Source: an uncultured Nitrospiraceae bacterium (lineage in GTDB: Bacteria > Nitrospirota > Thermodesulfovibrionia > Thermodesulfovibrionales > Dissulfurispiraceae). Taken from it: 64,000 bases of DNA. Shown piece after piece: positions 1-64,000 of the stretch (its first letter is position 1; the number at the start of each line of letters is the position of its first letter). The notes under the pieces are model-generated. The model was not told the origin of the DNA and ran no database searches. It was given only the letters and a program-made list of their open reading frames with translations. The position numbers and the translations under genes are program-made. The stretch spans positions 2,368,001-2,432,000 of the forward strand of contig CAVSHF010000003.1 in assembly GCA_963727805.1 (NCBI GenBank). Reading direction: 5' to 3'.

Positions 1-1218
1 GATATCGGGCATGCTTATCCGATCAGGATTCAGAAACCGCTCAAATAGGAGATTGTATTTGATCGGATCAAGCTCGGTGATGCTCAAGCAGTAGGCCACC
101 AGGCTGCCTGCAGCCGATCCTCTGCCTGGTCCGACAGGAATCCCTTTGCTTTTTGCGTACTTGATAAAGTCCCATACAATAAGAAAATAGGATGAAAATC
201 CCATCTTCTTTATGACCTCAAGCTCCATTGTGAGCCTGTCGATATACCCCTGGTCCGGTGCACCTTTGAACTTCGTGTTGAGTCCTTCAAGCGCCAGCTT
301 TTCGAGATAGGCAGAGGGCCTTTGCCCGTCAGGGGGCGTATAACGTGGCAGGAGGAACTTGCCGAGTTCGAACTCGACATTACACCTTTCTGCGATGGCG
401 ATGGTATTTTGTATCGCTTCAGGCACATCGGGGAAGGCCTTCTTCATCTCCTCGGGTGACTTGAAGTAAAGCTCGTCCGTCGAAAAGCGCATCCTCTTTT
501 CGTCCTTGAAAGTCTTGCCCGTCTGTATGCAAAGGAGGATATCGTGGGCTCTGGCATCATCCTTCCTTAAATAGTGGCAGTCGTTCGTTGCAACTAACGG
601 GATATGAAGCTCCTGAGAAAGGGCTATCAGCTTCAAGTTCACCACTTCCTGTTGTGGCATCCCGTTGCTCTGAATTTCAAGATAGAAATTCTCGGGCCCG
701 AGGATATGCTTGTATCTGAGGGCCACTTCGCGGGCCTTGTCGATATTGCCGCTCTGAACATAGTAAGCAACCTCACCCTTAAGGCATGCAGAAAGCCCAA
801 TGAGACCACCGCTGAATTGCTCAAGAAGGTCTTTATCGATCCTGGGCTTATAATAGAAGCCTTCAAGGTATGCCTTGGCGACCATTGCGGTGAGGTTTCG
901 GTACCCGTCAAGATTTCGAGCAAGCAGGATGAGATGAAAGGCAGCCTCTTCGGAGAGATTGTCGATACTCGACTTCACCCGGTCGAAACGGCTCTGCGGA
1001 GCCACATAGACCTCGCAACCGATAATTGGCTTGATTCCCTTCTTCCGCGCCTTTGAATAGAATTCTAAGGCCCCAAAGAGGTTGCCGTGATCGGTGATAG
1101 CCACAGCAGGCATTTGATAGCGCGTTGCCTGCTCTAAAAGCTCTTCGATCTTGATGGCACCGTCAAGGAGGCTGTATTCCGTGTGCAAATGGAGGGGCAC
1201 GAAGTCCGAATGCTGCAT
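1..1218 (-). CDS. dnaE: DNA polymerase III alpha subunit, 5' part (runs off window start)
   Basis: Manual translation: [23 protein letters not shown] (PHP domain) ... [14 protein letters not shown] ... [17 protein letters not shown]. Absent from ORF track because no stop lies in the window. Confidence 0.97.
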
Positions 1219-1400
1219 AGAAAATATTACCTTCCCGGCACGCTATTAGTCAATGGGAAACGGGGGGAATAACGGCTTTCCGGCGGCTACCCCAAAGGGA
1301 GAAAAAGGGGATACCGCTTACTTTATGGACCTGAGATGCGGACTCTACAACGGAGAGTGCCTTTGGACCGCGACGAAACATCTCTCTTCTCTTTAAATCT

Positions 1401-2771
1401 CTATTTCTTTATCCCCCACCTTTTCCTCTTTTCCCAAAGCGACTTTCTCGTGATACCGAGCTTCTCGGCGAGTTCCTGTTCGCTGTGTTCCGACTGGTGC
1501 CTGAGGATGAATTCCTTAGTGTATTCTTCGATTGAAAGGGCTTTGCCGTCATGTCCGGGTGCAGGGCTGTGGTTCTTTGCCGCTTCCTGGTTCCGTAGTT
1601 CTTCGGCCAGATGAGACGGCTGAATAATTTCCCCGTCGGCCAGCAGAACTGCCCTCTCGATTATATTCTGCAACTCCCTCACGTTGCCGGGCCATTCATA
1701 CTCCATAAGGAGTTTCATGGTACTTTCATCAATCAATGTGAGTGGTTTGCCTATATCTTTTGCATAGCGTGTAAGAAAGGACGACGCAAGGATGGGGATA
1801 TCGCCTTTTCTTTCTCTTAACGGTGGTATCTTGAGGGTGACCACGTTGAGGCGGTAATAGAGGTCCTCTCTGAATCTACCTTCTCTGACCTCTTTAGTAA
1901 TGTCCCGGTTCGTTGCTGCAACAAACCGGATATCAACCTTCCTCGTCTGGATGCCGCCGAGTGGTCTAATCTCGCGGTCGTCCATCACCCGTAGGAGTTT
2001 TGCCTGGAGCGGTTGGCTCAAGTCACCTATTTCGTCGAGAAAAAGCGTACCGCCATCGGCGGCCTCGAACAGCCCTTTTTTTTGTGAAGCCGCTCCGGTA
2101 AAGGCACCGCGCTCATATCCGAAAAATTCCGACTCGAGGAGTGTCTCGGGAATCGCACTGCAATTAATGGGTATGAAGGGGCCGTTGCGCCGAGGGCTTC
2201 CGGAATGTACCGCCCTGGCAAAAAGTTCCTTACCGGTGCCCGTTTCTCCCACAATTAATACATTACTCCTTGAGTCGGCTACCTTCTTGACTTCTGCGAC
2301 AAGGCATGTCATGACATCGCTGTCTCCCAGGATCCGCGTGAAGTCCAACCGCTTTTCAGGCTCGGACAGTACTGCAAGGGGGTCTGCAACATACGTCCTC
2401 TCCGCAAGTGCGGTCTTAACGCTTAGAAGTGCCTCGTCGTACATCAACGGCTTTAGCAGATAATCGGAAGCGCCGCCTTTGATTGCCTTGAGGGCCGTGT
2501 CCAGTGTTGCACGGGCAGTCATTAGCATGCATATCTTGGCGGGGTCTCGTCCCCTGACCGATCTCATGAATTCAATACCGTCCATACCCGGGAGCATTAT
2601 TTCGGCGATAATCAGGTCATAAGAGAGCTCTTCAAGGAGTTTAAGGGCCGCCTCAGCATTGCCGGTGCAATCGGCCTGATAGCCTTCCTTTGTGAAGACC
2701 CTTTTGAGGGCATCACAACCCTTTTCATCGGGTTCGACAATAAGTATACGCAGTGCCATCTTGACCCTCAA
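1401..2771 (-). CDS. Sigma54-dependent NtrC/AtoC-family regulator (receiver + AAA+ + HTH)
   Basis: GETGTGKE Walker A, GAFTGA loop, LFLDEIG, WPGNVREL, N-terminal receiver fold, C-terminal HTH. Confidence 0.95.
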   Translation of the reverse strand: MRVKMALRILIVEPDEKGCDALKRVFTKEGYQADCTGNAEAALKLLEELSYDLIIAEIMLPGMDGIEFMRSVRGRDPAKICMLMTARATLDTALKAIKGGASDYLLKPLMYDEALLSVKTALAERTYVADPLAVLSEPEKRLDFTRILGDSDVMTCLVAEVKKVADSRSNVLIVGETGTGKELFARAVHSGSPRRNGPFIPINCSAIPETLLESEFFGYERGAFTGAASQKKGLFEAADGGTLFLDEIGDLSQPLQAKLLRVMDDREIRPLGGIQTRKVDIRFVAATNRDITKEVREGRFREDLYYRLNVVTLKIPPLRERKGDIPILASSFLTRYAKDIGKPLTLIDESTMKLLMEYEWPGNVRELQNIIERAVLLADGEIIQPSHLAEELRNQEAAKNHSPAPGHDGKALSIEEYTKEFILRHQSEHSEQELAEKLGITRKSLWEKRKRWGIKK

Positions 2772-2854
2772 AGTTCGAAGACGATCCTGACTCTACTCCA
2801 ACGGGCGTTTAAAAGAAACACAAGTTTTCTTACGGACATCCCGGCTCCTGATAA

Positions 2855-5263
2855 TTATTCTTCGACGACCCTGCCCATGCTGACAATCCTATCTTCAGGA
2901 TCCAGATCCATGAGCTTAACTCCCTGGGTATTTCTTCCTAAAACTGAGATGTTCCGGGTAGGCATTCTGATCACTTTGCCGCCGTTTGTAATAAGGACAA
3001 TCTCGTCTTCGTCTGTCACGCGAATAAGGCCTACAGCGTTCCCACCCTTTTCGACAACCCTGATTGAGATGACGCCCCTACCTCCTCTGCCGTGAACAGG
3101 ATACTCTTCAATATTTGTCCTCTTTCCGAGTCCCTTTTCCGTTACCGTCAGAAGGGACGTCCGCTCCTCAATAACATTGGCTGAAACGACGCCGTCCCCT
3201 TTGGTAAGCCTGATTCCTATGACGCCGCGCGCAGTGCGGCCCACTGACCTGACATCTTCTTCATTGAAACGGATGGCAAGACCTTTACTGGTGCCAATAA
3301 CAAGATCGCTCTTGCCGGAGGTTCTGTTCACGGAGATCAACTCGTCTCCCTCATCGAGAGTGACGGCGATGATGCCTTTTGAGCGCGGGTTGTTGTACTC
3401 GTCGAGTCTCGTCTTCTTCACTATCCCGGCCTTTGTAAACATGACGAGGTAGCCGTCCTTGAAGTCCTTGACACTGATGGCCGTCGATATCCTTTCACCG
3501 TCTGCCAAGGGAAGAAGATTTACAAAGGCCTTTCCTTTAGCCGTTCTGCTGGCCTCAGGTATCTGATACGTCTTCAGCCAATACAGCCTTCCGAGATTGC
3601 TGAAAAAAAGCATATAATCATGGGTCGACCCTATAAAAAGCTGCTCGACGTAATCCTCTTCGCGCGTCTCCATTCCGGTGAGCCCCTTGCCGCCACGGCG
3701 CTGACTCCGATAGGTCGAAAGAGCTAATCGCTTGATATAGCCGTAATGCGTAATTGTTATGACCATCTCCTCTTCGGTGATGAGGTCTTCGATGGTAAGA
3801 TCGGCGGTTTCGGGGACGATCTCGGTCCTTCTCTCGTCCGCGTATTTCGTCTTGATCTCGATCAGCTCGTCCTTGATGATCTGCGAAACAAGTGCCTCGC
3901 TCTCCAAGATGGCCTTAAGACGCTTGATCTCATTGAGTATCTCTTCATAGTCTCTGACTATCTTTTCCCTTTCAAGTCCGGTCAGTCTCTGGAGCCTCAT
4001 ATCGAGTATAGCCTGTGCCTGGATAACCGAAAGAGGGTATTTCTCAATGAGGCCGGCTTTCGCTTCATCAGGGGTCTTCGCCTTCCTGATCAGTGCTATG
4101 ATCTCGTCGAGATGGTCAAGGGCGATCTTGAGGCCTTCCAATATATGCGCCCTCTCTTCGGCCTTTCTCAACTCAAAGCGCGTCCTTCTGATGACAACAT
4201 CCCTGCGATGGCGGAGGAAATATGTAAGCATCTCGTTGAGTTTCAGCACACGGGGCTGGCCCCCCACAATGGAGAGCATGATAATACCGAAAGTGGTCTC
4301 CATCTGAGTGTGCTTATAGAGATTGTTCAGGACTACCTGAGGCACTTCGCCTCGCTTCAGTTCGAGGACTACCCTGACGTTTTCGTCGCGGTCAGATTCA
4401 TCACGTATGTCAGATATGCCTTCTAGCCTCTTTTCCCGGACGAGTTCGGCTATCTTTTCGATCAGCCTCGCCTTGTTCAGCTGATATGGTATTTCAGAGA
4501 TGATGATGCTGTCGCCGCTCTTGGCTTCCCTTTCGATCCGGGCCTTTGCCCTCACCTTTATAATTCCCCTCCCGGTGGTATAAGCGTCAATGATGCCCTG
4601 GGTCCCGTGAATGACAGCGCCCGTCGGGAAATCCGGCCCCTTGACTACAGCAAGCAGTTCGTTGATCGTCGTTTCGGGGTTATTGAGGAGCATGACAAGG
4701 CCGTCAATGACTTCTCCGAGATTATGCGGAGGTATATTCGTCGCCATTCCGACAGCTATACCTGAGGCCCCGTTGATGAGCAAGTTAGGTATCCTGGAAG
4801 GAAGGACAGCCGGTTCTTCAGTGGTCTCGTCGAAATTGGGGATGAAATCTACAGTCTCCTTTTCGATATCGGCAAGCAGTTCCTCGGCTATTTTTGCCAG
4901 TCTTGCCTCGGTATACCTATACGCAGCAGCTGGGTCGCCGTCTAAGGAGCCAAAATTCCCCTGTCCGTCAACAAGGGGATATCTCATGTTGAAGTCCTGC
5001 GCAAGCCTGACCATTGCATCATAGACGGCTGAGTCGCCGTGGGGATGATATTTCTTCAGAACCTCTCCAACAACTCCAGCGCTTTTCGAATATTTCTTAT
5101 TCGGGAGGAGACCCTCTTTATACATCGCATAGAGGATCCTCCTTTGGACTGGTTTAAGGCCATCCCGCACTTCGGGTAGAGCTCTCCCGATGATTACGCT
5201 CATCGCGTAATCGAGATAGCTGACTTTCATTTCTTCTTCTATACTTATTGAGACTCTCGACAT
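2855..5263 (-). CDS. gyrA: DNA gyrase subunit A
   Basis: [31 protein letters not shown], GyrA-box QRRGGKG. Confidence 0.98.
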
Positions 5264-5646
5264 TTTATTAAAGACCCCTTCTCTTGAGTTAAAAAATTAC
5301 CTTATATTTTACCACATTACCTGCATATTATTATGATTATATTGACTTTCATTGCTAAACTGGTAAGGACCGATCAACAAAAAATATGCCACATATGCTT
5401 TAGAAACGAGCGTATATTAAGTCAGTAAAGCATAGCGTCAGAGATGTAACTGAAATATTCTCTCTATTGGTCGTGTGGATATCGCAATTGCCCACCGCAC
5501 TGGCGATCAGGAGAAGTGCATATAGTCTGCCATAGTTAGGCGGCAAACCTATAGCGCAGAAGGAAAGGATTGGTACACTCTTCCAGATTCCGCGAGAGCG
5601 TAAGGAAAACAGCACTGCATCACGCCCGACTTGCATGTCACTGCCG

Positions 5647-5813
5647 CTTATGCGTCCGGAATTGAAGTTTATGCGTCAACCGATAACATATATATGGGAT
5701 GGCGGATAAGCTGCAATTTCCCCTATATGTAAATCAACGACTTGCAATTTATTTTGGCGCATAAGGGGCTAAAAAGGTGGTAGCTTGGCGCATAAGATGC
5801 AATTTTCTGAAAT
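5647..5813. repeat. Composite repeat site, copy A (5 motif copies, junction, IHF box)
   Basis: Reverse-orientation motifs at 5647-5658 and 5668-5679; forward TTGGCGCATAAG-like motifs at 5699-5710, 5754-5765, 5785-5796; AATCAACGACTTG at 5732-5744. Confidence 0.85.
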
Positions 5814-5919
5814 ACACGCATATCCGGACAATCTGTGTGCATGCGAACTATAGCTTGTCGCTTCTCGATGTCTTTTAGGACAAAAAGAGCCTAACTATGG
5901 ATGACAATGATAACAAATC

Positions 5920-6591
5920 TTACTCAGGTGATCCCGGCTCTTCGGCTTCTGGAACAGCTACGCCCATTAATGGCGCAAAAATAGTATTGGGCATAGAAGA
6001 TGTATTCCTATCAAGGGCTTGCTTTGGCGCAGTGCCGGCAATGGCGGCTGCGGCATCCGAATCGGAATCAGCAGTATCAGGCGTGCTATTGTCAGGCGTG
6101 CTATCCTGTGGTGTTGTAAAACCATAAGGGATATTCTTTTCATATGTCGTGGTAGTAAGTATCTGCTGAGTCTGGCTAAACGCACCCCATGTAAACACCT
6201 CTTCCCCTTTGTGCAGACGTACTGACCAGTTATAACGCGTGTCAGGCATCAGACGCTTTTTAACCTTATGATAATTAACAGTCAGGTTCTGTACACAGTA
6301 GGCAGGTTTTCCCCAACTCGTAGTGCGATATTGTGATATTGACAATCTGGGGCCAACAGGTTCGGGGGTCCAGATGCACATATCGTAGGTTTGGTCTTCC
6401 TCTCTTATATCTTTCCATTGCAATACAGGCTGCAATGAATCAACAACAGGATACTTATCACTATATCCAAGCTCAGGATATAGTGGTCTGGGGCTGTAGC
6501 TGTGATAAATCCTGTGTTCTACGCTGCATCCTGCAGTCATGCTACTTATTATCAGAGCAGCCAAGAAGACTGCCTTATAACCATGTTTCAT
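5920..6591 (-). CDS. Putative lipoprotein of unknown function
   Basis: Signal peptide ending MTAG-C; beta-rich core; low-complexity D/S/T/P/A tail with short tandem repeat DSTPDNSTPD. Confidence 0.75.
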   Translation of the reverse strand: MKHGYKAVFLAALIISSMTAGCSVEHRIYHSYSPRPLYPELGYSDKYPVVDSLQPVLQWKDIREEDQTYDMCIWTPEPVGPRLSISQYRTTSWGKPAYCVQNLTVNYHKVKKRLMPDTRYNWSVRLHKGEEVFTWGAFSQTQQILTTTTYEKNIPYGFTTPQDSTPDNSTPDTADSDSDAAAAIAGTAPKQALDRNTSSMPNTIFAPLMGVAVPEAEEPGSPE

Positions 6592-6631
6592 GGTGCCCCC
6601 CCTAACTAGGATCGGCCAAAAAGCATTGCAC

Positions 6632-6817
6632 TTTATGCGTCAATTTATTGCAACTTATGCTTCACCCGATAAATATCGGTTGAAGCATAAGATGCTTTTT
6701 CCACTCTATAAAAAACAACGACTTACATTCGCAGTTGGCGCATAACGCTGCAATGAATTGGCGCATATGGTGCTAAAAAGCGGGTGAATTGGCGCATAAG
6801 CTGCTTTTTTCTGGAAT
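6632..6817. repeat. Composite repeat site, copy B (6 motif copies, palindromic junction, IHF-like box)
   Basis: Reverse motifs 6632-6643, 6654-6665; junction CCGATA-AA-TATCGG 6666-6679; forward motifs 6680-6691, 6735-6746, 6758-6769, 6789-6800; AAACAACGACTTA 6713-6725. Confidence 0.88.
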
Positions 6818-6907
6818 TAAACTATTAATAAAATTACGGGTTATGCCATCCGAACTACTTCAGAATTGCGAGTCCTTAGCAGTTAATCCTGAGCTGCATG
6901 TCCATCA

Positions 6908-7315
6908 TTAACCTATGGCGCTTACAGAAACGAACAGTCGCTCAGGGTGAGATAGGTTATTGAACATTGCTTTCGGAGCATACAGGTAGTATTGGTGACC
7001 TTCAAGTATAGCCACATATCTAATTGAATTTTTTTTCACTTCATTCAAATCATATTCCCAAAAATCGGATCCAGTCCGAGATGGGATAGTGGTTTTCAGA
7101 GAATCTAATTCTGCTTTTGGTAGATCGGTCTCCGTTATCGTTAGCATAATTTTCTGAGGCCAATTGTTATTTACCTTCATATCTGATAAACGTTGCTTGG
7201 GGGCGTAGAAACTAAACTGCCTGCCCGTATACTCCCACAAATACTGGATAGTTTTTTCATGATCTTCGACATAATCAAGTTCAAACTGAATTGGGCCTTT
7301 CCATTCTTTAGTCAT
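6908..7315 (-). CDS. Hypothetical protein with internal two-fold repeat
   Basis: 135 aa ORF, GAGGAG ribosome-binding site upstream; two I-x-Y...G-x-Q...YAPK...P units. Confidence 0.75.
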   Translation of the reverse strand: MTKEWKGPIQFELDYVEDHEKTIQYLWEYTGRQFSFYAPKQRLSDMKVNNNWPQKIMLTITETDLPKAELDSLKTTIPSRTGSDFWEYDLNEVKKNSIRYVAILEGHQYYLYAPKAMFNNLSHPERLFVSVSAIG

Positions 7316-7407
7316 GGATACACTCCTCTGTTATTAGACAATCATCAACTTTACCAACCTAGATGAACTCGCATCCCACTGGTAGAGGGCGGTGTTAGAC
7401 ATATTGT

Positions 7408-8232
7408 TTATATTCTAAACCACGGTTTATGGTCCCACGGTATTAATCTGCCCCGTTCATTAGCCCGAAAACTCGATAGGAGCCGTCGCTTAAATTTTCC
7501 CCACGGCCCTTTATGTTTCCCTTTGAGTTTTTCCAGTAATTTTAATCTTATTCTTACGTCCAATGAATCAATAATGTCTTGGGTTGCGTAGTGTGCACAT
7601 CGCGTTGGATAAAATTCCGCTGCATAGGTATCGTCATAAGCAAGTTGCGATAGTTGGGTAGCAATAGGTTGCACATTCAGCGCAGCCACGAATAGGCTTC
7701 TTTTCTCAGAGTTGCGATCTTGAACTGACCGGAATCGTTGAGATTTTCTATAATCACGCTGCAGCGCCGCCTGCCTTTCGCTTTCCTCTTTTTCAGAAAG
7801 TCCTATTCGAATCGCTTCATTGTGTCGTACCTTCTTGCTTCTATACTCCAAAAGTGAACTCGAACCGTAATTTTGTGTACCAAAAGGCACATAAGGATTA
7901 TTAGTGTGTGCTAATAGCCAGTCTGCCAGAATGTCAGCGATTAACGTATCCCTTTCTTGAACTGCCCGAAAGATCCAAATTACCGCCGAAACCGAGCCAC
8001 TTGCCCAGCCATCACAATTTACTTCCATGAAGGTAAGACCCTTCGCTAATACAACAATATCTTCGACTTGAAGTTTGTCAGTAACTTTGTTCCAGTCGTT
8101 CCAATGCAATCTATTGAGTCGTCCGTGCGGTCTCATAATTCCCACAATATTCTCTATATTGTCTTTGGATGCCGCATCGTTGACAGCTCGGCCAATCGTC
8201 ATAAGATTTTCAATGAATTGTTTTTTAATCAT
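7408..8232 (-). CDS. Hypothetical protein
   Basis: 274 aa ORF, ATGA overlap with upstream nuclease gene; charged central helical segment. Confidence 0.8.
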   Translation of the reverse strand: MIKKQFIENLMTIGRAVNDAASKDNIENIVGIMRPHGRLNRLHWNDWNKVTDKLQVEDIVVLAKGLTFMEVNCDGWASGSVSAVIWIFRAVQERDTLIADILADWLLAHTNNPYVPFGTQNYGSSSLLEYRSKKVRHNEAIRIGLSEKEESERQAALQRDYRKSQRFRSVQDRNSEKRSLFVAALNVQPIATQLSQLAYDDTYAAEFYPTRCAHYATQDIIDSLDVRIRLKLLEKLKGKHKGPWGKFKRRLLSSFRANERGRLIPWDHKPWFRI

Positions 8233-8762
8233 TTTTTATCTGATTTATTTGCTATTGCCCTGATTTTATCAGTAATGTTTTCGACATATGGTGAGTCAAG
8301 TAGTTTGGGCTTTGCAACAAATACCCATTTAGGAGGAGAATCCTTAGGTTCTGTATAGTTGGCGATCTTCTGAAAATCGGAATGGGAAATTTTCATAGCA
8401 TATTTAACACCCATATCTTCATCGAAGACTATGTAAATCAAGTAGTCGAATGTCTTAGCAGCAATGATTGAGTGCTTTATATACGTCATTGGTACCCTGG
8501 ACCCTTCGAAAATGCGGCCTTTAACTTCAATTCGATCTCCAGAGGCCAGTGTCAAGTCGCGGCCTTCTTTGGCATTGGCCATCCGCGACCCATTAAAGGC
8601 TGTAGCGGCTAAATACTCTGCATACTCTCCAACGGGACTCCCTTTAGATTTTGAAACACCAAGCTTGCTCAGCGCTTCTTTAAGGTAGCGATCCAGAACC
8701 ATGATTTCATTTGGCTCCTTAATTCCGTCTATCATTCTTTTTATTTCTTCTATTTTGCTCAT
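8229..8762 (-). CDS. Putative PD-(D/E)XK restriction-endonuclease-like protein (DUF6998-like)
   Basis: GEYAE ... GRD ... IEVK spacing typical of the PD-(D/E)XK active site; FDYLIYIVFD strand. Confidence 0.7.
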   Translation of the reverse strand: MSKIEEIKRMIDGIKEPNEIMVLDRYLKEALSKLGVSKSKGSPVGEYAEYLAATAFNGSRMANAKEGRDLTLASGDRIEVKGRIFEGSRVPMTYIKHSIIAAKTFDYLIYIVFDEDMGVKYAMKISHSDFQKIANYTEPKDSPPKWVFVAKPKLLDSPYVENITDKIRAIANKSDKK

Positions 8763-8924
8763 AGTTTCACGACAAAGAATGCTGATAAATCTGTTATTTA
8801 TTTGAGATCATAAACATCCGTTTCATTAATACGTTCATTCCTTCTATCCCATTTTCTTGCAACTATAGCACATTTTTAAAATTACTTGATCAACAAATTC
8901 AGATGTTTTCCACCATAATATGTC

Positions 8925-9686
8925 CTATTTATCTGATTTTATATATTTACATCGAGGGTAATCAGCACAGCCTAAAAAAGATGATCCTACATGGACACCT
9001 CTTTTTGCTGTTCTTTGGACTAATTGTCCTCCACACTTAGGGCAAGTCGTCTTCGACTCATACCTGTCTTTTATTGATTCCATATGTGCCTCATAAGTAA
9101 GTGACTTATCATTTTTGACCGATAACAGCTTTGCAGTATACTCTTCAACTTGCTTCTCCGTAAGAATTTCCTGTTTGAATTCTCTTATATATGGAACGAT
9201 CCCACTGTTTAGCACATTAGGGGGCATTGGGCTTTTAAATGTGCAGTCCCCAATGAAGAATATAACTGGATACAGCAAACTGACGTCAATATTGAGGAAC
9301 TCCACTAGGCATTTAATATGTCGGTAATTCTGTTTGAGTGGGTTTTGAAATCGGCTTTTATGCCCATAAATGCTTTGTGTCCACTGTGAATCTTGGGCAT
9401 CCCCAAATATCCAGCCATTAATGTTCTTAGTCTCAACAACAAAAATCCCGTATTTTGAAACCACTATGTGGTCTATTTGTGTTGTCCCATCGGAAGCATT
9501 AATAATAACGTCATCTATACGATGGTATATATTGCTGTCCAGTGCCAGCCACATGCCAGCTGAAACGACTTTTTCACCGGCCCAGCCTTTTCCTTTTTTT
9601 GATTTTAAAAAATAGATTAGTATGAAAGCCGCGAATAGGAAAAGAAAAAAGGGCCACTGGGTTAAAATACCTTTTATTATTGCCAA
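8925..9686 (-). CDS. NERD-domain nuclease with C-terminal topoisomerase-type C4 zinc ribbon
   Basis: N-terminal TM helix, GWAGE, TTQIDHIVVSKYGIFVVETKN, FQNPLKQN, CPKCGG...FLGCADYPRC; TTG start. Confidence 0.93.
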   Translation of the reverse strand: MAIIKGILTQWPFFLFLFAAFILIYFLKSKKGKGWAGEKVVSAGMWLALDSNIYHRIDDVIINASDGTTQIDHIVVSKYGIFVVETKNINGWIFGDAQDSQWTQSIYGHKSRFQNPLKQNYRHIKCLVEFLNIDVSLLYPVIFFIGDCTFKSPMPPNVLNSGIVPYIREFKQEILTEKQVEEYTAKLLSVKNDKSLTYEAHMESIKDRYESKTTCPKCGGQLVQRTAKRGVHVGSSFLGCADYPRCKYIKSDK

Positions 9687-9703
9687 ACCTATAATATAAC
9701 TAA

Positions 9704-12121
<2,418 letters not shown>

Positions 12122-12212
12122 CTACATCATCAAATTCAAAAAGTAAAACGCAAATATTCTAAAATTGTTATCTGATTGTTGAATTTTGATATTTACATTT
12201 TACTTTTTTTTA

Positions 12213-13319
12213 TTAAAGCCTCATGGGCATCACAACACATTTATAGTCTTCCCTGTCGTCCTCCATGAGCAGCACAGGGCTGAGCGGCTCATTTATCTTG
12301 AGTGTGATCATCTCCGCTTCCATAACGCTGAGCGCGTCCAGGAGATACCGTGCATTGAAAGCTATTGTCATTGCATCGCCATCGTACTTCACTGTTATCT
12401 CGTCCTTGGCATCTCCGAGATCGGGATTGGAGGTCGAGATGACCATAGCGTCAGTATTGATATCAACCTTCACGGCGCTGCTTCTTTCTTTACTAAAAAT
12501 GGATACGATCTTAAGAGACTTGCTGAAGGCATCTCGGCCGACGCTGAGGGTCTTGTGATTGTCTGACGGGATAACCTGCTCGTAATTCGGATAGGTCCCC
12601 TCGATAAGCCGTGTCAAAAATTGTATGCTTCCTACTGAAAAAAGTATGTGGTTTTTCCCGATCGTAAGCTTCACCGGTTTCTGCTCTTCATCGAGGAACC
12701 GCCTCAGCTCCGAGACGGACTTTCTCGATAGGATAAGCTTCATTTCCTCACTGAGTGGCTCGGAAATCTTTTTCTGGGATAGTGCAAGCCGGTGTCCATC
12801 GGTGCCCACTACATTGAGGATCTGGTCGGTCTTCAAATGGAAAAGGAGCCCATTTAGAACATATCGCGTATCCGATTCTCCCGCGGCGTACAAGGTCTTT
12901 TCGATCGTGTCGAGAAGGGTTACCGTATCAAGTTCGACTTCTTTGGCTTCAGCGGTCGAGATTAAAGGCCAGACAGGGAACTCTTCAGGCGATATGCAGG
13001 CGAGCCTGAAATGGCTCTTTCCGCACTTGATCTTAACCCACTGATTATCGGCCGACTCGATGATAAGCTCTCCATCCATCTCCCTGACAATCTCGAAAAG
13101 TTTCTTGGCAGGAATACACATCTTCCCTTCTTCAAGAACGGTCAATTCGATGGGCCCTTTGAGAGCCGTTTCAAGATCGGTGGCCGTAATCGTAGATCCC
13201 GTGCTTTCCGCGGAGAGGAGAAAATTGTTGAGGACCGGCATGGTATTTCGTTTTTCAACAATATTCTGGATGTCGGAAAGTTTCTTCAGCAGCTCGTTTC
13301 TGTCGACTTTTACCTTCAT
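12213..13319 (-). CDS. dnaN: DNA polymerase III beta clamp
   Basis: ATDLE, GTDGHRL, YPNYEQVIP, C-terminal VVMPMRL. Confidence 0.98.
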   Translation of the reverse strand: MKVKVDRNELLKKLSDIQNIVEKRNTMPVLNNFLLSAESTGSTITATDLETALKGPIELTVLEEGKMCIPAKKLFEIVREMDGELIIESADNQWVKIKCGKSHFRLACISPEEFPVWPLISTAEAKEVELDTVTLLDTIEKTLYAAGESDTRYVLNGLLFHLKTDQILNVVGTDGHRLALSQKKISEPLSEEMKLILSRKSVSELRRFLDEEQKPVKLTIGKNHILFSVGSIQFLTRLIEGTYPNYEQVIPSDNHKTLSVGRDAFSKSLKIVSIFSKERSSAVKVDINTDAMVISTSNPDLGDAKDEITVKYDGDAMTIAFNARYLLDALSVMEAEMITLKINEPLSPVLLMEDDREDYKCVVMPMRL

Positions 13320-13357
13320 GGTTCCTCCAATCTTGAGCCGTATTATTTCCTGTTAAC

Positions 13358-14707
13358 CTAAGATACCTTTATCTTCTTGACGATATTGTCAATACCCTTG
13401 TTCAGGTTCTCATCTGAGGATCTCTTTTCTTCTATTTGCTTGCATGAATAAATCACTGTCGCATGGTCTTTGCCGCCGAAGGCCCTTCCGATATCACTGA
13501 GTGAAAGCGGTGTAAGTTGTTTGGATATATACATCGCAATCTGCCTTGCATTGGCGATCTCTTTCGTCCTCTTTTTGCCCTTGATATCGACAGGCTTGAC
13601 GCCGAAATGGTCGCTTACCGCTTTGACAATCCCTTCAATCGTCAATGGCTTGTCCTCATCGGAAATGAGGTCCTTGAGCACATTTCTGGCGAGGGTAATA
13701 TCAATCGGCATTCCTGTAAGGGAGGAATGGGCGCCAAGCTTGATAAGACACCCTTCAAGCTCTCTGATATTAGACTTGACGCGCGAGGCGATAAAATAGG
13801 CGACATCTTCAGGCACGATAAGCCTTTCAGCTTCGGCTTTTTTATACAGGATTGCAACCTTTGTTTCAACCTCGGGGCATTGGATGTCGGCAATAAGCCC
13901 CATACCGAACCTAGACCTGAGTCTGTCCGTAATATCGGATATATCCATGGGCGCTCTGTCGCTCGATACTACGATCTGGCTCTGGCGCGCATAAAGAGAA
14001 TTGAATGTATGGAAAAATTCCTCCTGGGTTGCGGTTTTGCCGGCGATAAACTGGATATCATCCACTAACAGTATATCAGCAGTTCGGTATTTGTCCTTGA
14101 ATTCTCCCATCTTCTCATGCCTGATCGAAGAAATCACTTCATTCGTGAATTGCTCGGCCGAAACATAATAGATCACCTTCCCTGGGAATTTATCGACAAT
14201 CTCATTGCCGATCGCATTTATCAAATGCGTTTTCCCGAGTCCTACTCCGCCATAGATAAAGAGCGGGTTGTAGACACTCCCCGGTCCTTCGCATATTCTC
14301 TTTGCAGCCGCATGGGCGAACTGATTCGATGGGCCCACGACAAAGGTATCAAAGGTGTATTTTGGGTTCAGGTAAATCCCTCTGCTCGCAAGCCTCGTCC
14401 GTCTGCTCTCATACTTCGAGTCGATCTTCTTTAAAACCACATCTTCCTTGGCGCCTATCCTGAATTTGACAGAGACGGTATGTCCAAGATCTCCTTCCAT
14501 GGCCTCGCTGATAAGATTGGGATAATTGTCCTCAACCCAGTCCTTGAAGAACCTGTTCGGTATTTCTATCGAGACCGTCTTGTCCTTCAGCTGAAGAAGC
14601 TTCATAGGCTTGAACCATAATTCAAAGACACTATCTCCCACCTGCTCGTGTATCTTTGAAAAGGCACTATTCCACAAATCCTCTTTTCCGCTCATTCCCT
14701 CTGCCAT
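13358..14707 (-). CDS. dnaA: Chromosomal replication initiator DnaA
   Basis: YNPLFIYGGVGLGKTHL, DDIQF, RLRSRF, FGGKDHATV; start moved to ATG at 14707 (MAEGMSG), ORF-track extension overlaps a DnaA box. Confidence 0.97.
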   Translation of the reverse strand: MAEGMSGKEDLWNSAFSKIHEQVGDSVFELWFKPMKLLQLKDKTVSIEIPNRFFKDWVEDNYPNLISEAMEGDLGHTVSVKFRIGAKEDVVLKKIDSKYESRRTRLASRGIYLNPKYTFDTFVVGPSNQFAHAAAKRICEGPGSVYNPLFIYGGVGLGKTHLINAIGNEIVDKFPGKVIYYVSAEQFTNEVISSIRHEKMGEFKDKYRTADILLVDDIQFIAGKTATQEEFFHTFNSLYARQSQIVVSSDRAPMDISDITDRLRSRFGMGLIADIQCPEVETKVAILYKKAEAERLIVPEDVAYFIASRVKSNIRELEGCLIKLGAHSSLTGMPIDITLARNVLKDLISDEDKPLTIEGIVKAVSDHFGVKPVDIKGKKRTKEIANARQIAMYISKQLTPLSLSDIGRAFGGKDHATVIYSCKQIEEKRSSDENLNKGIDNIVKKIKVS

Positions 14708-15020
14708 AATGAAATTAAATTTTGTTTTAGATATATTTATCAACAACTAATTAACAATTGTTAAAAACTCAGGACCATTCTTCCCGCTCATTATAGCCTA
14801 TCCGGAAAAAACAGGGCAATATAATGTTAGTTACTCTGTGCATAAAAAAACATTAACGCTTTGTGCACTTTCAAATGAAAACTTACAAAGTTTATGCTGC
14901 CATTCAAGCTATTGAAAATCAATTATAATTTCCTCTTATTAACATATCAGCAGCTCCTATTAGTGCTACTTTAAAGACTTATATATAAAAGAATAATAGA
15001 GAAGAACCAATAAAATTAAA
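14708..15020. promoter_or_regulatory. oriC: Candidate replication origin oriC
   Basis: AT-rich gap upstream of dnaA; DnaA boxes TTATCAACA 14737-14745, TGTGCATAA 14837-14845, TTATTAACA 14936-14944 + TATCAGCA 14945-14952, then GCTCC and trio-like TAT TAG TGC TAC TTT. Confidence 0.8.
14790..14819 (-). promoter_or_regulatory. Putative sigma70 promoter of dnaA
   Basis: TTGCCC-N18-TATAAT on minus strand. Confidence 0.55.
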
Positions 15021-16119
15021 TTAAACCAATTTAAGAGACGCTGTTATAAAAACATCTATACGTCCATCAAGAACAGCATCGACATCCCCAACCTCAACAT
15101 TTGTTCTGTGATCTTTCACAAGACGGTAAGGCTGGAGCGTATATGACCTAATCTGACTGCCCCATGATATCTCCTTTTTATCTCCGATAAATCCTTCAAT
15201 TTTCTTCTCTCTCGATTTAAGAGTCAAATCATAAATCCTTGACCTGACAATTTTCATAGCTAGCTCTTTATTTCTTAATTGGGAACGCTCACTCTGACAG
15301 GCGACAATTATACCTGTCGGAATATGAGTAATACGAACGGCAGAAGAAACCTTGTTAACATGTTGCCCACCTGCACCTGATGCCCTAAAAGTGTCAATCT
15401 TAAGGTCTTCATCCCTTATCTCAACGGCTATAGTATCTGCTATTTCCGGATAAATAAGCACTGCAGCAAAAGAGGTATGCCTTCTTTTATTTGCATCAAA
15501 AGGAGATATCCTGACAAGACGGTGAACTCCCGCCTCGGCTTTCAGATAACCATATGCATAAGGGCCTTCGACAGTAAATGTCACCCCTTTAATTCCTGCT
15601 TCATCACCTATCTGAAGATCAGCTATCTCTGTTTTATATCCGTGAGTTTCAGCCCAGCGAAGGTACATTCTCATCAGCATCTGTGCCCAGTCCTGGCTCT
15701 CGACGCCTCCTGCTCCGGGATGAATGGTTACTATGGCGTTATTTTTATCAGCTTCACCGGAAAGAAGCAGTCTCAATTCAACTTCGTCAAGATACGATCT
15801 TAATCCAGCAAGCTCCCGGCTGATTTCTTCTGAAAATATCTCACCCTCATCTTCGTCGAGAAGTTCGATAGATTCTTCAATATAAGAGGCCCTCTTGAGG
15901 GCGGATTCCAATGGAGTCAGATTCTCAAGGATGTCAGCCTTTTTCTTTTGGAGCGTTTTCAATCTGTCAGGAGACGTCCAGACCTCTTCGGACGAAAGGT
16001 CTTTTTCTATCAATGCAAGGTCTTCTCTTCTCTTATCAACATCAAAGATAACCTCGTAGTGAGGAGAGTCTCTCTTTTATTTTCTTCAGGTCTTCCTGAA
16101 GTTCATTCTGTAAAATCAT
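15021..16119 (-). CDS. prfB: Peptide chain release factor 2, programmed +1 frameshift after codon 25
   Basis: GGAGG RBS, ATG 16119, ...CGA GGT TAT CTT TGA T at about 16056-16041; +1 frame continues into ORF with SPF and GGQ motifs; about 365 aa. Confidence 0.96.
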
Positions 16120-16142
16120 AATGTTTACCTCCACAGTTCAAA

Positions 16143-17693
16143 TTATCTTTTGCGGAATTTAATGATCAGAAGCAGGGATAGGACTATACAGAAGAACGAG
16201 AAGAGATCGCCGTACTTGGTGTAGAAAGTCAATGTCCTATCCGTCTTGAAGGTCGCCTTAATCGCTGTCCTGGTGAAGAGTTCCGTTGTTGTCAATATCC
16301 TTCCGCTGCTGTCAATAAAACCTGAAATACCGGTATTGGCGGCCCTGATCACCGGCTTCCTGTTTTCGATGGCCCTGAACACCGCCATGCTGAAGTGTTG
16401 ATAAGCGCCGTTAGTCTTCCCGAACCAAGCATCATTGGTTACCGTTACAATAAAATCGCCGCCTTTTGTATAGAACTTACGTACTAGCCCGGGTAGTGTG
16501 ATCTCATAACAGATGGGGGTGCTAAAACTACCAAAGGGAGTTACCGCTTTGGTATAACTATCCCCGGGGAGATAGTCCCCTATGCCGACAACAAGTTTAT
16601 TAATAAAAAAAAGGACATTCCGCAGGGGAACGTATTCGCCAAATGGAACCAAGTGAATTTTATCATAAAGGTAAGAAACCGTTCCATCTTTGGTAAGAAG
16701 CACAGTGCTGTTCGTGTATGTCTCCTTCGGATCGCTTTTCACCAGTATACTGCCAAACAGCAGGTAGGTATTAAGGCCCTTCTGATAAGAGATGAGTTCT
16801 TCGCTTAGTGTCTTGTCTGTTCCGAAGAAGAAAGGAACTGCGGTTTCAGGCCAGACAACAAGATCAGGGCCGGGAAGGTCGGCAGAGGGATTTACCGCTG
16901 CAAGTGTCAAGGTTCGGTAAACATCGAGCACGTATTTTTGATAAGTAGGGTCCCACTTTTTATCCTGTTCGATATTTCCCTGGATGGCGGCAACCTGTAA
17001 CGGAGCACCAGGCCTCTGCTGATGGAGCCGATAAAAACCGTACCCAAAATTCGCAATGAGTACGACGCCCAGAAGACAATAACCCGCATAGGTATGCAAA
17101 CGGGAATGAAGCGGCCGCTGCATCATCCGCTTTTTCATGATAAAGAAATCGGCGATGGCCCCGTTTACCGCAACAACGAGGAAAGATATGCCGTAAACGC
17201 CTATAATATCAGCGCTCTGAATCAAGCCCAGAAAGCGATATTGGCTGTAGCCGACACTTGACCAGGGGAAACCTGAAAAGGCGTAAGACCTGAGCATTTC
17301 AAGGGCGGTCCAGAGCACTGGTGCGACAAGAAGAGCGGGAAGGTCGGTCTTTTTGATGATCATCGAATACAAAGCGCAGAAAATCGCGGTATAAAGGCTT
17401 AAATATAGGCTCAGTACTAGCACGATCAAAAGGCTTGGCACAAAGGCTATGGAACCGAAATGGTTGATCGAATGGTAAATCCAGTAAACAGTACCAAAGA
17501 AATAGACAATACCAAAAGAGAGACCTGCTTTAAATGCCTCGCCTTTCGGTCTGTCGTATAAAATGACGAGAAGAGGAGCAAGGGCGAACCAGGCGAGAGG
17601 GAATATATCAAAAGAGGGAAACGAGAGAACAAAAAGCCCTCCCCCGAAAAGGGCATATAAGTATGCGTAATTTACACGTCCCGGCAGTATCAT
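16143..17693 (-). CDS. lnt: Apolipoprotein N-acyltransferase
   Basis: TM helices, GFPW, QGNI, WPETA, K-HLVPFGEYVP, ICYE, NDAWFG, RAANTGIS. Confidence 0.96.
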   Translation of the reverse strand: MILPGRVNYAYLYALFGGGLFVLSFPSFDIFPLAWFALAPLLVILYDRPKGEAFKAGLSFGIVYFFGTVYWIYHSINHFGSIAFVPSLLIVLVLSLYLSLYTAIFCALYSMIIKKTDLPALLVAPVLWTALEMLRSYAFSGFPWSSVGYSQYRFLGLIQSADIIGVYGISFLVVAVNGAIADFFIMKKRMMQRPLHSRLHTYAGYCLLGVVLIANFGYGFYRLHQQRPGAPLQVAAIQGNIEQDKKWDPTYQKYVLDVYRTLTLAAVNPSADLPGPDLVVWPETAVPFFFGTDKTLSEELISYQKGLNTYLLFGSILVKSDPKETYTNSTVLLTKDGTVSYLYDKIHLVPFGEYVPLRNVLFFINKLVVGIGDYLPGDSYTKAVTPFGSFSTPICYEITLPGLVRKFYTKGGDFIVTVTNDAWFGKTNGAYQHFSMAVFRAIENRKPVIRAANTGISGFIDSSGRILTTTELFTRTAIKATFKTDRTLTFYTKYGDLFSFFCIVLSLLLIIKFRKR

Positions 17694-17752
17694 CCTTAAT
17701 CTCCCCCAATCGGTAGTTTATGCAAGCCTTTTATGTTATCATAGAAAAAGTT

Positions 17753-18547
17753 ATGTCCGCTATTGTTATTATACCGTCCCGATATCAGTCTACCCGATTC
17801 CCCGGAAAACCCCTCTCCCTCCTCCTGAACAAGCCTATGATTCAGCATGTCTATGAACGCTCCAAGTTGGCCCGGCATATCAAGGAAGTCTTTGTCGCAA
17901 CCGATAGCAAGCTTATCTACGACACCGTCCGGGGATTTGGCGGTAATGCGGTCATGACTTCGGACACACATGCTTCGGGGACCGACAGGATTGCCGAAGC
18001 CGCCGCAGCAATGCGGAAAACGGGGCATGAGGCTGAGATCATCGTCAATGTTCAGGGTGACGAACCGATGATCATGCCCGAAATGATCGACGAAGTGGCA
18101 ACCCTGATGGATGACGAGAGGGTCGGGATAGGAACGCTTGTCAAAAAGATCGAAGACCCGACCGAGATAGATGATCCGAATATCGTCAAGGCTGTCTTTA
18201 ATGCTGAGGGTTTCGCCCTATATTTTTCACGCTCTCCGATTCCATATCACAGAGACCGCTTTTGTGGGGAAGCACAGAAACGCGGAAGCGCAGAAGAAAG
18301 AGACTCCTTGCCCTCTGCGCTGGTCATGTTCAAACACATAGGCATTTATGCTTTCAAATTTGACGTTTTAATTCAGTTTACGAAGCTCCCTCCTTCTCGG
18401 CTCGAAGAGATAGAGAAGCTAGAGCAGTTGAGAGCACTCGAGAACGGGATAACGATAAAGGTCAAAGAAACAATCTATGAAACCATCGGGGTGGATACCC
18501 CGATGGATCTAAAAAAGGTGGAAAAATGCCTAAGTATGTCTTCATAA
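17753..18547 (+). CDS. kdsB: 3-deoxy-manno-octulosonate cytidylyltransferase
   Basis: [38 protein letters not shown]. Confidence 0.96.
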
Positions 18548-20166
18548 CTGGTGGAGTCGTTTCAGCACTAGGGAAGGGAATTGCGGCGGCGGCAATAGGG
18601 GCATTGCTCGAAGCCAAGGGCCTCAGGGTCACTATCCAGAAACTCGACCCCTATATCAATGTCGATCCCGGTACGCTAAGCCCCTTTGAACATGGCGAGG
18701 TCTTCGTCACCGACGATGGCTGCGAGACTGACCTCGACCTTGGCCATTACGAACGCTTTACGCATTTACGGGCCTCGGTGGTTAATAATTACACAACGGG
18801 TAAGATATACTTCAACGTAATAACCAAGGAGCGCAGAGGTGATTACCTCGGCGACACTGTGCAGGTGGTGCCCCATATTACCGACGAGATTCGGGAAGCT
18901 ATTAAGTCCGCAGCTTCAGAGGATTATGATATCAACATTGTCGAAATTGGTGGCACGGTTGGAGATATAGAAAGCCTTCCTTTCCTCGAGGCTATCAGGC
19001 AATTCCGCTATGATGTCGGAAAAGAGAATGTCCTCTATGTCCATCTGACATTGGTGCCTTTTATAAAAACAGCAGGCGAATTGAAGACAAAGCCGACTCA
19101 GCATAGTGTGAACGAGCTGCGGGAGATCGGTATTCAGCCGGACATACTGCTCTGCAGATCTGAGAGGCCCCTTCCACCTGAAATGAAGAGGAAGATTGCC
19201 ATCCATTGCAACCTCGACCCTGATGCTGTCATTGCGGCGCTGGATATGAGCACGGTTTATGAGGTGCCGAGCTCGTTCAAGTTGGAAGGACTCGATAAAT
19301 TAATCGAGAAGAAATTGTCACTCAATCTTCCGGAGCCTGATGTGGCTATATGGGACCAGGTTGTGGACAGGATAAAAAACCCAAAGTATGAATGCACCAT
19401 TGCCATCGTCGGGAAATATGTGAACCTTAAGGATGCGTATAAAAGCCTCGCAGAGGCTCTTATCCACGGAGGGATTGCCAACAATGCCCGCGTGCATTTG
19501 GAATGGGTTGATTCCGAAGATGTAGAGGTCTATGGCGCCGAACGATATCTATCCGAGGTCGACGGCATTCTAGTCCCTGGTGGTTTCGGGAGCCGAGGAA
19601 TCGAGGGGAAGATCGTAGCGGTCCAGTACGCACGGGAGAAGAAAATTCCCTACTTCGGAATCTGCCTCGGCATGCAGCTTGCGGTGATCGAATTTAGCCG
19701 CCATGTTTGTAATCTTTCGGCAAACAGCACTGAATTCGATCTCACGGTAAAAGACCCGGTCATCTATCTCATGGAACGCTGGTATAATCACCGTTCCGGC
19801 AAGGTCGAAGAGCGGTCTGTCGACTCCCAGATGGGTGGCACCATGAGGCTCGGCGCCTATCCAGCAGTTCTGCAGGAAGGTACCCATGCAATTAAGGCAT
19901 ATGGCGTGAAAGATATATTTGAAAGGCACCGCCACCGGTATGAATTCAATAATAAGTACCGCGAGCTGCTCATGTCCAAAGGGCTGGTGATCAGCGGCCT
20001 TTCTCCCGATGCGGAACTCGTCGAGATCGTGGAGATCAGGGATCATCCTTGGTTCCTTGGATGCCAATTTCATCCCGAGTTCAAGTCTAGGCCTATTGAG
20101 CCTCATCCTTTGTTCAGTGCGTTCATCGGCGCGGCCATAATGGAGAAGCGAGAACTGTTCCGGTAG
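18526..20166 (+). CDS. pyrG: CTP synthase
   Basis: [34 protein letters not shown]. Confidence 0.98.
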
Positions 20167-20283
20167 TTCTATATTTTGTGGATTTGCAGATCGGTTAGAC
20201 CTTCAAACGTTGCCATTTCTTTATAGTATTCTACTGTTTTTATTTATATATTTTTATTAGAATGATAATGGAGGATCAGTCCG

Positions 20284-20853
20284 ATGAAGTCAACATTGAC
20301 GATATTTTTTCTCGGCGATTCCCTTACAGAATTTTTTGATTGGCAACAGCGGTTTGACGAACATGAGGTACTCAATCTTGGACTTGCAGGAGAAACTGTC
20401 CAGGGCCTTTCAGCTCGCATTCGCAGAATTATTGGGAATGCAAGCGCGCCCGATGTCCTCTTCATCATGACGGGCATCAACAATGTTGTTATGGATGATT
20501 ATGAGATTCTCGGACAATATAAAAGAATACTGAAGAGTCTCAAGACCGCATATCCTTCTACCACGATTGTCATTCAGAGCATCTTGCCGGTTACCATGTG
20601 GGGCGACAACTGTAAGATCGAGGAGATTAACCGGTTATTGATGGGGATTGCATGCGAATTAAAGATTTTATTTCTTGATGTTTACAGTCGCTTCGTCGAT
20701 GAAACGGGCAGGCCTCATGAAGAATATCTACAAGAAGATGGGGTCCATTTAAGTGAAAAAGGATATGAAATCTGGTCAGCTAAAGTCGATGAATTCCTTC
20801 ATCACTTGCCAAAAAAAAGTTCAAGCAAACGGTCAAGCTCATCTAGCGAATAG
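20284..20853 (+). CDS. SGNH/GDSL-family hydrolase
   Basis: GDSLT, GINN, DGVHL motifs. Confidence 0.9.
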   Translation: MKSTLTIFFLGDSLTEFFDWQQRFDEHEVLNLGLAGETVQGLSARIRRIIGNASAPDVLFIMTGINNVVMDDYEILGQYKRILKSLKTAYPSTTIVIQSILPVTMWGDNCKIEEINRLLMGIACELKILFLDVYSRFVDETGRPHEEYLQEDGVHLSEKGYEIWSAKVDEFLHHLPKKSSSKRSSSSSE

Positions 20854-21641
20854 TACTCGATTTCAATTCTTCCCTTTTTTCCTTTGTGCCGGATGCTGAC
20901 CTTTGTGCCCAGTGCCTGAATCAGTCTATCTTCAAGATCCGCTACCTCTGGAAGCTTTCGCTTTTCCTTTTTCACAGATGCCGAGACTTGTGAGGGACCA
21001 GTTCGATTATTGCAGAGGAACTCGGCGGCCCTGACGCTCAATCCCTCACGGACGATCTTTTTAGCGGCCGCAATCTGTTTGTGTTTGTCTTCGATTGAAA
21101 GCAGGGCCTTGGCATGGCCGATTGTAAGACTGCCTTCATTGACAAGGGCCTTTATTTCGTCCGGTAATTTGAGGATTCGAAGGTAGTTCGCTACCGTCGC
21201 ACGATCCTTTCCCACCCGATCCGAAAGGGCTTCCTGCGTTAACTTGAAGTCTTTCATAAGGCTCTGGAAGGCATTGGCGGTCTCGATTGGATTGAGCTCT
21301 TCGCGCTGAATATTTTCTATGAGAGCAATTTCGATCGCGTCTTGTGAAGAGACATCTTTTACGAGGGCGGGTATCTTTCTAAGTCCTGCCAAAGATGAGG
21401 CTCGCCATCTCCGTTCTCCCGCGATGAGCCTAAAGGTACCATCTCCCACCCGAGATACGATAACGGGTTGGAGTACACCTTTTTCCTTTATTGAAGCCGC
21501 AAGCTCCTTGAGAGTGTCATCTTTAAATACCTTTCGCGGCTGATTCTCATTGGGGAAGACCTTTCCTACTTCGATCTCGATGACCTCGCTCCCTCTGTCA
21601 GGAAGCAAAGCGTCAAGGCCTTTACCGAGCGCTGCTTTCAT
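20802..21641 (-). CDS. parB: Chromosome partitioning protein ParB
   Basis: MKAALGKGLDALL start, QPRK, LIAGERRWRA, ENIQRE. Confidence 0.96.
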   Translation of the reverse strand: MKAALGKGLDALLPDRGSEVIEIEVGKVFPNENQPRKVFKDDTLKELAASIKEKGVLQPVIVSRVGDGTFRLIAGERRWRASSLAGLRKIPALVKDVSSQDAIEIALIENIQREELNPIETANAFQSLMKDFKLTQEALSDRVGKDRATVANYLRILKLPDEIKALVNEGSLTIGHAKALLSIEDKHKQIAAAKKIVREGLSVRAAEFLCNNRTGPSQVSASVKKEKRKLPEVADLEDRLIQALGTKVSIRHKGKKGRIEIEYYSLDELDRLLELFFGK

Positions 21642-22392
21642 GTAATATCTCCTTTGCAAGGGCAATGTAGCTCTGGGCCCCTTTGGATCGTGCGTCGTAG
21701 AGGATCGCGGGCTTGCCATGACTGGGTGCTTCTCCTAGCGTGACATTACGCGGGATCAGAGTCTCGTACACCTTCTCACCGAAATGTTTTTTAACCTCCT
21801 CGGCGACCTGACGGGACAAGGTAATGCGCGGATCGAACATTGTTAGCAGGATCCCCTCTATGTCGAGGTTCGGATTGAAAGAAGATCTAACGAGCTTGAG
21901 GGTCCTTGTCAATAGGCTGAGCCCTTCAAGGGAATAATATTCGCACTGGACCGGTACGATTATTGAGTCTGCGGCAACGAGCCCGTTCAAGGTTAAAAGA
22001 CCGAGTGAAGGGGGGCAATCTATGAAGATATAGCGGTACCTTTCTTTGATGCCCGACAGTGCATTGAGAAGGGTTTTTTCCCGGTCATTCCTGTTGATGA
22101 GTTCAACTTCGACTGCAAGGAGGTCTATCGTGGAAGGAACGATATGCAGGTGCGGGATCCCCGTCTCGCTTACAGCCTCCTCAAGGGTATACTTTCCCGT
22201 GTATACATCGTACAGACTTTTGTCGATTTCGCTCCTGTTTATTCCAAGTCCGCTGGTGAGGTTTCCTTGCGGGTCTGTGTCCACCACGAGGATATTCTGT
22301 CCTGCAAGGGCCAGAGACGCCGAAAGATTGACGGCTGTCGTCGTCTTTCCGACGCCACCCTTCTGATTCGCAATGACAACGGTTTTTCCCAT
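21622..22392 (-). CDS. parA: Chromosome partitioning ATPase ParA/Soj
   Basis: NQKGGVGKTT, DPQGN, DCPPSLG, EAPSHG. Confidence 0.97.
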   Translation of the reverse strand: MGKTVVIANQKGGVGKTTTAVNLSASLALAGQNILVVDTDPQGNLTSGLGINRSEIDKSLYDVYTGKYTLEEAVSETGIPHLHIVPSTIDLLAVEVELINRNDREKTLLNALSGIKERYRYIFIDCPPSLGLLTLNGLVAADSIIVPVQCEYYSLEGLSLLTRTLKLVRSSFNPNLDIEGILLTMFDPRITLSRQVAEEVKKHFGEKVYETLIPRNVTLGEAPSHGKPAILYDARSKGAQSYIALAKEILHESSAR

Positions 22393-22679
22393 AAGAGAAA
22401 ATATTGTATCATTTTCTCAAAACATATTACTAATACTGCTGTAATTTAATACAGGGCAGATTATTGTTATGATTATATTCTGATATATATTTATTGTCTT
22501 CGCTTTTCGGGGATGACTGTTTTGTTACCCGGTCTTTTGGGTGGTGTTTATAATTCAAGCTTAGAAATAGTATAATAAACAACATCTTTGACTTGATAAT
22601 AAAAGAAGCAAAGGCTTCAAAAAATTAAAGATGAATAATATCGGCTAAGGGAAGAAGATAGAGCCGTCAAGGAGGAGAA

Positions 22680-23255
22680 ATGGCAGAGAACGTAGAGATG
22701 CGCTGGCATGGAAGGGGAGGCCAGGGGACTGTTACGGCAGTCAAAGTGTTTGCGGATGCATGCTTAAGTGGAGGGCGTTATGTCCAAGCCTTTCCCGAGT
22801 ATGGTCCGGAAAGAGCGGGAGCACCTCTTCGTGCATTCAACAGGATAAGTGACAAGCCGCTCCGGCTGCATTGTCCCGTGACAAAACCGAACATTGTAGT
22901 AGTCGTAGATGCAACGCTCCTCGATAGTGTTAAAATCACTGATGGCACACCGGATGACGCGGCATTTATTGTCAACAGCTCAAAAGATCCGAAAGCTATT
23001 CGCGACAAGATAAAGGCGAAGCCCACCCAGAAAATCTTCACGATTGACGCGACCAAGATATCGATTGAGACCATTGGACGTCCGATGCCGAATGCTTCCC
23101 TAGTCGGTACCGTTGCCAAGGTTTCCGGCCTACTGAGCCTTGAGGCTGCCCTTAATGATGTCAAGAAGAGTTTTGGCGAGAAGTTTCCCCAGAAGATCAT
23201 TGATGGGAACCTCGAAGCGACGAGACGGGGTTATGAGGAGGTAAAGGAAGGATGA
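22680..23255 (+). CDS. porC: Pyruvate/2-oxoacid:ferredoxin oxidoreductase gamma subunit
   Basis: HGRGGQG, FPEYGPERAGAP. Confidence 0.93.
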   Translation: MAENVEMRWHGRGGQGTVTAVKVFADACLSGGRYVQAFPEYGPERAGAPLRAFNRISDKPLRLHCPVTKPNIVVVVDATLLDSVKITDGTPDDAAFIVNSSKDPKAIRDKIKAKPTQKIFTIDATKISIETIGRPMPNASLVGTVAKVSGLLSLEAALNDVKKSFGEKFPQKIIDGNLEATRRGYEEVKEG

Positions 23256-23542
23256 AGACCTGGAAAGAACTTACACCTGGCGGAACCATTACAGAACCAG
23301 GCAGCGCTCGCAAGTTCAAGACTGGTTCATGGCGTGCCTACAAGCCAAGATGGATTGAAGCAAATTGCATCCAGTGTATGCTCTGCTGGATTTACTGTCC
23401 CGATATGGCTATCAAGACCAAGAAAGATGGCAAACGGGCTGAGTTCGACTACGACTATTGCAAAGGGTGCGGTATTTGTGCCCTCGAGTGTCCTGGTAAA
23501 AAAGGCAACAAGGCAATTGTCATGGAAGAGGAGGGCGATTAA
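23252..23542 (+). CDS. porD: Pyruvate/2-oxoacid:ferredoxin oxidoreductase delta subunit, 2x[4Fe-4S]
   Basis: TGSWR, CIQCMLCWIYCP, CKGCGICALECP. Confidence 0.93.
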   Translation: MKTWKELTPGGTITEPGSARKFKTGSWRAYKPRWIEANCIQCMLCWIYCPDMAIKTKKDGKRAEFDYDYCKGCGICALECPGKKGNKAIVMEEEGD

Positions 23543-23544
23543 TA

Positions 23545-24726
23545 ATGCATAGAAAGGTTGCTGCAACAGGAAATGAAGCGGTTGCCAATGCAATGCGGAT
23601 AGCCAACCCTGACGTCTGCGGTGCGTATCCTATCACTCCAGCGACTGAGATTATGCAGCGTTTTACCAGCTATGTAGCAAATGGCAAAGTTAAAACCGAA
23701 ATGATACTCGCTGAGAGCGAGCACAGCGCGATGAGCGCATGTATCGGTGCGGCAGTCGCTGGAGGGCGTGTAGCCACAGCAACTTCTGCGCAGGGGCTTG
23801 CTCTCATGTGGGAGATGCTTTTTATTGCGTCGGGGTTGCGTCTGCCGATCGTGATGGGTGTCGCCAATAGGGCGCTTTCAGCGCCGATCAATATTCACTG
23901 TGACCATTCCGACGGCATGGGAGCGCGTGACTGCGGCTGGATACATCTCTATTCCGAAAGTGCCCAGGAGGCCTTTGACAATATGCTCCAGGCATTCAGG
24001 ATCGCCGAGCACGTGGACGTTCGGCTCCCGATTATGGTCGGCCTTGACGGCTTTATCACTAGCCACTCGATAGAAACCATGGAATGGATAGATGATGAAA
24101 CTGCCGGGAAGTTTGTCGGCGAATATATGCCGATCAGGCCGCTTTTGGACATCAAGAACCCCATGAGCTACGGTCCGCTGATTCTCGCTGATATGTACCA
24201 TGAGTATCGTAAGGCACATGAATATGTCATGAGCGGGGTCCCGAAAGTTGTGCTTGATGTAGCGAATGAATTTGAGCAGATCTCCGGCAGGAAGTACGGT
24301 CTCTTCGAGAGTTACCGCATTGACGATGCCGAGGTCGGCATTGTCGTTATGAGCTCTGCAGCCGGCACCACGAAGGAAGTTGTCGACCAACTCCGAGAAA
24401 AGGGCATCAAGGCTGGGGTCCTGAAGCCTCGTCTCTACAGACCATTCCCCTATGCTGAAGTCGGCGAAGCGCTCAAGCACCTCAAGGCAGTGGCTGTGCT
24501 TGATAGGGCAGATTGCTTTGGCGGTTCATTCGGTCCTCTCTATATGGATATAGCGAGCGCGCTCTATCAGTATGCGAAGAAGCCCGTCCTCGTCAATAAG
24601 ATATTTGGCCTTGGTGGCAGGGACTACATGCCTGACCAGGCGGAATACGTGGTGAATGAGCTGGTTCAGATTGCTCAGGATGGTAAGGTAAAATTTGTTA
24701 AAGAATACATCGGAGTGAGGGAGTAA
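23545..24726 (+). CDS. porA: Pyruvate/2-oxoacid:ferredoxin oxidoreductase alpha subunit
   Basis: GNEAVA, YPITP, ESEHSA, NRALSAP. Confidence 0.93.
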   Translation: MHRKVAATGNEAVANAMRIANPDVCGAYPITPATEIMQRFTSYVANGKVKTEMILAESEHSAMSACIGAAVAGGRVATATSAQGLALMWEMLFIASGLRLPIVMGVANRALSAPINIHCDHSDGMGARDCGWIHLYSESAQEAFDNMLQAFRIAEHVDVRLPIMVGLDGFITSHSIETMEWIDDETAGKFVGEYMPIRPLLDIKNPMSYGPLILADMYHEYRKAHEYVMSGVPKVVLDVANEFEQISGRKYGLFESYRIDDAEVGIVVMSSAAGTTKEVVDQLREKGIKAGVLKPRLYRPFPYAEVGEALKHLKAVAVLDRADCFGGSFGPLYMDIASALYQYAKKPVLVNKIFGLGGRDYMPDQAEYVVNELVQIAQDGKVKFVKEYIGVRE

Positions 24727-24727
24727 T

Positions 24728-25711
24728 ATGCCTAAATCACTAAGCATAAAAGAACTTTCAAAGAAAGAAGAGCTGTTTACGTCCGGACACCGTCTCTGCT
24801 CCGGCTGTGGTGCCCCAATCGTAGTTAAGATGGTCGTTATGGCCATAGATTATCCTTTGGTTGTGGCTAACGCGACTGGCTGTCTCGAGGTATCATCCTG
24901 CATATCTGAGTTTACGGCCTGGAAGATTCCATGGATGCACAGCGCGTTTGAAAACGCCGCGGCAAGCATCTCAGGTGTCGAAACTATGTACCGCTCGCTC
25001 AAGAAACAGGGAAAGATTAGCGATGAAATCAAGTTCATCGCATTCGGCGGTGATGGTGGTACGTACGACATCGGGTTTCAGAGCCTGTCTGGAGCGATGG
25101 ACCGCGGCCATGACATGCTCTATATCTGTTATGACAATGGTGCCTATATGAATACGGGTATTCAGCTTTCGTCCGCAACGCCGTTCGGCGCAAACACTAC
25201 GACTTGCCCTGTTGGTAGCCAAAACGCCGGCAAACTCCGTCAGCGAAAAGACATCACCAAGATCATAGGAGCGCACGGCGTTCCGTATGTTGCTCAGGCA
25301 TCCCCAAGTCACTGGCAGGACCTCATGAAAAAGGTAAGGAAGGCGGTTGAAATCAAAGGCCCCAAGTTCATCAATATCCTTGCTCCGTGCAACCGCGGCT
25401 GGAGGACTCAGACCAATGACGCAATAAGGCTGTCTAGGCTGGCTGTCGATACCTGCTATTGGCCACTCTTCGAGATCGAAAACGGTGTGACCAAAATTAC
25501 CCACACGCCGAAAGATAAGAAGGACATTGTCAGATATCTCAAGCCGCAGGGCCGGTTTAAGCACATGTTTACATCGGAAAATGAGTGGATGCTTACGGCA
25601 GCCCAGGAGTATGTGGATGCCTACTGGGCGAGACTGCAGCAGGAGCAGCTATGTTTCGCCTCGCAGGAGCAAGCTGAGCAGATTAAGGTAGAAAATCTTA
25701 ATTGGCAGTAG
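24728..25711 (+). CDS. porB: Pyruvate/2-oxoacid:ferredoxin oxidoreductase beta subunit (TPP)
   Basis: CSGCG, GGDGG...DN TPP motif, YMNTGIQ. Confidence 0.93.
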   Translation: MPKSLSIKELSKKEELFTSGHRLCSGCGAPIVVKMVVMAIDYPLVVANATGCLEVSSCISEFTAWKIPWMHSAFENAAASISGVETMYRSLKKQGKISDEIKFIAFGGDGGTYDIGFQSLSGAMDRGHDMLYICYDNGAYMNTGIQLSSATPFGANTTTCPVGSQNAGKLRQRKDITKIIGAHGVPYVAQASPSHWQDLMKKVRKAVEIKGPKFINILAPCNRGWRTQTNDAIRLSRLAVDTCYWPLFEIENGVTKITHTPKDKKDIVRYLKPQGRFKHMFTSENEWMLTAAQEYVDAYWARLQQEQLCFASQEQAEQIKVENLNWQ

Positions 25712-25783
25712 ACAGCTACCCTTGTGGAGGCTTCGATAGGAAAGACTGCAGACCGGGAAAGGGGATAATAAGGGGTAAGCAAG

Positions 25784-27880
25784 ATGCTTAAATACCTGTT
25801 TAACCCGGAAGCCGTCGCGGTCATTGGAGCATCCTGTGATACAAAAAAAGTAGGTTATGCTGTCGTAAACAATCTTGTAAAGTTCAAATATACCGGCAAG
25901 GTCTTTCCGATCAATCCGACCGCTCCCGAGGTTCTTGGCCTCAGGGCGTATCCATCGCTCTCTGCGGTCGGAGAGAAGATAGACCTTGCCGTCATCTGTA
26001 TCCCCGCCAGGTTTGCCCCCGGTGTTATGAGAGAGTGCGGCGAAGCGAAGGTTAAAGCAACAGTCGTTATCACCGCAGGATTCAAAGAGGCCGGGCATGA
26101 AGGATTGCTCCTCGAGCAAGAGATGGTCCAGATTGCAAAAGATTACGGGATCCGAATACTCGGCCCCAACTGTCTGGGCGTGATAAACACGTCGAATAAC
26201 ATGAACGCCTCTTTCGGCGGGGAGATACTCAAGGGCCGAACGGCCCTTTTTTCACAATCCGGTGCACTCGGGGTAGCGATCATGGACTGGGCGCTGGAAT
26301 GTAACTTCGGTTTTTCAAAAGTCATAAGCCTCGGAAATAAATCGGACCTCAATGAGGCCGATTTTCTAGAATATTTCATCAATGATGCCGAAACTGATGT
26401 AGTGCTCGGGTACATCGAGGATGTTATTGACGGCAAGAGATTTATGGAGATTGCCCGAAAGGCCACACGGGTAAAACCGGTAATTCTCGTCAAGGCTGGC
26501 GGGACTGTATCAGGTGCTCGGGCTGCGTCATCGCATACCGGCGCGCTTGCAGGATCGGAGACTGCTTTCACTGCGGCGTTCAGACAAACGGGAATTATCA
26601 GGGCTCAGGGAATCCAGGACCTCTTCGATATGGCGCTCACATTCTCTGGTGGAAAACTGCCTGCTGGTGACAGGCTACTGATCATCACAAACGCAGGCGG
26701 GCCAGGCATTATCGCGGCGGATGCGGCGGACAAAATCGGTATTACTCTTTCGCCCATGACTAGGGAGTCGATCGATGCGATCGCTCCGCTACTGCCGTCC
26801 AACGCGTGTCTATACAATCCGATCGACATTATTGGCGACGCGACATCGGAAAGATATGCGACAGTATTGAACAGGGCGGTGATCGATCCGAATGTCGACG
26901 GCATTTTAATGCTACTCACTCCGCAGGCAATGACCGATGTCGATAACATAGCTGAAATCATTATCGATAGCGCGTCGAAAACTGACAAGCCTGTTATTTC
27001 TGCGTTCGTCGGCGGGAATACTGTTCGTGCAGCAGTTGCGCAGATGAAACTACATTCGATCCCGGCCTTTTCTTATCCCGAAGTAGCGGTTAATGCTTTT
27101 AAAAAGCTCTTCGAATTCTCTGCAACTAGGGGAAAGGAGCGGGGGGGTGAGCGTTTCGTCATCCCTGAGGACAACAGGGCTGCGGTCCGTGAGATGATCG
27201 ATGAGATGCGCGCGACTGGTCATTCTGAATTTGGCGACGACTCGTCAATGCAGATACTGATGCATTATGGCTTCACCTTCCCCCAGTGTGGGCTGTCCCG
27301 TACAGCCAGGGAAGCTGCAGTTTTAGGAAAGAGGATTGGGTTCCCTGTTGTTATGAAGATATCGTCGCCCGACATCCTTCACAAAACAGATGTGGGTGGG
27401 GTAAAGTTCAATATTGAGTCCGCCGAGGCTGCTTCAGACGCCTTCATCGAAATTACGGCTAATGCTAGAAGGTTTATGCCGGATGCATATATCAACGGCG
27501 TTACCGTGTATCAAATGGTGAAGGAAGGCAAGGAGGTCATCCTGGGTGTTACATACGACCGGACGTTCGGGCATATGATCATGTTCGGGCTGGGAGGCAT
27601 TTACGTAGAGGTCCTGAAAGACGTTTCATTCAGAATTGCCCCTGTTTCCCGGGACGAGGCTTCCAGCATGGTAACTGACATAAGATCAATCGCACTACTG
27701 AGAGGCGTGCGGGGCGAAAGGCCAGCAGATATCGGGGCCATTGTCGATGGTATCATGCGGGTCTCGGCCCTTGTCACGGACTTCCCCGAAATAAGAGAAC
27801 TCGACATTAACCCGCTCAAGGTAATGTACAAAGGCGCCTTAGCCCTGGATTCGCGCATTATTTTTGAACCCGCGGCTTAA
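25784..27880 (+). CDS. Acetate--CoA ligase (ADP-forming) family, fused alpha/beta
   Basis: CoA-binding N-terminus, GPNCLG, SSHTG phospho-His, ATP-grasp HKTDVGGV, ELDINP. Confidence 0.92.
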   Translation: MLKYLFNPEAVAVIGASCDTKKVGYAVVNNLVKFKYTGKVFPINPTAPEVLGLRAYPSLSAVGEKIDLAVICIPARFAPGVMRECGEAKVKATVVITAGFKEAGHEGLLLEQEMVQIAKDYGIRILGPNCLGVINTSNNMNASFGGEILKGRTALFSQSGALGVAIMDWALECNFGFSKVISLGNKSDLNEADFLEYFINDAETDVVLGYIEDVIDGKRFMEIARKATRVKPVILVKAGGTVSGARAASSHTGALAGSETAFTAAFRQTGIIRAQGIQDLFDMALTFSGGKLPAGDRLLIITNAGGPGIIAADAADKIGITLSPMTRESIDAIAPLLPSNACLYNPIDIIGDATSERYATVLNRAVIDPNVDGILMLLTPQAMTDVDNIAEIIIDSASKTDKPVISAFVGGNTVRAAVAQMKLHSIPAFSYPEVAVNAFKKLFEFSATRGKERGGERFVIPEDNRAAVREMIDEMRATGHSEFGDDSSMQILMHYGFTFPQCGLSRTAREAAVLGKRIGFPVVMKISSPDILHKTDVGGVKFNIESAEAASDAFIEITANARRFMPDAYINGVTVYQMVKEGKEVILGVTYDRTFGHMIMFGLGGIYVEVLKDVSFRIAPVSRDEASSMVTDIRSIALLRGVRGERPADIGAIVDGIMRVSALVTDFPEIRELDINPLKVMYKGALALDSRIIFEPAA

Positions 27881-27918
27881 GGTCAACGCGAATAAAGCAT
27901 ACGCGAGGAGAGAAAGAG

Positions 27919-28980
27919 ATGATCCCAATACTGATAACATCGAACAGGACGAAAGCCGGAAAGGTTTTTTTAACCATCGGACTTGGACAGAAGCTTCTGC
28001 AGCAGGGCTACAAAATCGGTTATATCAAGCCTCTCGGCACCGTCCCAGTTAAACACGGACACGATGTCTTCGACGAAGATGCGATATTCATCAAAGACGC
28101 CCTCGCCCTCGGTGACCCTCTCAGCATAATATCACCTTTTGTCCTGAGTTACGAAACACAGAACCTTCTGCTTGAAGGGGGAATGAAAGATGCCGCGAGG
28201 CCGGTGCTGGATGCGTTCGATGCGCTGAAAGACAGGGATTTTGTTCTCATTCATGGCGCGGGAGATGTCTTCGAGGGGACTTCTCTCAATCTCGATGCGG
28301 GCACCATGGCAAAAGAAATGAATGCCCGCGTCGTCATCGTGGAACCATGGAGGGGCGATCTTTCGATAGATACAATTTTAGGGGCCCAGAAGTTTTTTGG
28401 CGAGCACTTCTGCGGCGGCATTTTCAACAAAATCCCAGAGAACCAGTTACCTCACGTTAAGGAGATCGTTAAGCCTTTTATCGAAAAGAAGGGAATTCCT
28501 GTCTACGGCATCTTCAAGAAGGACAAGATACTGGAGGCGGTAACGGTCAAACACCTTGTGGAAGTTCTGAACGGTCACGTCCTCGACTGCGAAGACAAGC
28601 TCGGAGAATTTGTCGAGAACTTCTCCATAGGCGCTATGGATGTGGATTCGGCCCTAAGCTATTTCAGAAGGACCCCGAACAAAGCGGTTATCACAGGTGC
28701 TCACAGAACCGATATTCAGCTCGTCGCTCTGGAAACATCTACCAAGTGCATTATCCTCACCGGCGGGCTTCAAACAAGTGATGTAGTTATCGGCAAGGCA
28801 CAAGCCAAGGGAATACCGATCATATCCGTCGAGACGGATACGTTTACCACTGTTGACAGAATAGAGAGAATAATGGGACAAACGATGATACGTGAAAAAG
28901 GAAAGGTCGACCGCGCGAAAGAGGTTGTCAGCTTAGAGTTGGATATCAATAAATTCCTGAAATGCATGTCTATTTTCTGA
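27919..28980 (+). CDS. Phosphotransacetylase-family N-terminal (AAA_26 + DRTGG) protein
   Basis: GYIKPLG, IGAMD, VITGAHRTDIQ...ILTGG; no PTA catalytic domain. Confidence 0.88.
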   Translation: MIPILITSNRTKAGKVFLTIGLGQKLLQQGYKIGYIKPLGTVPVKHGHDVFDEDAIFIKDALALGDPLSIISPFVLSYETQNLLLEGGMKDAARPVLDAFDALKDRDFVLIHGAGDVFEGTSLNLDAGTMAKEMNARVVIVEPWRGDLSIDTILGAQKFFGEHFCGGIFNKIPENQLPHVKEIVKPFIEKKGIPVYGIFKKDKILEAVTVKHLVEVLNGHVLDCEDKLGEFVENFSIGAMDVDSALSYFRRTPNKAVITGAHRTDIQLVALETSTKCIILTGGLQTSDVVIGKAQAKGIPIISVETDTFTTVDRIERIMGQTMIREKGKVDRAKEVVSLELDINKFLKCMSIF

Positions 28981-29150
28981 AGAGGGAAAAGAACATAAAG
29001 AGCATTATCAAGTCAAAATCTAAGACTTCCGAGGAAATCCAGCTCAACCCCTATCTCAAAGAGCATGGTATCCCGGTGAGGGCGGCCGATCTGGGAGATT
29101 GGATAATACAACTTGCCGAGCAGGCACCACCCGTATGGTCACGTAGCGCT
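28978..29150 (+). pseudogene. Internal fragment of lactate utilization protein LutB/LldF
   Basis: KSKSKTSEEIQLNPYLKEHGIPVRAADLGDWIIQLAEQAP resembles LutB KSKSM..EEI.LN..L...G..V.ETDLGE.IIQLA; rest of gene absent. Confidence 0.75.
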
Positions 29151-29282
29151 CCTATGGATGCAGTTGGCTGCGTTATGCAAATCAGGTAGGCCTTGACAAG
29201 CAAAACTTGGATATCAGGGCAATGCAAACTGCAGAAATTCTTGCGAAGCAATTCAAATAAAATATATGTGGGGAGGGCTAAT

Positions 29283-30302
29283 ATGGATTTGAAGACGCTC
29301 AGGACGACCGCTCGAGAACGAATGAAGGGATACTGTCGAGTGTGCCCCGTATGCAATGGCGTTGCATGCGCAGGAGAAGTCCCGGGAATGGGGGGCGTGG
29401 GGACTGGGAGCGCCTTTGGGGGAAATCTGGAGGCCTTGGCGAAACGCCGCTTGAACATGAAGACTATCCATGATGTTAAGACCGCAGATACTTCGTTTCC
29501 CCTGTGGGGAGAGACGCTCGCCATGCCGGTGCTGGGTGCTCCGTTGACGGGGGTTTCATACAACATGGGCGGACAGATGTCGGAATCGGAATTTTCTGAA
29601 ATGCTCATTAGTGGGGCCCTCCTCGCGGGGACTATCGGAATGATCGGCGACGGTGCAGATCCCGAGATGTACAACGGCGGGATAGCTGCGATTGCCAACC
29701 ACATGGGTAAGGGTATCCCGATCATAAAACCGAGGCAACAGAATGAGGTCATAAAGCGTATCCGTCAGGCCGAAGAAGCGGGGGCCATTGCAGTTGGTAT
29801 CGACATCGACGGGGCTGGGCTCGTGACGATGGCGATGAAAGGGCAGCCTGTTGGACCAAAGACATTAAGAGAGCTTTCTGAAATTATCAAGGCTACACGG
29901 TTACCCTTTATCCTTAAAGGGATCATGACTCCGGTCGAAGCTGATCTAGCGGTCGAAGCAGGTGCGGCGGCGATCGTCGTCTCCAACCACGGAGGTAGGG
30001 TGCTAGATTACACCCCGGGCGTTGCCGATGTCCTCTCCAAGATAGCTGATCATGTCAGGGGCAAAGTGGTAATCTTTGCTGATGGGGGAGTCAGGGCGGG
30101 CACCGATGTACTCAAACTACTTTCATTGGGCGCAGATGGGGTTTTAGTGGGAAGACCGCTTACGACCGGGGCCTTCGGCGGAGGGGGAGATGGCGTCGCG
30201 TTCTTGCTAAGAAAAATGATGAACGAGCTGGTTCAGGCTATGCTTCTAACCGGAACCGCGGATATAAAGAATGTGAACCGGGACATTATCTATCAATACT
30301 AA
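29283..30302 (+). CDS. FMN-dependent alpha-hydroxy acid dehydrogenase with N-terminal Cys cluster
   Basis: CRVCPVCNGVAC, ILKGI, VVSNHGGRVLD, DGGVR, VGRP. Confidence 0.92.
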   Translation: MDLKTLRTTARERMKGYCRVCPVCNGVACAGEVPGMGGVGTGSAFGGNLEALAKRRLNMKTIHDVKTADTSFPLWGETLAMPVLGAPLTGVSYNMGGQMSESEFSEMLISGALLAGTIGMIGDGADPEMYNGGIAAIANHMGKGIPIIKPRQQNEVIKRIRQAEEAGAIAVGIDIDGAGLVTMAMKGQPVGPKTLRELSEIIKATRLPFILKGIMTPVEADLAVEAGAAAIVVSNHGGRVLDYTPGVADVLSKIADHVRGKVVIFADGGVRAGTDVLKLLSLGADGVLVGRPLTTGAFGGGGDGVAFLLRKMMNELVQAMLLTGTADIKNVNRDIIYQY

Positions 30303-30780
30303 GAAGGAGCCATGATAACATGTGTTTATAAAAGATGATATGCTTCAGGTCATGTTCTGTGGATTATGTCGTCACGCGATCTCATATGTTGAAAAAATAA
30401 AATGGAAGATATTGTCCCTTTAAAAACCGAGAAAATCAGTGGTGTAATTTTAAATGCAGTCGATGGCTGATACGTGGACAGAGATTTATGAAAGTCCCAG
30501 GAGAAAGATATTTGAACCATTCTTTACAATAAAATAAATGGGTAAATGGACTCGGGCTGGCGATGGTATAGGGATAATCAGACAGCACAACGGATTTGTC
30601 ATGTCTATAGCGAGCCCGATAAAGGCATGACATTCATGATATATACATCCCGTCAATGTAGCGAGAAGAGGATGAATCGGAACGGGGAAGCCGGTTTCAG
30701 TGAAAGGGAGAACGGAGACGATCCTGCTGGCAGAACACTAAACAGAAGTGTCCCGTTGAAGCTACCGGGATTGCGTAGCA

Positions 30781-31332
30781 TCACTTGATCCTCTTCGAGA
30801 TCGCCTTGAACTCTTCGGTCCCCGCGACTTTCAGCAATTGAAAAAGCACCGTTTCGGTGCAGGAGATGACTGCCCCCGCGTTGCGCATGTACTCAACTCC
30901 CGTATTCCAGTTCTCTTTTGTTCTTGAGCAGACAGCATCTTTTACAATATGAACGTTGAAACCCTCGTTCAGGAGATGGACGCATGTCTGGAGCACGCAT
31001 ACGTGTGTTTCCATGCCGGTCATGATGATGGTTTTTCGCTTCAATGCACGGAGTTTGTTGACGAATCCCTGTTCGCCGCAGCAACTAAAACTGACTTTCT
31101 CAATGGGCTGATAATCGGGCACGGCTTTTTTGATAGCCTCGATGGTTCGGCCAAGACCTTTGGGATACTGTTCAGTAACGAGAACAGGCATTGCGATCAT
31201 CTTTGCCAGCTCGATGAGGTGAAGGCAGTTTCCGATCACAGAATCTTTTACTCGCATGGCATTCACCAGCCGTTCCTGGATATCGATGATGATCAGAATA
31301 GATTCGTCGGTCGAGGGAAAGAACTTGTCCAT
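30781..31332 (-). CDS. Isochorismatase-family hydrolase
   Basis: IDIQERL, TEQYPKGLG, GMETHVCVLQT; GGAGG RBS before ATG 31332. Confidence 0.93.
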   Translation of the reverse strand: MDKFFPSTDESILIIIDIQERLVNAMRVKDSVIGNCLHLIELAKMIAMPVLVTEQYPKGLGRTIEAIKKAVPDYQPIEKVSFSCCGEQGFVNKLRALKRKTIIMTGMETHVCVLQTCVHLLNEGFNVHIVKDAVCSRTKENWNTGVEYMRNAGAVISCTETVLFQLLKVAGTEEFKAISKRIK

Positions 31333-31439
31333 GCAACCTCCAATAATCCGAAGTAATAGATCATTTAAACACATCTCAAGGATGTTTTCAATACGGACTT
31401 TTCCTAAGTGTCAATTTAGATATAATCAAGGGTGGTGCC

Positions 31440-31600
31440 CACAGAGAGTATGCCATTGAAAGCGCCAAAACCCATTTATTGCGGCTCATCAGGCTCAAGG
31501 AGCAGATTGAGAAGGGGACAATCGATACGATCAATGGCTGTCAGCAATCGAGGGTCAGAACAACATTTCCCCTCAATATCGTCTACAGGCTTTTTCCCTG
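31440..31600 (+). pseudogene. Frameshifted C-terminal remnant resembling GH57 branching enzyme (DUF1957)
   Basis: Frames joined by eye: HREYAIESAKTHLLRLIRLKEQIEKGTID / DQWLSAIEGQNNI / NIVYRLF. Confidence 0.55.
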
Positions 31601-31650
31601 ACTAGGCATGGTCATGCATGGCGTATTTCGGATTATATTTGGCAGATAAT

Positions 31651-31812
31651 AAAAAAGTGGTGCTTGCTTCCTTTCTCTACTCAGCGGTTTGCAACATCTT
31701 GAGACATTCGACATGAGACTCTTTGTGTCTGACATCTTACGTCCTGCGACTTTACAACCATTCGCTGAGTTCTGAAAGGAGCAAGACCACCACTTGGTGA
31801 GCGCATCCTCTT
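31651..31812 (-). ncRNA. Candidate small RNA of unknown family
   Basis: Interrupted closing stem (31655-31686 pairing with 31763-31795), 3' U-tract, upstream TTGACA-N17-TATAAA. Confidence 0.65.
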
Positions 31813-31818
31813 AATTCA

Positions 31819-31847
31819 TTTATACACCCATTTCGGGTCATTGTCAA
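31819..31847 (-). promoter_or_regulatory. Near-consensus sigma70 promoter
   Basis: TTGACA (31847-31842), 17 bp spacer, TATAAA (31824-31819). Confidence 0.75.
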
Positions 31848-31912
31848 GTTAATTTTTATGCAAACTTTTTAAAGGGAAAAGAACTCAGATTTAATCGACA
31901 AAATACCACAAT

Positions 31913-32581
31913 TTATCGCATATACCCGCTCACCAGTATATGCCTGTCGCTTATTTCTTTCACATCGAGGAATTCGATATTTTCTTCTCTGAGCTGAGAT
32001 TTGATCTCTTCGAATTCGTATGCTGCAAGAAGAGAGTTAAAAAAATCGTTTTTTAAAATTTCCGGCTCGTTTTTTGAATAGACCTCGACCAGCTTGTGAG
32101 CTTCTTCAGGCGATCCAGGTCGTTTGAGGTCGACAATAAAGACTGGCGCACCCACGGTCGTGTAACGCTTTACCGTTTTCCAGAGCACATCTGGGGTCTT
32201 GAGATGATGAAGAAGGCTGTTGCTGATTACGGTATCGTATTTCAAACGGGGTAGCGCGGCAGTGGGAAGAAAGCCATGAATCAGTTCAACTCGCCCTCTG
32301 ATGTCTGGGGCGGCCGCTAAAAGCTCTCTCCCGCACCTGAGCATCGCTTCGGCCCCATCTATTCCATGGACCAGGCAGTCAGGATAGGCACGCGCAAAAC
32401 GAAAGGCTATGTCCCCAGGGCCGCAGCCGAGGTCGAGGACATATCCGCTTATTCTCGTGGTTTCAAATGTCTTCTGAAAAAATCCTATAACCCGATTGTG
32501 AGGCTCGGTGAAATCGGCCTGCGTATAAGCAATGGCCTGGGCAACATCGTTCATCAGTTCGGGTTCGGGGATGCGTTTCAT
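31913..32581 (-). CDS. Class I SAM-dependent methyltransferase
   Basis: VLDLGCGPG, GIDGA, SNSLLHH. Confidence 0.92.
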   Translation of the reverse strand: MKRIPEPELMNDVAQAIAYTQADFTEPHNRVIGFFQKTFETTRISGYVLDLGCGPGDIAFRFARAYPDCLVHGIDGAEAMLRCGRELLAAAPDIRGRVELIHGFLPTAALPRLKYDTVISNSLLHHLKTPDVLWKTVKRYTTVGAPVFIVDLKRPGSPEEAHKLVEVYSKNEPEILKNDFFNSLLAAYEFEEIKSQLREENIEFLDVKEISDRHILVSGYMR

Positions 32582-32590
32582 AAAATAGTA

Positions 32591-32967
32591 TCAACTCCAC
32601 TTCTTATCAATTTTGAGGATATGGTTCTTAAGCCAATTTGCTAGAAAGTTTAGCAGTTCATCGCAGGTGTCTTCCTTGTTACCCTGTTGAATATTGACGA
32701 GATGAAAAATCTTGTCTATAAATATCAGATGCTCGTCTTAGTGCTGATTGTATTCCATATAATGACACTTTCCCATAGCTTTTTCCTCCGCAAAAAATGA
32801 TAGAGGCTATAGTTTGAGAGCTCAGCCAGGGCTTCCCGTGTGACTTTCCGGGCGTCACCGGTTTTCAAAAAGGCATCAAGTCTGTTGATGAGATCGATGA
32901 TAGGTTTGTGGTGTGGATCGAACTCTTCTATTTCGACAGACATGTCATTCTTCTATTCAATCATCAT
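32591..32967 (-). pseudogene. Bacteriohemerythrin pseudogene
   Basis: MIE*KNDMSVEIEEFDPHHK...YHF / AEEKAM...YNQH*DEH...WLKNHILKID; two in-frame stops and one frameshift in a T run. Confidence 0.85.
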
Positions 32968-33193
32968 TCAAGAGTGCCACAGTTCCTTTAATTATTCTGC
33001 TAAAAGCATAGTTTATCATCCGTGTTCTGTCAACTCCTGATTCTTCTTTCAGTCTCCTTTCTGCCCTAAGGTGTGGTATGTGCTGGCCTCTGTGATCGCA
33101 TTTGTATTTTTACAGGCTGGTGGTAAAATGATATTTAGTTTAAAATCCACGGAAGCATGCCGATTCCTTCGGCATTAAAGAAAGAGAGAGGCC

Positions 33194-34582
33194 ATGATCT
33201 TTAAGCAATTTCATGATGAAAGTTTGGGCCATGCATCATATTTCATTGGATCAGAGACGACCGGGGAAGCCCTTGTACTCGATACGAGAAGAGATGTCGA
33301 TATCTATTTCACTGAGGCCCGCAATCAGGGGATGCGCATCAGATATGCCGCTGATACCCACCAGCACAACGATTATATATCGGGCATACTCGAGATTTCT
33401 GTTCGTGCTGACGTCCAGCTCCTGGCGGGTGACCGAGCAGTGGTCGGATATAATGTGCTGAGGTTAAACGAGGGTAACAGGCTCACGATGGGTGAGGTGG
33501 TGTTCGAAGTGCTCCATACGCCCGGACACACTCCAGAACATATCTGTCTCCTTGTGAAGGACCTTTCCCGGGGAGAAGAGCCTGTTCTGATTTTATCAGG
33601 TGGATGTCTGCTTGTGGGCGATGTCGGGAGACCCGATCTTCTTGGAGGGAACGAGGCAGCCGAGGCCAATGCACGAGATCTTTATCGCTCGCTACAGGAA
33701 AAGATTTTGAAGCTCCCCGATCATGTAGAAATCTATCCAACGCATGTGGCCGGCTCGCTCTGCGGAGGGAGCATCGGGAGTCGCCTTTCTACGACCGTTG
33801 GTTACGAGCGGAGGGTGAATAGATGGCTTAAAGATGGGGATATGGGGAGGTTTGTCAAGAAATGCACTGAGACAGAGAATCTTCCCGCTATGCCGCCTTA
33901 CTGGAAGCATATGAGGACAATCAATCAGGAAGGACCGCCTGTCTTAGGCACTCTCGGGGAGCCTCTGGCGTTAGACGTTAGCGCATTCGATCGTCTCCGA
34001 AAAGAAGGAATATTTGTTCTCGACTGCCGATCACCTGAGGCATTCTCCGCCCACATACCCGAAGCTCTTAACGCTGGTGCCGGACCGAGTTTTCCGACCT
34101 GGGCTGGCACCGTCCTCCCTTTTGGGAAGCCTTATGTCCTTGTGCTGGAGGATGCGCAACAAGTATGGAATATATGCTGGCATATGCTTAGCATCGGTTA
34201 TGATCTGCCGAAAGGGTGGCTTGCTGGGGGGATGATGGCATGGCGCCATGCAGGCATGGAACTTGAAATGATGCCTCTGTGGACGGTTTGGCGCCTGAAA
34301 GATGAGCTGCAGCGGAGAAAAGATCTTCTTGTACTTGACGTGCGTCAGCCGCGAGAATGGGCCTCTGGTCATATCGAAGGGGCCTGTCATATTACCGGGG
34401 CTGAGATAACGGAGCGAATTGTAGATATCCCCCATGACAGACCCGTAGCTGTCATATGCGGAAGCGGTTACAGATCCTCTGCGGTTGCAAGCATACTTAA
34501 GAATAAAGGGTACAGTGAAATCTCCAGTGTCATCGGAGGAATGGGGGCCTGGAAAAGAGCTGGATTTGAGATTGTGAGGTAG
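33194..34582 (+). CDS. MBL-fold hydrolase with two rhodanese domains (persulfide dioxygenase/sulfurtransferase-like)
   Basis: THQHNDY, TPGHTPEH, GDVGRPDL, ICGSGYRS. Confidence 0.92.
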   Translation: MIFKQFHDESLGHASYFIGSETTGEALVLDTRRDVDIYFTEARNQGMRIRYAADTHQHNDYISGILEISVRADVQLLAGDRAVVGYNVLRLNEGNRLTMGEVVFEVLHTPGHTPEHICLLVKDLSRGEEPVLILSGGCLLVGDVGRPDLLGGNEAAEANARDLYRSLQEKILKLPDHVEIYPTHVAGSLCGGSIGSRLSTTVGYERRVNRWLKDGDMGRFVKKCTETENLPAMPPYWKHMRTINQEGPPVLGTLGEPLALDVSAFDRLRKEGIFVLDCRSPEAFSAHIPEALNAGAGPSFPTWAGTVLPFGKPYVLVLEDAQQVWNICWHMLSIGYDLPKGWLAGGMMAWRHAGMELEMMPLWTVWRLKDELQRRKDLLVLDVRQPREWASGHIEGACHITGAEITERIVDIPHDRPVAVICGSGYRSSAVASILKNKGYSEISSVIGGMGAWKRAGFEIVR

Positions 34583-34594
34583 TGACCTGATCGT

Positions 34595-35386
34595 ATGCTC
34601 AAGTATGTATTACTGAGAACGGGAATTAAGCTTCACTATGCAGAAAAGGGTTATTGGTCCGGAGAGCCTGTTGTTTTATTGCATGGCTACGCCGACTCAT
34701 GGCAATCGTTTGCACCTATGTTATCAGAGTTCTCATCTTCCTTCCGAACATTCTCTCTAGATCTCAGAGGCCACGGTAACTCTGATAAACCTGCAGGTGG
34801 GTATAAGTTGGATGACTTTGTGGCGGATTTAGCCGCGTTCATGGATTCTATGAGCTTAGAAAGGGCCAACATTGTCGGGCATTCATTAGGCAGTTTTATC
34901 GCACAGTTGTTTGCCGCGTGTCATCCTGATCGCATCAGGCGACTCCTTCTTGTCAGTTCGGCCCCGTCAGCAACGCGTAATGCCGTTCTTCAAAGCCTAA
35001 AGACGGAGGTTGATGCACTTAGCGACCCCATTGACAAAGCCTTTGTCGTGACATTTCAGGAACCTTCAGCGCCTATTGCGCAAGACTTTATGGATAGGAT
35101 CATTTCGGAGAGTATGAAAGTACCCGCGCATGTTTGGCAAAATACTCTTTCAGGCCTGCTGCAAGCTGATAATAGTTCTATCCTTGGTTGCATAAAAGCT
35201 CCAACCTTCATTGCCTGGGGTTGCAAGGATGCAATATTCACGCGTGAGGACCAGAACAAGCTTATTGCGAAAATTCCTCATGCTCTATTGAGAGAGTACG
35301 ATGCTGGTCACGCCATTCACTGGGAAAAGCCAAAGGAACTTGCTTTGGATATGATTAAATTCATGACCCGACCGTTTTCAACATAG
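34595..35386 (+). CDS. Alpha/beta hydrolase
   Basis: LLHG, DLRGHGNS, GHSLG nucleophile elbow, GH. Confidence 0.92.
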   Translation: MLKYVLLRTGIKLHYAEKGYWSGEPVVLLHGYADSWQSFAPMLSEFSSSFRTFSLDLRGHGNSDKPAGGYKLDDFVADLAAFMDSMSLERANIVGHSLGSFIAQLFAACHPDRIRRLLLVSSAPSATRNAVLQSLKTEVDALSDPIDKAFVVTFQEPSAPIAQDFMDRIISESMKVPAHVWQNTLSGLLQADNSSILGCIKAPTFIAWGCKDAIFTREDQNKLIAKIPHALLREYDAGHAIHWEKPKELALDMIKFMTRPFST

Positions 35387-35766
35387 TCAGAAGCCGCCCC
35401 TTTAACCTTCAGTGAATTAGTAACCTTCAATAAGATCGTCGACAAACGTTATCAGGCTAGCGTTGTAAAACGCGGGCTTAAATAAGGTATCCGTTTAATC
35501 TCCCAATTTTGCTTCTCATATGCATCCTCAATATTGTATATTTCACTTGTAAATGTGCGAGGGTATATTTAAGGCTATGATAAAATTACATACAATAGTT
35601 GCGGGTTAATTTTATGACAATATTCTTTTGAGGCCCAATAGACCAATAATGAGTACTACGGGAAACATAAACAGGATGCGAATTAATAATAAAGGATTTG
35701 TAGGTATCATAAGTTTCTTGTCACGCAATCATTGTTAAAAAATATTATCGGGGAAATTCAGCACAA

Positions 35767-37065
35767 ATGAACAATTCCAATGTAGAAGCAGCCGCAAAAC
35801 GCAAAGCGTATATAAACATCATGCTGCCACTTTTTCTTACCTCGGTCATCGCATATCTCGACCGCGTCAATATTGGCTATGCGGCACTAACCATGAACAA
35901 GGACCTTGGCCTTACAGCGGAAAAGTTCGGTATGGGAGCAGGCATTTTCTTTGCCGGTTACATATTGTTTGAGGTACCCGGGGCTTTGATAGCTGAAAAG
36001 TATAGCCCCAAAATCTGGCTGGCGCGAATCATGTTCACTTGGGGATTGGTATCAGGATCGATGGCTTTTATGACTAACGAATGGCATTTCTATATCGCTC
36101 GATTTCTCCTGGGTGCATCGGAGGCTAGTCTTTATCCGGTTATCTATGCCTCTTGCATCCCACGTTGGTTTAGCGCTAAGGATCGGGCGAGGGCGCTTGC
36201 CCTACTGCTGACTTCGCTGCAGATTTCAGGCATTTTCGGTGGACCGCTGGCAGGGTGGTTGCTCGACGTGCCACTGTATGGATTTAAAGGCTGGCAAGGC
36301 TTGTTTATTCTTGAGTCCATTCCGGCAATCTTTTTCGCATTTGTTATTATCTTTTGGATGGAGGACCGGCCGAGTGAAGCTAGGTGGTTAACAGCAGACG
36401 AGAAACAATACCTCACCGAACGGTATGAAAAAGAGGTTGCCACAAAACAAGCGGTTAAACACTATACGGTTTGGAAAGCGTTTAAAGAGCCGGAAGTTCT
36501 TAAACTTTGCACCGCCTATTTCTTGTGGATTACCGGATTTTGGGGATTCAACTACTGGATGCCACAAGTGCTTAAAGCCTCATCAGGTTGGTCCAACCTG
36601 GCGATCGGCTGGATGATGGCCATACCGATGACTATTTCACTCTTTACGATGTTGTATATCGGGCATTCTTCCTCGAAAAGGGGGGAAAAGCGGTGGCATG
36701 GCGCGATTGGTTTGTTTATCGGCGCAATCGGTATGGGCGTGGGAGTCTTTATCAAAGAGCCTTCTATGGCATTTTTCTTTGTGATTTTAGCGGCAATTGG
36801 CACCTATGCGCCCTTTGGCGTATGGTGGTCTTACCCGACAACGTTCCTGTCGGGGACTGCTGCTGCCGGTGCTATCGGGCTTATAAACTCCTGTGGTAAT
36901 GTTGGCGGATTTGTAGGTCCTTATCTGACTGGCTGGATGAAGCAGGCTACTGGATCGTTCGAAGGTGCCTGGGTATACCTCGCGATTTCATTGACGATAT
37001 CCGGACTGATTATACTAACCTTTAAAAAGAATCCTCCTGGTGATGGAGTAGCACCTTACAATTAA
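35767..37065 (+). CDS. MFS transporter, anion:cation symporter family
   Basis: AYLDRVNIGYA, FEVPG, GWQGLFILE, GLINSCGNVGGFVGP. Confidence 0.93.
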   Translation: MNNSNVEAAAKRKAYINIMLPLFLTSVIAYLDRVNIGYAALTMNKDLGLTAEKFGMGAGIFFAGYILFEVPGALIAEKYSPKIWLARIMFTWGLVSGSMAFMTNEWHFYIARFLLGASEASLYPVIYASCIPRWFSAKDRARALALLLTSLQISGIFGGPLAGWLLDVPLYGFKGWQGLFILESIPAIFFAFVIIFWMEDRPSEARWLTADEKQYLTERYEKEVATKQAVKHYTVWKAFKEPEVLKLCTAYFLWITGFWGFNYWMPQVLKASSGWSNLAIGWMMAIPMTISLFTMLYIGHSSSKRGEKRWHGAIGLFIGAIGMGVGVFIKEPSMAFFFVILAAIGTYAPFGVWWSYPTTFLSGTAAAGAIGLINSCGNVGGFVGPYLTGWMKQATGSFEGAWVYLAISLTISGLIILTFKKNPPGDGVAPYN

Positions 37066-37952
37066 GCGTGAATAGCAACATTCATAACCATAACTTTTTA
37101 AAAGGTGACCAGAATAACTATTCTGGGACGTAGAAGGTGAATTTGCGAAGTCCTGAAACGCGTGAAGACTGCGGGGCATCTTCCAAATGCTCACTTGGTA
37201 TATTTCGTAGTTAATAAGCGTCTCGTTCGAAAACAATCACTTGCGCAGACTCACTGCGATTGGTAAATGCTGGATGTTCATCAGATGCAACTGAACAAGG
37301 AAAAGGACTGGGAGATGAAGGTCATGAAAACAAGAGACGTGTTTACTATGCAGTTGACGACGGCCAACCCGGTGGATTTTAACCGCATGCGTGGACTTGG
37401 GTATATAGGTGCCATGGCATTGGGAGAGAATCACCAAATTCATCGTTGAGGACTGGGAGGAGTGAAAATACGCAGCATGAGGTTGGCCGCTTAATATAAA
37501 ACTGGAACAGATAACATCAGTAATGTTGAAGAGGGATTTTAGCGACGGCTCGAAAAAATATTCCTGGGGATGGAAAATGCATTCGAAACAACCTGTCCAA
37601 AGCGTGGGAGCAAGTGTTGTGTTATTCTAATAGATATTTTCTTGATCGTAATGGTAGCCAGCGTTTCGCATAATGACCGAGTTTGTCCGGTAATTTCACC
37701 AATTGTTCTCGACATATTTTCTGCGCCAGATCTTCTTTATTTATATGGAACAACTGCTAGAAAGTTGTGGCAGAGTTATTGCATATAATTTGTCAGGTAA
37801 ATGCATCGCAATCAGTTGGATTAATATTACAGTCTTTATAAGGCAAGACAAGGATGAGGAATAATCGTCTTAAAGTATCGGAAAAGGCACTGGCGTGGCC
37901 AAGAAAATATTTCATCTCTTCCGGCCCAAGCTGATACATTCATTCCACAATT

Positions 37953-38267
37953 ATGAGTGATATTCTAACGAAAATAATCTTACTCATCGGACTTATTATC
38001 ATACTTATCCCCTTCACATATCTATGGCACTTCTTCATAGAGCATCTTCCGCAGAAATATGGATATTTTAAATTTGTCCTGATGGTGATTTGTTATTTAT
38101 CGATAATGGCGATGAGCACGTTTCTCATATCCGAAGGGATGATTGGCTTGATAATATTCTTTACAATACCAATTCTAATGCTGCTTATCGGCGCTTTGTT
38201 TTTCAAAGACGAAATAAAGCATGAATTAAAATGGGAGCTGAAGGGACTCATCAATAATAACGATTGA
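37953..38267 (+). CDS. Small hypothetical membrane protein
   Basis: 104 aa, three hydrophobic segments, AT-rich. Confidence 0.55.
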   Translation: MSDILTKIILLIGLIIILIPFTYLWHFFIEHLPQKYGYFKFVLMVICYLSIMAMSTFLISEGMIGLIIFFTIPILMLLIGALFFKDEIKHELKWELKGLINNND

Positions 38268-38339
38268 TCACGTCATCGATATCATAATATATAAAAATCA
38301 GAACCTTCCCTATCAGTCATTGTCAGAAAAAGTAATGAT

Positions 38340-38546
38340 TTGGCCTGGCATCTTGATTCGTCAGAACTAAACCGTCAGAACATATTTTTTCTGGAACCCA
38401 TTAGGTCACCTGCACTACTAGATTCGGAGGATTTCAATCGGCTAATGGATAATCCTGAATTCCGGCAAATGCTCGTCGGGGCAAAGACCTATCCTCTTTT
38501 GAGGGACGTGATTTATAGCATTGCAAGAGTTGATTCACTGCTGTAA
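38340..38546 (+). other. Possible gene fragment, unknown family
   Basis: Protein-like composition, TTG start with no RBS, lies among decayed sequence. Confidence 0.3.
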
Positions 38547-38971
38547 GCACCGCCAACAATAAATAGCAACAGGTAAGTCTGATCCTATCCCTCTAGCCTT
38601 ATTCGTTGATCCCGAGTATGTTGTCTCATGGGAAAATGGTTTTCATCAACTATCTCTCACTTTATTCATCCCATGAAGAGATTTTCAACGTCTGTTAGAG
38701 CATGTGAGGAGCTTTCTCAAACTTATAGCGACCTTTGAGTTATGTCATTTACGTATTTGTCCACTCAGTCCTTAGAACTTTTCTAATTGTCGCCGGTTCA
38801 TCAATCTTTTTCATTCCTCTGCACAATATAACGGCATATAAAAAACTATCTGGCAACCGCAAAGTTTTTGCCTTCAAGTGTCTACTGTCGACGGCAATGC
38901 GTTGTAACCTCTTACGGATCATTTCCGTCTTTAGTTTATATGGGGCATTTAATTTTAAAGGAGGGAGTGCA

Positions 38972-39514
38972 ATGAGAGGGATTAGACGTTTTTCGGTGTT
39001 GGCTGCAGCCGTTTCGCTCGCTATGTTGCTTGGAGGAAGCATGGGGTCCAATGTGTATGCGGAAAGTGGACATAACGGCAACCAGAAGCAGTTTATGAAT
39101 AAAGAGAAGGCCGAGCACGGTAAACAGGGGAGGCACTGCGGGCATCACAAATGGGACCTGTTTAAGGGGCTCAACCTTAACGCAGCTCAAAAAGAACAGA
39201 TCAAAGGCATCATGAAGGGGCATCACAAAGAGTTCATCGAGGGCAAGATTGCAGTTCTGCAGGCAAAACAGAATCTGATGACGGCAACGACCAGCGCCAC
39301 ATTTGCTCAAACGGCTGTGCAGAGGGCATTCGGCGATGTTTCAGCGGCACAGGAGAAGACGATAATTTTACGCGCAAAAGTCTTCAGTGAGGTGATGCCG
39401 ATATTAACGCCTGACCAGAAGGCTGTAGTGTCTGGCCGGCTAGCGAAGTCCAAGCTTCGCATGCAAAAGGTCATCTCAAAGCTTGAATCAAAGCTAAAAT
39501 CACCGACTGAATAA
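38972..39514 (+). CDS. Spy/CpxP-family periplasmic protein
   Basis: AAGGAGG RBS, signal peptide, His-rich linker, LNAAQ and LTPDQ motifs. Confidence 0.88.
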   Translation: MRGIRRFSVLAAAVSLAMLLGGSMGSNVYAESGHNGNQKQFMNKEKAEHGKQGRHCGHHKWDLFKGLNLNAAQKEQIKGIMKGHHKEFIEGKIAVLQAKQNLMTATTSATFAQTAVQRAFGDVSAAQEKTIILRAKVFSEVMPILTPDQKAVVSGRLAKSKLRMQKVISKLESKLKSPTE

Positions 39515-39661
39515 CCCACAGCCATTGAGTATGCCGGGGGAATAAGGTCACAACAAGGGGATGTCAGATACAACCATCCCCTTGTACTCAATATCGTCTG
39601 GTAGCTTGCAAGGATCATAAAAGGCATGGAAATGAAAGGAGCTGAAGGATCATAAACGCAG

Positions 39662-40084
39662 ATGGACAAACACAAGAGCAATACTTCGCATTTTGCAGCA
39701 GCTGTTATCCTTGTTGTGGAGGATGATCCAGTGCAGAGAGATATCCTCCAGATAATCCTTGCTGATGAGGGGTACCAGACGCATGTTGCGTCATCGGCTG
39801 AGGAGGCGCTAAAGGTGGCGAAAGCGTTAAAGCCGGATGTCGTTTTGACAGATCTTCGCATGCACAAAATGAATGGTATAGAACTCATGGAAGAACTCAG
39901 ATCACAAGGGGATGCGCCGGAGGTGATTATAATGTCCGCCTCTGGCACCCCCCTCATAATAGAGGAATCGGTAGGAAAGGGGGCGTTCAGTTTTATACAA
40001 AAACCTCTTGATATACCTCAAGTTTTATTGAACATAAATCGGGCCTTAGGGATAAGTGCTAAATTCAAAAATCAGGATTATTGA
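39662..40084 (+). CDS. Single-domain response regulator
   Basis: VVEDD, TDLRM, MSA, KP. Confidence 0.88.
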   Translation: MDKHKSNTSHFAAAVILVVEDDPVQRDILQIILADEGYQTHVASSAEEALKVAKALKPDVVLTDLRMHKMNGIELMEELRSQGDAPEVIIMSASGTPLIIEESVGKGAFSFIQKPLDIPQVLLNINRALGISAKFKNQDY

Positions 40085-40358
40085 AACATCCTGGTAGCTT
40101 GGGGCAATGATCCAAAACTTATCGGGACAAGTTATAGCAGAAGCGAGATGATCATCTTGTAGTTCTTGTTATAACCGTTACTGAAGAATCAATTCGCAAA
40201 CAGCTGGCAATTGTCATTATTTCTCAGTCCCATTAGTCTGGTGACTATTCCTTTGATGAATTTAGGCAGAATCAAGAATTGTCATCACTGAGGCGAGATA
40301 TTATTGTTACCTGCATGTTGAATGGTTATGCTTGTAGATAGGTTACAGGAGATGTCAG

Positions 40359-41495
40359 GTGAAAGGAATTCTGAGAATCGCTTTTAAGCTTCTGATTAAT
40401 GACAAGGGGAAGTTTGCCGCTTTACTTGTCGGTATAACCTTTGCGGTCTTTTTGATGGTCATGATGACATCGATGTTTGCTGGTATTCTCCACAGGTCAT
40501 CATCTACCGTATTAAACATCGGGGCCAAAATCTGGGTGATGGACCCCGCAGTAAACACCGTTGCGAGTAGCATCCCGATGCCAGATTATATCTTGGACGC
40601 GGTACGGAGCATCGACGGGGTCAAATATGCTGTCCCTTTGTATTCTGGAGCGGCTCTTGTTAAGCTTCGAAGCGGCGTCTATCAGGCCGCAACAGTCATT
40701 GGTCTCGACGATGCCAGTCTGTTCGGTAGACCAGAGTTGATTGAAGGACGAATTGAGGACATCTATGTTGAAAACGCATTTATCGTTGTTAAGGATTCTG
40801 AATTCCCGAAACTTGACAATCCAAAATTGGGTTCGGAATTTGAGATAAATGACCACAAGGCAGTCATCCTCGGCATTGCAAAAGTCACTTCCAGCGGACT
40901 GTTCGGGATTCCAACCCTTTATACAACATATAACAGGGCCATCCAGTATATACCTTCCACGAGGTATACCATCTCATATATCCTCATCGAGCCTAAGAGT
41001 GCAGCCGCAGTTCAGAACATTAAACTGCAGGTAAAGAATCTCGGTTACGAAGCGCTAACCAAAGGCGAATTTATCAATAAAATCTCGATGTTCTATAAAT
41101 ACCAGACAGGACTCGGCATCAATGTTCTGTTAATGACGGTAATAAGTTTTATAGTGGGCCTCTCCATTTCGGGGCAAACTTTTTATACGTTCATACTGGA
41201 AAACCTCGAAAAGTTCGGGGCCTTGAAAGCTATAGGGGCCAAGGGACGCGAACTCGTATACATGATAATGTTTCAGGCAACCTTTACCTGTTTGACAGGC
41301 TATGGCCTTGGCATCGGCCTAAGCTCCCTCATAATAGCCTTTGCAAAACTCAGGCTTCCGAGCTACGCAGCCCAGATAACCTACGGGAATCTCGCGTTTG
41401 CATTTATCATGGTACTCATAATAGCGGGTATTTCGAGTTATATTGGAATAAGAAAGGTCATCAAAATAGAACCTTTCGATATCTTCAGAGGGTGA
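40359..41495 (+). CDS. ABC exporter permease (FtsX/MacB/DevC-like)
   Basis: N-terminal TM, periplasmic domain, FGALKAIGA, three C-terminal TMs. Confidence 0.9.
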   Translation: MKGILRIAFKLLINDKGKFAALLVGITFAVFLMVMMTSMFAGILHRSSSTVLNIGAKIWVMDPAVNTVASSIPMPDYILDAVRSIDGVKYAVPLYSGAALVKLRSGVYQAATVIGLDDASLFGRPELIEGRIEDIYVENAFIVVKDSEFPKLDNPKLGSEFEINDHKAVILGIAKVTSSGLFGIPTLYTTYNRAIQYIPSTRYTISYILIEPKSAAAVQNIKLQVKNLGYEALTKGEFINKISMFYKYQTGLGINVLLMTVISFIVGLSISGQTFYTFILENLEKFGALKAIGAKGRELVYMIMFQATFTCLTGYGLGIGLSSLIIAFAKLRLPSYAAQITYGNLAFAFIMVLIIAGISSYIGIRKVIKIEPFDIFRG

Positions 41496-41496
41496 T

Positions 41497-42201
41497 ATGG
41501 CCGATCTCGCTATAAAAGCTGACGAACTCGTCAAATGGTTTGGAGAAGGGGACACAAAGACCGTCGCTGTAAAAGACGTCAGCTTTGAAGCCTACTTCGG
41601 GGAGATGCTCTATATAGAAGGTCCGTCCGGCAGCGGCAAGACAACTTTGCTCAGCATGATTTCCGGGATTCTTCGGCCCAATTCAGGCAGAGTGACAGTG
41701 GAAGGCAAGGATATTTGGAGTTTGCCCGCCGACCAGATTGCGGATTTCAGATTGAATACGGTCGGATTCGTTTTTCAGGACTATCACCTCTTTCCAAGAC
41801 TGACCACGGTTGAAAACGTTGCAATTCCCCTGATCCTGAAAAAAGTCGACTGGAATGAATCTCTCAGGATGTCTCTACAATATCTTGAAGTAGTAGGGTT
41901 GAAGGACAGGGCCCAACTTACTCCGACCAAATTAAGCGGAGGGGAGCAGCAACGTGTGGCCATCGCACGAGCAATCGTCAGCAGTCCCGATATACTCATA
42001 TTTGACGAACCGACCGCTTCGCTTGACGGGGATACGGGAAGAAGAATCGTAGATTTCGTAAAGAAAAACATATTAAATGAGAAGAGGTGCATTTTGATCG
42101 TCACTCATGACAGCCGAATATTCGAATACGCTGACAGGATAATGAAGATGGAGGACGGTAAGATTACGGGGGTCGTCAAAGGAGGGGTACGTGAGGAATA
42201 A
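41497..42201 (+). CDS. ABC transporter ATP-binding protein
   Basis: GPSGSGKTT, LSGGEQQRVAIARA, DEPT. Confidence 0.95.
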   Translation: MADLAIKADELVKWFGEGDTKTVAVKDVSFEAYFGEMLYIEGPSGSGKTTLLSMISGILRPNSGRVTVEGKDIWSLPADQIADFRLNTVGFVFQDYHLFPRLTTVENVAIPLILKKVDWNESLRMSLQYLEVVGLKDRAQLTPTKLSGGEQQRVAIARAIVSSPDILIFDEPTASLDGDTGRRIVDFVKKNILNEKRCILIVTHDSRIFEYADRIMKMEDGKITGVVKGGVREE

Positions 42202-43276
42202 GGTTTTATTCACCCTTGCAATCATAGGACTCATAGCCGGGATAATCAGCGCTTATATCTATGGCCTACAAAAAAAACCGCAGCCCCCGGTCTTCAATCC
42301 GGCTTCCAATCCTTATGAGAAGGGAATTTATGCGAGTTGTATAACCGAAAGCTATCAAAACAATGGGGCGAATATCAATATTTATCCTGAAGTGACCGGA
42401 ACGATTCTTAAGATCCCCGTTGCTGAAGGCGATAGTATATCCAAGGGAACACCGTTGCTCATCATGGATGATTCCGTTCAAAGGGCGACCACCGAGCAGC
42501 AGAAATCACAGGCGGAAGCTGCTGGTGCCTTGCTCGAAGAACTTAAGGCCCAACCTAGAAAAGAAAGTCTGGAGGTAGCAAAGGCACAGGTTGAGTCGAC
42601 CAACGCAAGCCTCAGGACCGCTCAGGACCAGTTGGACAAGCAAAGAAAGTCATATGAATTGAATCCGAAGTCTGTGAGTAAAGACACCTTGGACAATGCG
42701 GAAAATGCTGTCAGGGTGACGAAGGCTAACCTCGAAGTAGCCAGGAAGCAGTACGAACTTACCCAGGCGGGCGCCTGGATTTATGATATAAGAAACCAGG
42801 AGAAGCAGTACAATGCATTGTCAAAGGCTTACACGGCTTCGAATTCCCTGCTCGCTAAATACACCATAAAGGCTCCTGTTAATGGAGTTATCCTTTCGAT
42901 TAGTGCCGCTGTTGGCAGCTACATATCCCCGCAAGGTATATATGACACGTATACCCAGGGATTCAGCCCCGTTATTGTCATGGGAAGTGCTCAGGATTAC
43001 ATTGGCGTCAGATGTTATGTTGATGAAATCCTCATACACAAAATGCCTCAGGCATCGCATATGAATGCGCAGATGTCGATTAGAGGCACGGATATTCATA
43101 TCCCTCTGGAATATGTGCGAGTTCAGCCTTATGTTTCTCCCAAGATTGAATTGTCTAATCAAAGGACCGAAAGGGTGGATGTAAGAGTATTGCCGGTAAT
43201 ATTCAGGTTTGAGCGGTCAAAGGACTTAAACATTTACCCCGGGCAACTGGTAGATGTTTATATAGGGGAGAAATAA
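42191..43276 (+). CDS. HlyD-family periplasmic adaptor
   Basis: TM anchor, lipoyl halves, coiled coil, IKAPVNG, PGQ. Confidence 0.9.
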   Translation: MRNKVLFTLAIIGLIAGIISAYIYGLQKKPQPPVFNPASNPYEKGIYASCITESYQNNGANINIYPEVTGTILKIPVAEGDSISKGTPLLIMDDSVQRATTEQQKSQAEAAGALLEELKAQPRKESLEVAKAQVESTNASLRTAQDQLDKQRKSYELNPKSVSKDTLDNAENAVRVTKANLEVARKQYELTQAGAWIYDIRNQEKQYNALSKAYTASNSLLAKYTIKAPVNGVILSISAAVGSYISPQGIYDTYTQGFSPVIVMGSAQDYIGVRCYVDEILIHKMPQASHMNAQMSIRGTDIHIPLEYVRVQPYVSPKIELSNQRTERVDVRVLPVIFRFERSKDLNIYPGQLVDVYIGEK

Positions 43277-43304
43277 GCAGGAAGACTCTGGAAGGGAATA
43301 GAAA

Positions 43305-44831
43305 ATGTTATCTTATCGACAAAGCGGGGACCGCCGGAAATGGAAGTATTCAGCTGGCGCCAATGTAGCTGCACGATTGGCATTGGCCGGAATGTGCACG
43401 TTCTTCTTTTTCTGGATTTTCGGTTGTGCCGTGGGGCCTAACTTTGTCCGTCCTGAATCTCCATCGGTTTCGCGGTATACTCATGAGACACAGCCCACTT
43501 CAACAGTCACGGCAGACGGTCAGGCGCAGCAATTTATCGAGGGCGGGGAGATTGCCTCAGACTGGTGGCGTTTTTTCAACTCAACCAAGCTTGACACCCT
43601 TATGAGGGCGGCCTTTGCCAACAATCAAACTCTGCAGGCTGCCCAGGCAAGCCTGCGCCAAAGCCAGGAGAACCTGAGGGCCGGTTACGGGGTTTTCTTT
43701 CCGCAGGTTGATGCCAGTTTTGATGCTGTACGTCAAAAGTCCTCATTGGCCCGGTTCGGCGAAGGTTCCACAAGTAAAATCTTTAATCTCTTCACCCTAT
43801 CGGCTACTGTCAGTTATGCCCTTGATGTATTTGGCGGCGAGCGGCGTGCCGTAGAGAGCCTGCAGGCACAGGTTGACTATCAGCACTCTACAGGTCTGGG
43901 CACTTATCTGACGCTGTCAGGTAATATTGTGAACGCCGTTATTGCGCAAGCGGCTTACCGCGAACAGATTAAGGCTACCGAGCAAATGATCGAATTGCTC
44001 AGGGAGCAAGCCTGTATTACAGAAACGCAGGCTCAAACAGGCATCATTCCTTACTCAAACGTGCTAAGCATTCAAAGCCAGCTTGCTGCTACAGAAGCGA
44101 CACTTCCACCGCTCCGGCAAAAGTTCAGTCAAACCGAACACTTACTTGCCGTCCTGGAAGGGCTAACACCAGCTGAATTTATTCCGCCACAGTTTACTTT
44201 GGCAGAGCTCACTCTTCCCAGCAATCTGCCGGTAATCGTGCCATCTGAGTTAGTACGCCGACGGCCTGATATTCTTGCAACGGAGGCGGAGCTCCATAGT
44301 GCCAGCGCCGATATCGGCGTGGCTACAGCGGCTTTATACCCGAGTTTCACTTTAAATGGCACTTACGGGCAGACTAACACATCACTTAATAACTTTTTCA
44401 AACATACCAATAGTTTTTGGAGCGTAGGCCCAGACGTTACGGCTCCGTTGTTTCATGGCGGAACTTTGTGGTTTAAGCGGCGTGCGGCCATTGAAGGCTA
44501 CAACCAGGCTCTAGCCAACTATCGTCAAACCGTCCTCAGTGCCTTTGCTCAGGTTGCCGATACACTGCGAGCATTGGAACACGACGCGGAAGCTGTGCAA
44601 GCACAGTCACGGGCCCTTATCGCAGCAGAAGATGCGCTGTCGTTAATACAGGCAAATTACGAGGCCGGCACCGTCAACTATCTGCAAGTCCTTATTGCGG
44701 ATGGTCAATACCATCAGGCAAAGATAGGCTATATCCAGGCACAGGCCCTTCGGCTTCAGGACACTGTTGCGCTTTTCGTTGCTATTGGAGGTGGATGGTG
44801 GAATGACGAGGAAAAAGTCCCAGGGACCTAA
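43305..44831 (+). CDS. Outer-membrane efflux lipoprotein (NodT/TolC family)
   Basis: GCAVGPNFVRP, WW, PSELVRRRPDI, GGGW; start uncertain. Confidence 0.93.
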   Translation: MLSYRQSGDRRKWKYSAGANVAARLALAGMCTFFFFWIFGCAVGPNFVRPESPSVSRYTHETQPTSTVTADGQAQQFIEGGEIASDWWRFFNSTKLDTLMRAAFANNQTLQAAQASLRQSQENLRAGYGVFFPQVDASFDAVRQKSSLARFGEGSTSKIFNLFTLSATVSYALDVFGGERRAVESLQAQVDYQHSTGLGTYLTLSGNIVNAVIAQAAYREQIKATEQMIELLREQACITETQAQTGIIPYSNVLSIQSQLAATEATLPPLRQKFSQTEHLLAVLEGLTPAEFIPPQFTLAELTLPSNLPVIVPSELVRRRPDILATEAELHSASADIGVATAALYPSFTLNGTYGQTNTSLNNFFKHTNSFWSVGPDVTAPLFHGGTLWFKRRAAIEGYNQALANYRQTVLSAFAQVADTLRALEHDAEAVQAQSRALIAAEDALSLIQANYEAGTVNYLQVLIADGQYHQAKIGYIQAQALRLQDTVALFVAIGGGWWNDEEKVPGT

Positions 44832-45095
44832 TGGGCCAGGGCCTGCAGTTTGTAATTAGACGAACTGTGGGTAGAGCGAAGAGAAGCGAATTTTAATGCT
44901 GTGGACAGTGCATGGATACTACGGGAATGAACGGGTAAATACTATTCTTGAATAAAGCGTGGTCATTCCGCTCTATGTCTACAGGTATATAAGATCGGTT
45001 CCAAAGGGATAGATCCGGAACGATCTTGAAACCAGCTAATTTTAAGAAGAACTATTGCAAAAGCTGATGCCAGTTTCGCATAAGCACGGGACCAA

Positions 45096-45995
45096 ATGAA
45101 AATATTACTTACAACGGATGGTTCAAAATATTCGGAATATGTGGCAGAGTTTCTTACTCGTCTCAATTGGTCTGCAGATGATACTATTATTGTTTTTCAT
45201 GCCATATTTTGGATGCCCTTTGGATATAATCAGGCTGCCTATCTCAGTACTCTCAGGGAAATCAAAAATGAGATTGCGCCAAGAATTATTGATTCTGCAC
45301 TTGATATTCTAAAACCAGTTCAAGCATTAAAAAGCGTGGTGCTTGAAGATGGAGCTCCTGAGCAATGCATTGTTGAAGTGGCTCTCAAGTTGGAAGTTGA
45401 TATGATAGTTATTGGAGCTAGAGGTCTAAAAGCTATTGAGGCTCTCTTCATCGGTAGCGTAACAAGCTCACTTGCAGTCAGTGCACCGAAACCTGTTCTC
45501 ATCGTAAAGCGTCCGACATATTCAAGCTTAGGCCCGATGAAAATTCTCTTTGCCACCGATGGATCTGAACATTCTCTTGCTACTGAAGAATTTTTATCTT
45601 CCGTTCCGTTTACGGATAATACAGAAGTAACGATATTGAATGTGACGTGGTCTACCGGCAGTGATATTCCAGATCGCTTTATCAAAGGAAGTGATGAATT
45701 GATGAAGGTCGCAGCAGACATGCTATCAGTTGAAATTACAGAAGCTGAAAAGATCATCCAGGGAGCTGCTGAGCGCCTAATGAAACGATTTAAGAATATA
45801 CATTTGATATCTAAGAGGGGAGATCCACCAAGCGAGATACTGAAAACAGCCGAGGAGACAGAGGCAGACATAATAGCTGTCGGCTGCAGAGGCCTAAGGG
45901 GAATTAAGAGTATATTGGGTAGCGTGTCGAGAAATGTCCTTACACACTCGAAATGTTCTGTTTTAGTCGGGAAGATGTGCACAGTAAAGGATTGA
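45096..45995 (+). CDS. Universal stress protein, tandem USP domains
   Basis: MKILLTTDGS and MKILFATDGS, GARG...GSV, GCRG...GSVS. Confidence 0.92.
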   Translation: MKILLTTDGSKYSEYVAEFLTRLNWSADDTIIVFHAIFWMPFGYNQAAYLSTLREIKNEIAPRIIDSALDILKPVQALKSVVLEDGAPEQCIVEVALKLEVDMIVIGARGLKAIEALFIGSVTSSLAVSAPKPVLIVKRPTYSSLGPMKILFATDGSEHSLATEEFLSSVPFTDNTEVTILNVTWSTGSDIPDRFIKGSDELMKVAADMLSVEITEAEKIIQGAAERLMKRFKNIHLISKRGDPPSEILKTAEETEADIIAVGCRGLRGIKSILGSVSRNVLTHSKCSVLVGKMCTVKD

Positions 45996-46390
45996 TACTG
46001 TCAAGTTTTTTCAGAGATTCAGGGGGCTCTTCAATGTTGCTGCACGAGATCTGAAACAGGGCTGCTACATTATCCTTAGGCTTGCCCCAGGGATTCGTCG
46101 ATGCAGCCCATATAGGAAGGAAAATGGTTCGAGTTGGAACCCACAGGGGTATAATTTACGATTAATAATCCCCCAAAGTCGGCAGTCGCGAGAGAAGAAG
46201 CAAGTTGTTTTACTATTATCCATGATTATGCTCGTGGGTGCTTGCGATTATTCCAAGGAGAAGGACGCCGTAAAAAGACTTGAGCTTGCAGAGAAATGCG
46301 GCAAAAACTTTGTTGTTTACAAAAGACTTCCACCCCCCTGAAAAATTAAGAACTATATTGTTAAGCGAAACTTTATTATTCGCGGACAAA

Positions 46391-46475
46391 TGGTGCCGAA
46401 GGCGGGACTCGAACCCGCATAGGTTTCCCCACACGCCCCTCAAACGTGCGTGTCTACCAGTTCCACCACTTCGGC
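46391..46475 (-). tRNA. tRNA-Leu(GAG)
   Basis: GCCGAAG acceptor stem, CACGT-TTGAGGG-GCGTG anticodon arm, long variable arm, GGTTCGAGTCC, encoded CCA. Confidence 0.97.
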
Positions 46476-47311
46476 ATGAATGAGCAGATATGAATAATAC
46501 CAGTAATTGCGAAAGGTTTTCAAGTAGTATGATTATTAATAATTGATGCGGGAATCGAGAGGGAGAGGACAAGGACCTCGACAGTCGACACTCCAGCACG
46601 TTTTACGGTTGCTGCATACTTCCGAGTTATTGCTTCGGTAATTATCACGCCATACACCTGCAGCAGTCGCTTTCCGCTGATGCCTCCATAAATGGGTTAG
46701 CCTTTTTGAGGTGGGTGCTGCGATCCTTTTAGCTCATTTCCGTTTGGAGTTTTGTCTCGCTCGTGCATTTCAGTGAAGTCAAAAGCAGTGGCGTCTTCGA
46801 TGCCTTCGATAAAGAAGCCAAGAAGGGCTGACTGGTTGAATTTGCGTTGTTTAAGTTTGTTCGAATGAAGCGGAATGGATGCAAACCAATCTCAGAGGTC
46901 GAGAGGAATATCACCAGAAGATCGTTCAAGGCCTGTTAGAGGCATTTGATGCCGACGAATTTGAGAAGATAGCCCGATTTCAACGGCCCATCGAAGATGC
47001 CATATTAAATGATTTTCAAAAAGGGTGACTCTGATCTGAGGTTCTCTGCACATATGCTGGTGTGCTGAGACGTAGTTGGTAAACCGCAGATCTAACAGCA
47101 GGGGCCCTTATATCAATCAATTGACGCTCATAACTAATTACAAAGCGCATTTTGATGGTGGCTATCGGAATGGGAATTGCAGACAAGACATTGTGACGAG
47201 AAGTTGACTTTGCGGACGAGTCATAATAAGTGCAGAAGGGGGTAGACAGGATGAACATAAAAGAGTATCCACCTCTTCATACTCTTGAATTCTGACTTCT
47301 GTAGTCTTAAA

Positions 47312-48616
<1,305 letters not shown>

Positions 48617-48666
48617 TCATAAACGTGCAAGCTCCCCTGTCTGTCCCCCTGAAAATACATTGCGTA

Positions 48667-50244
48667 TTACATGCCGATTACCTTAACGTCAAGGATATTG
48701 GGTAGTTTCTGGATCTCTTTGAGCACCTTGTCAGTGACAGGCGAATCGATATTGACCACCGAGATCGCCATCCCACCAGCTAACTCCCTGCCGAAGTGCA
48801 TCCGCGCGATATTAATATTGTTTCTGCCCATTACAGTGCCGATATTGCCGATAACACCTGGCTTGTCATTATTGTGCATAAGGAGCATGTTGCCCTCGGG
48901 GACAATCTCGACATTAAAGTTGTTTATCCTCACGATCCAGGGGTCTCGCTTGCTGAAGAGAGTACCGGCGACATAAAGCTCCTTCTTTGGGGCTTTAATG
49001 GTAAGTGATATAAGACTCTGATAGTCCCCCGAATCCTTGCTCTTTGTCTCTTTGACCTCAATGCCGCGTTCCTTTGCGATCAAGGGGGCATTGACGAAGT
49101 TGACCGTCTCCTGGAGGATTGGTGCTAGGAGCCCTTTTATCGCGGCGATGGTTACAGGCGAGGTGTTCAACTCCGATGCCTCTCCTCCATACTCGATATT
49201 TACCCCGGTTATACCACCTTCGAATATTTGAGAGGCGAATGCCCCGAGCTTTTCTGCAAGTGATATATACGGCTGCAGCACTGCAACCTGGTCCGCCGGA
49301 ATTGAGGGGAAGTTGACGGCATTCCTTATAGTATTGAAGACGAGATAGTCTCGGATCTGTTCGGCGACTGCAACGGCGACATTCTCCTGCGCCTCAGTCG
49401 TTGATGCGCCGAGGTGTGGTGTGCAGACGACCTTTTCATGTCCTACGAGAGGATTGTTCTCGGGGGGTTCTTTTTCGAAGACATCGAGAGCAGCCCCTGC
49501 AACCTTTCCATCGTTGAGGGCATCGAGTAGGTCCTTCTCGTTAATGATGCCGCCGCGGGCGCAGTTGATGAGGTAAACGCCGTCTTTCATCGTTTTAATT
49601 GTTTTGGAGTTGATGAGGCTTTTCGTCTCAGCAGTCAATGGGGTATGGACGGTGATAAAATCGGCTTTCCTCATGACTTCAGCGATTTCGCCCTTTTGAA
49701 TACCAATACTTTTCGCCTTCCCTTCGCTGAGGAAAGGATCATATGCGATAACACTCATCCCCATGCACAAGGCCCTGCGTGCAACCTCGCCGCCAATATT
49801 GCCCAGACCGATAACGCCGAGTGTTTTATTGTAAAGCTCGACTCCCATGAATTTCTTCTTCTCCCACTTGCCAGACGCCATGGACGCATTAGCCTGGGGG
49901 GTCTTGCGGGCTATCGAGAACATCAGCGCTATGGCGTGTTCGGCTGTCGTTACCGTATTGCCGCCAGGAGTGTTCATAACGACGATCCCTTTTTTTGAAG
50001 CGGTGACCTTATCCACATTGTCCAGACCGGAGCCGGCCCTCCCGACAACCTTCAGATTCGTTGCTGCGCCAATTATCTCAGCCGTAACCTTTGTCGCGCT
50101 CCTGATCACAAGACCGTGATATTTACCAATGATTGCCTTGAGTTCCTCGGGTTTGAGGCCAGTCTTGACATCAACCTCAAGCCCCGCAACCCTAAGGATT
50201 TCTATGCATTTTGGCGATATGCTATCGCTTATCAGGACTTTCAT
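48667..50244 (-). CDS. serA: D-3-phosphoglycerate dehydrogenase
   Basis: Start MKVLISD after AAGGAG; GRAGSGLDNVD, GLGNIG, TPHLGAST, C-terminal ACT domain. Confidence 0.96.
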   Translation of the reverse strand: MKVLISDSISPKCIEILRVAGLEVDVKTGLKPEELKAIIGKYHGLVIRSATKVTAEIIGAATNLKVVGRAGSGLDNVDKVTASKKGIVVMNTPGGNTVTTAEHAIALMFSIARKTPQANASMASGKWEKKKFMGVELYNKTLGVIGLGNIGGEVARRALCMGMSVIAYDPFLSEGKAKSIGIQKGEIAEVMRKADFITVHTPLTAETKSLINSKTIKTMKDGVYLINCARGGIINEKDLLDALNDGKVAGAALDVFEKEPPENNPLVGHEKVVCTPHLGASTTEAQENVAVAVAEQIRDYLVFNTIRNAVNFPSIPADQVAVLQPYISLAEKLGAFASQIFEGGITGVNIEYGGEASELNTSPVTIAAIKGLLAPILQETVNFVNAPLIAKERGIEVKETKSKDSGDYQSLISLTIKAPKKELYVAGTLFSKRDPWIVRINNFNVEIVPEGNMLLMHNNDKPGVIGNIGTVMGRNNINIARMHFGRELAGGMAISVVNIDSPVTDKVLKEIQKLPNILDVKVIGM

Positions 50245-50333
50245 CTGCACTGTCTCCTTTATACAGAGTTTGGCCATAAAGATTCGCGATAAACAGGATG
50301 CCTTCAGCCGCGAATCCTGTGGCCGTGAATATT

Positions 50334-51473
50334 TTATTTCATTAAAAGCTCTTGGGCAATTGCGACGCCTGTGCCGAGCTTGACCGCGTACCCGAGGTCC
50401 TTGAGCACCATCTCGATGGCCGCGATGCCGGTGATAACATCGAAAGTGTCCGCATAGCCTAAATGGGCGAGCCTGAATATCTTGCCTTTTGCCTTGTCCT
50501 GCCCGCCGGCACCCGTGATGCCGTATTTTTCTCTGAGGTTTTTGTAGATCATCTGACCATCGATGCCATGAGGTGCCTCGATTGCGGTTACCGAGTTGCT
50601 TGGGGATTCTTTTGAATAGATTCCGCACCCGATTGCCTTTACCGCCTCCCGTGTGGCATGGGCCAACCTGGCATGCCGTGCGAAGACATTTTCGAGACCC
50701 TCCTTCTGGAGCATCTTGATCGCCTCATTGAGGCCGATGATCAGGGTGACGGCGGAAGTAAAATTAGTCTGGTTCTTTGCTAGGTTCTCCCGTTCCTTCT
50801 TGAAGTTGAAATAGAACCTCGGCATCTTTGACGATTCGTTTCTCTTCCATGCCTTTTCGCTTACGGCGACAAAGGCGAGGCCGGGCGGAAGCATTAAACC
50901 CTTCTGCGAGCCTCCGATCATAATGTCGATACCCCACGCGTCGGTCTTGATATCTTGCGCGACAAGGGCACTGATTGCATCGACGACGAAGAGCGTATTA
51001 TCAAAATTTTTGATGACCTTGGCAAGGCCTTCAATGTCATGGTAGACTCCGGTTGAAGTTTCTGTCGCCTGAACAAAGACTCCCTTAATTTCAGGATTTT
51101 TTTTCAAAGTTGCTTCGACCACTGCAGGTTTTACCGAATACCCCCATTCGACAACGATCTCTTGAACGTTCAGTCCGTAAGCCTGACAGATCTTCGTCCA
51201 TCTCTCGCCAAACTTGCCGCCATTAACAACGAGCACCTTGTCGCCGGGATTGAAGAAATTATTGACTGAGCCGACCATTCCGCCTGTGCCGGTAGAGCAA
51301 AGGATAAGGACATCGTTTTTCGTTTGGAAGATCCACTGAAGCCCCTTTTTGGCCGAGTCGATGATCGGCAGGAAATCGGGTGAGCGGTGGTGGATCATCG
51401 GCATTGCCATGGAAAGAAGGACCTCTGCGGGGACCGGCGTCGGACCCGGGGCCAATAGGTATTTTTTCAACAT
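50334..51473 (-). CDS. Class V PLP aminotransferase (serine/alanine-glyoxylate family)
   Basis: LLAPGPT, ETSTG, VDAIS, GSQKGLMLPPG; GGAGG RBS before ATG 51473. Confidence 0.93.
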   Translation of the reverse strand: MLKKYLLAPGPTPVPAEVLLSMAMPMIHHRSPDFLPIIDSAKKGLQWIFQTKNDVLILCSTGTGGMVGSVNNFFNPGDKVLVVNGGKFGERWTKICQAYGLNVQEIVVEWGYSVKPAVVEATLKKNPEIKGVFVQATETSTGVYHDIEGLAKVIKNFDNTLFVVDAISALVAQDIKTDAWGIDIMIGGSQKGLMLPPGLAFVAVSEKAWKRNESSKMPRFYFNFKKERENLAKNQTNFTSAVTLIIGLNEAIKMLQKEGLENVFARHARLAHATREAVKAIGCGIYSKESPSNSVTAIEAPHGIDGQMIYKNLREKYGITGAGGQDKAKGKIFRLAHLGYADTFDVITGIAAIEMVLKDLGYAVKLGTGVAIAQELLMK

Positions 51474-51637
51474 AAAGCTAACCTCCGGAACAGTATTAGT
51501 ATGCAAGTTTCCTTTAGTGCAAGATAGTATAATAATACAAACGGCCAGTCTTTGAAAAGACTACGATAAAGGAGTAAAATAGCGGGCATGGAAACATATC
51601 ACAAAAATTAAGTTTAAATAAATCAGGAGCTATCATT

Positions 51638-53041
51638 ATGGACAAGCAAAAGCTTCTATCAGACCTACCCTCCGTTGACGAGATTGTGAAGTCAAAAGAT
51701 GGTATCGAGTGGCAGCAGAAATTTCCACGAGTCTATGTTGTCCGGGCGATCCGTGAAATAATCCAGCGGCAGCGTGACGCCATTCTCGATGGCAGGTTTG
51801 AAGAAGCAGGTATTGATGACCTTCTGCCTGAGATCGAGAGGCAGATTGAAAAGCTGTCACGGTGCAGCCTAACCCCGCTTATCAATGCTACCGGGATCGT
51901 GATACATACGAACCTGGGAAGATCGATCCTATCCGATGCGGTCCTCGAACAGGCAACCAAAATCGCCGGAGGCTATTCAAACCTCGAATATGATCTCAAG
52001 AAGGGCGAGAGGGGCAAGCGATACTCCCATGTCCAGAGGCTGCTTAAGGAACTCACCGGCGCGGAGGCCGGCATTGTCGTCAACAATAATGCCGCTGCCG
52101 TCTTCGTGTGTCTGACCGCTCTTGCCCGAGGCCGGGAGGTCATAGTTTCGCGGGGAGAGTTGGTCGAGATCGGAGGTTCATTCAGGATACCGGATGTGAT
52201 GGCGAGCAGTGGTGCCATACTAAACGAAGTGGGAACTACTAACAAAACGCATGGCTATGATTACGAAAATGCACTAAACGATAATACGGCGCTTATGCTT
52301 AAAGTACACCAGGCTAATTTTAGGATGATAGGCTTTACCGAGGCGCTGTCCATTGGGGAGCTAGTTGCCATCGGCAAGAAATATAGCGTGCCCGTTATGT
52401 ATGACCTCGGGAGCGGCTGTTTCGTCGATCTTAAGCCCTATGGCATTCATATCGAGCCGACTGTTCAGGAAATCGTAAAAGCCGACGCCGACATCGTTAC
52501 CTTTAGCGGAGATAAACTTCTGGGTGGACCGCAGGCAGGCGTTATCGTTGGTAAGAGGAAACTAATTGATATAATAGCAAAAAATCCACTTATGCGTGCA
52601 GTCAGGGTCGATAAGATGACGCTCGCTGCCCTTGAAGTGACCCTCAGGTGCTATCTTGATCAAGAGACAGCAATTGAGAAGATACCTACCCTGTCGATGC
52701 TGCTCCAGGCTCCGGAAAAAATCATGGAACGGGCTAAGAAGATCTTGAAATTACTCAAACGAGGACTGAGCGCAGACGACGGCGCTACGGTGGAGATTGA
52801 TGTGGTCGAGGATCTATCGCAGTCAGGTGGTGGTGCATTGGCCGAGGTGCCGTTCAAAACCTATGCGATTTCGATTATGCCGTCGAAATTGTCCGTTAAT
52901 GCACTCGAAGACAGGTTGAGGCATGGGAATCCTCCTGTGATTGCGCGGATAAAGGATGATGCCCTTATACTCGATGCCCGCACCGTGCGAAACGAAGAGA
53001 TCAAGATGCTAGTGAACGCGGTTAGGGCGGCCCTGATTTAG
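51638..53041 (+). CDS. selA: L-seryl-tRNA(Sec) selenium transferase
   Basis: INATGIVIHTNLGRS, VNNNAAA, SRGELVEIGGSFRIPD, FSGDKLLGGPQAG. Confidence 0.97.
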   Translation: MDKQKLLSDLPSVDEIVKSKDGIEWQQKFPRVYVVRAIREIIQRQRDAILDGRFEEAGIDDLLPEIERQIEKLSRCSLTPLINATGIVIHTNLGRSILSDAVLEQATKIAGGYSNLEYDLKKGERGKRYSHVQRLLKELTGAEAGIVVNNNAAAVFVCLTALARGREVIVSRGELVEIGGSFRIPDVMASSGAILNEVGTTNKTHGYDYENALNDNTALMLKVHQANFRMIGFTEALSIGELVAIGKKYSVPVMYDLGSGCFVDLKPYGIHIEPTVQEIVKADADIVTFSGDKLLGGPQAGVIVGKRKLIDIIAKNPLMRAVRVDKMTLAALEVTLRCYLDQETAIEKIPTLSMLLQAPEKIMERAKKILKLLKRGLSADDGATVEIDVVEDLSQSGGGALAEVPFKTYAISIMPSKLSVNALEDRLRHGNPPVIARIKDDALILDARTVRNEEIKMLVNAVRAALI

Positions 53042-53064
53042 GTTATCTGAGACTCTCGTATGAT

Positions 53065-53080
53065 TGTTCCACGTGGAACA
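53065..53080. promoter_or_regulatory. parS: parS centromere site
   Basis: Perfect palindrome TGTTCCACGTGGAACA. Confidence 0.92.
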
Positions 53081-53111
53081 ACCAGGCTAATTCTGAGGTG
53101 ATATAAGAGAT

Positions 53112-54080
53112 ATGAATATCGTCGTAGTGGGACTTGGGGCATTGGGGACTACCTTTGCGACACTTTTAAAGAAGGAGGGTCATAGAGTATTTGCGATCAC
53201 CAAAGAGAAATACCTTGCCGATTTGGCCGACAGAAAAATAGCGATCTGCGGTATATTGGGATATTATGAAGCTGTGCTCGATGGTATATACGCCGGCATC
53301 GGGCCTTTACTCAATGAAAAGATCGATCTTGTCCTCCTGACGGTCAAGTCATTCGACACGGAAATGGCTACGCATATGATTGCTCCCTTGGTTGGAGACA
53401 ATGTCATTATTGTTTCAGCGCAAAACGGATATGGCAATTATGAAGCGGTTGCCCGTATCGTGGGAAAGGCGCACGCCTTGCTCGCACGGATCATCTTCGG
53501 GGCGCGCCTTGTTAAAACAGGATATTCCGAGGTTACCGTTATCGCAGACGATGTCAGGATCGGCCAGCCCGAGGACGCTATTCCCGAGGATGCAATTATC
53601 AAGATAGCTTCGGAAATCAATAAGGCTGGAGTTCCAACATCCTATGCCGTAGACGTCAATGAGATACTTTGGGACAAGATACTCTACAACTGCGCCCTGA
53701 ACCCGCTCGGGGCACTCCTGGAATGCAATTACGGCGGGCTTGCCGGGCATGAAGAGACAAAGCGAGTAATGGATGCACTCATTAAAGAGATATTTCAGGT
53801 TACCCAGTCCCACTCTATAAAGCTGCACTGGGAAGATGCAGAAAGCTATATCGATTACTTTTATAAGAAACTTGTTCCACCTACACAAGAACACTATCCT
53901 TCTATGTATCATGATCTCAAGGCGGGCAAGAGGCTCGAAATAGATGCCCTCAACGGTGCAATCGTCAGGCTCGCCGCTGAGAAGGGGGTACCGGTGCCAG
54001 TAAACGAGACGATTCTCGATCTCATTACAGTAAAAGAAAAATTATCTCAAGATAAGAGGCCTTTAAGCATGGCATTATGA
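53112..54080 (+). CDS. panE: 2-dehydropantoate 2-reductase
   Basis: GLGALG, TVKS, QNG, W-K--YNCALN, SM--D, EIDALNG. Confidence 0.92.
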   Translation: MNIVVVGLGALGTTFATLLKKEGHRVFAITKEKYLADLADRKIAICGILGYYEAVLDGIYAGIGPLLNEKIDLVLLTVKSFDTEMATHMIAPLVGDNVIIVSAQNGYGNYEAVARIVGKAHALLARIIFGARLVKTGYSEVTVIADDVRIGQPEDAIPEDAIIKIASEINKAGVPTSYAVDVNEILWDKILYNCALNPLGALLECNYGGLAGHEETKRVMDALIKEIFQVTQSHSIKLHWEDAESYIDYFYKKLVPPTQEHYPSMYHDLKAGKRLEIDALNGAIVRLAAEKGVPVPVNETILDLITVKEKLSQDKRPLSMAL

Positions 54081-54093
54081 TAATGATGATTGA

Positions 54094-54109
54094 TGTTCCA
54101 CGTGGAACA
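54094..54109. promoter_or_regulatory. parS: parS centromere site
   Basis: Perfect palindrome TGTTCCACGTGGAACA. Confidence 0.92.
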
Positions 54110-54162
54110 TTGCAGTAGCTGCAGTTTACATGTGTTCAATAAAGAATAGCGAGGTTATATTT

Positions 54163-54576
54163 ATGAAGGGTGTCGAGCAGGGAGATAAAGTCAAATTGTC
54201 ATATAAGCTTAAGCTGGAAGATGGATCGATCTTTGAATCCTCGGAGACATCGGGCCCGCTGGATTTTGTCGTAGGCGAAGGGAATGTCTTGGGGCCGATT
54301 GAAACAGGAGTGCTCGGCATGATGGCCGGCGAGTCAAAGGTTATTCATGTTTCTGTAGACCAAGGTTATGGGGCAAGGAAGGAAGAGCGTATTTTCCAGA
54401 TGAGCAAGACCAAGGCGCCGGCCTCATATGAGGTGGGGAAATCGATAGTGCTCTACCGTGCCGATGGCAAACCCGTACCGGCGAAGGTAATCGGCGAGAA
54501 TGAAGAGGCCTTTATCATCGATGGCAATCACCCATTGGTGGGGCATGAGTTGACTTTCGAGATTACACTTCTCTAA
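54163..54576 (+). CDS. FKBP-type peptidyl-prolyl isomerase (SlyD/FkpB-like, no His-rich tail)
   Basis: GDKVKLSY, PLDFVVG, GYG, DGNHPLVG. Confidence 0.9.
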   Translation: MKGVEQGDKVKLSYKLKLEDGSIFESSETSGPLDFVVGEGNVLGPIETGVLGMMAGESKVIHVSVDQGYGARKEERIFQMSKTKAPASYEVGKSIVLYRADGKPVPAKVIGENEEAFIIDGNHPLVGHELTFEITLL

Positions 54577-54849
54577 GCAATAGAAAAGTAGCAGGGAATA
54601 ACTTTCTGATAAATATAGCTATATTTTAACTCTGAGGAAGCCGCCCTGTGATATAGCATTGCTACTAATATACAAAGTCTAGAAAGGTAGAGGTCAGATA
54701 GCAATAAATTTTTCTCCGCCAATTTTTGATTGTTGGATGAACTCCTTCTACTGATGATTTCAATCGCGAAATGCCTTTGCCAGAGCAATTAATCACTATC
54801 CACGGCTGTGTTAGGCAGGAGTTTTTCAGAGAGAAGCGAAGAAATCTTG

Positions 54850-54878
54850 TTGACAAAAAATATGTTAATAATTAATAT
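54850..54878 (+). promoter_or_regulatory. Sigma70 promoter of the Ehr/hyf-like operon
   Basis: TTGACA-N17-TAATAT. Confidence 0.65.
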
Positions 54879-54925
54879 ATCCATTTGCTATCAAATTTGC
54901 TCATTATTGGACAATTATAGACACT

Positions 54926-55624
54926 ATGAATCTTAGCGTAAAAGATGTAGCGGAACTTCTAAATGTCTCTGACAAGACGATTTATCGCATGATACAGAAT
55001 GAGACAATCCCTTGTTTCAAGGTGGGAGGCCAATGGCGTTTTGACAGAAAAGAAATTGCCTCCTGGATAGAAGACACAAGGGCGTTTTCCTATCAGACTG
55101 CAATTGAGAACACCGTTATGGATGAGGAATCCATATCGATTTCGGAATTTCTGCAAAGAGGCGGCATTTATGTCAATATGGCTGGCACTGCGAAAGAAAC
55201 CGTAGTTCAGTCCTGCCTGGAACACATCAAAACACGCGTATGTGAGATTGATATAAACAAGCTTTTTTCTTCTCTGATGGACCGGGAGGCGTTATGCACT
55301 ACCGCAGTAGGTAATGGTATCGCGCTTCCCCATCCAAGCTCATTTGGGAAGTTCACGTCAGCATCGTACATTTCACTTTGCCGCCTTGAAATGCCGGTTC
55401 CTTTCGGAGCAGTTGACAACGAGGATGTGGATACTCTGTTTTTCATTTTTCCAAAGAGCGAAAGACGTTTTTTGAGGATACAGGCAAAACTGTTACGACT
55501 TTTACGGGATGAAGAGGTAATTTCAGTCGTGAAAAAAATTCCTTGTGATGATCTTTACATGGATGAAGTCTATAAAGTCCTTTCGCAAAAAGAGGAGAAG
55601 ATTATCAGGGGGCCGGCGAAATGA
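54926..55624 (+). CDS. Excisionase-like HTH fused to PTS EIIA (Ntr/Fru type) domain
   Basis: LSVKDVAELLNVSDKTIYR...VGGQWRF; DRE...TTAVGNGIALPH. Confidence 0.9.
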   Translation: MNLSVKDVAELLNVSDKTIYRMIQNETIPCFKVGGQWRFDRKEIASWIEDTRAFSYQTAIENTVMDEESISISEFLQRGGIYVNMAGTAKETVVQSCLEHIKTRVCEIDINKLFSSLMDREALCTTAVGNGIALPHPSSFGKFTSASYISLCRLEMPVPFGAVDNEDVDTLFFIFPKSERRFLRIQAKLLRLLRDEEVISVVKKIPCDDLYMDEVYKVLSQKEEKIIRGPAK

Positions 55625-57666
55625 ACTTCGGCCCCATGGATACAGCTGTCTTAGCGGTCTGTCTGCTGTTGCTGACGGCACTAACAGCGCCCCTTTTCAG
55701 AAGCTACCAGCGATTTTTGATCACTATTTGTTTTATACTCGCAGCGTCGGCATCTTTTCTGGGCACTGCCACGGGCATTTGGACGGTAAGCGGTGAAATC
55801 ATAAATCAGGTAACCCTGCCCATCGGACTTTCTGACTTGCCGTTCCACCTGAGGCTTGATGCTCTTTCGGGCTTTTTTCTAACGGTTATCGGGCTGCTCT
55901 CCTTTTTTGTATCGATCTACTCTGTAGGTTATGTGAAAGGTTATCTGGGCCACAGGCCTGTAACGAGCCTTATCATCTTTTATTGCCTCTTTCTAGCCGG
56001 GATGTTCATGGTAGTCTTGGCCGATGATGCCTTCTGTTTTCTGGTCTCGTGGGAAATTATGGCGATGGCGTCGTACTTCCTGGTAATTTTCGAAAATGAA
56101 CGGGTGGAGAACCGGCGGGCAGCATTTCTTTATCTGGTCATTGCCCACGTTGGGGCTATCGCCATCCTTCTGTCCTTCGGGGTTATGGCGAGTTTTACCA
56201 CACGCTCCGGAAGTTTCATCGGTTATACTTTCGACGCCATGAGGCAGGCTCAAATTCCCCTCGAATGGGCCACGATCGCCTTCTTCCTGTCGTTTGGCGG
56301 ATTTGCTGCAAAGGCCGGGGTCGTGCCTCTGCACGTCTGGTTGCCCGAGGCACATCCGGCTGCACCCTCGAATGTATCCGCTCTTATGAGCGGAGTAATG
56401 CTTAAGACTGCCATATACGGTATCGTGCGTATAACCTTCGATCTCATCCATGCCTTCCCGTGGTGGTGGGGAGCCATCGTGTTGATATTCGGCCTCATAT
56501 CGGCCCTCCTGGGGGTGCTTTATGCTCTTATGCAACACGATCTAAAAAGGTTGCTCGCTTATCATTCAGTTGAGAATATTGGGATAATTCTAATCGGCAT
56601 CGGGCTTGCCATGATATTCACATCATTCAAGCTTCCCTTGCTGGCAGCTCTCGCCCTCATCGCCGGTCTTTACCATACTATGAACCACGCAATATTTAAA
56701 GGGCTGTTGTTTATGGGTGCAGGGGCGGTGTTCCACGCCACCGGTGAGCGGAATATGGAGGAGATGGGCGGGCTGATACACTGCATGCCGTGGACTGCTA
56801 CCCTCTTTCTTGTTGGGTGTATTTCCATATCGGCGCTGCCGCCATTTAATGGTTTTGTGTCCGAATGGCTCACGTTTCAGGCTTTTTTGCTCTCTCCCGC
56901 TCTACCCAATCAGTTAATCAGACTCCTTATCCCGATGGGTGCCGCCTTGCTGGCATTGACAGGGGCGCTTGCCGCCGCATGCTTTGTAAAAGCTTTCGGA
57001 GTTACCTTTCTCGGACACTGGAGGGGGCCCCATACTCTGCACGCCCATGAAGTAGACTGGCCCATGCGCATCGGTATGATACTGGCGGCTCTTACCTGTT
57101 TTGGCCTTGGTGTTCTCCCCACTCTCTTCATTGACTGGATGGACGTTATTGCAGCGCAGCTCGTGGGCACAACGATCGCCACGTCCGCATCGGCCTATGG
57201 CTGGATGTGGCTAACGCCCGTATCCTACGAGCGGGCATCGTATTCGGGATCGATCGTTTTTTTTGGAATACTCATAGTTATTTTTGCAGCTTATGCGCTG
57301 CTTCATGTCCGTCCCAGTGCGATACACAGGGTGCCGATCTGGGATTGCGGGTTCGAAAAAATCAATCAGCGGATGCAGTATAATGCCACGTCCTTTTCGA
57401 TGCCGATACGGAGGATATTTGGCTATCTTTTCAGAATCAAAGAGAGCGTGGAATTGGCGCCCCAGGCCGGACACAAAGCTTTTCCTAAAAAGATACAATA
57501 TCACCTCATTATAAGAGACCGTTTCTGGGGCTGGCTCTACAGGCCGGTCGTCGAGATCAGCTTCTGGGTATCGCGCCAGGCCGGAAAGCTTCAGCAGGGC
57601 CGCGTGCAGGCCTATCTTATATATTCTTTTATAACGATCATCGTACTGCTGGTATTTTTACGATGA
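55621..57666 (+). CDS. hyfB: Antiporter-like membrane subunit (HyfB/NuoL family)
   Basis: SWEIMA, KAGVVPLHVWLPEAHPAAPS, KRLLAYHSVENIG, LPPFNGFVSEW. Confidence 0.9.
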   Translation: MNFGPMDTAVLAVCLLLLTALTAPLFRSYQRFLITICFILAASASFLGTATGIWTVSGEIINQVTLPIGLSDLPFHLRLDALSGFFLTVIGLLSFFVSIYSVGYVKGYLGHRPVTSLIIFYCLFLAGMFMVVLADDAFCFLVSWEIMAMASYFLVIFENERVENRRAAFLYLVIAHVGAIAILLSFGVMASFTTRSGSFIGYTFDAMRQAQIPLEWATIAFFLSFGGFAAKAGVVPLHVWLPEAHPAAPSNVSALMSGVMLKTAIYGIVRITFDLIHAFPWWWGAIVLIFGLISALLGVLYALMQHDLKRLLAYHSVENIGIILIGIGLAMIFTSFKLPLLAALALIAGLYHTMNHAIFKGLLFMGAGAVFHATGERNMEEMGGLIHCMPWTATLFLVGCISISALPPFNGFVSEWLTFQAFLLSPALPNQLIRLLIPMGAALLALTGALAAACFVKAFGVTFLGHWRGPHTLHAHEVDWPMRIGMILAALTCFGLGVLPTLFIDWMDVIAAQLVGTTIATSASAYGWMWLTPVSYERASYSGSIVFFGILIVIFAAYALLHVRPSAIHRVPIWDCGFEKINQRMQYNATSFSMPIRRIFGYLFRIKESVELAPQAGHKAFPKKIQYHLIIRDRFWGWLYRPVVEISFWVSRQAGKLQQGRVQAYLIYSFITIIVLLVFLR

Positions 57667-58607
57667 ACTTGATTCCCTACATCATCGAACTATTGCAGGT
57701 CATAACACTCCTTGCTGTGGCGCCCGCTTTGGTCGGGTGGATTCGGATGCTGAAATGTTGGTCGCAGGGGCGCACGTCGGCAGGGCTGTTGCAGCCTTAT
57801 CGGGACCTTTTTAAGCTCTTTGCGAAGGACATAGTATTGGCTGAGAACGCATCGTGGATATTCCGTTTCACCCCATATCTCGTCTTCGGCATCGCTATCC
57901 TTGCGGGAGGGATAATACCGATACTCTCGATCGATCTTCCCCTGGCGCCGACAGCTGATGTAATCGTGATTGTCGCGCTTTTTGCCATTGCGCGTTTCTT
58001 TACGGCGCTGGCGGGAATGGACATAGGGACAGCGTTCGGCGGAATGGGTTCAAGCCGCGAGATGATGATCGCCTCTCTGGCCGAACCCGCAATACTCATG
58101 GCGATTTTTACCGTATCACTGACGAATAAATCCACATCACTTTCTCAAATAGTGCATGTCATCTACAGCGGCCAGTCTGTGCTGCGACCGTCCCTTGCCT
58201 TCGCGTTTCTGGCCTTTATCCTGATCGCCCTTGCTGAGACAGGCAGGATACCGGTCGATAATCCCGCAACGCATCTGGAGCTTACCATGATACACGAGGC
58301 GATGATACTTGAGTATTCGGGCAGGCATCTTGCACTCGTTGAATGGGCTGGGATGATGAAGCTTTCCTTATTTGTCATGCTAGGGATTGCATCCTTTGCG
58401 CCATGGGGTATCGCTGCGAGGGGAAGCTTTATAGCGATCCCTTCCGCATTACTATTTATGGTGCTTAAATTAGGCATTGTCGGAGTTATTATTGTATTGA
58501 TCGAGACCGGACTTGCAAAGATGCGCTTATTCCGATTGACCGAATTCCTCGGTGCGGCCTTCCTGCTTGCAACACTCGGTATGCTCTCTTATTTCATGTT
58601 GGATTGA
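57663..58607 (+). CDS. hyfC: HyfC/HycD/NuoH-family membrane subunit
   Basis: QPYRDL, GSSRE, ETGRIPVDNPATHLELTMIHE. Confidence 0.9.
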   Translation: MNLIPYIIELLQVITLLAVAPALVGWIRMLKCWSQGRTSAGLLQPYRDLFKLFAKDIVLAENASWIFRFTPYLVFGIAILAGGIIPILSIDLPLAPTADVIVIVALFAIARFFTALAGMDIGTAFGGMGSSREMMIASLAEPAILMAIFTVSLTNKSTSLSQIVHVIYSGQSVLRPSLAFAFLAFILIALAETGRIPVDNPATHLELTMIHEAMILEYSGRHLALVEWAGMMKLSLFVMLGIASFAPWGIAARGSFIAIPSALLFMVLKLGIVGVIIVLIETGLAKMRLFRLTEFLGAAFLLATLGMLSYFMLD

Positions 58608-58608
58608 T

Positions 58609-59283
58609 ATGGACCTGACTACTGCGGCACAGATTAACAGTTTTTTAGCGGCACTTGTGCTCCTGACCGCCTTTGGCATGCTTGTGCAAAAGAGGATATA
58701 CGGGCTAATACACCTTTTTGCCTGGCAGGGCTTTTTCCTTGCGATCAATACCGCCATAGTCGGCTACGTTGCGGATAAGCATCATCTCTATATATCCTCT
58801 CTCCTGACCCTCTCTTTGAAAGTAGGGCTCCTGCCTTATATCCTCCATCTGCTCATCCATCGACTCAAGATCCACAAAGAGGTCGAGACCGTCATCAATA
58901 TCCCCATGACGATGCTGATCGGCATAGCGCTGGTTATATTTTCATATCACCTGATGGCGCCTGTCACAGAGCTTTCGACCCTGATAACGCGTTCAACTCT
59001 TGCGATCGCGCTTGCAACGGTGATGATCGGTCTTCTGATGATGATCACACGAAGACATGCCGTTACGCAGATTATCGGCTTTCTCGCTCTGGAGAACGGA
59101 CTTTTTTTCGCTGCGACAAGTGCAACGTATGGCATGCCCCTTGTAGTTGAACTCGGTGTTGCCCTCGATGTTTTGATCGCGGCCTTCATCTTCGGCATAT
59201 TCTTTTTCCATATACATACCACCTTTGACAGTCTGGATGTCGAGCAAATGGTGCGACTGAGGGAGGAAGATGTCGACGACTAG
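58609..59283 (+). CDS. hyfE: HyfE-family membrane subunit
   Basis: QG, QIIGFLALENG, GMPLVVELG. Confidence 0.88.
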   Translation: MDLTTAAQINSFLAALVLLTAFGMLVQKRIYGLIHLFAWQGFFLAINTAIVGYVADKHHLYISSLLTLSLKVGLLPYILHLLIHRLKIHKEVETVINIPMTMLIGIALVIFSYHLMAPVTELSTLITRSTLAIALATVMIGLLMMITRRHAVTQIIGFLALENGLFFAATSATYGMPLVVELGVALDVLIAAFIFGIFFFHIHTTFDSLDVEQMVRLREEDVDD

Positions 59284-60736
59284 CAGTATCATGCTTCTCA
59301 TCCTATTGGGCGTTCCCCTTTTTGGCGCGGTTGCCCTGGCCTTTTTGGGCGACAGGAAGTATGCACCGGAGATAAATATTGTTGGCTCCGCTTCCACATT
59401 TACAGCGGGCCTTGGGCTCGCCCTTGAAGTCTATTTCCAGGGGCCCATGCTTGCTGGGGGGAAATTCTTTTTTGTCGATGCATTCAATCTCTACCTGGCA
59501 GTATTGACTTCTTTTGTCTCGATGACTACTGCGATCTTCAGTCGTAGGTACATGAGGAGGGAGCGCGAACATGGCCGCGTCGGCCACAGACGCATGCGCT
59601 TCTACCACGCCATGTTTCAGCTCTTCATATTCGCGATGCTCCTCTGCCTCCTTACTAACAATGTCGGTGTTTTGTGGATCGCGATGGAGTTGGCCACATT
59701 ATCCACTGTACTGCTTGTCTCGCTCTATCGCACGCCTACCGCTATTGAAGCGGCCTGGAAATATTTCCTCCTCTGTGGTGTGGGAATCGCGCAGGCACTT
59801 TTCGGGACGGTCCTGCTCTATTTTGCTGCTGAAAAAGTTCTGGGCGAAGGAGGTGAGGCGCTCCTTTGGACCAACCTCAATGCGGTCAGCGGTAAGCTCG
59901 AGCCGACAGTGCTATCCCTCGCCTTTGTCTTTTTGATGGTTGGGTACGGAACAAAAGTGGGACTGGTGCCGCTTCACAACTGGCTGCCCGACGCGCATAG
60001 TGAAGGTCCCACACCTATCTCCGCCGTCCTTTCCGGCCTGCTTCTGAACATTGCGCTCTATGCTCTGGTACGATGTAAAGTGCTTGTTGACGGATCTACT
60101 CAGACGCATCATGCCGGCGATATTATGATGGGCTTCGGACTTATGTCGCTCCTCGTAGCAGCCTTTTCGCTACTCAGACAGAAGGATATAAAGCGCATGT
60201 TCTCATACTCGTCGATCGAGCATATGGGGATTGCGACCTTTGCTTTTGGCTTGGGCGGTCCTATAGCAACCTTTGGCGCACTTCTGCATATGTTGGTGCA
60301 CAGCCTTGCAAAATCAGCGATATTCTTCACCGTGGGCCATGCCTCACAGATGCATCGCACACAGGAGATGGCGAAGATTAAAGGATTGTTCAAGGGCAAT
60401 CCCCTGGTCGGATGGGGTCTGATGTTCGGCGTCCTGGCTATTGTTGGAATGCCGCCATTCGGCATATTCACGAGTGAGTTCCTGATATTGACGGCGACTA
60501 TCAAGGACGCGCCTTTATGGACTCCTTTTCTCCTGTTGGGACTGGGAGTTGCATTTGCCGCACTACTTAGCAGAGTACAACCTATGGTTTCAGGTGATGT
60601 GCCTCTGAACCAAAAGCCCATGAAAGTAGCGAATATTCCGGTAATGCTCCACATGGCGCTTGTCTTCATCATCGGTATTTATATTCCTGATTTTCTGAAT
60701 CAGTGGTTTCATACTGCAGTGGAGTTGCTGAAATGA
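59270..60736 (+). CDS. hyfF: HyfF-family antiporter-like subunit
   Basis: EAAWKY, GYGTKVGLVPLHNWLPDAHSEGP, KRMFSYSSIEHMG. Confidence 0.9.
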   Translation: MSTTSSIMLLILLGVPLFGAVALAFLGDRKYAPEINIVGSASTFTAGLGLALEVYFQGPMLAGGKFFFVDAFNLYLAVLTSFVSMTTAIFSRRYMRREREHGRVGHRRMRFYHAMFQLFIFAMLLCLLTNNVGVLWIAMELATLSTVLLVSLYRTPTAIEAAWKYFLLCGVGIAQALFGTVLLYFAAEKVLGEGGEALLWTNLNAVSGKLEPTVLSLAFVFLMVGYGTKVGLVPLHNWLPDAHSEGPTPISAVLSGLLLNIALYALVRCKVLVDGSTQTHHAGDIMMGFGLMSLLVAAFSLLRQKDIKRMFSYSSIEHMGIATFAFGLGGPIATFGALLHMLVHSLAKSAIFFTVGHASQMHRTQEMAKIKGLFKGNPLVGWGLMFGVLAIVGMPPFGIFTSEFLILTATIKDAPLWTPFLLLGLGVAFAALLSRVQPMVSGDVPLNQKPMKVANIPVMLHMALVFIIGIYIPDFLNQWFHTAVELLK

Positions 60737-62310
60737 GTCTACTGGAAAAAACAATAATTGCAGCCCTTGGAGAGGATGCAAGGTTTCGTCCGGGCCACTA
60801 CCCCGCTTCCGTCCCCCTATGCGTCGTACCGAGGATGAGATTCGTCGAGGTGGCAAAGGAGTTAAAAAAAGCCTATGCCCTGCTTGCCGCTGAATGGGCC
60901 ACGGATGAGATCGCGTTTGGAATCGCAAGGGGATACGGCATTTATGCCTGTTACCGATACGGCCCTGAATATATTATCGTTAAAGCTGAAGTGCCCGCCG
61001 ATTTCACGGTGTTTCCAAGCCTTACTAAGAAATTCGTTTCCGCCTACCGGTTTGAGCGTCAGATTGAAAGCCTGATGGGGCTAACGCCTGACAAGCATCC
61101 AGATCGGAGACCCTGGATAAAATTCGAGGACTGGCCCGTCGATGCATGGCCCTTGAGAAAATTATTCGACGCATCGAAACCGCTACCAAGGATGAAAGGG
61201 GCCTACAAATGGGTAAGGGCAGTCGGAGAAGGGGTCTACGAAATTCCAGTAGGCCCTGTTCACGCAGGAATCATCGAACCAGGGCATTTCAGGTTTCAGG
61301 CGGTCGGAGAGACCATAATCAACCTTGAAGAGCGGTTGGGATATGTTCATAAGGGAATAGAAAAGAGGTTTGAGTCGCTATCCTGGATCGAGGGGGCTCG
61401 GCTTGCAGGGCGTGTATCGGGTGACACCACGGTAGCGCATTGCCTCACCTATTGCATGGCGCTGGAATCCATGACCGGATGCAATCCTCCATCGCGAGCA
61501 CAGTGGCTGAGGGCCTTGTTCCTCGAAAGAGAGCGCATAGCAAACCACCTCGGCGATATCGGCGCCATCTGCAATGATGTCGCATTCGCATTTATGCTTT
61601 ATCAAACGATGAGGCTGAAGGAGATGCTTCTTCGCACCAATCAAAGGCTTTTCAATCACCGGCTGATGATGGACAAGATCATACCGGGCGGCGTTATCGC
61701 AGATATCAATTCAAAAGGGATAAAAGATATATTGGACGAAATGGATTATCTCACGAACGAATTTGAGAGGCTTATCATCATTTATGATGAGAATTCATCC
61801 CTTGAGGACAGAACGAGAGAGACCGGTATTCTTACCCCCGAGAAGGCGAGGGACCTTGGTGTCGTTGGAATAGTGGCGCGGGCAAGCGGTTTGAACCTCG
61901 ATTGCCGCATACAAAATCCATTCCCCCCATATGACAGAATTGAGGTGCACGTACCTGTTCTTCTTTCCGGCGATGTGCACGCAAGGGTCTGGGTGAGGAT
62001 AGAGGAGGTACGGGAATCTATCCGTCTCATACGGGAAATACTCTATAGCTTGCCGGACGGAGAGATCGCGGCAGCAGTACCCCCCCCTTTCCCTGACACA
62101 GCCGGGTTTGCCGCTGTCGAGGGATGGCGCGGCGAGATAATTTACTGGCTTCAGACCGGACCGAAAGGGGAAGTAAACAGGTGCATGGTGAGGGACCCTT
62201 CGAGCCTCTGCTGGCTGGGGCTCGAACAGGCGATAACGGGCAATATCGTCCCTGATTTCCCTGTCTGCAACAAGAGCTTTAATCAATCCTATTCGGGGCA
62301 TGATTTATGA
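60733..62310 (+). CDS. HyfG/HycE/NuoCD-like large subunit lacking NiFe ligands (Ehr large subunit)
   Basis: GPVHAGIIEPGHFRF, RVSGDTTVAH, EGWRGE, NKSFNQSYSGHDL. Confidence 0.9.
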   Translation: MSLLEKTIIAALGEDARFRPGHYPASVPLCVVPRMRFVEVAKELKKAYALLAAEWATDEIAFGIARGYGIYACYRYGPEYIIVKAEVPADFTVFPSLTKKFVSAYRFERQIESLMGLTPDKHPDRRPWIKFEDWPVDAWPLRKLFDASKPLPRMKGAYKWVRAVGEGVYEIPVGPVHAGIIEPGHFRFQAVGETIINLEERLGYVHKGIEKRFESLSWIEGARLAGRVSGDTTVAHCLTYCMALESMTGCNPPSRAQWLRALFLERERIANHLGDIGAICNDVAFAFMLYQTMRLKEMLLRTNQRLFNHRLMMDKIIPGGVIADINSKGIKDILDEMDYLTNEFERLIIIYDENSSLEDRTRETGILTPEKARDLGVVGIVARASGLNLDCRIQNPFPPYDRIEVHVPVLLSGDVHARVWVRIEEVRESIRLIREILYSLPDGEIAAAVPPPFPDTAGFAAVEGWRGEIIYWLQTGPKGEVNRCMVRDPSSLCWLGLEQAITGNIVPDFPVCNKSFNQSYSGHDL

Positions 62311-62825
62311 TAAGAATACTGTATCAGATATTTCGCACCGGCATTGTAACCGAGCCTCGTCCGAAAGAAATTCAGGCTAAAATCAAGGAAGTCGGCACCC
62401 ACCTAGAAAAAGCAGTCTGGAAGCGCTTTAAGCGGAGCCTTACGATACGGCAGGTGGACGCAGGCTCGTGCAACGGTTGCGAACTTGAGATCCATGCCAT
62501 GAACAACGCGATCTACAACTGTGAGAAATACGGTATTCACTTCACCGCTTCTCCCCGGGCAGCAGATGTACTTCTCGTAACAGGGCCTGTAACGCGAAAT
62601 ATGGAAATAGCCCTCCGCAGGACCTATAATTCAACTCCCGCTCCGAAGCTTGTTGTGGCGGCTGGAGATTGTGGTTGCAATGGAGGTATATTCGGGGAAA
62701 CCTATGCATCTCTCGGCGGCGTAGATAAAGTCATCCCAGTTGATCTTTATATACCAGGATGTCCTCCGACGCCGACGGACTTGCTTTCGGGACTGCTTAG
62801 GCTGATGGAGGCGATGGACGAGTAG
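62307..62825 (+). CDS. HyfI/HycG/NuoB-like [4Fe-4S] small subunit
   Basis: GSCNGCE, SPRAAD, GDCG, IPGCPP. Confidence 0.92.
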   Translation: MIRILYQIFRTGIVTEPRPKEIQAKIKEVGTHLEKAVWKRFKRSLTIRQVDAGSCNGCELEIHAMNNAIYNCEKYGIHFTASPRAADVLLVTGPVTRNMEIALRRTYNSTPAPKLVVAAGDCGCNGGIFGETYASLGGVDKVIPVDLYIPGCPPTPTDLLSGLLRLMEAMDE

Positions 62826-63378
62826 GGCTGTGACAATGCAATTTGCCGCAAATAGAAGCACCGAACAATCAGATAAAGCACCGCAAAATTGCACACAGTT
62901 CATTTGGCGAGGTATGGTTCTGAAGAAATTAATAAATAAGAGACGGGGAAAGGCATAGTATGACGATAGATTCAGCGGAGATGAGACATTCGTCCACGGG
63001 GATAATTATCAAGCAATAGGGCCAATTAGCACGATCATACAGAAAGGGCCAATCAGAGAGAGTTTGTTGCAGATGGACACCCGCAGCGACACTTGAATTG
63101 TCAGTATAACCTTTTGAAGAATATGGCTACTCGAGCATCACTTTTGTTTGCGGCAATAAGTGTTAGATTTAGTATATCTTGGCTTATATGCACACTATCA
63201 TAATTAACAAGGACAACTTTATAGATCGAATCCTCTAGTTTCCTCTTAGAGATAGTGAGCGGTGACGGGGAGGGCTACAACTTTAACCATCAATAGTAGT
63301 CAGGGTCATTGACACGAAGTTAAGCGTTGCGGTTGAATAAATCGATATGATTCGAACCAGCCCTTCTGAGATACTCTA

Positions 63379-64000
63379 ATGGATCTAAACGCTCTCGATG
63401 CAAAGCTCTTTCATTTGATCAACCAGGGCACCGCAAACGGTGTCTTCGATGTTACTATGCCCTTTCTGAGCGCCAAGGGATATTTGCTCATTGTTCCTTA
63501 CATATTTTTCATTCTTTGGTGCGCCCATCAGAAGAAGAATGACGGACGGAATGCGACGCTGGTCCTCGCACTCTGGACAGTATCTGTTTCGATATGTTCC
63601 TTTTTGTTAGCAGATTGGATGGGAAACGAGTTGAAGCATATCCTTGGAAGGACTCGGCCCTGTAAAGTTCTTGAAGGGGTTAGGCTCCTTGTCGGCTGCT
63701 CAAATTCTTTTTCAATGCCTTCGAACCATGCGACGAATTCGTTTGCTTATGCCGTCCCGCTTTTTTTCATGACACGGGGATACGTGCGCCTGAGGTGGAG
63801 GCTGTATCCATTGTTATTAGCCGGTCTCGTCGCCTATTCACGCCCCTATACGGGCGTTCATTATCCGGGTGATATTGCAGCGGGTGCGGTCCTCGGGATC
63901 TCTGTGGCCGCCCTGTTAATGTACCTCTTCAGTTATGCACGATCAAGATTTCAATCCCAGCCGTATACGACGTTGCTTTACGGAGGCCTCTTCGTTATAA
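63379..64000 (+). CDS. PAP2-family phosphatase domain protein (runs off window end)
   Basis: Manual translation: MDLNALDAKLFHLIN...KHILGRTRP...PSNH...SRPYTGVHYPGD. Confidence 0.88.
   Translation, partial: MDLNALDAKLFHLINQGTANGVFDVTMPFLSAKGYLLIVPYIFFILWCAHQKKNDGRNATLVLALWTVSVSICSFLLADWMGNELKHILGRTRPCKVLEGVRLLVGCSNSFSMPSNHATNSFAYAVPLFFMTRGYVRLRWRLYPLLLAGLVAYSRPYTGVHYPGDIAAGAVLGISVAALLMYLFSYARSRFQSQPYTTLLYGGLFVI

Follow-up and report, generated by a model that had tools for sequence, protein, structure and literature searches.

The closest described relatives of the locus reported here are Tn7-like transposons. The I-F3 systems Tn6677 (VchCAST) and PseCAST have asymmetric ends with repeated TnsB sites, and passages of PMC10201428 locate an IHF site in the left end of Tn6677, between its first and second transposase sites. 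The same passages describe terminal positions 1-3 and the TG dinucleotide as essential in Tn6677, while an excerpt of PMC13598128 reports that PseTnsB R443 contacts dG2. Tn7 uses TnsABC with TnsD to insert at attTn7, 3' of the essential gene glmS, with fixed distance and orientation, right end first, and with a 5-bp duplication. A parE-targeting family, which includes Tn7017 and Acinetobacter elements encoding TniQ proteins of ~486 aa and ~170 aa, is described in passages of PMC11014353, PMC11406308 and bioRxiv 2020.07.02.184150; its insertion is protein-guided and lies just 3' of a type II topoisomerase B-subunit gene. Excerpts of PMC11014353 further report that Tn6022 has inserted repeatedly at the comM gene of A. 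baumannii.

The window, that is, the whole 64,000-nucleotide stretch analyzed here, contains two composite motif arrays, sites A and B, which are stacked non-autonomous Tn7-like ends at gyrB and not a new recombination system. A search allowing up to three mismatches places the motifs of site A at 5647(-), 5668(-), 5699(+), 5754(+) and 5785(+), and those of site B at 6632(-), 6654(-), 6680(+), 6735(+), 6758(+) and 6789(+). Five further isolated matches, each with three mismatches, lie within 5201-9800. All 11 copies claimed in the preliminary description were thus located (five in site A, six in site B), and the geometry it proposed was recovered on measurement. The reverse pairs are spaced by 21 bp in site A and 22 bp in site B, the last two forward motifs are 31 bp apart in both copies, and the spacers measure 7 nt in A (ACATATA, 5686-5692) and 2 nt in B (AA, 6672-6673). 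The claimed IHF boxes are present at 5732, exact, and at 6713, with one mismatch, relative to the consensus WATCARNNNNTTR as quoted in a passage of PMC10201428. The exact 12-mer motif has three copies in the 3.89-Mb genome, all inside the two sites. A weight-matrix scan of the genome returned 235 matches above 11 bits, among which sites A and B are the only multi-site clusters and four other motif pairs are self-palindromes. Motif density in the window reaches five matches (two mismatches) per 200 bp, compared with at most two in 30 Markov resamples; the arrays are beyond chance. Public contigs of sequencing run X1, which could be the source sample, are identical to window positions 5304-5694 and 5690-5840, and because they match without a difference, site A is no assembly artefact.

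The preliminary description missed the location, which places the arrays in the gap between gyrB and gyrA, with the 3' end of gyrB as the putative attachment site. gyrB (9704-12112, minus strand) was identified from the open reading frame list, Pfam analysis of its homolog in relative G013 and the survey described below, and gyrA (2855-5263, minus strand) from the open reading frame list. The locus adjoins dnaN and dnaA. The two genes are 4.4 kb apart, and the stretch between them has a GC content of 35-47% versus ~50% in the flanking genes; in G006, a genome of the same genus, the gap is 37 bp. The stacked elements account for the split of gyrB from gyrA in this lineage. Read from gyrB, the order is stop codon, TTAGT, TATAT, R0, four cargo genes, L_B, 2 bp, R_B, lipoprotein gene, L_A, TATAT GT and R_A.

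Inspection of this order from the gyrB side begins with TATAT on the minus strand (9694-9698, +6 to +10 past the stop), the gyrB-side copy of a candidate 5-bp duplication. R0 (9670-9693, minus strand) is a possible decayed right end with TATAGG at +11; it is weak, scoring -5.1 bits (near the 99th percentile among control stops), and overlaps the start of the first cargo gene. That gene encodes a 253-aa NERD nuclease with a zinc ribbon (8925-9686; Pfam PF08378, E 7e-30, and PF01396). It is followed, likewise on the minus strand, by genes for a predicted methyl-directed type II restriction enzyme of 177 aa (8229-8762; PADLOC mREase_II, E 3.5e-21), which is a stand-alone defence candidate, a 274-aa protein without a Pfam, NCBIfam or PADLOC match (7408-8232) and a 135-aa protein with a sub-threshold Pfam match only (6908-7315). 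The left end L_B (6674-6817, plus strand) has a TATCGG terminus, motifs at 6680, 6735, 6758 and 6789 and an IHF box at 6713-6725. A 2-bp spacer (6672-6673) separates it from the right end R_B (6626-6671, minus strand), which has a TATCGG terminus at 6671 and motifs at 6654 and 6632.

R_B opens a 979-bp middle mini-element, the cargo of which is an open reading frame for a predicted 223-aa lipoprotein (5920-6591, minus strand). Its signal peptide and lipobox were judged by eye, and the protein is possibly Ig/FN3-like, with ESM Atlas feature neighbours (0.85-0.93) providing a lead only. The left end L_A (5693-5813, plus strand) closes the mini-element with a TATGGG terminus, motifs at 5699, 5754 and 5785 and an IHF box at 5732-5744. 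Beyond it lies a 7-bp spacer (5686-5692), in which the candidate duplication has its distal copy (5688-5692), and then the right end R_A of an older element (5641-5685, minus strand; TATCGG terminus at 5685, motifs at 5668 and 5647). A partner left end for R_A was not found in the genome. A promoter and terminator scan gave results at chance level. The region upstream of gyrA (5264-5340) is common to relative G004 (L024 10649-10725) and contains, by eye, an extended -10-like element, which is consistent with gyrA having its own promoter after separation from gyrB.

BLAST of 5600-6850 gave matches in 5 of 40 relatives, all of them to the motif arrays, and no match in these 40 to the gene between the arrays. 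Database taxonomy places the relatives in Nitrospirota, family Dissulfurispiraceae, which we take to belong to the order Thermodesulfovibrionales. In these genomes the array halves stand alone. In one type, a terminal hexamer and a first motif precede an IHF box, and additional motifs lie at +55, +78 and +109; in the other, a terminal hexamer is accompanied by two to three motifs 21-22 bp apart. Because the Tn6677 left end carries its IHF site in the corresponding place in passages of PMC10201428, the halves were named left (L) and right (R), respectively. Across 12 aligned left ends the IHF core is invariant and the gap is retained, with a mean column identity of 64%. The ends are therefore asymmetric and carry multiple transposase sites, as in other Tn7-like elements.

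Complete arrangements in relatives reveal what the halves enclose. R-L minis of 253-355 bp lie immediately 3' of gyrB in G003 and G004. G013 shows gyrB, a right end at +13 (starting 12 bp past the stop), cargo, tnsA-tnsB-tnsC-tniQ/HTH and a left end, beyond which a 10-bp spacer leads to a second R-L unit, a junction as in the window. Its TniQ has a C-terminal HTH_17 domain and is interrupted by one TAG; an intact 636-aa homolog is present in G430. In G347, tnsABCD is accompanied by a left end that terminates in TATCGG and contains an IHF box; the right end and attachment gene of this element were not found within the 57 kb examined. tns genes accompany this end family in G013, G347, two further loci (L095 and L153) and Azospirillum, and the target selector in relatives is a TniQ-HTH_17 protein of 636-735 aa. 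The abutted right-end/left-end junction suggested in the preliminary description is thus borne out by halves that occur alone and bound tnsABC-tniQ elements, and the copies beside a DDE transposase that it proposed seeking with a weight matrix in the genome and its relatives exist, since halves flank tnsA-tnsB-tnsC-tniQ in relatives. Its analogy to Tn6677 architecture also holds: the best structural-database matches of a cognate-type TnsB, that of locus L118, are PseTnsB (E 7.5e-68) and Tn6677 TnsB (E 1e-63).

The window itself lacks tnsA, tnsB, tnsC and tniQ between its ends. The only tnsABC-tniQ set of this genome (G000), on contig C5, was ruled out as cognate helper by a TnsB only 24-29% identical and a different end motif, so that no cognate transposase was found in G000 and the window elements are now stranded. 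An exact left-end pattern occurred in 2 of 401 genomes across the phylum, although this pattern is too strict and missed known copies (for example, in G007). A TnsB search of genome contigs gave two loci only, TnsD protein searches gave 2 of 68 family genomes (7 of 68 for the TniQ family), and L118-clade TnsB was present in 1 of 151 genomes of the order. A 10-row TnsB tree supports only the grouping of L118 with G013 and G430 and the pair of P. putida and R. solanacearum; it is unreliable for G000, Azospirillum and A. wuhouensis, which have long branches, and the Azospirillum row is an arbitrarily trimmed open reading frame.

Comparison with the described systems yields both likeness and difference. 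Like Tn6677 and PseCAST, the family has asymmetric ends with repeated TnsB sites, and the IHF box stands between the first two left-end sites. Unlike them, the window termini read TAT, the target is gyrB, the window elements are without tns genes, the selector in relatives is the long TniQ-HTH_17 protein, and no cas genes were noticed by eye in the open reading frame lists. The parE-targeting family shares protein-guided insertion behind a topoisomerase B-subunit gene; here, however, the target is gyrB in a dnaA-dnaN-gyrB context with a single TniQ-HTH, and neither insertion 3' of parE nor the paired ~486-aa and ~170-aa TniQ proteins are found. An A. wuhouensis plasmid element, put in the parE family by protein lengths only, is 28-32% (TnsB) and 20-24% (TniQ) identical to the gyrB elements. 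Fixed distance and orientation, an essential target gene and right-end-first insertion are shared with Tn7, as is, for part of the family, a 5-bp duplication, whereas its TnsB is distant (E 3e-16), its site motif and target are different, and the gyrB elements wobble over 6-15 bp across hosts, a range set by the search pattern. Passages of PMC11014353 on Tn6022 offer a parallel in repeated insertion and composite capture readable from target duplications; Tn6022, however, disrupts comM and uses TnsF, while here gyrB stays intact and the shells are non-autonomous and 250-1000 bp long.

To define the attachment site, 46 genomes of the family were searched, 45 of which gave a gyrB match, and a right end was called at a terminus-plus-motif score of at least 3 bits. 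Right ends lie 7-14 bp past the gyrB stop in 11 of these 45 genomes versus 0 of 2115 control stops taken from G000, and G003, outside the 45-genome set, also has a right end behind gyrB. The family thus has a dedicated attachment site with fixed distance and orientation, as expected of a Tn7-like element. A metagenome pattern combining gyrB-like last codons with an end found 63 loci, all of them gyrB ends (62 by tblastn and one by peptide); because the pattern required such codons it favours gyrB by design, and the share of these ends elsewhere is not readable from it. The survey shows that no match was by chance, and tns genes lie within 10 kb of 4 of the 62 metagenome gyrB loci. A plasmid search by TnsD alone led to Azospirillum NZ_CP007794.1, where the element starts 7 bp past gyrB. 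Of 26 plasmid TnsD matches four were examined, this one included, and the other three have no gyrB among their annotated features. Ends also occur away from gyrB in G003 (two loci), G007 and G010, which together with the plasmid matches lacking gyrB implies a second route or later rearrangement. In G007 (L027 13185-13215) the off-site right end follows a short stretch that by eye is similar to the final gyrB codons and may be a secondary attachment site.

Other sequences occupy the same position. In G398 (L044/L069), the first 70 bp past the gyrB stop contain a second, differently patterned Tn7-type end, which starts 1 bp past the stop. Remnants of this second type are also present in G004, L118 and L141, and the TAT family is inserted inside such a remnant; two or more end families thus use the gyrB site. 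At L112, L126, L132, L138 and similar loci, right-end remnants lie 6-7 bp past gyrB and, by eye, terminate in an inverted repeat of the second site and then a T run, so that they look like intrinsic gyrB terminators.

gyrB as a Tn7-like attachment site is absent from the literature searched, and parE is the published parallel. No such site appears in passages of PMC10293859, PMC8649781, PMC11014353 and PMC11406308, nor in passages of bioRxiv 2020.07.02.184150 and 2025.07.27.667033, bioRxiv supplements excepted. Likewise, gyrB or gyrase is mentioned neither in the supplements of PMC10293859, as far as these were available, nor among the PMC8649781 supplement rows listed. No paper on a Tn7-like or TniQ element at gyrB was found by title or abstract in the literature searched, and an excerpt of PMC12452197 names gyrB only as a host marker. 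If the gyrB site is real, protein-recognised Tn7 landing sites include gyrB besides glmS, parE, nrdB and tRNA genes, and the gyrB 3' end becomes a candidate near-universal safe harbour for integration. The site is used in Nitrospirota and one alphaproteobacterium, with several other lineages indicated by gyrB peptides alone. The stack also shows small defence and envelope genes deposited beside the replication origin.

Target duplications provide a record of insertion. The five bases after L recur 6-11 bp past the gyrB stop for 6 of 13 left ends, where 0.41 are expected from other loci, and none of 200,000 simulations reached six matches. At L124 the duplication is exact at both ends, and an older TAT end lies 5 bp further on. 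No matching duplication accompanies seven of the 13 left ends, L_B among them, and four of the six matches stop 1-2 bp before the right end now in place, which calls for later insertions, deletions or recombination. In the window, TATAT flanks L_A and the weak R0, with no duplication for L_B; this instance is suggestive only, since R0 amounts to a hexamer and TATAT is of low complexity. L/R spacers across loci are 2, 5, 7 and 10 bp. Repeated insertion with wobble would make spacers depart from 5 bp, and pairs would be scrambled by subsequent recombination or deletion. Contigs of four runs, at low depth, show no joints, a result that speaks neither for nor against excision.

Right ends fixed behind gyrB, together with the duplications, indicate that the window holds about three non-autonomous elements between gyrB and gyrA. 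We consider it very probable that in each composite site one Tn7-like element ends, with its left end, directly against the right end of its neighbour, within a transposase-less stack of about three elements likely delivered by TnsABC and a TnsD-like protein. Such a machine would deliver elements one after another and is predicted to recognise the last codons of gyrB. The TniQ-HTH protein would bind the gyrB 3' end, TnsC would place the insertion, right end leading, ~7-14 bp past the stop, TnsB would bind the 11 motifs, and IHF may bend the 55-bp gap of the left end. Every new arrival would shift older elements toward gyrA, and wobble could convert a 5-bp junction to 7 bp (insertion 2 bp earlier) or to 2 bp (insertion 3 bp into the previous end). 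The block running from R0 through its cargo, the L_B/R_B junction and the lipoprotein gene to L_A would most likely be the last arrival, entering as one composite that duplicated TATAT 2 bp ahead of R_A. The simplest history, given the weak R0, may be an old insertion at +13 (R_A, its left end lost) followed by this composite at +11, with the inner 2-bp junction made earlier.

The termini set the lineage apart. As the preliminary description noted, all four window termini read TAT for TGT; the terminal TG(T) of canonical Tn7-like ends is lacking, and the window ends are classed as variant. The locus contributes a Thermodesulfovibrionales lineage with TAT termini, which also occur on tns-bearing elements and beside intact duplications. 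TAT termini are likely a tolerated variant of the lineage, its transposase accepting TAT, rather than a dead mutation, and the TAT ends are somewhat more likely functional than not. We lean slightly toward the broader proposal that a gyrB-homing Tn7-like clade of Thermodesulfovibrionales has relaxed or switched the otherwise near-universal TG...CA rule and mobilises TAT-ended DNA, including single-gene shells of 250-1000 bp that form an integron-like array of cargo stacked behind gyrB.

The alternative to be weighed most carefully keeps the same Tn7-like origin and takes TAT as the product of inactivating G-to-A changes after insertion, leaving dead ends and no TAT-accepting transposase. The requirement for positions 1-3 and TG in Tn6677 (passages of PMC10201428) speaks for it, as does the predominance of TGT, which terminates 49 of 53 unique gyrB-proximal right ends, with TAT at the other four. 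Most TAT copies, moreover, were retrieved by similarity to the window's own ends, as is partly so for the 11 of 12 aligned left ends that read TAT. Those left ends nonetheless come from several unlinked loci and keep TAT despite the modest column identity given above. TAT is also present on three tns-bearing elements (G013 left, G347 left and L118 right), two of which were located through tns genes or gyrB and not through TAT, and a matching duplication lies immediately beside three TAT left ends. In the metagenome set, TAT right ends make up 4 of 5 in the window's gyrB C-terminal peptide class and 0 of 48 in the others; all four thus share the window's peptide, whereas a TAT scar behind L124, whose gyrB belongs to another peptide class, favours decay. 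The TnsB column matching PseTnsB R443 (R40, A24, P22, K14, S9, H5 and D3 of 129 rows; Asp in L118) is too variable to be diagnostic of TAT reading. Weighing these points, we regard inactivated ends as unlikely.

A TAT-accepting transposase remains our preferred account, and in G013 and the G003 mini the right end is TGT while the left end is TAT, which suggests tolerance and not a strict switch. If functional, TAT termini would depart from the terminal TG dinucleotide that is reported as the rule in Tn6677, Mu and retro-elements, and would give a handle on how TnsB reads terminal bases, possibly with an orthogonal transposase. The system would then join a natural TnsB of altered terminal chemistry to a protein-guided landing pad in nearly all bacteria.

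The preliminary description had also entertained an att/res-type site or an undescribed cassette system, and this branch of its proposal did not survive alongside the Tn7-like junction. Sites A and B would in that case be crossover sites at which the lipoprotein gene is excised by a tyrosine or serine recombinase, a reading suggested by direct repeats that bracket a single gene, by the structure of site B as a 22-bp inverted repeat with a 2-bp centre, by the IHF boxes, and by 13 tyrosine and 4 serine recombinase matches in the genome. The window, however, contains no match to either recombinase type, neighbours that the preliminary description had thought worth seeking, and in place of a fixed crossover spacer with a linked recombinase the spacers vary from locus to locus. 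Variable spacers, halves that separate and bound tns operons, and 5-bp duplications largely refute this reading, which we hold to be very improbable. Transcription-factor operators for gyrA or the cargo genes are less credible still: both clusters lie between genes and close to an important pair of housekeeping genes, but they are the only two in the genome and form no regulon, each array opens with a fixed terminal hexamer, most relatives are without arrays, and the 37-bp gap of G006 has zero motif matches.

Other mobile DNA was observed in the same genomes. The set on C5 of G000 belongs to a separate Tn7-like element (~854000-898600; L016, L029) with tnsA-tnsB-tnsC, a 426-aa TniQ, a LexA-like gene and, at each apparent end, a repeat motif of its own. 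A family of unannotated proteins with the N-terminal signature ...TYxFxAxAYNVDP... (L016 7787-9928, L023 1-4212, L025 4061-4612 and L032 5518-7005) recurs in different Tn7-like regions, twice beside a LexA-like gene; the G013 copy has no Pfam match. Finally, a 314-aa tyrosine recombinase frame is present in G000 in eight equal-scoring copies (C3 849312, 853077 and 887831; C5 25473, 395683, 418967, 434329 and 562181) and is probably a recently active mobile element.
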